Shown here: piece by piece, positions 1-64,000 of the stretch
Numbering within the stretch: position 1 is the first letter of the stretch
How the letters are laid out: the number at the start of each line of letters is the position of its first letter
From: Entomortierella parvispora E1425
Lineage: Eukaryota; Fungi; Mortierellomycota
NCBI GenBank assembly: GCA_020891255.1
Contig: BQFW01000002.1
Coordinates: 930,001-994,000, forward strand
DNA: 64,000 nucleotides
Reading direction: 5' to 3'
The notes under the pieces: generated by a model
The model's input: only the letters and a program-made list of their open reading frames with translations
What the model was told of the DNA's origin: nothing
The model's database searches: none
Position numbers and translations under genes: made by a program

Positions 1-137
1 CCCACGCGGTAATACTACCGTAAGCATGCCCCCCAAAAGCAACTGACAGTGCGACCGGAACACATGTGTGTAGCAGAGGGAGCATGTTGTGGTATTGGAC
101 TGTGTCCCGCGTTCTCCAACTGCCTTGTCTCTGGGAC

Positions 138-146
<9 letters not shown>

Positions 147-182
<36 letters not shown>
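147..182 (+). repeat. (GACA)9 microsatellite, preceded by a short (GA)n
   Basis: Nine perfect GACA units read directly; lies in the low-complexity upstream region of the PKA-R gene. Confidence 0.95.
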
Positions 183-1028
183 GGTGACGAATGAGAAGGG
201 AAAAACGCGTCTTTGTTTTGAATGCATCCATGGAGCGGATGCATCTCCCGCTGCCCTTTCACGCGGCAGGATGCTCTCCCTCTCTCTCTCTCTCTCTCTT
301 TCACTTGGTTCCCCTCTGTCAAGAGCTCTGCACTCCAGCAGAGGGAGGAGAGGGGGTGCGCAAACGGTTTTTTTTTTCTTTCTTTTTTTCTTTCTGTCTC
401 TCCAACATCCACCACAACTGGAACACGGCCTCTCTCCCGCTGTGAGTCCACCGGTTTTTTTTTTTTTTTTTTTTTTTCTTTCTCTTTCGCTCCCTTTCCC
501 TCTCTTTTTTTTTGCGATTTCGCATCCCCCCAACCTCCCTCTCTCTCTCTCCCTCCCCCTCGTCCCATCCCATCTCTTTTCATCTACCCATCCATCCTCC
601 TTTCCCTGCCACATCTCTCTTTGTTTATCTCCCTCCCACCGTCTGCCCATACCTCCAGTAAGTCTGTTGGAATGTCGAATGTTGGAAAAGGCCTGGATGG
701 ACAAGACTCCCCCGACCCCGACCCCGTCCACCCCGCCCCTTCAAAGGAATCAGAGCCTCTGTCTGCCCACACTGACCATGCACTTTTTTTTTCCCCTCCC
801 GCTCTCATCTGCACGATCATAATCCGGACTTGCTGGCTATCCTCTTTCTTTTTGGAAACCTTCGTGGCAAAAGCAAAGGACACTAGGAGGACGCATCATT
901 CCCGCTCGTTGTTTCTTTTCGACTCCAGACGCGACAATTGCACACGCAACCTCAATCGCCGCTGAACAACGCGCCATCGCCAGAACACGCCCATCACAAA
1001 AAATCGGACAGAGTTTGCAGGTTGACAA

Positions 1029-2847
1029 ATGTTTACCTCGTCGACTTCCTCGCAGTCGCCCATCCATCGGTCCATGCCTCAGGCATATGCAGAAATCCTG
1101 AATGATTTGAATCAAAAAGTTATTGCCGCCCAACCGCAGGATGTCCTTCAGTTTTGTGCAAACTACTTCAACCAGAAGCTCGAGGAGCAGCGTGTTCGAT
1201 TTCTAGCAGCAGGTAATCGTCAGTTGCCACAGTCGCTAGGGACCAGGGATGGTTGGCTTTTGAGTTGGGCTGGATTGGGTTGGACTGGGTTGAGTGGACG
1301 ATAGGAGACCTCCTTGACAGGGAGAAAGCGGTGGAGACGAGTGTGATTCACGCCAGTTGGTCCCACGCGAGAATGCGCGCAAAAGAGGGGTCGCAGATCA
1401 GTTTACAGCCCCTTTGGAAACACTTGCCATCATGAGCAGCTCCGCATAGACATATCTTTTGCATGCGACATCGGCTCCTCTACTCTATTGTCTGTTCTAA
1501 ACGTATGCTTCTCATTCTTACACGACTGCAATTCAATTGCAACAATAGCCCGGACTGCCCCACAAATTAGGGACATTCCTCAATTCTTGCCGGCTGCCTC
1601 AGCACCAGCCCTCGCGGTCTCGTCGCCAAGAATCAACAATGCGGCTACTCCTGCGACATCCAGCCCAGACCATTCTATGGAGAGCGATAGTGGGAGTGAT
1701 AGCGATGATTCTCAGGAGGATGGAGGCTCCTTGCCAGAGGCCCCACCTAACTTCATGTTGAGAAACCGTCGAACCTCCGTCAGTGCTGAGAGCATGGTAC
1801 CCAGTCATCAGAACTATGTCAAGACTGTTATCCCAAAGACGGACGAGCAACGCCGACGCATTGAAGTCTCTATTTCCAACAACTTTCTTTTCAAGAACTT
1901 GGACGAGGATCAACATGAGGACGTTGTGAACGCCATGACGGAAAAGCGGTTCAAGAGAGGAGACAACGTCATCGAGCAGGGAGCTGTCGGCGACTTTTTC
2001 TATGTGGTTGAGACTGGAACATTGGACGTTTTTGTGGCAAAGGGTGGAAATCCAGTAGAAAAAGTTTTTGAATATGGACCTGGAGGAAGCTTTGGAGAGC
2101 TCGCTCTCATGTACAATGGACCTCGTGCCGCAACAGTGACTGCAACCTCGGATGTCGTCCTCTGGGCCCTTGACCGTATTACTTTCCGTCGAATCCTCAT
2201 GGAGAACACTTCTAGAAAGCGACGCATGTACGAGGCCTTCTTAGAGACGGTTCCCTTGCTGGTTTCTCTGGAGCCATATGAACGCCACAAGATTGCGGAT
2301 GCATTGGAATCGGTCTATTTCGAGGACGGCAAGGCTGTTGTGAAGCAAGGAGACCAAGGCGATAATTTTTTCATCATTGAGTCTGGAGAAGCCACCGTTA
2401 CCAAGAGTAACGCGGAGGGTGTTGAGTTCCCAATGCCTGGACTTGGTCCTGGTCAATACTTTGGAGGTAACATACACTGGATATGTTGGTTGGAGTTCCT
2501 TATCGCCTCTATGGAGGAACACTTTCTAACGTCTGAATCATCTACCAAATCTAGAACTTGCATTGTTGAATGACATGCCACGAGCAGCGACTGTGAGGGC
2601 AAAGGGGCGGCTAAAGTGCGCGACTTTGGGCAAGAGAGCATTCGTGCGTCTCTTGGGACCTGTTGTGGAGATTATCAAGCGGAACAGTGATAACTACCAG
2701 ACTATTGAGCAGCAAATTCAACAGCAGGAACTGTTGCAGCAGCAGCAGCAGCAGCAGCAAGAACCACAAGTACAGGGCGAGGCACCCGTGCAATCTATCC
2801 CTGCAGCTGCCCCATTGCACTCTGAGGAGCAGCTCAACCATCATTAA
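1029..2847 (+). CDS. pkaR: cAMP-dependent protein kinase regulatory subunit (RII type), 3 exons (~1029-1212, 1549-2466, 2555-2847)
   Basis: N-terminal docking domain ([28 protein letters not shown]); inhibitor site RRTSV; two cNMP-binding cassettes ([16 protein letters not shown], and FG|[14 protein letters not shown] joined across GT-AG intron 2467-2554); poly-Q tail. The start could alternatively be the second ATG (MPQAY). Confidence 0.95.
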
Positions 2848-2960
2848 CGTCATTCGGGCCTTTTGAACCTCAGGGGTTTTACAGTTTTTTTTTTCTTTTC
2901 ACATCTCACTCTGCAAGTGTCGTCTTCTTTTGTTCTTGCAATAAACGCAGCAAGTTCTAT

Positions 2961-3711
2961 TTATTCACGTTGTCCCCCCTTCATTGTTAATTGCCTCATA
3001 TGTTGCCTTGCTTTACTTCTCCATGACAGGCGACTCGGACTTTGCAGCTCGTCGGGTGAACTTAATGATGTCTCTGAAGACGATTCAGACCCGTAGAGCC
3101 CAGGTGATTCACTTTTGGAATCAACCACGGTCTCTAGAAACAGCGGATAACCTGTGCTTTTCATCAGATCCATGACAGATCTCCTGGCTGGTTCAAGTAT
3201 GGAGGGTCTGTAATCGCCACTTGTCACCGCTTTAAGGATCTTGGAGCGCACTGTATCCGAGATGTTGACCTCATACGGACTATCAATGATGACAAACGTC
3301 TCGAGAATGACCAACATGTCACTTTGGAGATCGCTAAATTGCCGGATCTGGGCCTGGGTCAGGTACTGAAGAGAGTCTTGATGGAGATTAAAACTTGGAC
3401 TTGAGCTTTGGATGGATTCTAATAGGGAATAAGCACATTGCTATGATGAGGGACGTCAGTACCCATTATTCCTTTGTTGCCTCTTGAAAAAAGAGATCTT
3501 ACCCGGGAATGGTACACACCTTATAGTGTCGAGATGCTAGCCAAAATGCCAGATTCTCGTAGCAGAGATGGGACTGTAAGAACTCTCCAAACCGAAGAAC
3601 AGAGAATGGGCCAGAACCCTGACCCACGAGGATCTGGTAAAGGGAAGGATAATCAGAACTGGTTTCTGATCCACCCATACTATCGTCCGAGTCGGGATAC
3701 ATATACTGCAT
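2961..3711 (-). CDS. Small RGS-domain (regulator of G-protein signalling) protein, 2 exons (3711-3520, 3440-2961), ~223 aa
   Basis: RGS hallmarks FGEFLQSHLCYENLAFW and FVIIDSPYEVNISDTVRSKI...ARRSVMDLMKSTGYPLF. A phase-0 GT-AG intron (3519-3441, branch-like TACTGAC) joins the two ORF-track pieces in frame (HYK|QCAYSLLE). Confidence 0.85.
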
Positions 3712-5033
3712 ACTTCTAAAGTCGTTAAAGGAACTGCCAGGGGGGGAGGGGAGTGATGGTGAGATCTCAAGTGGAAGAACATCATGGCTTTTGTAGTGTT
3801 TCTTTTTTTTCTCTGAACCGTGTCGCTACTACCACCAAGGCGACAAAGAGACCACAAGGTTAGGGAGCCCAACAGTGTACCAGGGGTCGGATCAACTCGG
3901 CGCGGGGGTTGCGAGCAAGCACGCAACCAACCACCTAAACTATTCTGCCGTGCATGTCTTCAGAGCTCAACTGATAGGGGATCATTCCAACAAACACTGT
4001 GAGCCTTTTTTTTTCCTTCTCTCTCTTTCTCTTTTCTTCCTTTTGCACGCGTTTCTGACTGTCCAATTGAAGACAGAGATGTCGCGTCATGGAAGTCCAT
4101 CTTGATAAGGCAGTTCAGGAGCCTGGATCGGCGCTCACTTTCAGCGATCGGAGTCAAACACACCCTGGCTCAACAGAACAGGGCTTCCTTTGATACGCAC
4201 GGCATGGATGCCACGTGCTGGAAAAAAGACACAAAAGGCATTGCTGTAGCAAACCAAGGATGACTTCATCCAGCATGGCACAGCGGAATAGACCACGGAG
4301 AGGCCACAGATGATCATGGTTCGCTCGGAAAAGAACAGCCCCGTGTTCTGTATGTGCACGAACGTGTATAGTGCATGCATTCTTCTGCATCTCGGATGAC
4401 AAACGACCCTCCATAGAATGCCACTCAGCATGACAAGGAGATACTTGACTGAAGACAGGTACGGTCCTCATCCCTCGTCTCCTTCAGCTCCTGTGTTTGG
4501 ACCTCGATAGACTCTACGCTAATTGGAGTAGAATGGAATACTATGGAATAAACGCCATCGTACTTCCTTTAGAGCCATGGCCATCACTGTCATGTATGAG
4601 CTGCTACGTGGATTGAAGAAATCGAGAATCTAGGCGGGCGTTTGCCTCTTGTATACCATGCTCCTAACTGGTTGAACAGATAGTGGGTCTTCGCCACTAC
4701 AATAGCGATATCCTTCAAAATAATCTACTGGAGAGAGGGTTCAAACATAAATACTCCGGTAAGGGTGGCATTAGTTCTATGCATGTTGTGGCGGCGACCC
4801 CATGCATCAAAGTATCAAGGGGAGTGAAAAGCAAACTAAGGAGACGATAGGACCATAGCTTTTGCCCGCCTGTAAGGGATTCTTCAGGGGAATGCAAACT
4901 CCTGGATTTCTCTAGTTCCTTTCTCCACCACCCCTTGAACTATCGCGTGTATTGTTAGAAAATCGAATTGACTGGCTCGATCAGAGCAAGGCCCTTGTAA
5001 AAAAAAAGAGTCGAACGAGCAGAGCCTCATCGG

Positions 5034-5040
5034 TATAAAA
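5034..5040 (+). promoter_or_regulatory. TATA box (TATAAAA) upstream of the repeat-peptide precursor
   Basis: Exact TATAAAA ~155 bp before ATG 5196, followed by a CT-rich leader. Confidence 0.5.
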
Positions 5041-5195
5041 GACCCCCATATTCTGGTCTCTATCCAACAACTCATTCCTTTCTCTCCTTCTCGCCTTCCC
5101 TCTCAACCTCATCTTTCCCCCAATCACTTCCATTCCCTTCCCTTTTTAGCAACCTAGCTAAACACTTCCGCTCACATACTCTCGTATACAACAAC

Positions 5196-5984
5196 ATGAA
5201 GTGCATCTCTATTGTCGCCGCAGTCTTCCTCATTGCTGCTGCGTCTGTGCAGGCTGCCCCATACCCAGGCGGTATTCTCGACGTCAGCGATGTCAACACC
5301 GACATCAAGATCCCAGTGAATGTCAAGGCCAAAGATGTCAAAGTGCTTCGCCGACGTGACGCAGCCATCAATGTGCATGACATTAACACCAAGGCCAAGA
5401 TTCCGGTCAACGTCGACCTTAAAAATGTGAAGGTCCTTGGCAAGCGTGGAGGTGTCGCTGATGTGCACGACGTTAATACCGACATCAAGATCCCAGTAAA
5501 AGTCAAGGCCAAAGATGTCAAAGTGCTTCGCCGACATGACGCAGCCATCAATGTGCATGACATTAACACCAAGGCCAAGATTCCGGTCAACGTCGACCTT
5601 AAAAATGTGAAGGTCCTTGGCAAGCGTGGAGGTGTCGCTGATGTGCATGACGTTAATACCGACATCAAGGTCCCAGTGAATGTCAAGGCCAAAGATGTCA
5701 AAGTGCTTCGCCGAGGTGACGCAGCCATCAATGTGCACGACATTAACACCAAGGCCAAGATTCCGGTCAACGTCGACCTTAAAAATGTGAAGGTCCTTGG
5801 CAAGCGTGGAGGTGTCGCTGATGTGCATGACGTTAATACCGACATCAAGGTCCCAGTGAATGTCAAGGTCAAAGATGTCAAAGTGCTTCGCCGAGGTGAC
5901 GCAGCCATCAATGTGCACGACATTAACACCAAGGCCAAGATTCCGGTCAATGCTGATCTTCAAAAAATCAAGGTTCTCGGATAA
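5196..5984 (+). CDS. Secreted Kex2-processed repeat protein (KEP-like), 262 aa, intronless: signal peptide plus 4 x (peptide A - RR - peptide B - KR)
   Basis: Hydrophobic signal peptide MKCISIVAAVFLIAAASVQA; four 60-aa repeats, each with an RR and a KR dibasic site; the final KR is replaced by the stop codon. No homolog recognised. Confidence 0.85.
   Translation: MKCISIVAAVFLIAAASVQAAPYPGGILDVSDVNTDIKIPVNVKAKDVKVLRRRDAAINVHDINTKAKIPVNVDLKNVKVLGKRGGVADVHDVNTDIKIPVKVKAKDVKVLRRHDAAINVHDINTKAKIPVNVDLKNVKVLGKRGGVADVHDVNTDIKVPVNVKAKDVKVLRRGDAAINVHDINTKAKIPVNVDLKNVKVLGKRGGVADVHDVNTDIKVPVNVKVKDVKVLRRGDAAINVHDINTKAKIPVNADLQKIKVLG
5268..5981 (+). repeat. Coding tandem repeat, 4 x 180 bp, each unit a diverged dimer of ~90-bp subunits
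   Basis: Sequence lines 5281/5461/5641/5821, 5341/5521/5701/5881 and 5401/5581/5761/5941 align nearly base for base at 180-nt period. Confidence 0.97.
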
Positions 5985-6397
5985 TTCCTTGGTTGACAGA
6001 CACCTGCCTGATTTCATTCAGTCATATCTCACTCAGTTATTCTCCTTTTATTCATCTCCACTACTCCCGACCATTCGACAATCTATGCATTTACTGCCAC
6101 ATGTCCTATGCATCTGCCACAATAATAATAAATAGCTCCATAATTTTCTCATCAAACGCGTCGAGTCGCGCTGCATTGGCACGGACGAACGCTGATCACA
6201 CAGCACTTACGATTCGGATGTGTACCCGACATCACCGTAAATTTTTCGGGACATTGGCTCATTGGCGAGCTCCGAAGACGGCCCTCCTGTGTGCTGCAGG
6301 CAGACAGACACACACAACGACGATTTCGCGGTGTCTTCATCCGAACCCATCCTTCAATTCTCCTTCTCCCCCTTCCTCTCTCTCCACTCTGTAAATC

Positions 6398-7257
6398 ATG
6401 TCCGCTGCCGAGGATACCGTCTACCACGCAAAGGCCCCCGTCAAGGAGGGTCTCCAGGCCGGAGCCGTCGGCGCTGGCGTCGGTCTTCTTGTTTCTGCTG
6501 TCCAGAACTCTATCGGAACCCATTCACACGGTGCCACCGGTGTCTTTGCCAGAACCGGAGGCACCATCGGTGTTTTTGGTATGGAATCCGAGAATCATTC
6601 CTCTTCATAAATCTCTCTGTGCATCATGTCAAGGATAGGGAAAAGCATCGGACGCCTTGTTGGTGCTCTGATCAGCAAGCACTTGTACATCCCCGCTGGA
6701 CTTCACCATGGGAAATCTCTTTTACATTCCTTGGAGTCAACTTTGTCTGGACATGACCCTGGACGAGCTCTGGACTTTTTCACTCTCAGAAGCCAACTAT
6801 ACGCCCGATGCTACAATACGTCGTGTTTCTAACACTCTTGATCAATTGATAGCTGCCATGGCTGGTGTCTTTGCCGCCACTGACTCTGCTGTTGCCAACG
6901 TTCGTGAGACCAAGGATGCATGGAATTCTGTCGCTGCTGGATGTGCCACAGGAATCGTTGCTGGTGGTTTCCAGCGCAATGCTCAGACAATGGTTTTCGG
7001 ATGCGTCGGTATGGGAGCCTTGATGGGCGCCTTTGATCTTAGCGGAAGCTCGTTGAAGGTAAACGCGACTGGACCCGGGAAAAAATGAATTGGAGTCAGA
7101 TCAGGATCGTAAAGGATGAGGCACAAGGGCTTGGCTCATTCTCAGCGCACTGCTAACCCCTTGTCTTCCGTGTTTATGAACTCTCTAGGGTAAATACGCC
7201 GATATGACCGAGCAACAAAAGCAGGAGTGGAGACAGTCGCAAACCAATACCAAGTGA
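6398..7257 (+). CDS. NDUFA11: Tim17-family complex I accessory subunit (NDUFA11 / B14.7 / 21.3 kDa type), 3 exons
   Basis: Gly-rich TM helices (AGAVGAGVGLLVSAVQNS; RETKDAWNSVAAGCATG); spliced GVF|AAMAG and SSLK|GKYADM...TNTK* across GT-AG introns. Confidence 0.75.
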
Positions 7258-7817
7258 AGAAAAGAATAAGAATAGTCTGAGAAATTCAAGAGGACTGGAA
7301 GGAAGCGTTGAAGGAGAGCTCGATTATCACCATGGCCATTCATCATCAGCAACCGTTTTTCCAGGATATGCACACATAGAACCAATCATTAAAGCAAACG
7401 TAAAAAAAAAAACGGCTTACTGTACGATGATTGTCCATCACGTGCAGCGCACAGCCATGCTTGAGTTGGTATTTTGGGATGGTCAGACGTCCACTCGCAG
7501 AAGGTGTTTCCTTCTTCCTTGCTCCACCTCCACCCACCTTCTTTTTCTTCCCTCGACCAGCACTCTTGTCCTTTTTTTTTTTTTTTTGCCTTCGTCGCTG
7601 AACCTCAGTTCCCTCCATTACCCACATAAACAGTTGGACCATATAGACAGTTGCCTCTTCCCACCTTCGTGATTCTCAGGAACCAGGTACAGAATCAAAG
7701 GGTCACATGGACAGAGTCCATCCTCCATTCCTCTCCATTTTGTTACCCACGCTTATATCAATCTGACTTGTCTACTCCTATTCAGTTACATTTGAAGTTT
7801 TATTCGACATTGCGAAG

Positions 7818-11676
<3,859 letters not shown>

Positions 11677-12638
11677 TTCTTTTCATTTCATATTTTTGAT
11701 TATCTATTAAATGATCTCTTTCATTGTAAGAATATATCAAAGTAGGTTTTGTGTAGACTCCTTCTCTAATTAACATAAGACAACCGGTACGAACGTGGAA
11801 GAGAAGGTTCCATGTCCAAACCCGATTTTCCCCATCGTATCATCTCATCTCGTGCCACAAGCCCACACAGCGGCACTGATGGAGCACTGAGGCGCGGCGT
11901 TCTCGCTTTCCTTCCGAGCCTCGTCTTCTCTATCGCGTACTGCCTATTTTCATGGAATCTTCAACATACAAGAGATCACTCCAGCTTCGATGGAGCGCAA
12001 GCAGCTTCTAGAGTTCAGGTTGGTCGCCTGATCTCGATATGGCTAACGTGACAAACGAATATCCTCATCAAAAAAAAAAAAAAAAAAATGGGGATCGTGG
12101 TTAAGAAACCAATGCATTCTTCTGCATCATTGCGAACAACGCAGCTGAAAGCCCGTACTGAGCCTCCGGGAGGAGGCGCGCCAAAATCACCAGGGAGCTG
12201 ACTGCTGCACTCATTCACTGTGTGATGTCTTTTGGGGGGGTTGTATGTGAGTGAAGAGCGAATATCGGGAGAAAAAAAAAGAAAAAAAAAAAAAAGAATC
12301 TACCATTAACCATGCTGGCTTTCCTCCTCTGCCGCTCCACTCTTTCCTCAATTCCAGATCTACTGGCACCACAAACCGGGGCGTATAAAACCTACACGGA
12401 GTAGGACTATATCTTCCTCCCACAGTCTTTGGCTATGGTCAACTATGTGTCGCGCCTTGCGATCCTGATCGAGAATGGGCACATCAATATCGTGCACGGG
12501 AGACTTTTGACCATTGACCAAGTAAAATAAAAAAAAAACCTTCCTGTCGTTGCGTGGCAGACACGCCAGGGTGCAGGGGGAAAAATAAACCGCGTAGTCT
12601 CGCAAGGCAAAAAGTAAACGCTGAGCGCAAAAGATGAA

Positions 12639-12710
12639 TTCCCAGTCCGGGGATCGAACCCGGGCCTTGTCGGTGAGAGCGACAAATCCTGACCACTGGA
12701 CCAACTAGGA
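12639..12710 (-). tRNA. tRNA-Glu (anticodon CTC), intronless, 72 nt
   Basis: Minus strand TCCTAGTTGGTCCAGTGGTCAGGATTTGTCGCTCTCACCGACAAGGCCCGGGTTCGATCCCCGGACTGGGAA: acceptor stem, D arm, anticodon stem TGTCG/CGACA with loop CTCTCAC, T-loop GTTCGA; oligo-T Pol III terminator downstream. Confidence 0.97.
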
Positions 12711-12736
12711 ACTTGTTCGGATATCAGTCATGGATT

Positions 12737-12810
12737 TGACTCATCCCTGTATCCATTCTCAACAACTCACGTGACACTCAACCACCAACACGTGATATTA
12801 AATCACGTGA
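12737..12810. promoter_or_regulatory. Cluster of one TGACTCA (AP-1/Gcn4 type) and three CACGTG E-boxes
   Basis: TGACTCA at 12737-12743; CACGTG starting at 12768, 12789 and 12804, two of them as the extended palindrome TCACGTGA. Lies between the divergent tRNA-Glu and UBL3. Confidence 0.45.
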
Positions 12811-13514
12811 CCCATTAAAAAAAGTTCGAAAAAGTCGGTTGGTCCGTGTGTCGCTGAGGCGTCCGTGAAGGATCGCACGCGACAACGACCCAGCCAGAAG
12901 AGCAGAGGCAGTGATGGTGGTGGCATCGACAGAATGGTGTGCATGATACCGGGGGGCACAGCACAGGTGCAGTCCAGGGGTGATTTCACTTCTAGGGAAG
13001 GTGTGAAGGCGAGAGAGCGTGACCACCTAGAACCGACCTTTTTTTTTTTTTTTCTTTTTTTTTTTGCATGCAATGTCAGCTTTGCTGCTCTTTTCCTCTG
13101 CTTCTCTTTTCATCTCATCCCGTCCCAGTCCATTTCCCCTTTCCTTATTCCTCCATCCTCTCGATTCAACAAAGTCGCACCCCTGTTGTCATCTGTTCTG
13201 ATACCCTGTTGGTGCTGCGTTCAATCCATTCCTTCCCTCTCTCACACTCGCTCATTTCCCCTCTGCGCCCAAAAAGGACGGACTTTGTTCATTGTCTCAC
13301 ACACCTCCAAAGCGCCTTCAAGGGACCTCCATTGACCGGGCATCGAGGCACTCCTCCTTACTGTTCATCTCTTATCCATTCGGTTGCATCCAGCACGGTC
13401 AGAACCTTCTTCTCCACACGCCCTGTTTCAATAATAAACAGGATAAAAAAGTCAGGGCAGGCAGGACACGACAGCGATAAAAAAAGAAAGGAAGAAAAAA
13501 AAGTTATCTCAACA

Positions 13515-13979
13515 ATGGCTGACACCATTCCTAGCTTGGATGCCGTCGCACCAACGTCTCCTGCTTCACAACAACCAGCGGCTACCACGACCACCACGAC
13601 TATTACCACCACAGCCACCACCGGAGCCGCTCCATCCGCCACTCTGGATGCAGATAAGGTCGCCCTGACGTTGCTCCTCGTTTCTGGATCCCGAACCACT
13701 TTTAGCTTTCCCGCCACAGAGACCATCGAGAGCATCAAGGCTAAAGTCTTTGAGAGCTGGCCTAGGGACTGGCATGAGGAAAAACCAAGCTCGCCTCAGA
13801 GTCTAAAGATCCTTTATCTGGGCAAATTCCTCGCCGACAGCTCCACACTCGAGTCCAACAAGATCCAGCCTGGCGCGACCACAATAGTGCACTTGACTAT
13901 CAAGGCCCCAGAGCAGGAGCTCCATGGTCATTCAAAATCCGATTCCGCCGCAAAGTGCAAGTTCTGTCTTGTCCTCTAG
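13515..13979 (+). CDS. UBL3: Membrane-anchored ubiquitin-fold protein (UBL3/MUB, Rad60-SLD_2 family), intronless
   Basis: Ubiquitin-like fold (TIESIKAKVFESWP...SLKILYLGKFLADSSTL) with a C-terminal CaaX-type prenylation end (CKFCLVL*). Confidence 0.85.
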   Translation: MADTIPSLDAVAPTSPASQQPAATTTTTTITTTATTGAAPSATLDADKVALTLLLVSGSRTTFSFPATETIESIKAKVFESWPRDWHEEKPSSPQSLKILYLGKFLADSSTLESNKIQPGATTIVHLTIKAPEQELHGHSKSDSAAKCKFCLVL

Positions 13980-14600
13980 ATATGCCCTTGCCCTTGCTTT
14001 GTTCTGTTGACTCTTTTCTGCTGCCACTTCTCCTTTGACGAACAAATATCGCTCACTCTTCAACCCGAACCTACCACACCCCTTCCCCTTCCCTTTTTCT
14101 TCTCGTACGAGCTCTCTTCCTATCCTTTTCTTTTCTTTTCTCCCTACCCTTGTGCTATAATCCGTTTTCTTTTTCCGTTGCTCCTTGGTGCTCTGCATCC
14201 ATCTACTTTATTGACTGCGTCCTTGATTTTAACAAATCGTCGAGAGCGGGAAGGCGCAGACGTGTGCGTGTCAAAAAAATAAATAAATAAACTCCTATCA
14301 TCAAGAGCAACGGTCGCAATTATCTGTCCTCTGGACTGTTCTGTCTAGGCTCGACAAAGGTGAAAGAGAAACCATCAACATGACATGAACATGACATGAA
14401 CATCACATAAACAAGTAAAATCAAACAATTTGTATTAAAAAATCCTTGGGCGGTTGGATGTGGGCTGCGTCGTAATCTGGAGAGAGAAGAAGAGAAAAGT
14501 GATTTTCAAAATTGCAAACGTGTAGACTGACGACAAAGGATTTCTGTTCTCTCTCTTTCTCGTTGTTACCCGGACAGCGAAATTCGTTCGAAAAAAAAAT

Positions 14601-17147
14601 CTACACATTGGCAGCACGAGGAAAGCGGACGTTATAGAGCATCTCGGGCAGGAAGGCTGCAATGATTTGCCTACCGGCAAAGAAACGACCTCCTAGTGTC
14701 TGCACTGCATTGGTTGCAGACTGGACACTGTCAAACTTGAGGTAAATTTCGCCCTAAGCAGTCAAAGCAAAAACAGATTAGGAACCTTGTCCACAACACA
14801 GACGAACAAAGTGACAACGGGGGTAACATACTGGTGAATCCTGCTCCACATGAATATGGACAACAGGTCCGTTCTTTTCTGCTTCCTCCTTGACATCTTC
14901 TTCCAATTCCTTGGCCCATTCTGGCTCGGTTTTACTGCAAGCAAGAAATTACAAAGTGATGTGGTTAGAATAAAAAACAAAAGGTGCAATTGAGGTTCAA
15001 GAAAATTGTTGTAGCTTACTCTTCATCCGTGAACATGTTTTTCAGAAGAACAGAGCGAGAGGGCATAACAACAGGGAGTCTAGGGGGACTATAGTATGTG
15101 ATGGTATGTGAAAGTAGAGAGTCAGTACAACGAAACCTGGAGCATGATTATAGAATCCAATGGAAATATTTCCTTACATAAAAGTTGAAGCAGCAGGTGC
15201 AGGCACAGAGTCGGCAGCAGGCGTAGGGACAGCACCAAGATTGACATCACCTCGTGCCAGCTTTTGCATCAGATCTGCACGCGACTGGGATGTCAAGGTA
15301 TATCCGGCGGTATCTATCCAGGAACAAAAGTTAGTCGATCATCGCAGCAATGGTTGCAAGTATGTCGATCGATAGTTTTGCAGCTTACCACTGTCGTCAA
15401 TGCTGATGCTGTTGTTGATCAGACTATTGTTATATTGGTAGTTGTTATTACTTTGACCATTGGACCCCTTCTCTGTCACGAGTCCAACCTTGATCTAGAT
15501 TCCAAAGAGCGAAAGGGTTAGTGTGCCTGCGTCATTTTTCCGAACTTCATTGCCAGATGAACTATCCTTACTGTTCTTCCTGCCAGCACTTGTCCATTCA
15601 AGTCAACCATAGCCTTCTTAGCTGTTTCCAGGTCCTTGTATCTACAGAGAATAATAATAATAATAAAGGGTCAGTCTTCAGGCACATGGAGCAGCATGTA
15701 ACAGGTTGTGCGCAGCATCCAGTAACTTACTGCACAAAGGCAAAGCCCTTGGACTTGCCGGTGTCAGCGTCCCTATGAAGTTTGACAAACTCAAGAGGTC
15801 CAACTTTCTCTAATTCTCTTTGAAGTTCTTCCTCTGTCATGTCAAAGTTAAGAGATCCGACATAAAGACGATGTTGTGACATGTCAACAGGAGCAGACTG
15901 TACTGGAGCGGTCGATGATTGCCTATTCCAACGAAGAAAAAAAGAGTTACACCAAATTCTGGGATATCCGTGAGCAGTCTTCAAGCGACTTACGATTGAG
16001 AGGCTGCCTGCAACGCCAGGCGGTTCTTCTCGGACTCGGTATGCTTAGCAATAACAGGGATGCCTAAAATTTTCTGACCAGTCAAAGCAATGGCCTTGGC
16101 CACCGATTCCTCATCGTAAAACTCTACATAGCCAACACTGTCGAATAATGGAAGGCAATGTTAGAGCCCTGGATTGTACAAGCATGGTCAATATGACAGC
16201 GTTTTCCGAAATAGTTCTTACCCTTTGGATCTTCCAGTGTTGCGATCCTCGATGACACGAGCAGCGCGCACTTTTCCAGCCTGAGAGAAAAACTCTTCAA
16301 GCTCGGATGATCGGAGACGAGCTGAAAGTTGCATCACAAACACAGTTCGTCTATCGCAGGTGGTATCATCTGCAGGGGGAGAGGGCGATCTTCTTCTGCG
16401 GTTCGAATGTCTAAGGTAGATACAAGTATTTCAAGTTAGCGCAAGTCTTTTGCAAGAATGAAAATGGATAGAAAATGACTAATTCATACCCTCCACCATA
16501 AGCCCTAGGGCTTCTGCTTCTACGAGAACCACGCTCGCGAGAGTAGCCTCGACGCTGGTCTCTATGTCCACGACTGTCTCTGTAATCTCTGTAGTCTCTG
16601 TCCCTGTGATCCCGGTAATCTCTGTCACGATGATCCCGGTGGTAGTCACCATAATCCCGGTGTTCTCTGGAGCGACGAGGGGAACGAGATCTGGAACGTC
16701 GGTGGCGTCTGCTCTCATGTCTGTCACCATCCCTGTCTCTGGAATAATTGCGTTCTCTAGAGTAAGGTCTGGCCTGGTCTCCGGGAGACCGAGAGCGAGG
16801 AGCGTCTCCAGAGGGGCCAACAGAGGGCACTCTTTCGCTACTAAGGTAACGAGAAAAATGAGGCAGCTGTAACGTCAGTATGGAAGACATTGATTTTTCA
16901 ATGGGATATTCAAAGAGAGCTAAAGCTGTGCGACTCGGAACGCACCTCTTTGAGTTTCGGCGAGAAACATCCATGTCCATTGAGCCGGGGCCAGGTTGGT
17001 TCTCCTATTGGTAGTAGCAGACGCTAATTAGAGTCATGAAGACTAGCATTGCAATGTATTAAGACTACTGAAAGCACCTCCACAGAGAATTGGGATTACC
17101 TTTTGGAAAGGGGCATCAACCATTGCTTCAATTGCTTCGTAGTCCAT
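14601..17147 (-). CDS. RBM39: Splicing factor RBM39/CAPER (RS domain plus 3 RRM/UHM), multi-exon
   Basis: First exon [16 protein letters not shown]; RS/RD repeats; RRM2 [16 protein letters not shown]...KSKGFAFVQ; linker [12 protein letters not shown]; UHM VLLKNMF...[12 protein letters not shown]...[13 protein letters not shown]. Confidence 0.9.
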
Positions 17148-17606
17148 GGCGCTGATCAAATGGAATGAGCTGGAAGGTTATAAGATGATTTTTTTTTTTT
17201 TTTTTAGTGAAGGTAAATTAATGTTGAAGTAGGTCCAATGGATGAGTAACCGAGAGGGTGTGAGCGGGTGTTGATGCAGAAAAGGGATGGCGGTCAGATG
17301 CAAGAATAGATCCGGGTGAAGGAAGATGGTGAGAAGGAAAGAAGGAAAGAGATGATTTTCACGGATGCACAGCGCTTGGGCTAAAAAAGGTGCGAGGTCG
17401 AGAGGAGAGTGAGAGAGAGACACACACGGGCGGAGCCGCAAAGCCACCGGACGGACCACTGGGGCGGGCAGACCCTCTTTCCTTCCCTGCTTTTCCTTTC
17501 CTGTCCTGCCTGCTGAAGTGCATTCCTCACGCTGCCCCGCCCCGCCATCCATTGATAGGTTTCGCTTGGCGTTAGTTCCTCCTTCCTCCTTCCTTTCTTC
17601 CCAAGA

Positions 17607-19711
17607 ATGCTGGCATCCCTCTCGCTCATGTCTCGGGTCGCCCCGAGGGTCGTTCCTTCTTCGCCCTTCATTCGCTCATTTTCCAATCTGCCCTCAAAAC
17701 ACGAACAGGCTGATCATGACTATGCTTCTCGCATGCAGCAGCTGTTTGATGACAACCGTCCGTCTTTGCCACGCTTTGTTATCCAGGGCCAGTGCGTCAA
17801 GCCGATATTAAAGCCATCTCGGTTCTACGGCGAGATGAAGGTAAGCCTGAATATGACCAAAAACGCGTGCTTTGGAATCATCCGATCTGATCAGATCGAC
17901 TCAATCTTTGTCCTTCATTATTGAACACAGGAACACATCCAACAAGCCCAAAAGTCCATTACGCTTGCTGCTCTTTACCTCGGACACACAGAAAGTGACC
18001 TTGTAAGGAATTCTATCGGCTTGCATGCTCTTATCAGACAAAAAAGGAGTTTCTCAATGTCGTTATTGACAATGGGGTGATTGGATCTGCATTGTTATCG
18101 ATAACATTAGGTCGAGACACTCTCTGAAGCATTGCGGAGTCGACCCCAACTGAAAGTGAATTTGCTCTTGGACTCTTTGCGAGGCACTCGGGATTCTGGC
18201 AAAGGAAGCTCTGCCTCGCTGCTGTACCCTCTTTTGAAGGCCTACCCCAAACAGGTCCGAGTATCAATGTATCATACCCCAGATCTCAGCGGAGTGCTGA
18301 AGAAGATCATGCCATCACGGTTTAATGAAGGAATCGGTCTTATGCATATGAAGGTCTATGCTTTTGACGACACCTTGATCATGAGTGGGTAAGTTACTAT
18401 CTATTGCAGACAGATCAATGGTTCGAGTCCTAAGTGCTTATATTTCACCATGGCTGCGTTCATTTCTTCTAGGGCAAACATGAGCCACGACTACTTTTCC
18501 AACCGACAGGATCGATATATAAAGTTTCAGAACAAGGACATTACCGAGTACTACTGCGATCTGGTCAATACTGTGTCATCTTTCTCATACTCCTTGCAGG
18601 ACAAGGGTAGTACGTTCTACTTGGATATGGAGGCTGGTGTACCTGATCCCGTGAAACAGAGCATACACTTCAAGAACTACGCCACCAAATCCATGCGCTC
18701 GTTCATGAAGAAATGGTCTAATGTGCAACAATCTCCTAAGGATGCTTCGTTTGACACGACGCTGTACCCCCTGCTTCAAATGGGGCCACTGGGTATTCGT
18801 CAGGACGAGCGCGTCACCTTGTCTGTGCTGGACCATGTGTTGCATGCGGCTAAGCAAGAAGGAACATCCAAGGCCTTCATCACGTCAGGATATTTTAATT
18901 TCGAGAGGAGGTATAGCAACACCATTATCAATTCCAAGGCTGCCGATGTCTGTCTGATAGCAGCATCTCCTGAGGTACGTCTAGGCGAAATACTACTCAA
19001 AGACATGGTACTTCAGATGTAGTTCTGACATCTTGTTCATGACGGTTTAGGCGAATGGATTCTTCAATTCTGCAGGCATTTCACAATATATCCCACCGGC
19101 ATATACTCTAATTGAAAAACGGTTTTTCGACGCTGCCAAGGCCGCAGGAAACGCGGAACGGATCAAAATCGAAGAGTACAATCGCAGGGGCTGGACATAT
19201 CATGCCAAAGGTAATGTGTTGCTGGATTAACATCATTCCCATGACGAAATACGTTTGCGCTGCTGTCACTCAAGCTCAACTTCCTGGTTTGATCCACCCT
19301 GCAGGACTGTGGGTGTACCCCCCTCAATCAGAGCATCCGATTATGACAACGATTGGATCACCTAATTTTGGATATCGGTCCCTGGTACGAGATCTCGAGG
19401 CGCAGCTCTTTATGGTGACCAAGAACCTGGGCCTTCGAAAGAACCTTCACGAGGTATGTGTTTCTGGTCAGTGAGGATATCTTGTGAAGGAGGTTGCTGC
19501 GCGAGGAGTGGCGATTGGTACGATCAAGGTTCTAGCGTAAAAGTGCAGATCCAATTCTTTTCTGACTTCATTCCTATCTTTGCTGTTCTAGGAGCTGTGC
19601 AACCTCCGTCGTGGCTCAACACAGGTCACCGAAGAGACCTTCAAGGCAGCAGACCGCCAGGTCCCACTGTGGGTTGGAGGGGCAAGCGAGGCTATCAAGA
19701 CCATGATGTGA
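17607..19711 (+). CDS. PGS1: Mitochondrial phosphatidylglycerophosphate synthase (PLD superfamily), multi-exon
   Basis: Mitochondrial presequence-like N-terminus; LLDSLRGTR; HMKVYAFDDTLIMSG|ANMSHDYFSNRQDRY; WTYHAKG; TIGSPNFGYRSLVRDLEAQ. Confidence 0.92.
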
Positions 19712-19817
19712 AAATTAGCATCACAAAAAAATATGAAAAAATAGACATTGTCCCACAGGGAACCACAGTGACTGCGGATTTCGTCCACATCGCCGTTGTT
19801 TGCTTTTTGCACATCCC

Positions 19818-19849
19818 TGTTCCTTTGTTCCTTTGTTCCTTTGTTCCTT
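19818..19849 (+). repeat. (TGTTCCTT)4 tandem repeat
   Basis: Four perfect 8-mers between the PGS1 stop and the eIF4E start. Confidence 0.9.
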
Positions 19850-19988
19850 CGCATCCCATCCAGCCCGTTACTTCGTGTCGATCTGCTGCTTTTGCCATCC
19901 CACTCCCCTCTCTTGCATCTTTACCCTCCCTTCTTAACACTTATCCGCCGCATTCGTGTAGCGCATCCCCATTCCCTTGCATTCCATC

Positions 19989-21134
19989 ATGGCTCAAACT
20001 GACAACAACACCCTCGCCGTTCCTTCCTCGGACGACAAATACGTAACAGTCTTCAACGACCCTGTCAACTTCAACGCCAAGCACCCTCTGCACAACTCCT
20101 GGACCCTTTGGTTCGATAACCCCGGCAAGAAGTCAAACTCCAACAACTGGGAGCAATCGCTCAAGGAGCTCATTACCTTCGACACCGTCGAGGACTTTTG
20201 GGGGTAATATTCTCCAAGCTTTGCAGCAGAACACATATGTCGCGCACGACCCCTCCCTTCCCTCCCTTTGCCCTCTCCACCCCTTGCACCCTGTCCAACT
20301 CGCTTTTTTCCCCTACTTTGTTTGGCGACTGCGGCGGCTGATTCATCAATAGGACAATCAGCCGACACAATCGTGGCACAGTTCTTGTCCCTGAATAAGG
20401 GATGCGGTGCAATCTGGGTCGGCTTTTTGTGCTGCACTTCGGCTGGACAACACGCTCCCATTTGAACGCGAGGTAGAGGGAAGTGTCCCTTATCTTTGAG
20501 AAAAGTGCACAGGTTCTCAACTCTTCATGTTGTTTCTGCTCTGTAGGGTCTACAACAATGTCATGAAGACATGCGACTTGTCGATCAGCTCCAACTACCA
20601 TCTCTTCAAGCAGGGAATTAAGCCCATGTGGGAGGATGCAGCCAACAAGCGTGGAGGCAAGTGGAGCATTCAATTGCCTCGCAACAAGACCATGGCCGAG
20701 ATTGACAACATTTGGCTCTTTACGGTAAACTCAAGAACCCTTTGAAAAACGGCAGGATAGGGTGCAGATCAGGAACTAAACAACTCTCTTTGGTTTCTGT
20801 TTTTCTAGATGCTTGCCTGCATCGGTGAAGCTTTTGAGTACGAGAACGAAGTATGTGGTGCTGTGGTGTCTGTCCGTAAGGGCTTTTTCAGGATATCACT
20901 TTGGACCCGTTCCTCGGACAACCAGGAGATGGCCATGAGCATTGGGTACGTGTTTTGTTACTGGATAGATTTGGGCCAAGATGTCTGACTTTAGACCCGA
21001 AATCTCATTCGACCTTCTTGCTTTTCCCTTTTCTTAGCCGCACCCTCAAGAAGAACTCTGGCATCGAAGGCGTCATGGAGTTCCAAAGCCATCATGAGTC
21101 CACAAAGACCGGAGGCAAGGCTTGGACTGTTTAA
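19989..21134 (+). CDS. eIF4E: Translation initiation factor eIF4E, 4 exons
   Basis: [24 protein letters not shown]|[45 protein letters not shown]. Confidence 0.95.
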
Positions 21135-21551
21135 GCGAAGCACTGTTACCCCGTCAACCTCATTAATTGCATGTATTTTTTTTCCTCTTTACTCTCTTCT
21201 TTTTCTTTTCTCATTTTCTTCTTTGTTTCTTGGTTCTCTCATTCACCATTGTATTTGTTGTCATTTTTATTCATTTTCGCTCAATCACCTCACCTTTTGC
21301 AAAGAATTGAACCCGCCATAGACCTCCAGAATTTCATTTGTGAAGCATCATTTTTCCATTTCCCGATTCATTTGTTATTTTTTCTTATCCACCTTATCCC
21401 TGATCCCTCATTTCGTTTCATGGGGGAGACAGTCAGTGCCAATGTCGTTGGCTGTCAGCACAACAAAAAAAGAAGATTGCACGGCAGAATGGAGATGGAT
21501 GCACAGAGAGTGTTTATGCAATTGAAGCAAAAAATAAACGGCTCAATATTT

Positions 21552-22967
21552 TTATGGTATCCGAAGACGCTGATCCAGTTGTATCCTCAATGACTGAAGT
21601 CTTGCCTCTAGCTCTGCTAGTTCTCCTCTCCCCATCATCAGATCAAACTCTTCCTTGGTTGCTCGATCCTCTGCTTCAGAAGAGAGTTGGTTAATGTCCA
21701 AGTATTCTCGTAACGTATCGTTCGCCAATTGATCTCTTTCCCTATTTCATTTACAAAAGCATGTCAGGAACGATGCAGCACTCGCGTGGATAAAAAGAAG
21801 CAACACAAAGATGCAGATGGTTGGTTACCTCTCTGTTTCCTCAGCCTTTTGTAACGTTTGTTCAATCTCTTCCGAATAGCTTCTGATCCGCCTTTCATAG
21901 ATCTTTTCAAACATGAGGACCAAGTCATCCGCAGTTTTCTCCTCGACCTGCGTAGAGTTCCTGCTATCGATAACGGCCCGCTCCAGATCCAAGATAGTAT
22001 CGTCCAATTCCCGAACCCTGGCTTTGAGAGCTTCAGCTTCGTGGACACCGCAAGTAGACATGACCCCAGCCGCAGCCTCATCAAACTCTTGTTGTAACTT
22101 CATTATTTCATCCAATTCTTCCAACAGTTTTTCTTTACTCTCCAGAGTTTTCTCAAGTTCGTCCTTCTCGGATTCATATCGTTCCCTGAATAACGTTTCT
22201 CGATTTTCTCTTGACTGTTCAAATTCCTGTTGAATCCTAGCAATTTCGTTGTCCTTGGTGTCGAGTTCCTCTCTCAAGATCTGGATCGAATCCAATAGCT
22301 CCTGCCTCTTGTCCATCTGTCGATTCTCCTGTTCCTCCAATTCAGTCACAGATCGATTCAGATCCGACAACATCTCGTTCAGGGCGATCATCTCCTTGTC
22401 ATGAGCGGCCGTCATGAGCATCCTTTCATTTTTGGTGGCTCGGATGGTGGTCTTTAGCTCCTTGATCGAGTTTTGGTGTTGCTCCAAAGAGATTTCCAAA
22501 TTTTTGATCTTTTCCAAAACTTGGGTGTCTACAGGTCGAAAGTCAGAGAGGTCAATCTTGGCATTGGAGAAGGATCGCTTCATGAGTACGGTCGATTCTG
22601 GATAGGCAGGTGTGGTGCTGTCCTGCTTCGTTCCAGGAGCTATTGATGGCGAGGTATATTCATTCCTGTGAGGGGTGCTGCCACTGTTATTAGAATTACT
22701 CCTTGGTGTCAGGATCCTTTGCTGTGTTGAGCAAAAGTAGCAAGCGTCAATAAAAGATGCTATACTCCATTAAACGGATACTAATATTTGATGTCATGAG
22801 TGTTGTCTCTGTACCTTGGATGGGGTAGCAGGTGTTGGGGTCTTTGTTGGGGTCCCTGAGGCAGTTGTCTGACGTTGTGAGTTGGATCGGCGCGTAGGGG
22901 TGGAAGGCAGGACTGGTTCAGGAGAGTGCCTGGGGACATCTCCCTGAGGAGAGTGATCGCGATTCAT
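21552..22967 (-). CDS. Uncharacterised protein: S/T/P-rich N-terminus plus long E/K/L-rich coiled coil, ~3 exons
   Basis: ORF 21825-22583 is heptad-rich. The upstream exon (MNRDHSPQGD...PATPSK|gt) and the terminal exon (ERDQLANDTLREYLD...LEARLQSLRIQLDQRLRIP*, stop 21552-21554) join via GT-AG introns. No family recognised. Confidence 0.7.
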
Positions 22968-23376
22968 GAATGAGCGCTGGCTGTAAATGTGAACAGTGCA
23001 AGCTGTAGGGTCCGATTCCTGTCTTCCTTGTTGATGCTGGTGTGGGTGCAAGAGCGAGGCAGGCTCAAGGCTGAGGCTGAGGAGGAAGGAGGTGATTGGA
23101 GTGGAATGAAGAGAGAGAGGGAAAGGGGATTGTTTGTTGTTCAAGAGACTCGCTCTTGAGCGCTCTTCCACGCGACGCGGTCACGTGTGCAGCCTGGACA
23201 GTCAGTCAGAGTGGGAGGAGTCTTTTCCTGTCCTTGCACCGTGCAGTGCAGACACATTCGTCCATCCATCCCTTTCTTCTTTCCGCCCGCCTGCTCTCCA
23301 ACTTGTCCGCTTGCCCGCACTCCTTTGTATCTGTTTATCTGTTCTTCTTTTCTTCAGCAAACAACGCAGCTCTGGC

Positions 23377-25133
23377 ATGGGAAACACTCCTTCGACCACC
23401 GGGAATGGCGCTGACCCCGACGCCGCCGTCGAGGCCGTCACCTTCACCAACAGCCCCTATCAGAAGCAACACTCGCCGCAACAACACCAGCCAGACCAAC
23501 ATGGCAATGGTCATCAACCAAGTTATATGTCCCATCAACGGCACAGCTCATCGCCTCAGCCATTCTTGGGTCATTCATCCCCACCTCAAGACTCTATTCA
23601 CCCTTCCACAATACCCATTGCTTCCATGCCTGTCGACGCTGCACCACGGCGGTTTCCGTTCGTCAAAGACCAATACATGAATGACTCACCCGCGGGCACC
23701 TCGCCCTTTGACAGCGAGTCCTCGTTTAGTGGCGGGACCGCTTCTGGAGATATTTCATATCAGCGCCGACAACAGCCAGTCGCTCCAAGGAATGTCCTCC
23801 CAGGAGGTGGTCCAAGGCGGAGAGCTTCCTCGTTGGTCAGCGGAGGTCAATCCTATGGCCAGTATACAGACACTTTTAACGAGCAAGCCTTGTTGGCAAC
23901 AGCTGCCCACCAGGACAAGATAGAGCAGCAACGGTTACAGCAGTTGGATGGGGGACGGTCAAGCTACCGCAACTCGGCCAGAGTCTCGAGAGCATTTGGG
24001 GACGTGGATCCACTCAAGAGCCTGAGTGACGCTGGTGAAGGCAAGTTTAGTTTCATGTTGGGGCTCGAAGGGACAAGTCTGGCGGTACAACGGTACAGGG
24101 ATGCTTGAGTGCGTGCCCCAGTTATTAACACACATGACCCTTACTGCGGAACACATTAGACATCAAGGATGGCAATGTGCCAACAATTATCACCTGGAGT
24201 CAAGGAGGGCAGAATGTCTATGTCACAGGAACATTTAACAACTGGAAGCAGAAGGTTCGACTCAACAAAAGGTAAAAAAAAGGGCCTGACAACAATGTGG
24301 CCGATCTGGACATTAAATTGACTACGCGAGATAATTTGAGTTTTAACACGCTGGCTCTTTCGAAACCACCCTGTGCTCACCAACTAGCACAAGCGACTTT
24401 TCCACGATATTGAACCTGCCTCCCGGTACTCATCGGATCAAATTCATTGTCGATGATGAGTGGAAGTGCTCCACCGAGCTTTCGGCGGCCACGGATGCGG
24501 AGGGAAACCTGGTCAACTTTTTGGAGGTTGCAGACGAGGAGCAGGATGAACTCGAAGGGGGCCAAGGTTAGTTTTAATATGAAAGAAAGAGCAGGGTATC
24601 AAGCACAGGCACCTGACGTTTTGATGCTTTTTTTTGTGTCTCCAGATACCCCCATCAATGAATCACCTGTCGGTTCTTATACAGATCAAATCCCCTCCTA
24701 CGCTCAGTCAGGCAACAGTTCTCCATTAGGCTCGTCGAATGAAGCCCTACTTCCTCTTACTGCTATCAAATCGGACGACGCCAACAACACAGGAGGAAGC
24801 CAGAGTCCTCATGGATCACCCGAAGGAGCAAAAGGAGATCGTGGATCTCACTCCAGCATGGCCTCCACCACCTCCTCTAACCTCTTTGCGTCCAATTCCT
24901 CGATATCAAATGACCCACCTCCAGGCCTGCCACCACATCTCGAAAAAGTTATCTTGAACAATGCGCCATCCAAGGAAGACAACTCTGTTCTGCCAGTGCC
25001 CAACCATGTAGTCTTGAACCATCTCTACGCTTGCTCTGTCAAGGAAGGTGTTCTAAGCATCAGTGTCACGGCGCGGTACCGGAAAAAGTACATCACAACA
25101 GTCTTCATCAAACCTGTCGTGACTGAGAGCTGA
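23377..25133 (+). CDS. AMPK/SNF1 beta subunit (Gal83/Sip2 type), 4 exons, first intron GC-AG
   Basis: N-myristoylation start MGNTPS; CBM48 (VPTIITWSQGGQNVYVTGTFNNWKQK, QYRGKVACASWDPMSTGRQVNFLEV region); ASC domain (PPGLPPHLEKVILN...LPVPNHVVLNHLYACSVKEGV...RYRKKYITTV). Confidence 0.93.
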
Positions 25134-25350
25134 TTCTAGAAGAACCATTTTGTTCTCTTTACAACTTCTTGCTCGTTATACAAGTCATTCTTTAATGCCA
25201 TCAGGTCGTAAAATAGCTCCAAGCAAGTAAAGTGGCGATGAGGGAGAGAGTTGGAGAACAGAATATGATGTCTTTTGTGCAACGAGAAATGCTGAATATG
25301 GTATCTGGTTGAATGAATGATGGGTTATTTCGGGTGCAGCGAATGTGCAA

Positions 25351-26420
25351 CTAGTTTGATTCCAAAAGATGCTCCAGCTTGACTTGCTTGAGCAAATCCA
25401 AGGTTCTTGATCTGTAGTCAGCCAAAACGTGATCGGGTCTTGAGGACCAGGCACTCGTCGACGCAGCGCCGCTTTCCTCGCTTTTGGCCTGCCCACAGCT
25501 GCTGCCCTTGCTGCAGGAGGAGGATGCAGTTCCATCTCCAGAGGCGGAAGAGGGCTTTGAGCAGCATCCGCTCTTCTGTGGAATCGCCGATTCCTCTTTA
25601 TCCCCCTTGTTATCGCTTTTACAGCAAGACTCGTTTCCACTCTTGGAGGATGATCCACCGCAGCATCCAGAGTCGGTCGTTTGCTGTTGAGTCTTTGAGG
25701 TAGAATTTGGTCCCAGGCCGTCATCAAAGTAGGCCTTGTCAAAGACCTTTGCGATATCGAGCTCAATCAATTCTTTGACCAGATCAGAGGCGGTCTGGAT
25801 CCAAGTTTTTTGCTGAGTTTCATCGAGACTGCGGAGCAAATCGGTCGAGCTAGTGTTGCTGGCACCGCGGGAGGAGGATTGGATGTACTCCAACAAAGGG
25901 CTTTTTTGTTTTTTGTTGCAGGTGGACAGAGAAGGAGAAAGACATTGTCAGCATGGTTCCAGGGATTCCTTATTTACATTGTCGAGCGATAGAAGGCAGG
26001 TTGAGGAAGTTTTAAATACCTGATCAGCCCACGAAGTCTTCCCAGTTCATGGCCGTATTGGACGCCCTCTGACCATCCCTGGTTGAAGCCATCCTGGAGT
26101 GTACTTTCTTTTCCTTCTTCGATACCCTCAAGGTAGCCGCTCTAATGTATGATTTGCAAAAGGAATAGATTCTTTAATTTCCAGGCATGCAAAAGTATGA
26201 TCAAGAGGAAAGGAGGATGATAAAAAAACAAAAAAAAACTCACGTTGCCAAAGTTTTCATGAAGTCGAGACCACTCTCGCTCAGCAATGGAGCGGTCATA
26301 AGAGACATTGTCGTCGTCGCCCCAAATGTCGTCGTCGTTACCGCTGCCATTGCCACTGTCTGAGCCCTTGTCTGAGGACCAGGTGGGGCTGGCATTCGTC
26401 CTGGAGTCGCGATCAGTCAT
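25351..26420 (-). CDS. YAE1: Yae1 (Fe-S delivery adaptor for Rli1/ABCE1) with Cys-rich insertion, 3 exons
   Basis: D-rich N-terminus, EREWSRLHENFGN|SGYLEGIEEGKESTLQDGFNQGWSEG...LGRLRGLI (deca-GX3 motif), spliced to ORF 25351-25896. Confidence 0.85.
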
Positions 26421-26645
26421 TGCGTAAAGGAATGAAGAAGGGAATGATTTCGATTCCTAAGCTGCTGATTCTGACTTTTGCCACTGAAATTTCAAACCCC
26501 GAACACAGGGCTACACCCGTCACAGCATTGGACCCACAAGGGAACATGACATGCATGCATGCTTCCTTCCTTCTTACCCGACTCTGCCTTCCTAGCACTC
26601 ATTCCTCTTTTCCACATTCCTACATCAGTTCTACATACACACGCC

Positions 26646-26954
26646 ATGTCTTCCTCCGGCTCAGTCTCCAGTGCATCCTTCCAAAAGTCTGCATCATCCT
26701 CGTCGTCATCTAGCACTAACATCGCTCCTGGCACCTTGGCCAAGCTCGCATTCTTCACCATCGCCATGATCGTCTTTCCTATTGGCACCTACTTTCTGAC
26801 TATCGACAACTACTTTGGTGGTAACGCCACCTACGCCGGTATCAGTGCCGCCATCGTCGCCAACCTCGTCCTCTTTGCCTATGTCATTGCCGCTGTTCTC
26901 GAGGACTCACAGGCCAGCCAACGTTCGCCCGTCAACGCCAAGAAACAACAATAG
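26646..26954 (+). CDS. VMA21: V-ATPase assembly factor Vma21, intronless
   Basis: Two TM helices (KLAFFTIAMIVFPIGTYF; YAGISAAIVANLVLFAYVIAAV) and C-terminal KKxx ER-retrieval signal KKQQ*. Confidence 0.9.
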   Translation: MSSSGSVSSASFQKSASSSSSSSTNIAPGTLAKLAFFTIAMIVFPIGTYFLTIDNYFGGNATYAGISAAIVANLVLFAYVIAAVLEDSQASQRSPVNAKKQQ

Positions 26955-27248
26955 CGCGAATAAAAAGCAAGAACTCCAATTCTCCATCTTTTCCACAAAA
27001 AAAAAAAAAAAACGCAAAACCAATGACACGTTCCCACCTACGCGTGGCATTCGAATCGCTTCAAGGATCCACTATTTTTCTTAATTTTTTGGTGTTTGGT
27101 CCAAACGACCATGTCTTTATATTCAGTTTTTTTTCCCACCGTGTCATCGATTCTCAATCCTCGTTTTGTCATTTTTCCTTTTGTTTTTCCTGATAGAAAG
27201 ACTAGAGGGCGATGATTAGAGCCGAGACCATGGAAATAGATAACGTTC

Positions 27249-29032
27249 TCACTTGGCAGAAAGCTCGGCACCAATACGGTATGTGAGAATCTAGATGTGG
27301 ACATGAATAGGTTGGACGTGTCAGTTCAGAGGACGAGCAATCAGATTTTCAAGAAGTGAGAGAGGCAAGGAGGACGACTTGTTTACCTTGTTCCAGTCGA
27401 CCTTTGTGCGCGTGTATGGCAGAGCACGGCGGAGGCCGTTGAAGGTATCATCAGCCAAGTCGCGATAACTCTCGTTCAAGGCCGTCTGGTATTTGAGTTC
27501 TGCTGCAGCAATCAGGTCAACGAACGCTTTGGCGATCACCTTGTGCTAATTTCACAAAAGAAAGGAAAAAGAAACATTTGAGCTTGGCGGAAAAAAGAAA
27601 GTGCCATGAAGGATTCAACGTCTGCGTGTATAAGAAGCTAAGTTAGGAGCCAAATCTTACGGGTTCGGTAGAAAACTTGGACAACTTATCCTCGACGTCC
27701 TTGGATGTCTCCAATTGCACGTTGCCATCCTCATAGTAGTGGACCTTGCACTTTAATGCGCCCTTTACCGCATTTGTTGCCGTATCCAAAGTCCAGACTG
27801 ATCTCCAGCGTCCATTCCTAGAATGCAAACGATCAAGAGGAGCGCGTCAGAATCCTATCCTCTCTCCTGATCGCCACAACTCCTTTGTATCCTTCAAGGA
27901 AGCAGAGATGGAGATAAAGAAAACAAAGGCGAAAAAGAACTGCAAACGTTTCACCTTACCAGTAGTTGCTAGGACTGTATCGGTTATGGACAATGGCGAC
28001 AGTGATCACTCCGTTGGATCCATAGATGGCCGAGACACCCTCAGCATAACGATCCGCGACGTATTCCTCTGCGTGGGCCTCAATTACTTTACTATGGGAC
28101 CGTGAAAAAAGCATAGATGACACCCTGTTAATCCGATTTTCCAGACCAGATACGCGTGCCGCTGACAAGTTGGTTGTTCTTTGCCTCCTTTCATAGCAAA
28201 ATGGTTCCATACCGAAGCTCCTCGATATCCTCATCGACAGTGTGGGGTTCAATGTCGGAGACAGTCTATAAAAACAGAGTTGTGAAAGCAGTTGAGTCAT
28301 TGACGATGAGTCCCTTCTCCTTGCCTGTGTCTGCTAAAAGCCACCCTTGATTGTTTCCCTGTCGACACATACCTGACGAAGGTGGTCCAACTTAAAGGTC
28401 TGGTTCCTCTTGGGGTCCAAGAAGCGGTCGTTCTCAATCTGTCCATGCTTTGAGACAAGAACCTCAAAGGTCTAGAAAGTAGTGGGAAGTTCAAAAAAAA
28501 AAAAAAAAAAAAAAGAAGAGAAAGGGATAAGTGCCTGTCCTTGACCAATTGCCGAGATCATTGAGATAACGCCTCTCGAGGCAAATCCACCTCGCTCATT
28601 ACCTTGCCATCTTCCCCTGTCACTGTTACAGTCGCCAATTCCTCTGTGTTGTATTCCTCCACTGCGTTCATAATGCTTCCCGTGAATAGCTCGTCGTCGT
28701 CAACCAAAGCGCGGACATCTATTATGAACAAGCACAGCGAAAAATAAATTGGCGCGTCCACGAGTGAGTTCTCAAAGTCCACCAAAACAAGTCCACGATG
28801 TGCCGGCTAAAGGAAGTGTGGTCTGTCAATGATTTATTTACCATTAAAGACATCATTGATTTCGCCTAGAGAATACACCAAGAGAATGTCCCCGTTAAAG
28901 GTTAGCTGAAGTACGTTTGGTTGCTCATTTTGTAAATGTGAATGATGGTGTTCAGAGCAAAGGGACGGAACCTGGAGGAGCGGCCTTGATAAAGCCAGAG
29001 GCAATCTTGATTTTCTCTTCGTTGGTGGCCAT
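27249..29032 (-). CDS. CAPZA: F-actin capping protein alpha subunit, multi-exon
   Basis: [21 protein letters not shown]|EINDVFN|DVRALV; WNGRWRSVW; [12 protein letters not shown]; [15 protein letters not shown]|[13 protein letters not shown]. Confidence 0.93.
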
Positions 29033-29356
29033 GTTGTCAAGAAAAGGAGGTCGAGGAGGTCGAGATGTGGAGAATGAGGGATGAGTCTAAGAGGAAAAAG
29101 ATGAGTTCACGAATGCATGTCAGGGCACGAGTGAGAGCCGTTGCAGAGTCAAAAAATTTCACGTCACAGTTGCGCCTGCACCCCTTGGCAGAGATACTCA
29201 ATTGACGGAGTAAAGCCCTCTAGAGCACCACAACACTCGCACAGATAGCACCTTGCACATTGCACATTCAATAACTACAAAGGATGAGTTGAGAAAAATG
29301 ATGGTTTGTGGCGACTTCATTGAGAAAAAGCAGCATCCAAAAGCGGCTTCCTAAAT

Positions 29357-31030
29357 TTAGTTGGAGGCAGCACGGCGACGGTCACGCTCCTCGGCAATGG
29401 TCAAAGCGACACCCTTGCCCTTGGGGAGGGAGATCCAGGGCTTGTTGCCCTCACCAATAACGAAAACGTTGGAAAGACGGGTGGCGAACTGGCGGTCGAG
29501 AACATCCTTGATGTGGACGATATCGAAACCTCCGACGTGACGCTCACGGTGGGTGATGACACCGACACGGCCAGTGTTACGACCTCCGGTGACCATGGCG
29601 ACGTTACCGACCTCGAACTTGACGAACTCGTTGAACTTGCCAGTCTCCAAGTCAAGCTTGACGGTGTCGTTGACCTTGATCAAGGGATCGGGGTAACGGA
29701 GGGTGCGGCCATCGTGGGTGACAACGAAGGGGATTCCCTTGGCACCGAGCTGAACCTTCTTGACCTTGCACAACTTGTACTTGGCCTCCTCAGCGGTGAT
29801 GCGGTGGACGGTGAAGCGACCCTTGGTATCGTAGACCAAACGGAAGTTCTCACCGGTCTTCTCGATGGAGATGGCATCCATGAATCCAGCGGGGAAGGTG
29901 GAGTCGGTACGGACCTTTCCGTCGACCTTGACGAGACGCTGCATAAGGATGGACTGAACCTCCTTACCGTTGAGGGCGTACTTCAGACGGTTGCGCATCA
30001 AGATGACCAAAGGCAAGCACTCACGGAGCTTGTGAGGACCGGCAGTGGGACGGGGGGCCTATTGATTTTGAGGTAGCAAAGGAGCGACGGTTTGTAAGAA
30101 TAAGGCCAAAAAGATGCAGAGCCTTATCTCTGTCGAGAGTGACAATCCCGACGACGTAGCGATTTTTTTTGATGCAGATGTCTACAGACGGTCGTTCACA
30201 ATCCCAGCTGCTTCTCGATTCAGCCGTAAGTATCAGTCCTCGTTAATATCCATGGTATATCCTCTCAAAGAGCCCTGGGTAATATGATCGTCCAGTCCCA
30301 CAAAGGTTCTTTGTCTTGTCCGTGGCGTTTGGCGAGAGATATATAAAAAATAAAAAGAGTCCTAACATACATAGGTGCCGGTAAGCTTGTCAAGCATCCA
30401 GTGCTTGGGGGCGTTAAGACGCTTCAAGTGCTTTTTGGGTCCACGAGCCTAGATTGTCCAAGAAAAACGACAAAGACGACAATAAACGTTAGGTGATGTC
30501 TCTTTCATCCTTCCGAGATGGCTTGCTTTTCCTGGTTGTTGATTTCCTCCATGAGCAACTCCAGATCTAGTTGGTGAAGGGCAAGCTCTGCCAAAGTGTA
30601 TAGGCTGGATTCCAGGACTGTAAAAGAGTTTGCCATGATCTGCGTGTCGTAAAGAGTTCATTGATAGCTTGTATAGGTGATTGCCGAGAGATTGTCGACA
30701 AGGCTGCATGTCGGGAACATTCACTCAGTGGCGGGATTGAGTTTTCCTTGCTTATATTGCTTAGCTGGAAGGTGATCGCCCATTGTGTTCTCATCAGAGG
30801 TCTTGCAAGAGTCAAGATCTCTGCTTGGTCAAGGATGACGATGACGGGGAAAAAGCGCCATGAGCCGGCATGATGGATAGGGCGTCCTGGTAGTGCGATC
30901 GATGGATTGATGGATCGATGGTCGATGGTCGAAGATGGATGCATGGTGATCCAGTAGGTGTCTCTGTCCAGCGGTTTTTTCCAGTCCCCGCGCCTTGAGG
31001 TTCAACAGCAGGTCGCCAGTCACAAACCAT
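29357..31030 (-). CDS. RPS4: 40S ribosomal protein S4 (eS4), 3 exons; the first coding exon is the ATG alone
   Basis: ATG at 31030-31028 followed by GTTTGT donor; exon 2 [26 protein letters not shown]; exon 3 [17 protein letters not shown]...; strong codon bias. Confidence 0.95.
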
Positions 31031-31321
31031 TTTGAGAAAAAGAGGAGGAACAAGCCGAGAGCCCCTCTGCAGCGCTGGGATATCCCTGTGGACCTATGAC
31101 ATCTAAGCCACAGCTTTGGACTGGCGCCACCAAATTTGAGTGTTTCTCCCCTTCGTTTCTGTTCGTTTGCTGCGTTCTTTGTCAAGGAGAGGCAGCCAAG
31201 GTCCATACATTGCATTGCCGTATCATAGATCAGGCGTTGTTTTATTTTTATCATATCTTCAAAGAAAAAAAAAAAAAACAAAAAAAACAAAAAAACAAAA
31301 AACAAAAAATAAAGAAAACTG

Positions 31322-31851
31322 TTATGGTAGGGTATTCAGAGAGATCGCACTCGTCAATGGTCCGGCGTTGAGATATAGTGAACTCGCAGAGTCGGTTCTA
31401 AAACTACTGCTTTCCTCCTTGACTTTCTCCGTTGTTATATTCCAGTCATAATCGCCTACGTACCCGCCGCCCATCATGCTCTCTTCGTCGTAGTCAGAGT
31501 CGTCTCTGGATGAGGGTTGCGTCAATTGACCGTTCTCGAACAAGTTTTTGCTAGGTGATCTGGCGTGGGAGTTGCTGTCTTGGAGAGGAACGACCTGATC
31601 TGAACCGGCGATCCGAGGCTCGGATGTAGCATGCAGAGGATCGTACCGTGGTTTCTCCTCAGTGAGCGGTCCCTTGTCTACACCTCCGTTTACAAGGGTC
31701 GAAGGGACATCGCGCTCACCGACGTGTGTAACTTCTTCATCCTGATCAAGCAGGATGTTTTGTTGAGTTGGAGGTTGCCGTTGTTGTTGAAACTGAAATG
31801 GAGATTGCTGCTGAGGTTGTTCTTCTAGTTGTTGTTGCTGTAGCAGTAGCT

Positions 31852-31897
<46 letters not shown>

Positions 31898-34768
31898 GAT
31901 CACGCCAAGGTACCAGAACATCATGTTTGAAATCAAGACCTGGTCATGAAGAGGGCGTCTGGGATTTGCGAGCTTGACGTGCGACATTCGGTAAATGGCT
32001 CGCTCGATATGGATCGGCATCCTACTCGGGTCATTCTCATACTCCATGCCTGGTTCTATCGGTCCACTGTGACGGCCTATGACGGCGGAGGTCGTCATGG
32101 TCTGGACCTTGGATAACGCCACGGTTTTACCATTTCGAGAGAACAACTGCGAGAGAGTTGATTGCTTCTTGATGACCACTTGCTGCTGCCCATCTTCTTG
32201 GAGATGCGCTCCATTGGAAGTTTGGTGCAAAGATTTCTGACTACTCTCCGATGTCTTGTCTCCATTTTTGTCCTTCTTGAACCACAGCCATTTCTTGGAG
32301 GATGAGGAAGTGGGCGGTCCAGGTGGAGTGTTGTCTGTCGATCCAACCTTCTTGTTTGTGATGGGGGGTCCAGTTGTAACAGGTGGTGTCGGTTGAGTGA
32401 CACGCGGTGGCGGAGGGATTGGGTGGGATGCGGGTTGCTGCAAAAGATTGTGGGTCAGCTTCGTTGGAGGGGGGATAGGGTATGTAACCGAAGAAGTGAC
32501 CACGGTCTTCAAACGATCCTGGACAGGAATTTGATCTCCTGCAATGGGCACTTCACGGTGTTGATCAAATCCATGAGGTACAGCAGTAGGTACGGGATTC
32601 GGGCGGTCCAGTTCACGCCGTTGCTGTTCGAGCAATTGAGGTTCAATATAAGTCGTGATGGTTGGTTTGGAGGGATCACGCAAGGTGGACACAAATCGCT
32701 TAAAAGGTCGAGGTGCTGGTTGAGCCATTGAGTTTATCTCGTCAGTGTTTCCCTCCTGAGCATTCTGAGTCAAGGTCGAGGACTCTTCAGTAGGGGTAGT
32801 TGCAGATGGCAAAGGCGAGGGCAACGGGAGTGGACCTGGATCCACCAGGGTCACGGCCGGGTATTCTCCATTCTCGTCCACAGATTGTCGTAAACGCGAC
32901 GCGTCATTATGAATTTCCATAGATGCCGTCGAGTCTCTCCTGATTTTTGTACGTGCGCTTCGTCTAAGTAAAGACATACCGCCCTTCCTGAGTCCACCCG
33001 CACTTTTTGCTGATGCCAGGTCTTGGGACGAAATATCCTCATTGTCTTGCGAGACTAAGCCAGGAAAGAATAGTGACAGTCATAAAACGACGGGAACACG
33101 GTTAGAGGCATGAGCTGCGGGAAGAGCATTAGTTCCGTGGGATGGTGCAGACAAACGTCATTCTTACTCGTTTCCGGGGCAGAGTGGCTAATTGCGCGTC
33201 TGAGCGAAGCTTTCATCTTCAGAGGTGGCTCGCCCATCTGCTCCAGGGGAACAGAGAACACGCCTGATAAAAAATCGGGCTCAGAAGAGTCCCGAGCTCC
33301 GCTTAGTGTTGGGATCGTGATAGGGCTAGGCTGCTTCTTGCGTCTGCTAGAGGTATTGTGAGAGTCCTCCGTCTCCTCGTCCTCGTCCTCATCCTCATCT
33401 TCCTCGGGCGTGTATTGTTCAGAGAGGATGGATTTGCGTCGAGAGACGGATGGTTTTCTGGTCATCAGATGAGAGCCTGTCTCGTCCGTGATGTCGACAC
33501 CGTGCTTGGTCAGCCATTTGTTGTATTCGTTTGGAGCAATCTCTGGATGTCTGTGGAACGGGACCTGCCAGCCCATCGAAACGCGTAAATTAAATAAATT
33601 AGTGTCTGAGGCGCCAGTGCACTGCAATGACGATTTTTGTTGTTATTTTCTTTTTCAGGTTCTGATCTTTTTACGGGCAGGTACATACCCAAAACAAGTG
33701 TGAGGGATCATCCTCAGTCTCGATCTGGACCTCCTTGATGTCTTCGCGGACGTTAGGCAGCTGTTGCACCGCGGCTGGGGATCCTTGGCCCACATCTGTG
33801 ACATATTCTTGTAGCAACCCTGTAGAATCTGACGCAGCCGAACGTTCTATCGTGGAGCGAGCTTTTGAATCTGGATTCTCATCTACACTCTCGGTGACCA
33901 CAACCGAGACCTGTGTTTGCAGTTCGGCAGTAATCGGCCGTGGATGAGAGGGAGAGGTCTGTGACAAAGGGCGCTCTTCGTGAGAAGCACACGATATAGA
34001 CGAGTGAGTTCCTGCGCGGGGCTGTGAGGACGTTATCTAAAACACAAAGTTGGCGAGAAGGGTGAGCCTCCTGGGAAAAACAGCAATACCAATAAAATCA
34101 CACGAGGAAGATCCGGTGCAGGGGACACGTCCACACCTTGTCATGATGATCATCCCTCCCTCTCAATCCACTAGCTCAGCGCACCGTGCTCATCAAAGGT
34201 GACGCCTATCCCACATGGAAATCGATTCTCTACTCTTCCCGTTCAAGGATGCTCTCCTGCAAAATGGGTAGAACTCATTGCTATTGAAGGCGAACCTCAT
34301 TCCCAGGCTCATCAAAAGCCGTTTCGTCGATACATTTGCTGACTACCATACCTTCTGCTTTCTTGAAGGGTATCCGTTGACCTGCGGGGAGACCATGTTG
34401 TCGCCACTAAGGGAGGTGTCGTTGTCAAGGGCAATGACCTGTAATTGAGGTGTACCCTTGACAGCGGTGCCCTTTGGCTTTGTTGGGTCGAGCGGGGTCA
34501 TGGCAGTAGAAGAGTATAAAAGAGGACCTGCGCCGCCCTGAACTGAATAGGCTTGGATCGCGGGGAGGCTGTGATTCACAAGAGAAATGAAAGCTGAGCC
34601 TTCTGTGGACATGGGACCAAAGGGAGAGGGCAGAGAAAGTGAGAGTAACCCAGGGCCCTGTTTCGGGGAGTCAGGTATTCCTTTTGGTAGATGCCGAACA
34701 GACGTGGGGTCTCTGTCAGCCCCTTTGGGTGCGGTGTAGGATGTTTGAGATGATTCGAACAAAGGCAC
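31322..34768 (-). CDS. ZDS1: Zds1-like PP2A(Cdc55) regulator, multi-exon, 5' end unresolved
   Basis: Zds_C motif IERAIYRMSHVKLANPRRPLHDQVLISNMMFWYL; N-terminal conserved DDPSHLFW|VPFHRHPEIAPNEYNKWL; 15-Q run (31853-31897) of alternating CAG/CAA. Exons above 34040 are tentative. Confidence 0.8.
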
Positions 34769-35871
34769 TATCGATTACTGCCGCAACGGAGCAGAACAGG
34801 TTCTTGCGAACAAAATAAAAAGAGGAAAAAGGGAGAGCAGAAAGCGACCCAGGCGAGTGGGAGAGGGTCGTTCCTCTTGATTCCGCTACTCGGTGTCGGT
34901 GTTGTGCAGATCACTATGGCGAGGAAGAATCGTCCCTCCAGGGGATCAAAAGGTGTTATTCAAGAGTGCTTTCCCACGCAACACAAGACGCCAATTGGTA
35001 CTTTGGACAGAGCAGATGGCGACAGAAGGAGAGATAAAGGTAGAGAAAGAGGATAAGAGAAAGGGTTGAGAGAGCATTGACCAGTGCCGTGTGGTAAAGT
35101 GCAGGGGGTTCACTCCAAAAGAATTTATCAGCTGCGACTCCTTTGTGCAGCGGGCGAAGGAAAGTGCAACGGCAGGGAGGTCCGCACAGTGGCGGTGCAG
35201 TGTTGACCTGGGCAGGCCGACGGTCAAGTCCCGAGGCAGATGTGCACTGGGTCATGTGGGCGGGAAGGAAGGGAGAGGAGGCAATGCAGAAGGAATCGCA
35301 AGCAGCATGGCGTTTTAGGAACCTACATTCCCGCTGTGAAGCGGCGGGTAGGGGAAGAGAGTCGAGCTTGTGTAGAGAGTGGTTTGGCTTCGGGGCTGGT
35401 GGAGTCAGTATAGGTGATAGCAGTTGCGATGGTACCGGTCGCCGACGTGGTCGCAGTGGAAGAGTCGCGTTCGATGCTCAACGAAGTTGGGAGAACAAGA
35501 GAGAAGGGAGAGAGAGAGAGAGAAAGAGAGAGAGGGGGGGGGGGGGACGGACAAGGGGCGTTGACGGGAAGGACAAAAAGAAGGAAGGAAAGAAAGAAGG
35601 AAGAGAGGAAAGAGGGGAAGAGGGGACAGAGAGCATGGAGTCCACTTCCACCACAACCCCAGACCAGCAACGCCAATTTTCATGCTGTGTGCTTGGACCT
35701 TGCTGGACTATTTCCTCTTTCTTCCAGGCAGGGAAAAATGAGTCCCAAAGCTTCGCCCCATCCCAAGAACCAAAGGCCAGGAACGTCCTTCTAGCTGCAG
35801 ATTAGGAAAAAATAGGGAGTCCTTGCGGGGGTTTTTATTTTTTATTTTCTATGTCAATCAGCGATGCTGTG

Positions 35872-39013
<3,142 letters not shown>

Positions 39014-39143
39014 TCGGGGAGTGGGATGGGGATGTATGGATGGGTATGCCGGGAAGAATTAATGCGGAAGAGAGTCGCATCCACTTCGCCCATTTCGTGC
39101 CTCGGGAGCGTGCCGTATTATCACGTGATTACACCATTCTCAT

Positions 39144-41232
39144 TTAGTCCGACTCTTCTGCAGCGACTACATCTAAATAGGTATCTTGAGCTAGGGTTGC
39201 CTCTAGGTCTGAGAGTTCAGTGCCCGCTAGCTTCTGTGTCACTTGCTCCGACAGTGAGAATGAGCGCGAGTTTCTCCTTGAAGAGCGATGCTTCATGAAC
39301 GCCCCAACGGCTCCGAGGTAACCCTCGTGTCGGAGGAAGAGCGCCTTGATCGATCCCTTCGACCAAAAGTTGATTGCATAGGACAGAGTATTCATCGTGA
39401 CGGGGTGACCTACATTAAATACAGCGGCGCTGATGTTAGATACTATCGCCGCTTCTCACATGAAAACACTTCCAATGTCAAGCTTTTTACCTCGAATAAA
39501 GCAGCCACCAAAGTAGATTTTACTCAAACCGTGGACCTTTGCATTGAGATAAGCAATTTGCCCAATATTGTTACTAAAGTGCAAACGGGAGATGCAGCTC
39601 CATGTTAGATTACGCGTCGGCAGCGCCAACAGAATCGGATGATGAGTTCATTGTGACGGGCCACATACCTGACCATGTAGAGCAAAGACCGAGAAATATC
39701 TTCGGATTTGAACGAACGCTTGTCTACATTTTTCTTGAAGACTTTCCCCATGGACGAGGCAATGGTTGTGGACTTGAGTCCAATCTTCGAGTAATCTGTG
39801 CCGTAGATGTCGCCTACAAGCATGTCTACATTCCTGTTATCGCCATCTTGACTTGCTTCCAGCATTTCTAGTGCAACACGTTGCGATAACAGTTAGGCAA
39901 AGATCTTTGATGTTTGACAGGAAAATGGTTTGCTGTTTGAGCCTTACCATCGAACGTCTTTGCTCCTGTCAACAAGGACAAAAGGCCCCAAAGTGTTCCT
40001 CCTCCTAGCTTTGAGATTACAAGAGATCGTCACAGTCAATCGCAAATTCCGCGCAACCGAACTTTTTGATTCACAGGTTGGCGTAAGATGTCCTACTGAG
40101 GTTCCGCTGATTCGCTCAAACGAGGTGGCGCTAGTCACTTTCAGAATACTAAGGATCAAAAGCATGGATGGTGCATTGTCAGTGTCTACTCAGTAACAGG
40201 TTGAAATGCAGACTCATTCGGCGACCCATACCTGACTCCGGATCCAATGTTGACCAACTGTTTCAAAAATAGGCAAGAGGTGTGAGAAATCCTTGGTCAG
40301 GTCAACATGCCAAATGACTTTCAACGTTCAATTGAGCTGCAAGGTGTCGTCGAAGTATCATTACCATGTACGGAAACGGGTCCTCTGGAGTTTCTTCGAA
40401 ACACATTGGGTTGGTTTCGCTGTAGGTAAAGACCTCGAAGGGAATTTCAGTGATCAGGAAGTTGAGACCTTCCAGAAGTAACGAGGTGCGCCCAAGGGGA
40501 GGAGAGAAAACACAGGACGATTAGTTCTCCGGCCTCTTGATCATCAGCAAAGTCGTTGGTTCCCAGTGCCATACCTGTGATGAGGCACTCCATCTCGTCC
40601 TCACGGTGAATGCTCACTCCCAACTCCTCCTTGAAACGTTCATAATAAAGGTGCGCGCCGCCTCCGGTGGCCTTGATAACAAATTCATGCCCTGGTCGGT
40701 TCGCCCGAGACTCGTCCAGCAAACGGCGGATGAATGCAACACACTCATCAATCTTTTCCGTCTCGAATTTACGAAAGTTCAACCGACCACCCTTGGTGCC
40801 TGTTCTGCGGGAAAAGTATACGACCTTTGCAAGCGATCCGCCAACCTAGATCACCATTAGTCAGAAAAAAAAATGAGTACCTCAACAGCGCACAAACAAC
40901 CATTATCATCCGACTGCGCTGCCGAACCAATTGATCCAAGTCCGGATCAAGAAGAACATCCGATGCAGACGGTGGGCCCAGAAAGCAGGCTCTCGCTGAT
41001 CCGATCCGCTGAGGGCTGATATTCTTCTTGTTCAACGACCTGGCAGGTGCATTTGCAGATCGGATGGGGAGAGCGCAGTCGACAGGACGGCAATGAGAAA
41101 ACCAGGCAATGTACTTACATCCACTGAGATCTGGGAGACATGTTCTGTGTTTGGGAGTTGAATGTCTCTGGCTTCGCCTTGAACGATAAGCTCTTCATCA
41201 CAAATGGATGCACCGACGAGGTTCATAGTCAT
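39144..41232 (-). CDS. CAB1: Type II pantothenate kinase, multi-exon
   Basis: ISVD|[10 protein letters not shown]; [11 protein letters not shown]; [10 protein letters not shown]; LVNIGSGVS; [15 protein letters not shown]; ASSMGKVF; YAINFWSKG...[14 protein letters not shown]. Confidence 0.95.
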
Positions 41233-41961
41233 GATAAAGAGATGAGAAGAAATAGAATGGCTAATATACAGGTGGGGCGGAGGGGGGAAGAGCAAGCGTC
41301 AAGGACGTCGACAAGGTGCGGGCTTGACTTTGTTGAAGGGGCGGGAAGAGTGGGGAGGGTGAAGAAAAGTGAAGTGGAGAAGAGAAGGAGCAAAGAGAGA
41401 GAGAGAGAGAGGGGAGAACAGTGGGGGACAGAGCAAAAAAGCAAAAGGTGGGGAAAGGGCGATTTGTGTGATCGTCTGCCGCTCTGTTGGGTTGAGCCAC
41501 TCAACGGCTGCTCCGCTGGAGATCTGGCGAGGGGCTGCCAGACAGAAGCGAAGACGAGGCACAGGCGCAGGGGACGCAGGAGAGCCTCGGTCCCCTCTTT
41601 CACTCCATGCCTTGGTTCGCCCAGCTTGCTCGTTGTGTCGTACGATGGATGATCTGTCTGTCCGTCGCTGCTCTGTCGGCGCTATCTCTCCCGTGTGTGT
41701 GGATGGACTCTGCCTTGCGATCTGCTCCTGGACCGATCTTTTTTGAGCCCCCGTCAGCTCTCTTGCTTTTTTTTTGCTGGCAACAGATAGCAGAGAGAAA
41801 CGACTGGACCCAAATATCCACCCATCCATCCCACTCTCCAATTCGTCCATTCGTTCATTCCATCACGCCATCTTTCTATCTGACCGCTCCCAATTGCTCC
41901 TATACCCTCGCTCCTAAGTTGAATTCCCGACCCACATTCACAACCACACCCAACATACATA

Positions 41962-43004
41962 ATGTCCGAGGTATGGACACCATCGTCATGAACACAGCTC
42001 AGCGTTGTCAATGAATGCCCTTTTCTAACCACCTTCTTTCACTCGTGTGCATGTCTTTGTCCATCTTGACCTCTCTCGCCCTTTTCCGCAACAGGAGCTC
42101 GTTGTTCACTTTGAGAAGCTGCTGACTAGGTAAACTAAACGAGTCGGGGGAGATCTTGTTGGAATGGATTGAATGTGTCCAGCCCTAGATCTCACTTTAC
42201 AAGATTCAGCGACTGGGAGCTGGGCGCCAGCTCTCGATACCGCATGTTTACCATTACGGCGGGAGGCGCGTGCTCTAGTAGTACCTTCCAAACAGGCCTG
42301 CCCCTCAATGACTATATCAAAAACTGACACTTTGCCCACATCTTATTCTCTTTGTATTTCACAGGGTTGATGGACTTTTATCTGCTGTTGTCACAGACCG
42401 CGATGGCGTTGTTCTTTTAAGAGGTGAAGCACGCGACTTATTTGTGAACAAGCACACATCGCCAACCACAATGTTCAAGAATACTGAGGGACACTCTCTG
42501 AATTTTATTTCATTTCTTTCATCGCTTTAGCCAACGCGCCGAACAGCGCACCGCCATTTACAGAGTCAGCACTTGGATGCACTTTTGCACTGGCTAGCGA
42601 TCAGGTACTGAACCAATTGATCATTATAGAGCTGCAAAGTTGGATATCTTGAAATCTGGGGAATTCTCACATTGCGGTCGCCTCAACCATCGCGCTTCAT
42701 TTTAGGCGTCCAAACTCGGTCTGAAGAAGAACAGGTCAATCGTCAGCGTTTACGGCGCATACCAATTGGTGCAATTCAATCACTCTTCACTTATCACGAC
42801 CTTTGTCGCCAACAGCAGTGCAAATACAGGTAGCTTGCTCAAAAGTCATATAGGCGCATTTTTGACACGTCTTTTCCCCCCTACAAAATCTGACACGCAC
42901 TGTACAAACATGTAGGACTACTTCTGGAACTTGGAAGCGAACTGGAAAGTGTAACACAAGTCATTGCAACAGCGTTGCATGAGCGACACAGTGGCGCCCT
43001 GTGA
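41962..43004 (+). CDS. LAMTOR3: Ragulator subunit LAMTOR3/MP1 (roadblock fold), 6 short exons, 129 aa, absent from ORF track
   Basis: Exons 41962-41970, 42095-42129, 42365-42423, 42531-42604, 42706-42829, 42916-43004 sum to 390 nt, all introns GT-AG. Product includes VDGLLSAVVTDRDGVVLL, TFALASDQ|ASKLGLKKNRSIVSVYGAYQLVQFNHSSLITTFVANSSANTG, matching the LAMTOR3 signature as I recall it. Confidence 0.92.
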
Positions 43005-43178
43005 AGTGAGTGGAATACGTAAAAAGAACATATTATAAGTAAAAAAAGTGGAGAGTTTCACAGGCAGAAAATCCTGGGGCACCCTTAAGTGAAGGGTTCT
43101 GTCCACGTTGGAAGACAAAAGGGCGAAGTGCGTTTCGGGCAAAAAATTTCTTTGCATTCTTTCCTCATCTTTTTCACC

Positions 43179-45225
43179 ATGTCCAACTTTTCGTTCAAGG
43201 CCGGCATCCCCATCTTTTGCGTGGGATTCACGCGTGATGACCACCTTATTCTCGGTGGAGGCGGAGGCTCTGGCCGTAGCGGCGTTGCAAACAAGATTGT
43301 AAGAGCCAAACACGCGCGAATGAGCTGTCATGCAGCTCCATGGTGGCAAAAGCAATGCCAATATGCGGACATCTTTCAATGGACTGAGCATTCACCCTTT
43401 TATGGTCTTTGCTTCTTTTTCTAGGCTATTTACAAAGTGGATGCTACCGCTAAAACACTGACGGTTGTCTCTGAGAGAGTTTTGAGCCGCGAAGAAGATG
43501 CACCCATGTCCCTCAGTGTTCACCCCAAGGTATGACTTGCTCTGAGCATGAGGTTTTGGCTTATCCTGACAATCGAGCAGAAGCACGCGGTGGGAGAGTG
43601 AGCATGAGGTTCTGCCTCTCGTCTGTTTACATTTTCGTCAGCGGTGGCTGCTCAGTTTTATTGTTGTGCCACGTCCTTTGAGTTTTTGCTCTTTTTAATT
43701 TCCCTTTCCCTTTCACGCTCTTTTGCTTGATCAACCGAATGTTAACAAAGAAAGAACCCTTTGATGTCGCATGTAGGAGGCGACCATGGCATTCGGTATC
43801 AACAGTGCAACAAACAAGATTGAAGCTGGAGAAAATGAAAACTGCAGAGTGTTCGAGTACTCTGATGAAAAGTAAGACGCAGGTCATCTTGTGTCGAACA
43901 AAATAACGCCCAACTGTTGTGTGGTATGAAGAGGCGTACTTATTGACGAAGCCTGTTTTCTTTTGTAGAATCGAGCCAGTCCACAACAAAGGAACGTTGG
44001 CCAGCAGACTTCCTTATGATTATCAGGTACATCAACAAAACTCGAGGATTGAGCTTCACCTTCCGAAGTCCTGAATCTATTCATTAACGATTTCTTTACC
44101 TGGAATATTGGCCATTAGAAAGTAACTCGATTCAACAAGGACGGAACAGTGCTGGCGACCGGAGGCACAGACGGTGTGGTACGTCCGTTTTTCAATAGCA
44201 GCTGGTTCCACGTGGCGCACAGGATGGCAAAGACATACTGACAGGAACTATTCGTCATTCTGGGTCAATTTTTATCGTAGATTGCACTGTTGAACTATCC
44301 AGCATTGACGCCTGTAATGCCTGTCACTCAATTCAAGGGCCATGAAATTCTTGATCTCGACTTCTCAGCCGATGGAGCACATGTAATTCCCTCTTTTGTT
44401 CTACTATGATCCTCGTGACATTGTAGAGAGATCCCTAACTCGTTCTTTTATCATGACTATCATTGGAAACTCACCCTTTAGTTGGCTGCGGTCTCAGAAA
44501 TGAACTTGTGGATTATCTCGGCAGAAACCGGCCGAGTCCTGGAGGTGATTACCAACCCAGTCTTGAACAAGAAGAAACCATTTGTGTTCAAGACGTGTCG
44601 CTTTGGAAGAGGCGCGTTCTCAAACGTGTTGTATACATCGGTTAATGGTGACAAGCACCAAAAACCTTTTGTATGCATGTGGGATGCGTCGAACTGGACA
44701 CGTATTCGTACATTGACTGTGGGATCCAGACCTATCAGTGCATGCACAGTCAGGTATGATTTCCAAAAAAAAAAAAAAAAGAGTATCAGCCATCAAGTCA
44801 AACAATGTACTCAATATTCCATGTTCGTATCCCATAGCGCTGACGGAAAGTTGATCGCGTTCGCCTCCTCCGACATGGGTATCCGGATCTGTAGCAGTAA
44901 AACGTTGCAGGTTTTGATGACAGTGTCCAAAACGCATGAACTCCCCGTCACATCCTTGGCTTTCAACAGTGACGGTTCACAGCTGGCCAGTGGATCGATT
45001 GATACAACCTGTCGAATTATTTCTGTCCCAAAGACTTTCCCCAAGAGTAAGCTCTCATGTTCCCTCCAGTGGACTCGACTTTTGCAATGTACCCAGAAAC
45101 TCATATGGATACCATTTCCCCCTATTATCATGTATCTAGATAACAACTTTGTGATGTTGGTCTTGGCGCTCCTTTTCTTGTTCTTGGCTGCCCTCATCCA
45201 GGTGTACCAAAACTCGCAGCTCTAA
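43179..45225 (+). CDS. SEC12: Sar1 GEF Sec12/PREB (WD40 propeller plus C-terminal TM), multi-exon
   Basis: LILGGGGGSGRSGVANK K-loop; WD repeats (FNKDGTVLATGGTDG, HELPVTSLAFNSDGSQLASGSIDTTC); C-terminal TM helix. Confidence 0.88.
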
Positions 45226-45660
45226 ACGACTCCTCGAATGCATGGATTGTGGATTGTTTGGTATGGAGAGAGTGATGAAGTGTAGGTGTTTTATTGACTC
45301 AAACAACACGGCACAGCAACAACCATAATAAAAAAATTTATCGAAGCAAACAGACACACGCGATATCTTGGACTAAAATACAAGTCAGGAACAAAATGTT
45401 GTACAGGGTATTGAGAGAAGAAAGGGATAAAGTGCAACAAAAAAAAAAAAAAAAAACAGCGGGCGGTAGTTGAGGACAAGGTCAGGACCGAGACTCTCCA
45501 AGAAACAGCGCCACAGGCGGAAAGTGGAAGACACTTTTACAAAGTTCGGAAAGGCCACTGGAATCCCATTACTTGAGAGTCAAGTCTGATATTGGATATC
45601 AACTGGGTACGCTCCAAAAGCGGTGCCAAGTTGTGAGTTTGGCTCCACTGCTTTCTCCCT

Positions 45661-48600
45661 TCAAGCTGGTAAATGATCACGCTCACGGAACACCGCCACT
45701 AGAGGGATATGATCCGATGGAAAGTGTTCACTTGGTAAGGCTGTTGGCAAGGGGGGTCTGTCCAGCCACTGACCGTTTTGTGAGTCCATATCGGGGCTGT
45801 TAAGATGCGAAGGTGTCAGAGTTGCCGATATTGTCGCGGGGGAGGCTGAGTTCGTTGTTGAGAGAGAGTCCTTCCGTCCTTGCGTTGTTTGGAACAGCTT
45901 CGAGAAGTCAAGACAGGGTGTCAGAGTCGTAGAGGATGTTGACGATTGAGATGAGGTAGGGGTGGATGGTGCGAGTTCCTGGGACCTGCCTCGAATGGAC
46001 TCTGACATTGACACGGTGGAAGACGACGTGGAGGAAGAGGATGCTGAAAGAACCGACATCTCCTGCTCAACCTCTGAATCCATATCCGAGGAGCTGGAAT
46101 AAGATAGTGGTGCTTCTGAAGACAGCGTATGATCTGATGAAGACAGACTGTCATTGGAGCTGGACAACGAAGGGACAATCGTTCTCTTGTTTGTTGATTC
46201 GAAATGATCCAAGAAGCTCATGAGTCCCAAGGATGAGGGGTCGTAGAGCAGATAGTCAATTGTTCCTTGGAACTGACGTGTTGCGTTGGTGAATGGCAAG
46301 GTTGAAGACTGATAACTGTCGGCCAGTCCAAGGTTGTGGTGAAAGCGATTGTCTGGTGCCCTTGTGAATCGTCCAAAATCGTTGCCACCAAAATGACAGG
46401 TATCCACCTGGCCCGTCTTGAGGAACTGGACAACTGCACTGTCCGGGAGCGAATTAAAGTCTCCAGCGAGGATGGTGGGTATCGTCCTTTGAGATTTTTG
46501 TAGACTCTGGGAGGGCGATGATGGAGGTGAGTGCTCGTCCTTGTTGAGAGACGGTTTTGTTGCCGTAGACGCAATCACTTCTGCTTTGAGCTCCTCTAAC
46601 TTCGAGGTCAGAATGGCAGTCTGAAGCATTTTGGCATCAGGGAAAGCTGGATCGGCAAGGAGGTGAGTCGTCGCCACTTGAACCAGGCGCTTGGTCCGCC
46701 GATTTTCAAAGAGGGCGACAATAGCCAAGTTGTGGAAAAGGTTGAAGCGAATGGCAGTGTCTCGCGCCATAGAGGGTCGCTTGACGTTGAGGTCGTCCAA
46801 CTCAATCTGATTGAAGCGAAGAACGTGCTCATTCACCAGCTTGAACCGGCTTTGGTGGGAGCACAGATTGTTTTGAAAGGAAAAAAAAAAAACAGAAATC
46901 GAAAAGGGTGAGAATGTAATTTCAAGGAGTTCACTCTGGCCACAAAACAGGAAACGTGGTCGCGTTTCTGGACGTCTCTTGTCATTTTAGCATTGACATC
47001 ATCGTTCTTCCTCCCCCTTACCTATCGCGATAGAAAATGGCACATCCGTCTCGCATCTCGTAGACGTTCATCTTGTAAGCATGGACAGAGCGATAACCAA
47101 GTCGAGAGAGACGAGGGTTGAAGAACTCTTCATAGTCTTTGAGTTCAAGTTCCTATTGGTCAGAGAAAGATGCTTCTTCAGTTTGCTTCCCTGCCCGATG
47201 TCTGTGCTGCATTGTTGTGGGGGGATGAACGTGGGGAAAGTGGGAGAGGCTTTGTGGGGTTGCCTTACCTGCAGGCAGATAATGTCGGCGTCCAGGAAGG
47301 CGATATGGTTCAGGATTGCCTCCTTGCGATAGCTCCATTCAAGAAAGCCCGGCTCACAACCTGCGTCCAGCCTCTGAGGATGGCACAGCCTGGGCGACAG
47401 CAAATTCCAGGAGAGAACTACGAAGGACTCTATTGAAAATAAAAAAAGGGACCCCACCACGATGACATAGTCAGAACAAGGCGTAAATAGAACATAGACT
47501 ACAAGGAAGAACAAGGGGGGGAGGGGTAACCATTATTCGGAAACGTACTGGGATCCATAGACATGGGGCCTAAGGTTTCGCAGACCCATTCGCGCTTTGG
47601 CAACGCCACTAGGACGTCGTCTAGAAAGGACAGAGGGAGAGACCCAGTTCGGTCAGTCAGTCATTCTCGAGGGGCAAAGGGGCAAAGAAAGACCACCCCC
47701 TTGTCAATCCCGCAGGATGAAAAATGGATGGGCGATCACTTTCTTCTTTTTGAAAAAAAAAAGTAAACAAACAAACCGTGTGGCGACACGCGTTTGCATC
47801 CATTTTTCTCTCGTTGCTGTCACAAAAGAGCTTTACCGGAGAAAGATAGCGTGGAGTCCTCTTCGAAGAGCCACCGACGGGGAATGACACTGTTCGCCAG
47901 CAATAGAAGGGCATGCGTTGATAGTCAATAGGTGTGTTCTCTATACTCTACCACTCTCCCAGTCAGTGAGGCAGGCATTTTACCTGAGTGGAATGGGCTG
48001 GACTGGCATGCGGTCTTCCTCGTAGTGGTCGTCGTCCTCCATGACAGGCGAGCCAAGATCCACCAGAGGCACCATATTTTGAAGCTGTGCCATCCGTCTG
48101 GCCTGATAGGCTTGTGTTCGTGCACGTCTCCGTTGTCCTTTGCCTTGGCGCGTGCGCTGCTGTGTCAGCTGGCCTTTCTGGTCCTTGTGCTGCTTGCTGT
48201 TTGTCTGCTGGGCGTCTGTGTGGTGGCTTTTGCCATACCGGTGGTGAAGGTGATGGTGTGGCGCCTGAAGCAAGGGCGCTTCCTTTTCATATGAGCTTAA
48301 CGAGCTACCATCGTCATATGCAAAGAGAGGATGTCGGGCCGACGATGCTGTGGTCGATTGACTGGCTCTGGAGCCCAACCCCAGGTCTGTGCCTGCGCCT
48401 GCGCCTGCTACGCCTGTGCCTGCGGTGCCGGACTTCAAACTTGACCTGCGTTTCTGACCCAAGGGTGGCGACCAAGCTGCGGCTTCTGATAAAGAGGGCC
48501 AGGATGACTCATAGCCAGAGTCGCCGAGACTTTCGCCTTGGACTGGCTTTCCTTTGACTCCGGAAGGTGATGAGGATGGAGGGGGATGGATGTCGATGGG

Positions 48601-48666
48601 TGCGACTGTGGACGCCATTGGTTCGGCGACAGGAGAGGTGGTTGGTGCGACCATCTGGGATGCCAT
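45661..48666 (-). CDS. CCR4/Angel/nocturin-family EEP nuclease without LRR, 6 exons
   Basis: FVVLSWNLL, LDADIICLQ|E, DGCAIFY, VATTHL, ILAGDFNSLP, FTNATRQFQGTIDYLLY, FPSDHIPL. The disordered N-terminal exon (48666-47984) joins in frame through two small exons (47889-47833, 47624-47531). Confidence 0.85.
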
Positions 48667-49646
48667 CAGTTTGCAGTTCCTGAGTGTGAAACAAGGTTGC
48701 AGCGGAGTGCCGTCTGTGGGGTATGGGTAGCCAGGGAGAAGGTCTGAGGACGAGAGAGAAAGAAGAGTCAGAGAAGGGCGAGTTGGCGAAAGAGGAGGGG
48801 AGGATGAGAGGGAAGGAAGAGAAGGAAGGACGGAAGGAAGGGAAGAGAGAGAGGGAAGGAAGGAAGGACAGAAGGGAGGCAAGACAGAGGCTAGAGGACG
48901 AGAGAGAAAGAAAAATTGTTATTCTTGTCGTGCAGCGAATTGTGGCATGTGCGGGAAGGGGAGGACGGAGGAAAGGAGACGAAGAGGCGGGAAGATGTTT
49001 GTGCAAGAAGAACGCGCCCAGAACAGTGCAAACAAAACAGGCGGAACCAGACCGACAGCCGGAACGCAGGCAGGGACGACAAGGGGTTCGAGGGGTGTTT
49101 CTGGGGGTGAGTAACAAGTTGCGTAAAGAGAAAAAAGAACAGGACGTAATGAAGGGATGGATGGGAACCTGAACCTTGTAGAGACGGAATGAGGCGAATC
49201 GGGGCTGGCTCTCTCTCTTTTTTCTTTCCTTGTGAGGGGGATGCCCCTGGCGCCAGACTATGTAGGGGAATGAATGACCCGTGAATGACCCGAGCAGGCC
49301 ACCAGGGCTGAGTCCGGGACCGATGCGGAAGGAGACAGGGCACAGGCAGGCAAGCACACAGCAGACCACCTGGTCTGCCCCAGAGAACAGACGCACGGGC
49401 GCAGGAACCAGCCAGCCAGTGGGCAGGGTGGACGACCCCACTCTCTTTCGGTCCGAGTGACGTGGATGGAAGCAGCAACATGCATGGTTCGACTTTGGGG
49501 GGTTGGCGTTCTTTCTTCTTCTCTGCGTAATCTTTTCCTTCTTTTCTTCTCATCCAACTCTTCCTCCCAAATCTCTCATTCTCCCCACTCGCCCCGCTCA
49601 GTTCCATCCCGCAACCTTATCCCGCGACTCCTGGCATTCTTTCTTC

Positions 49647-51834
49647 ATGTTCAGAAACGCAAACCCCTTTGACGACGTTGTCGGTAAGGCCATTTGTTCC
49701 TACCTTCAGTTGTGCTCCTCTTCAGTCCTTTCAACGCTGTATTCTTACAGTCCATGGAATCCTCTTTCTTTGCCTAGCCAATGCAACAAGTGAAAGTCTC
49801 ACCTCTGAGAACTGGGATCTCATCTTGACCATTTGTGAAAAAGTGAATCGCTCTGGTGACAATTCGTAAGTCTCAGCATGGTTGCCAAGCCCTTCGAATG
49901 CTCGAGGCGCAGTGAGCCATTAAATGAAGAAACTGACGCCATTGCTTACTTGCTTGACATGTTGCAATAGTGGCCGAGACTGTCTAGGTGCTATCCAAAA
50001 GCGTCTTGTCAACAAGAATGCCAATGTCATCCTCTATTCTCTTACAGTACGTCTTAAAGAAGCTCGATTTGTAACGGGTCTTTGAGTGAGAAGATATTCA
50101 TCGACTCTTTTTTTTTTCCTGTAGTTGTGCGAGTCTCTCGCCAAGAACTGCGGACTAAAAGCCCAGAGAGAAATCTCTTCGCGTGCATTTACTGCTCTCC
50201 TTGTCAAGATCTTGAACGAAAAGGTCAGTTGGGTCTTCACGTTAAGTGCCGTTTGATACTCGTATCATTGTCAACCTAGTGGATTGACCTAATATTACTC
50301 TGCCTCTAGACCACCCACCCTGCAGTTCGACTGAGGATACTGGAGCTTATCCAGCAATGGGCGTTTGAATTCCGTGCAGATCCTTCTCTCGGCATTATGG
50401 ATGAGACTTACCAGCAACTTCGAACGCAGTCAAAGTTCAAATTCCCTTCACCTCAAAAGCCCAAGAAAGAACTAAAGGTGAGAACCAATCGTATTTGTGG
50501 TGCTGATAGATTACAGACAGGGCAAGAGCACTTACAAACTCATGGCTTGGCCAATAATTATATAGAGCGAAGCTGACAAGCGCAAGGAGGAAGAAGAATT
50601 GCAATTGGCATTGGCTTTGTCACTCTCTGCCAGCGAGCACTCTGCAGAGCGAGTAAGAACATCTTCAAAGGAGAGGCGGCAGGTATTCAATAGGAGCTGG
50701 TCGCTAATTTCCAAGTATTTATTTATCTTTTAGAAGTCCAACACGCAGTCAGCTCAACTCGCCAATGCGGCCCCTGCCCCTGCTAAGCGCGTGCGGGCAT
50801 TGTACGATTTTGAACCCACCGAAGCTGGCGAGCTAGGATTTCAAAAGGACGATATTATTGAAGTTTTGGCCACATCTTATCAGGACTGGTGGAAGGGCGA
50901 ACTTTATGGACGCCAAGGAATCTTTCCAGTCAACTACGTGGAAGAAATCAAAGAAGGCGAGTCCAACCAGGGCGCAGGGGATCTTGATGACGAGGCGCAT
51001 GTACTTCACGAAGCTAAGAACGTGGATGGGCTTATCCAGATGCTCCAGAATATTGATCCGCGACGGGATAACTTTTCAGACAATGAAACGTTGCAGGATA
51101 CCTACAACAATGTCCTTGGTGTACGACCCAAGCTGGTTGAGCTGATCAGGAAGCACGGAGAAAAGAAGGATGAAATGATGCTCCTGAATGAAAAGCTTGC
51201 CCGTGCCAGAGCCACATACGAAAAGATGATGGAGCAGTCGATCGCAAAGTACAGCAACCCGGCGTACACGGCCTACCAGCCACACCCATCCTATCAAACA
51301 GCATCAGCCACACCCAACTATTTCACGGCACAACCTGGACAGCCTGGACAGCCCGGACAGAATGGTCAGCCCTTTTCAACTGCGCCATACCAGGCGCAAT
51401 ATAGCTCTGGTCCTATCCAGGGCCAAGTACCTTACCAACCCGAGGCCCAATATACTCCATACACCCCTCAGCCTCTCGCCCATCAACAGTCGATTCCTCA
51501 ACAAACACCTCAGCAACTGCCCCAGCAACTGTCCCAGCAGCAGCTCACTTTTGATCAAGTTTATCAGCAACCAGCACAATCAACAGCTCCAACAGATTAC
51601 CATGCCGGTGCTCCTCCCCAGCAGTTCTCACAGCCACCGCCACAGCAGCTACAACAGCAGCCTGTCCAACAGTTTCAGGGACAACCTGTGGCGCAGCAGC
51701 AGCCTGATTACAACGGACAAATGGGGCCGCAGCAGCAGCTTCAGCAGCAGCAGTCAGGCTATGCTCCTCAGTCAGTTGCATTCGCTCCATCGACAAATGG
51801 ATATGCCCCTGCAGCCGTGCCCTCATACCAGTGA
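49647..51834 (+). CDS. HSE1: ESCRT-0 subunit Hse1/STAM (VHS-UIM-SH3-GAT, Q/P-rich tail), multi-exon
   Basis: MFRNANPFDDVV|ANATSESLTSENWDLILTICEKV; UIM EEEELQLALALSLS; SH3 VRALYDFEPTEAGELGF...DWWKGELYGRQGIFPVNYV. Confidence 0.93.
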
Positions 51835-51901
51835 TCGCTCTTAATCTTTGGTCTAGTCTTCCCGACCAAAAAGAAAAAAAAAAGAAAAAAAACATAAAAC
51901 A

Positions 51902-52504
51902 TTATTTTATTTCCATGGTTGAGATATGACTTGAAAGACGTTCGCTCAGTTTGTCTCTCCGCTTTGCATAGTTGTTAGACATATCCTGCTTACCCATGTC
52001 GCCAAAAACTTTGCTCAGACTATCCCAGGTCAGGACCAGGCCAGCAGCGTTTAGACATTGATCTTCTGTCGGACTGACAATACTCTTTTTTGATCTATCC
52101 GATGGTTTTTCTCCAAGAGGTCCTGATGCTTCAGCTTGAAGCTTTGCTAGAGTCTGTAAGCAGGATTCGGCCTGAATCAAATCTGAGGCCCTTATACAGG
52201 CATCCGCCAGTTCTTTCCAAGCACTCATCCTCAAAGTCTTGATCTGTTTTTCTTGCGTGGGCGACCACTGGACCTGAGGTCCATTCTTGGATAATGATGA
52301 AGCAGCGGAGGAAGGGAGATTGTCGAGCAATGAGCAAGACTGGGCGAGAAGGGGAATCGTTGGCTTGTTATTCCGCTCTTGTTCGATGGTCAGAGCCTTC
52401 AACACCTGGAGCTTGCTCAGGACTTCTGTCAGGAGAAGGTCACCTTGCTCTGCGGACGTGGAAACCGGTGCTGTACGCGAAAGCTGCGATGGAGTTTGTG
52501 ACAT
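51902..52504 (-). CDS. Uncharacterised 200-aa helical (TPR-like) protein, intronless
   Basis: Non-repetitive 200-codon ORF with ATG, filling the gap between HSE1 and ATP18; amphipathic helices (AWKELADACIRASDLIQAESCLQTL; LVLTWDSLSKVFGDMG). Confidence 0.65.
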   Translation of the reverse strand: MSQTPSQLSRTAPVSTSAEQGDLLLTEVLSKLQVLKALTIEQERNNKPTIPLLAQSCSLLDNLPSSAASSLSKNGPQVQWSPTQEKQIKTLRMSAWKELADACIRASDLIQAESCLQTLAKLQAEASGPLGEKPSDRSKKSIVSPTEDQCLNAAGLVLTWDSLSKVFGDMGKQDMSNNYAKRRDKLSERLSSHISTMEIK

Positions 52505-52802
52505 GTGTGACTATGAAATAGAGACGAAGGCGAAAGGGTACTCTGAGCTGACAAGGATGTGATGCGCCGAGGATTGGATGTTCAGGTGTGGAAAGCATGT
52601 GCCGGTCCTTCCATGACCTATTGGTTTCCACCTTCAAATAGCGAAGGGTTACCCTTTACAAACGCAAATAACGAGGCTGCGTGACTGTGAACAACACGCG
52701 GCCCTTAATGACCAGTTCCCGGTGCGGGTCAGTGATCCGTTTTTGTTTGATCCATCATCATTTCATCCCTCACCTCCACTCTCCATCCAAATCTACATCA
52801 AA

Positions 52803-53458
52803 ATGCGCGCCTGGTCCGTTCCCTTCATCCGCCCCATGGCCCCCTTCCTGATCGGAGGTGCCATCACCTTCTACGCTCTTAACGCTGCTCAGGAGGTCGC
52901 TCTCAAGAGTATGTCTGCTGATCCGATTACCCCTAACCTCACTCTCACTCTTGTCCACACGACACTAAGCCCCCCGAATCTACCCGCATGCATTCACTGA
53001 AATCCAACACCCCGCCCTTTAATCCCTTCTCTGAGATCAGGATGGCGATTCAGGAAGATTATATGCCTCAATTTTTACACGACTCAAGATGACGTGTTGG
53101 AGGACGGACGATCTGACGACATTGAAAGAAACGTCCTCCTTGAAATTGTGTTTGCATTATTGGTCTCCAAAGAGCGTGTTTTCAGGGACTTGATCTCAAA
53201 CGAGGGCGCTCATGGAGGATCACTACTTCACTCTGATTGTCTACTTTGACAGGATTCTAATCATCTGTTGTTATGGTACTTTCCTCCTCCTCATTTCCTT
53301 AGGCCCCGCCTTCAGGGATGATCCCCGCAACCCCCACTGTAAGCAACGAACCTATTGAGCTGCAACTACCTCCACCCATGGACCGCGAGACTGACGTTTC
53401 CCTCTTTTCCCCTTTCTACTTCTCTTTAGTCACCGGCAAGAAGGAGGAGAAGCACTAA
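52803..53458 (+). CDS. ATP18: Mitochondrial ATP synthase subunit i/j, 3 exons (52803-52908, 53303-53338, 53430-53458)
   Basis: MRAWSVPFIRPMAPFLIGGAITFYALNAAQEVALK|SPAFRDDPRNPH|FTGKKEEKH*, with the conserved DPRNP motif. Confidence 0.9.
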
Positions 53459-53760
53459 ATCTATCGAAGAATACGCTCGATTTGTTAAAAACCCCCATCT
53501 CCCTTCAAAGGAAACACCCATCTCTTCCCATTAAAAATGTATTGCGTCTAGCAAATTCGCAACACCTCGAAAACACATCAGGAGAAGCCCTGTGGAATTG
53601 ACAAATGATGAAAGCGCTGGAGAGTCTTTTTGTGTTGAAGGAATTGATTCAATGGTTGCTTTGGCGTATACAAACATGTCAGAGGAGATACACATTATTG
53701 AGAGATGCTGGCTGTTTATACATTATGGTACAAATGCGAAAAAAGAAAAGGGAGAATGGA

Positions 53761-55211
53761 TCATGCAGAAATGGTTGACTTTGTAGAGTATTTGAGGATA
53801 TCCAGGCCATGTAGCTCTTGTTCGTGACAGGCGAGGAATTGAGAGACTTCTTCATCAGTGACAAAGACTCTGTATTGGAGTAGGCCAAGGAAGGAGCGTT
53901 CCATGGTGTTGATGTCGCTCAGGGTGTAGAGGGTGATCTTTGAGAAGAGGCGGTTGAGTCCAAAAGAGTCTTCGTCTAGGAACTATGTGACGCGTGAAAG
54001 ATGTTTTTTTTGAGAGTTGTCAGCATCCGGCCGGCTCTGTCCCGTGCATAGGGTCGAGACACTCTCCGACTCTGACATAAACAAGACAACCCATTAAAAA
54101 CACATGGTCATGACCCCGAGGAGAGGGAAAGGAGAGCGGGTCGAGTGAGCGATTGAGGCGCAGGACTCGGTCGGACTTGAGGTGGATGAGGAAAGAGGAT
54201 TGAGAGTGTCGCGGTAGGGCATAACAAATAGAATAGTACTTTGAGCTTCATATCCAACCCACCACCTCATTTTGAGTTATATGAACTGCATTTCAGAGAT
54301 GGAACGACTGTCTGTTCGTTTTCTCGTCCATCTCAACTTTTTTTTCTTTGGAGCGCACCTGCCGCCTTCGTCTGTCCTGCGGACAGGGATGACTGTTGCG
54401 CGTGTTGTTGAGAGCCAAAACTGAATAGGGAGACGGAAGAACCGAGAAGGAAGGAGGAGGAGGAGGAAGGGGAGGTTGGAGTGACGGGAAAAACAGAGAG
54501 CGATGCTCCAAAAAACAAAAAAAAACATGCCTCCGCCCAAGCGCAATTACCCTCATGTCCGATCGTTTCAACTTGTATTACCTTTTTGACAACCAGGAGT
54601 GCCGACAGGATGATCTTGAAGGGTGTATCCGGATCTCCTCGTGCCATGCTCGTCAGCACTTTCTTGAGTCGGTCCACATAAATCAAAGAGATGACAAGAG
54701 CCAGTTCACTGACTTTGGCATGCGCGCAGATCGTGCGTAGAAAATGAATCAACCCTGGTTGGCTAATTGACTGATCCGAAGGAGAGGATACTGAAAGTGA
54801 AGGAGGAAGAACAAGAACGGGCGATACACCATTATTGTGGTTGTTGTTCTTGTTGTTGACGGTCGTTACATCTTGTTCCTGATCCCCATAGACCTCCGAT
54901 CCTCGCGTTTCAGTTCCTAGCTGGCTCGTTGCACTCATGTGTTCCATCAGCAGTGACGATGACGAGAACGATGACGAGGCAGAGGTAGATAACATTGACG
55001 ATGCAGAGGACCAAGAAGAACAGATCTCTGTTGAACACAAGGACGTGGGGGAGAGATTGGATGTCGGAGAGGAGCATGCGATCGCTGTTATTGCTGTGGG
55101 CGATGGTTTGGGGGCTGTCGGCATTGACCTTGCCCTGGATAGAAACGCCGGAGCCGCGGGCGGGCATGGCAACACGGACAGGACAGATCCAGCTGCGAGA
55201 GCTTTCTCCAT
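53761..55211 (-). CDS. Pho85-type (PCL) cyclin, 2 exons (55211-54582, 53982-53761), ~283 aa
   Basis: Cyclin box LIHFLRTICAHAKVSELALVISLIYVDRLK...KIILSALLVVKK|FLDEDSFGLNRLFSKITLYTLSDINTMERSFLGLLQYRVFV; the second exon is not in the ORF track. Confidence 0.85.
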
Positions 55212-56684
55212 TTCAATTGGAGACAATAAGACAAGAAAGAAAAAAAACAATACAAATTCCAATTCAGTGCGATGTTTGTCGAATAACAATGAGGGATCCA
55301 TTGAGTAGAGCAAAAGCGTGGTGATGGCACTCATTGTGGCAAAAAAAAGAAAGTATTCCCTCTCTCTATCTCCCGTCCAAAATGACAAAAAGAGATGTTG
55401 CCAGGGTGTGCTGGATAATGGTTATCAGGATGAATGAGTAAAATGAACGAGTTGCAGTAGACATGATCACCGTCGTTTCTTTTCCGCTTTCACTTTTGTC
55501 ATCTGTGCAACAGAGAAGGCGAGACACCACAACAGCATCTGAAAAAAGCGCAGAGGTGCCGAGGGGGAGGAGAAAGAAAGAAAGAGGGGGAGTAGGAGAA
55601 AGGCTTTTTAACCCCAGTCATCCAAGGAGGTATAAATGTTACTAGACCCTTGATTTTCAGTTTTCAAATGAACTGAAAATTGCCGACAAGAAAGTGCAGG
55701 AGGAAGAGGAGGAAGAGGAGGAGGAGAAGAAGAAAGGACGAGCAAGAACAGGGGTCGAGATGCTTTCCTTACACAAAAGGGCCTCGGGACATTGGGCAAG
55801 GGTGTCGTCCGGAGGAAGATCAGGGTCTGAGACTGTGTCCATGATGGCGATTGAATGGGTGAGCAAGTGTTGATGGTGACACGGACGGATGCAGAGGGAA
55901 GGTTTCTGGCTTTATGATTGATGAGGACGTCTATTTGCTTGGAAGAGAAGCAGGAGAGGAGGGGAAATGAGAGAGAAGGAGGAGGAGGGGCGATGGGGGG
56001 AACAAAGAACGAGGTAAGGCAATGGAGTGATTGGGGTGAGGTGAGAGAGAAAGTGAGGGACGGAGGGGATAAAGACAACTGAGAAAAGAGAGAAAGCGAG
56101 GATTGGGCCATCATTTAAGTACCCCCAAAGTGAGGCTGGAGTAGCAACTGATGTGTTGTTGACCATGGCCATGATTGGTCCCGCTGACCATGTCCATCTT
56201 CTATATTAACATAAATGTAGGGCGGACCTAGGAATGTTCATACCAAGGGACTAGACTTCACAGGGAGGTGCTGTCCATGTCAGCCATCCACAAAGAGTTC
56301 CCGCGCAGCGTCTCAACTGGACACAGCCCTTCCAATCATGGACACCATTGGATCCATCGACAGATTAGATCGGCGGAGCGAGAGCAAAGGCCGAGAGGGA
56401 ACAAACAACATACAACACAGGGCCAGCAACGGGCGATCTCTACCAACAGCCAGAGACACCAACAAACAGACAGCCGCACGACCACAGGAAAAGGCGCTGT
56501 CAATGACCGCCACCAAATGTGATGGAAAGCCTCTTCTTCCTTTTGTTCCATCTCTCTCCATCTCTCTCTATCTGTCCACCGTCGGTATCGTTGGTATCGT
56601 TGGTATCCCTTCACCATCGGTTCCCGGTTATTCTTGCCCTTCTCTTTGTTGACTCTTTGCTTGCACCTTCCACCACTGATCCAC

Positions 56685-58020
56685 ATGGACAACATGCCGA
56701 CACCTCCGGGTCTGGCAACCTCTTCTGACTTTGCTGCGACCCTCAGCTCCATGCAGGCTTTTCTCAAGAGGAGAGATCTGGAAAAAGAAAGGAGTCAGGG
56801 AACAGAGCAAGAGCAGGGGTGCCAGGAGGAAGAGTCGCCGTCCTCCATCGCCTCAGATGCCTCTCTCGTTGCTGCCGAGGCTACTCATCAAGATCAGGGT
56901 CAAGATGAAAGCCACAAAGAGCCTGCACCATCTCGAATGCCTATCGCGTCCAAGTACAGGCAAACTTCCTCTTTGTTCGACGTCCATTCTCCAAATACAC
57001 GCCAGGAGCAGTATCCTCACTTTTGCGAGGCCAGTTCTTTAGAAGAGATGGAGATTGTCGAGGCCAGCGAGCAGCCTGGAGTTGACAGAGCTGCAGGTGT
57101 TGAAGCTAAAGCCAGGGTCGAGGACCACACACCTGGACGACTTGATGGATCAGCCCGCTGTGATGTTATTATATGTAAGATCACTCGCCTCCTAACATCT
57201 ACCGATGGGAGCGCGTTCCTTTCATCTGCCAAAGAGCGTCTTGGGTGGCCTCCAAACAGTACATTCGACTGTTCACCCCAGATTATACGCCGTGCTACTG
57301 ATCCAGAGTCCGTCCCCATTGCCCTCGAACAGGAAATGTCGCAGCCGCTGCAGCGCCCCTCTGTGGCATCTCTCTCGGAATCCAAATGGGCTCGTCAAAA
57401 GATCAGTTCATCAGCAACCTTGGGTCCTATCATGCAGTCCAGGGGAGATCTGACGCCGCCATTGCGCACTTCACCAGTGCCCATGCACTTCGCCGACAGT
57501 GAGCCAACGATACTCGCAAGAAAGTCTACAGTGAATTCGAACGACAAAATCTGCTACACCCGTCCCTTCCTTTTGGCATTTTCAGGCTATAAGGTTCCTC
57601 CTTCAGGCATTGGGCGCATTCAAACCGCAATCAAGGAAGGAAACAACAAAATCGTGGGCCGCCCCAATGTTGGGATCACGCAAGCAGTGTCGTTTGTTTC
57701 GAGAAGCAACACCTTATCTGCTCGATCAGATCTGGATGAATTGCAAGACTCGTGGCCAAGAACCGCAGGGACTGCTACCGCACAACATGTCCCCGCCTAT
57801 GACATGTCCACTGCATCACCTTCAGGCCGACTAAGGTAAGCCGGCACTCTGATGTTTGCGATCGGATCAAAGCTTTATTTATTAACGTGGGCTTATTATT
57901 CTCAATAGCGGTGCTGTCTTCAGGTTCAAGCAGCCAGAGTTGATCGACCCACCATCCGGAGGATATAGAGATTATCCTACCACAGCCATTCGCAGCTTCC
58001 GTTCTCGCAGTGTGTCATAA
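56685..58020 (+). CDS. Uncharacterised disordered protein with canonical eIF4E-binding motif (YTRPFLL), 2 exons (56685-57835, 57909-58020)
   Basis: Long S/P/E-rich ORF; phase-2 GT-AG intron restores the frame (GRLS|GAVFRFKQPELID...RSRSVS*). Start codon uncertain. Confidence 0.7.
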
Positions 58021-58129
58021 AGCCAGGTGCCCTTCTAGGCGATTCTCACGATCTTTCAATAAAGCAGGGGCGATTGCCTATTATTGTAGCTTCTCATGAC
58101 TGCCTTGTCAGTCTGTGTGGCTTCTAATT

Positions 58130-58816
58130 TTAACGACTCAGCAAGACAACGGTTACGATGACCATCATTGCCGTCCAGATTAAAGTTGTACTCTCAGATG
58201 AACCCCTCCAGAGATAGGATAGGGAACCGTCAGAAGCCTTAATTCCACCTTCCTTTGGTAGGAACTGATCCCAAAAGTGGCTCTGCATTTGATCATCCGC
58301 AGGTCCTGCTGCAGGAAGTACCTTGCCATAGCTGACAGACTGAACAACCAAAACAGATTGTGGCGCCTTAGGAATACTGGTCGGTGGTGGAGGCTGTGCA
58401 GCGGCGGCGCCCTGGGTGGGTGTGATGGTCAGTGTCAATGTCGTTGTTGTTCCATTGATGACACTAACGGTGGTGATAGTTGTGGGCTTTGGTGGTGCCG
58501 CCGATCCGGTGATGGTGGCGGTGGTCGCGCTGTCGTGGTTGTCATGGTGCTTCTCCCCACTACCTTGAGTTGGTGTAGGTGGATCACCACTCGGCGCAAT
58601 GGCACGTTGGTTGTTGGGGTCTGCTCCAGGTTGGGGGGCTGGCGGTGAAGAGGCAGGTACCCCGTTGTTCGACTGTGCGACCACAAGAACGAGAAGTAAA
58701 CCGAGAATAACAACCTGGATAAGCAAGCTCCGCCTCCATAGCCGGTGATGATGAGGTCGAATATGTCTCGAGACCGAGGATGGTTTTAGCACAAAGAGAG
58801 GTGCCGGCAGGGTCAT
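58130..58816 (-). CDS. Probable cell-surface / GPI-anchored T/P/S-rich protein, intronless
   Basis: Hydrophobic N-terminal segment (SLLIQVVILGLLLVLVVA), T/P-rich stalk, C-terminal hydrophobic tail with no cytosolic domain (TLIWTAMMVIVTVVLLSR*). Confidence 0.7.
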   Translation of the reverse strand: MTLPAPLFVLKPSSVSRHIRPHHHRLWRRSLLIQVVILGLLLVLVVAQSNNGVPASSPPAPQPGADPNNQRAIAPSGDPPTPTQGSGEKHHDNHDSATTATITGSAAPPKPTTITTVSVINGTTTTLTLTITPTQGAAAAQPPPPTSIPKAPQSVLVVQSVSYGKVLPAAGPADDQMQSHFWDQFLPKEGGIKASDGSLSYLWRGSSESTTLIWTAMMVIVTVVLLSR

Positions 58817-60808
58817 GTCTGAAGGCTGAGGAGTGAGAAAAAAAAAGTAGGTAAAAAGACACTTTTTTTGTGGCGGGGTGCCAGCGCAATGGGGAATAAG
58901 AGGAGATGGGGCTTGCCTCCGGGTCTGAAGAGCGACTACGTATCAAGAAGGGTTGGTTCGTTTCTTCGCCTAGTCACAGCAATTGCCAGGAAGGACTCCT
59001 TGATTTTTTTTGCCGTCTGTTCTGTCTCCTTGCAATCTTAAGGTGCTTCCAGTCCCCATCGCGGTGTGCAGCATTTGCCCCTCCCCCTCCGTCTTCTCCT
59101 TTCCTCAGTCTCATTTGTCAGATGGCCGCGGGGGTGCCAAATAAAGTGACCATCATACAAACTGAAGGACGCCAAGCCCCAGAGAACGCTGAAAGAAGCG
59201 ATGAGGTTCGTTTCCATCCCTGTGGACTCGGGGATGAGCTGCGAACTAGGTGGAGGGAGATATGAAGGAAGGGGAGTTCTCAATGTTCTTTTTTTAATGC
59301 TTACGCGACAGATACCCTTCACTCTATATTCACATCCACCCTCACAGCCAATGTGGATGTTTCAACGCACGGACAACTGAAAACTTGAAAAATATGACAA
59401 CGCGTCGAGTCTTTCTCGCCTCTCAACTCAACCGTACCTACCAGAAAAGTTCTCGAAACAAAAAAAAAGGTCATAGAGAAAATCGGGTTTTCGTTGTTCC
59501 ACAAGGAAGGGCAAGAATGATGTTCAAGGAACGCCAGGCGCAACCGAAAGAGGCTGCCTCCTATTGAGAGTGTTGGCTGGTGCGAGAAGGAATCTACCAG
59601 TTGAAGAGGGGTACAACAGTGGCGCGCTCCGCTCCTGTAAGTTGCGTAAACGACTGGCAGTCTATCATTTATGACACGCACATTCTCTCACGCTGAGTCT
59701 TCTCCTGGATTCCAAGTCTCCCCTTCATTTAATACTCGAGTTTTCCATTCTATTCTATCATCAATATTTCGAGAGCATGTCAAGATTGGGCAGTCCATCA
59801 TCCCATTCGTAAGGTAAGAACGGTCATTTCTGACGGACTAGAAAAAAGCTCAGTGGGATTTTTACGGCGCCATCTTCTTCCGCTTTGGATCGAGTACGAC
59901 AGCAAAGAGAATCGATCCCAATCTTGAGGTGGCTCCAACTCTGACAAAGGTGGAGAACAGAACAAAGAATCAGCTCTCGCACTGCACAGGGAGCCCATGT
60001 AAAAAAGATCTTACAACTATGCTCTCTACGGCATCATCCATGACAAAAAAAAAGAGCGGGACAGGGCTTTGGGACGAGGACGGTAGATGCGCTACCTTTT
60101 TTTACATTCCCAAGTTCATTTATGCAAACGAGGCTGGAGGTAGAGGACTTTTCCCTTGCACAAGCTGATTCCAATAGGTGAAAAAAAATAAACAACCGAA
60201 GATACAAACAAAAAGCAGTAAAAAAAGGACCATCACCACACAAGCACACAAGCAAAGATGTACAACGTGCTAGATCCCAAGGACCCAACATTGGAAGGAC
60301 GGACGGACGCCGGACCAACAGATGGCACAGGAACAAAACCAAGAGGGAAGAGATGTGGTTGAGCTGTGTACATGTGTGTGGATGTCATATCGCGTCCCGT
60401 TGCGGTTTTCGGCATTGAGAGTTCTCCGTCCCATCTATCAAGTCGGCTCTTTCTGTTCCTGTCAATTGCAGGAGAGGTCATTTCGCTTCTCTTCCTCTGC
60501 GCATCACTCTCCTCCTCATCGTCTTGGGTACTTGCATCCGACTCTCTTGATTTCATCCTTCGGTTGCACAGCGCCACTTCCCCCCAGCTCCTATAGTCCT
60601 ACCTATTCTGAACACGAACAAAACGACGGCACATTCCTTTTCACGCGTCAACAAACAAGAAGTCCGAACCTTCGCCACTCATTTTCCTCTCTCTCTTCCC
60701 TTCTTTTCAACTCACTCTACCGAGCACGTTGTATCATCCTTTGTTACATGATAGTTCTCGTTTCCCCTCTTCGGCAACCACTTCACGCACCCACGAGCTT
60801 GTCTTTTA

Positions 60809-60861
60809 CCCGACCCTGACCCTGACCCTATCCCTATCCCTGACCCTGACCCCGACCCCGA
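60809..60861. repeat. Telomere-variant hexamer array (CCCTGA/CCCTAT/CCCCGA), nine C3-4 tracts
   Basis: CCCGA CCCTGA CCCTGA CCCTAT CCCTAT CCCTGA CCCTGA CCCCGA CCCCGA read directly. Confidence 0.85.
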
Positions 60862-63328
60862 CTTTGACTATTTATACTATGGTCATCCGCTGCCTCTCGG
60901 AATAATCCTTGTCCCTTTTTTTTCTCTTCAAATCGTCAGCCTTCTTCCTCGACCTCTCCACAATTGACGCAGTCTCGACCGAACCCTGATCCAACCTCGA
61001 CTATCAAACCCTTAGCAACCCTCAGCAAAGTGAGTACCATCCCTTGATACATACTTCGTATCAACATCCAGTCGACATCACGAGCAGTTGATGTCTATTC
61101 AAACCTCATGGACGATATCCGCCAGTACAGCACCCACTTCATATCTTCTGTAATTCCTGAAAAGATTTAAGCGTGAGAGAGTAAACAGGGACGATAGACC
61201 AATGGCCACTGTTTTTTGCCTCTCATTCTCTCTCGCATTCTCGTCTCTCCCCTGACTCCTCTTCCTTCCCTCATCCCTTTGGTCCAACACAAGTCCCCTC
61301 CAGCCCCCCCGCCGCACGTACGCACTACCCCACCTCCTTTATTTGGTTATTGGCCTGTCCTATTCAATCAGTCCTATTCTTTCAGATGTATGCCTTTACT
61401 TTTCAGCATGCCAGCGCATAGATAGGTCCCCCTGCTCCTTCGATTGCACCCCTTGCGACCAACTTGGTCTATCCCCTCTGACCATCAATGGCTGCATTTT
61501 ACCCCCCACTTCTTTCTTCACACTTGAGTTTACTCTCTTGGGGAAAAACCTCGTTTTGTTATTATTCTTTGGATTCGCAAAAGACCAGTAGCGATTCTTC
61601 CCCCCCTTCCACTTTGACCTAAAAAAAAGGACAGTGATTCGAGGACGAGCGCGTCTTTCTTTGTGTGTGTGTTTGTGGGTGCTTGTGCGCGTCTGATTTC
61701 CCTGGGCATTGGTCATCGTCAACCACACAGAAGCGCTTCTCCAGCTGGGAAGGCCGGAACCACTACACCGTTCACATCTAGACTTGTCTTCCTGTGCAAT
61801 GAGAGGATCCATAGTGATCGTAGTGGTTTGTTCCCAGTGGGGACCTCTGACTCTTCTTGGTGGTTTGTCATACCTTGAAAAGTCAATGCTTTGGGGTACG
61901 AGAGGAACCTTGAGCTGCAAGGTGTCGATTGCTTCCGTGAGCTGTGCTCAAGCTGAGATCTCAGGTCTGGTTTTTAGGGGAGAAAGGGTATCTCACCACT
62001 GGCGCTCGCTGGGACTACGGGCGGATGCGGATGGGTCCAGCACTCCAAGGGACACAAGGCCTTGTATGGTAATGATGGTGTTGGTGGTTTGTTCATTCTA
62101 CTCTGCCTGGATCATTCGGCCTCCTGGCTCTTTTGCTTTCTCTTTCCTCTCTCTCCCTCCCTCTCTTCTCTCTCTTTCCTCGCTTGGATATATTCATTTC
62201 TCTTTCCTTCTCGTAACTCATTCGCAGACCTTTCACCCTTCTCTCTGCTCCTATTCCGCCTTCCTATCCCTCACCTCTGATTTTGATGATCGGAATACAT
62301 CTATAGCAAACAACCTGGATGCCATTTCCTATTGACTTGTTCAACCCCCCACAGCCATTCGCCTTATTATCATATCTGGGGCGTACTTGAGTACCACACT
62401 CCCCTTCACCCATATCACGTATGTATTCATACCCCAGGCAGGACTTCCGCTCTCGACGGTTCAGTACTGCTCCGGGTCTGCAAACCCTTCACCTGCACCC
62501 CTTCTGCTTCTGGCTTACTGCCTTTGCACAAGCGATACACCCGAGACGCCTCCGCGCGTCTAGGTTGTGTAGGCTATTTCTGGCTCCCCATGGCCCCGCC
62601 CTTTTCTTTTACTTGTCTAGTATATGGCCTCACACGCGTGTTTCCTTATTCACTCACTGGGTTCAGGATGACCATGGAGATGTGTCAGCACGACGCGCTT
62701 GGTTGTCTGTCCAAGTTGTCACTCTGCTATTTTTTGGTTGTTGAGGCTCAACCTCCTGGCGGTGTGTCCTCCCGGCAGGTTTTGAGCTTGCTGTTTCTAT
62801 TCTGCGTGCTCGCAGGCGCTCTTACTCTATCTCTTTCTCTCTGTCACTCTCTTTCTCCTCCTACGTGCCGCTCTCTCTGTCTCTCTCTCTCTCTCTCTCC
62901 TTCTCCTGTCGAATTATTTAACCCATTTGGGGAGTCGTCGGTGCGAGCCATTGTCTCCTGAAAAACCCATTTGTCCTCCACGTTGGAGAGAGAAGCTCAT
63001 TTTTTTTCTGCAAAGGACAAACACGCCAAGCGCGTTCAAACCTACAAACAAACATGGTTTTTTTTTCTTTTCGTCCATTCATATTTTCTCTCGCTCTGTT
63101 GTCTTTTTATATCCTTCCAGTTCTCTTTTGACCTATCAATCGGCTTTGGACTTGTGTGCCTTTTTTTTTATCCCATGCAACGCTGTACCTTGTGTCCCTC
63201 TGTTGCCGATATCTCAATACCCCGCCCACTTCACAACACAACAAATGACAAAAAAACAGCACTACCAACAACATCTCGAGTCCAAAAAGAGGTTGATGCA
63301 GCTTTTGAGAACTAACCCATGCCGTTCC

Positions 63329-63330
<2 letters not shown>

Positions 63331-63374
<44 letters not shown>
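63331..63374 (+). repeat. (CT)22 microsatellite
   Basis: Perfect CT run in the leader of the last gene. Confidence 0.9.
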
Positions 63375-63377
<3 letters not shown>

Positions 63378-63722
63378 GCCCTGGCATCTTCCTCTTCTCC
63401 TTCCTGTCCCTAGTTTTCTTGAAATCCGTCCCAACTTGTGCGACCATCGAGTCCGGAGCATTTTTTTTAACCCTCTCTTCTTTACCTCTCCCGCTCTGTC
63501 GTACACCATTCATTCACCTCATATCTGCAACCATTCCAGCTCGATCCTCATAAGCAACCCTTCTTGATCCGATACCCTTTCCTCCCTCACTTCACTGCTC
63601 TTGCGCCTCGCATTCACTCTCTCACACACAGAGCGCGTACCTTTTCTCCGTTCCTCTCTCTCTTACTCTCTCTTCCCCTTCCTCCGTTCATCCTTCTCGA
63701 TCTTGACCACAAGCACACCAGT

Positions 63723-64000
63723 ATGAACGGCATCATCCGAGTCGACTCCCACCAGGGATTGGTGATGAACATGAAGAAGAAGCAACAACAACAACAACAG
63801 TCGACCATCGAACACTCTAGTCCTTCTTGCAACACCAACAACAGCATGAGCAATGCCAATGGCAAAACATATCAGCAACAGCAACATGGACGAGGAGGAC
63901 AGCGACCAACACTCAACAACGTCTCCTCGATGAGTCTGAACCCTCACACAGCACCTATTTCTGCAGTTGTTGCACCCTCCATGATCAGTAACGCGATGAC
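63723..64000 (+). CDS. 5' fragment of a Q/N/S-rich protein running off the window end
   Basis: ATG 63723 opens a stop-free frame to 64000 (MNGIIRVDSHQGLVMNMKKKQQQQQQSTIEHSS...), after a long CT-rich leader. No domain visible yet. Confidence 0.6.
   Translation, partial: MNGIIRVDSHQGLVMNMKKKQQQQQQSTIEHSSPSCNTNNSMSNANGKTYQQQQHGRGGQRPTLNNVSSMSLNPHTAPISAVVAPSMISNAM

Follow-up and report, generated by a model that had tools for sequence, protein, structure and literature searches.

We found that a 64-kb genomic window from Entomortierella parvispora E1425, a member of the Mortierellomycota (PMC8759367), contains a real and conserved gene for a precursor in which a signal peptide is followed by eight repeated units. 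This confirms what a reading of the sequence alone had observed. Purifying selection acts on the gene, since comparison with its closest ortholog (L001, 66% identity) gives a dN/dS of 0.24 at a dS of about 0.8. As a joint explanation of our results, we consider it likely that the gene encodes a Kex2-processed repeat protein specific to the Mortierellaceae, and we suggest much more tentatively that the two kinds of peptide that would be cut from it, A and B, self-associate at a surface.

The precursor ORF lies at positions 5196..5984 on the plus strand of the window, by which we mean the whole stretch of 64,000 nucleotides analyzed, and has 262 codons and a stop with no intron. The same protein is found by exact match at positions 935,196-935,984 of contig BQFW01000002.1 (assembly GCA_020891255.1). 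A signal peptide and four A/B pairs ending in RR and KR had been proposed for this gene, and the ORF has that layout, with dibasic pairs at all seven junctions. The features are as follows:

4815..4950, plus strand: conserved upstream (promoter) block, from the alignment with the orthologous metagenome locus L001
5034..5041, plus strand: TATA box TATAAAAG, 162 nt upstream of the ATG, from the sequence
5196..5984, plus strand: whole precursor CDS, from the ORF, the dN/dS of 0.24 against L001 and the third-position excess
5196..5255, plus strand: predicted signal peptide, aa 1-20, ending in V-Q-A, from sequence features and family conservation
5256..5267, plus strand: AP-YP, two X-Pro dipeptides, aa 21-24, from the sequence and its Ste13-type substrate pattern
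5268..5354, plus strand: unit A1, aa 25-53, including the terminal RR, from the sequence
5355..5447, plus strand: unit B1, aa 54-84, including the terminal KR, its first residue being the third Arg, from the sequence
5448..5534, plus strand: unit A2, aa 85-113, with RR, from the sequence
5535..5627, plus strand: unit B2, aa 114-144, with KR, from the sequence
5628..5714, plus strand: unit A3, aa 145-173, with RR, from the sequence
5715..5807, plus strand: unit B3, aa 174-204, with KR, from the sequence
5808..5894, plus strand: unit A4, aa 205-233, with RR, from the sequence
5895..5984, plus strand: unit B4, aa 234-262, and the stop, ending at the unit-final Gly without a basic pair, from the sequence

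The signal peptide, as judged from the sequence, consists of MK, a 15-residue hydrophobic core and V-Q-A, and residues M1, K2, I4, I6, A14, Q19 and A20 are invariant in alignments of the family. No second hydrophobic stretch is apparent in the precursor. The eight units of 29-31 aa alternate strictly between A and B and make up ~91% of the protein (aa 25-262). Their junctions run RR, KR, RR, KR, RR, KR, RR, the first being in fact RRR, and the last unit reads ...KVLG and then stops exactly where the next basic pair would fall. Since the A and B subtypes are homologous, what repeats eight times is a single unit of ~30 aa, which alternates between the two subtypes. The consensus quoted earlier for the units is not matched by the first A, by one internal A (K for N after Pro) or by the last B. 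At the DNA level, TRF reports a period of 180 nt, 3.6 copies, 97% matches and a score of 1229, by far the strongest tandem repeat of the window, in which tblastn found no second copy of the gene.

The mature part of 242 residues contains 48 V and 36 K but no C, E, F, M or W, and its sole Y lies inside AP-YP; the repeats therefore lack Cys and aromatic residues, as had been stated. This part has no N-glycosylation sequon and only 3.7% Ser+Thr, so the product is not a typical glycosylated wall protein, and it has neither a GPI-type tail nor a Ser/Thr-rich region. Its codon usage is ordinary, unlike that of a very highly expressed gene.

Could this array be a tandem DNA repeat that is open by chance and encodes nothing? 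Three frames are open across the repeat, and the minus strand carries ORFs of 292 aa and 281 aa. However, third positions hold 55 of the 101 differences between orthologs and 62 of the 100 between repeats in the plus frame, an excess that identifies this frame as the coding one. The low dN/dS also argues against an accidental reading frame, as do positional orthologs in many genomes and the conservation of the ATG context together with the signal peptide, the TATA box and the promoter block. We therefore regard this reading as refuted for practical purposes, and the minus-strand ORFs are by-products of a stop-free repeat.

The upstream block shares ~80% identity with L001 despite a synonymous divergence of ~0.8 in the CDS, and it holds an invariant 21-mer (4923-4943) and three AGGGG/CCCCT-type motifs. 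The TATA box that had been noted is present and is kept in relatives: of eight family loci examined, six have TATAAA between -116 and -170 (the window gene itself, listed as L002, and L001, L003, L005, L008 and L010), and none was found in L004 and L007. A forkhead/FHA gene and the gene for the PKA regulatory subunit (PKA-R) lie upstream, and genes for Tim17, protein kinase C (PKC), a ubiquitin-like protein and an RRM protein lie downstream. All neighbors with usable lengths contain introns (PKA-R, 1819 nt for 464 aa; Tim17, 860 nt for 151 aa), which bears out the description of an intronless gene among intron-bearing ones. The absence of an adjacent DUF3328 gene also held, with none among the called genes within +/-10 kb.

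The family is restricted to the Mortierellaceae. A profile search, exhaustive over 1.84 billion representative proteins, returned 12 matches, comprising 11 true relatives and one spurious periodic match, and a second profile search yielded seven further relatives. We rejected P0003 (1712 aa, with a 15-aa Thr/Asp repeat; E 7e-17) as a relative because it is 20% identical and matches by periodicity only. A word-based k-mer search found a single relative, P0001, owing to its length filter. All named relatives are annotated as "hypothetical protein" and all are from Mortierellaceae, namely Mortierella spp., M. alpina, M. antarctica, Linnemannia elongata, L. zychae, Podila horticola and Haplosporangium gracile. 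Among the 1.84 billion proteins, the profile search found no relative in bacteria, in Ustilago or other Dikarya, or in other early-diverging fungi, and a scan of metagenome contigs added none. The Logan contigs L011 and L012 were considered as possible transcripts, but their library type was not established and we do not count them as expression evidence.

The gene order PKA-R / precursor gene / Tim17-PKC is conserved in L001, L003, L005, L006, L008, L009 and L010, and copies at other loci occur in L. elongata AG-77 (L007) and L. zychae (L004). In M. alpina the gene model is fused to Tim17, and the analysis corrected several public gene models. The number of units ranges from 1.5 to 8 across relatives. 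Within a precursor, dS between repeats is 0.07-0.57 in the window gene and 0.15 in L001, below the divergence of orthologous repeats. Repeats are thus more alike within a species than between orthologs, which indicates concerted evolution or independent expansion. Both close orthologs keep the alternation of two subtypes.

Is the precursor cut into peptides? We read junctions and termini from the true ORFs of relatives at the DNA level. An Arg at the junction is nearly universal, is invariant in alignments A3 and A4 and is usually part of a dibasic pair. Dibasic junctions account for 7/7 in the window gene, 3/3 in L001, 3/3 in L007, 2/2 in L010, 1/1 in L005 and both of those visible in L003; the L010 tally includes the row L010:5327-5596, which was left out of the A3-based structure prediction. 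The exceptions are Ser-Arg and, once, Ser-His, found in P0008, in P0009/L006, at the first junction of L004 and in the short L008 type. Ser-Arg and Ser-His are poor Kex2 sites, and their presence in some relatives is an observation against processing.

The ends of the array are also informative. Complete multi-unit ORFs (window gene, L001, L003, L004, L005, L006 and L007) stop 0-2 residues past the unit-final Val-Leu or Leu-Leu and never with a basic pair. Without a terminal pair, the last peptide would equal the others after Kex1 trimming, as a processed precursor requires. At the other end, two X-Pro dipeptides directly follow the signal peptide in seven family members: AP-YP in the window gene, AP-FP in L001 and L004, AP-LP in L003, VP-VP in L007 and L010, and AP-VP in P0002. 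Other members (L005, the L008 type and P0011) have instead an N-terminal piece of 6-7 residues ending in RR or KR. Ste13 is known to prefer XA/XP dipeptides (PMC6339444). The junction Arg, the C-termini without a pair, the N-terminal dipeptides and the variation in unit number are expected of a processed precursor rather than of a folded repeat protein. Since these features recur in diverged Mortierellaceae relatives, they support the proposal of a secreted precursor with Kex2-type sites between its repeats, and we conclude from them that the precursor is probably processed into peptides.

Every sequence feature in the published definition of the precursor class known as KEPs (PMC6339444) is found in the precursor. 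As judged from the sequence, a signal peptide is present and transmembrane segments are absent. Where the definition asks for KR/RR cleavage into at least four fragments, of which at least three are similar, seven sites here give eight similar fragments, and the clustered repeats, for which the threshold is at least 15% of the protein, cover ~91%. On these grounds the precursor is a KEP by definition and probably also by biology.

We propose the following pathway. Signal peptidase would cut after V-Q-A, and kexin in the late Golgi would then cut after each of the seven RR/KR pairs. A Kex1-type carboxypeptidase would trim the C-terminal basic residues, and a Ste13-type dipeptidyl aminopeptidase would take AP-YP off the first peptide, which would then start with Gly-Gly like the other, Kex2-released A peptides. 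The predicted products are four 27-aa A and four 29-aa B peptides, linear and free of Cys and aromatic residues. Each is predicted to have two beta-strands, arranged around a central segment that contains Pro and is strongly beta-amphipathic. Once freed, A and B peptides could come together as amphipathic beta-sheets on the surface of hyphae or at an interface, a role like that of the Ustilago repellents that would have been arrived at independently.

After Kex1-type trimming, the predicted A peptides have masses of 2830-2858 Da, a net charge of 0/+1 and a pI of 6.1-8.4, and the predicted B peptides have masses of 3057-3137 Da and a net charge of +1. The residues that follow the predicted Kex2 sites are GG or (R/H/G)D. 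GRAVY values lie between -0.06 and +0.28, V+I+L amount to 31-41%, and about one-third of the residues are charged. The hydrophobic moment peaks at 165-170 degrees and at 170 degrees exceeds that of shuffled sequences (p 0.004-0.03). At 100 degrees, the angle of an alpha-helix, the moment does not differ from that of shuffled sequences (z -0.01 to 0.53). Strong alternation of polar and apolar residues had been claimed for the repeats as a whole; it stands for the ~13 residues around the central Pro, where alternation is strict and the beta moment is ~1.0, but not for the N-terminal third of the unit, which shows a period-3 Val pattern.

AF2 predictions from two alignments gave models of low confidence, with mean pLDDT values of 61.8 and 59.2 and pTM values of 0.60 and 0.62. 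The model places two strands of 8-11 residues in each unit and the basic pairs in a coil of 3-7 residues between units. In run 2, the five models range from pLDDT 59 to 26, a spread so wide that the tertiary arrangement is not established. A Foldseek search of the model against the PDB found nothing at E<=0.001; the best match had an E of 0.055, with TM below 0.3, and the top matches, all below threshold, are beta-helix proteins. PDB sequence searches with the protein and the family profile found no match. When the protein and eight family members were scanned against Pfam, all matches stayed below threshold (ChiW_Ig_like, Pectate_lyase_5 and DUF5077), and we discarded a Pfam DIM match that covers the signal peptide only.

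These predictions bear on the possibility that the protein is secreted uncut and that its eight units fold as a repetitive beta-structure, solenoid- or meander-like, that is wall-associated or adhesive, with the basic pairs as turns. The regular all-beta model with two strands per unit and a pTM of 0.60-0.62, the beta-helix proteins among the weak Foldseek matches, the sub-threshold Pfam matches to two domains, one adhesive and pectate-lyase-like and the other Ig-like, and the non-dibasic junctions of some relatives all point in this direction. AF2 folds the uncut chain into this regular repeat, and such a fold, if real, could shield the cleavage sites. However, the confidence of the model is low and no fold or profile match is significant. 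Relatives with 1.5-2 units (83-94 aa) would be too short to adopt it, although the KR/RR pro-piece is retained in them. C-termini that always lack a basic pair and X-Pro dipeptides at the N-termini also fit poorly with a protein that stays whole, and a GPI-type tail, Ser/Thr-rich region or glycosylation sequon is missing. We therefore think it unlikely that the protein acts uncut.

If the precursor is processed, what do the peptides do? They might diffuse and act as signals in the manner of pheromones or hormones, perceived by the fungus itself or by its partners, for example its endobacteria. The KEP architecture is of the alpha-factor type, the precursor carries the Ste13-type signature that Le Marquer et al. 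took as a mark of candidate peptide hormones (PMC6339444), and the peptides of this lineage-restricted family diverge fast and shift in copy number between species. However, the X-Pro dipeptides occur once, after the signal peptide, and not behind each Kex2 site, and peptides of 27-29 aa exceed the 9-24-aa class of pheromones (PMC6339444). Aromatic and Cys residues are absent, and both close orthologs keep two alternating peptide types, so that a signaling role seems fairly improbable, if worth keeping in mind. A role in defense, as antibacterial, antifungal or membrane-active molecules of the Ece1/candidalysin or beta-hairpin kind, would suit amphipathic and rapidly evolving peptides from fungi that live among soil bacteria, and multi-copy Kex2 precursors of lytic peptides exist. 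The properties of the predicted peptides speak against it: their net charge is only 0 to +1, helical amphipathicity is lacking (z 0-0.5), Pro and beta-branched residues occur throughout, and there are neither hairpin-stabilizing disulfides nor a hydrophobic stretch of membrane-spanning length. We consider a defense role quite unlikely.

Among the functions we weighed, a self-assembling beta-sheet role at an interface or in the wall ranks first and is plausible, though we propose it tentatively. We rank it first because of the beta-amphipathic composition, the many near-identical copies, the regular packing between units in the AF2 model, the lack of residues typical for receptor ligands or covalent tailoring and the two subtypes kept in both close orthologs. 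Self-assembly into sheets is known for designed Val/Lys beta-hairpin peptides of comparable size. Several properties of the peptides and their gene speak against a surface or amyloid role: about one-third of residues are charged, GRAVY is about 0, aromatics are absent and codon usage is ordinary. A more specific and more doubtful version of the model is that A and B together build a cross-beta layer, amphipathic in character, on the hyphae of Mortierellaceae. Alternation of charge-swapped A and B subtypes would favor hetero-stacking. A count by eye of aligned charge pairs, which is at most suggestive and to which we give no weight, finds 2 opposite and 4 like in the window gene, against 4 and 1 in L001. 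If the model is true, an early-diverging fungal phylum would for the first time be known to have a ribosomal surface system of the hydrophobin-like kind, evolved independently of the Ustilago repellents and bacterial chaplins.

Why study this family? It offers an unusually clean test case for KEPs, with a small intronless gene at a conserved locus and 1.5 to 8 units across genera. Moreover, its predicted products have exact masses, and public RNA-seq exists for the same strain (DRA013164; PMC8759367). If the peptides form wall-bound beta-sheet assemblies, they would reveal by what means hyphae become hydrophobic in a phylum outside the Dikarya. If they are soluble signals or defense peptides, they would bear on the dealings of Mortierellaceae with endobacteria and plants. 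No paper on the family or on its L. elongata locus tag came up in literature searches, nor any that connects Mortierella with KEPs. The family motif has no match in the searched portion of the supplement text of the two KEP surveys (PMC6339444, PMC7329392), a portion that includes little of the Le Marquer sequence table; either survey may list the member from L. elongata AG-77 or that from M. verticillata.

How does the family relate to known systems? The mature protein has no Cys and hence lacks the eight-cysteine pattern of hydrophobins. A dikaritin- or ustiloxin-type RiPP is disfavored, since DUF3328 (UstYa) is absent within +/-10 kb and the 27-29-aa cores contain no F, W or Y. The label chaplin-like rested partly on a strand motif of the Pro-Val-Asn-Val type, a short motif that recalls chaplins. 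The units do resemble chaplins and curli CsgA in being short, strand-turn-strand and rich in Val/Asn, and in the AF2 model they stack in the way of repeat amyloid subunits. However, the Cys pair is missing, no bacterial relative was found among the 1.84 billion proteins, and the Pfam chaplin and curlin models matched neither the protein (E<=10) nor eight family members (E<=1). Neither sequences nor profiles connect the protein with chaplins, curli, hydrophobins or any Pfam or PDB family, and the label is not sustained.

Ece1 of Candida albicans is a secreted polyprotein cut at KR into eight peptides, the number predicted here, but those are mutually unrelated and the active one is an amphipathic helix, whereas the peptides predicted here are near-identical and beta-amphipathic. 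An Ece1-type linear toxin, offered earlier as the alternative, is therefore disfavored, given the lack of helical amphipathicity. The prepro-alpha-factor MFalpha1 of Saccharomyces would share all the proposed enzymes (signal peptidase, Kex2, Kex1 and Ste13), and its copy number also varies between species. However, alpha-factor has Ste13 dipeptides behind every Kex2 site and a long glycosylated pro-region, whereas the E. parvispora precursor has X-Pro once and no pro-region, and its predicted peptides are twice as long. With X-Pro only after the signal peptide and peptides of 27-29 rather than 9-24 aa, we rejected an alpha-factor-type pheromone precursor.

Rep1 of Ustilago maydis (PMC3133707) is the only KEP with a shown amyloid or surface role. 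Rep1 is a secreted tandem-repeat pre-pro-protein with Kex2 sites and no Cys-based folds, and the E. parvispora protein is predicted to be one too. The peptides released from Rep1 are amphipathic, and in aerial hyphae they build amyloid fibrils within the wall (PMC3133707). Rep1 has 652 aa and yields peptides of 34-53 aa and a 229-aa piece; the peptides predicted here have 27-29 aa, are far more charged and alternate between A and B. The exhaustive profile search found no sequence relationship to Rep1 and no relative in Ustilago. The family is thus a member of none of the groups compared here, whether Rep1, chaplins, curli, hydrophobins, alpha-factor, Ece1 or dikaritins.

KEPs as a class are widespread. 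Le Marquer et al. (2019) found 1193 in 250 fungi (PMC6339444) and Umemura (2020) found 7878 in 1461 strains (PMC7329392), with hundreds in early-diverging fungi and an average of about 9 per Mucoromycota strain, where larger peptides are typical. Knockouts of KEPs in Coprinopsis gave no phenotype (PMC9769878). The E. parvispora precursor shares with them a signal peptide, the lack of a membrane segment, at least three similar fragments split by KR/RR and the dominance of repeats over the protein. Two motif types within one precursor are known among KEPs (77/1193), and peptides of 25-50 aa are common in Mucoromycota. What sets this family apart from described KEPs is its confinement to the Mortierellaceae and the fact that neither a Pfam model nor a name exists for it. 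It is an uncharacterized, lineage-specific case of a known precursor class.

The promoter of the peptide gene is better preserved than the silent positions of its coding sequence. Upstream of the TATA box, the window and its closest ortholog, at the metagenome locus L001, share about 80% identity (window 4815-4950; L001 6370-6555), even though their coding sequences differ at synonymous sites by close to 0.8 substitutions per site. Within this block, a 21-mer matches perfectly between the two loci, and the 15 nt directly 5' of the ATG also show no difference. Three AGGGG/CCCCT-type motifs lie within window 4815-4950; by their sequence, they resemble stress elements and are putative sites of the C2H2 zinc-finger type.

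Features of the window
4815-4950: conserved promoter block (counterpart in L001, 6370-6555)
4923-4943: invariant 21-mer inside the promoter block, a perfect match between the window and L001
5355-5357, 5535-5537, 5715-5717 and 5895-5897: first codons of the four B units
12638-12711, minus strand: tRNA-Glu (CTC) gene, with the PKC gene on one side and the ubiquitin-like gene on the other

About 2.2 kb of intergenic DNA separates the PKA regulatory subunit (PKA-R) gene from the peptide gene (window 2848-5033), which is long next to the gap of about 400 nt from the peptide gene to Tim17 downstream. The ORFs present in window 2848-5033 are all short and unconserved. On the 3' side, a flank with a AATAATAATAAA-type stretch is kept in both orthologs (window 6084-6140; L001 7335-7385; compared by eye), and it is likely the 3' UTR carrying the polyadenylation signal.

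Public records of the family contain several gene-model errors. K457DRAFT_24215 of L. elongata AG-77 (P0013; L007 8001-9675) is a 335-aa fusion, as the ORF at this locus reaches a stop after 148 codons, exactly where the fourth unit ends, and the model bypasses that stop through an annotated intron. The true product is a four-unit precursor with three KR junctions. The M. alpina model P0019 joins the peptide gene to the adjoining Tim17 gene. Moreover, several models (P0001, P0002, P0006 and P0012) start 28-70 codons too early, inside translated 5' UTR, and their signal peptides are therefore hidden from secretome pipelines.

Irregular copies occur at two syntenic loci. In Mortierella sp. 14UC (L003 7836-8368), one reading-frame change breaks the gene, and the public model spans it with an intron. 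The second frame still carries units and GKR junctions past this point; the change is either a sequencing error or a genuine break. In Mortierella sp. NVP85 (L006 3934-4383), the ORF at the syntenic site has three units with Ser-Arg junctions, and a search of this ORF for a signal peptide found none. Here the peptide ORF follows a forkhead gene, without a PKA-R gene between them. The copy at this locus may have been rearranged or be in decay.

Residue 1 of the B units varies more than any other position in the array: it is Arg, His, Gly and Gly in the window and Ser in the ortholog. The Asp-Ala that follows is fixed. Such a pattern would be consistent with an N-terminus of peptide B that is ragged or undergoes additional trimming. 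At the other end of the B units, Gly precedes Lys-Arg. We know of no amidating enzyme in fungi; in animals, Gly before Lys-Arg is an amidation signal.
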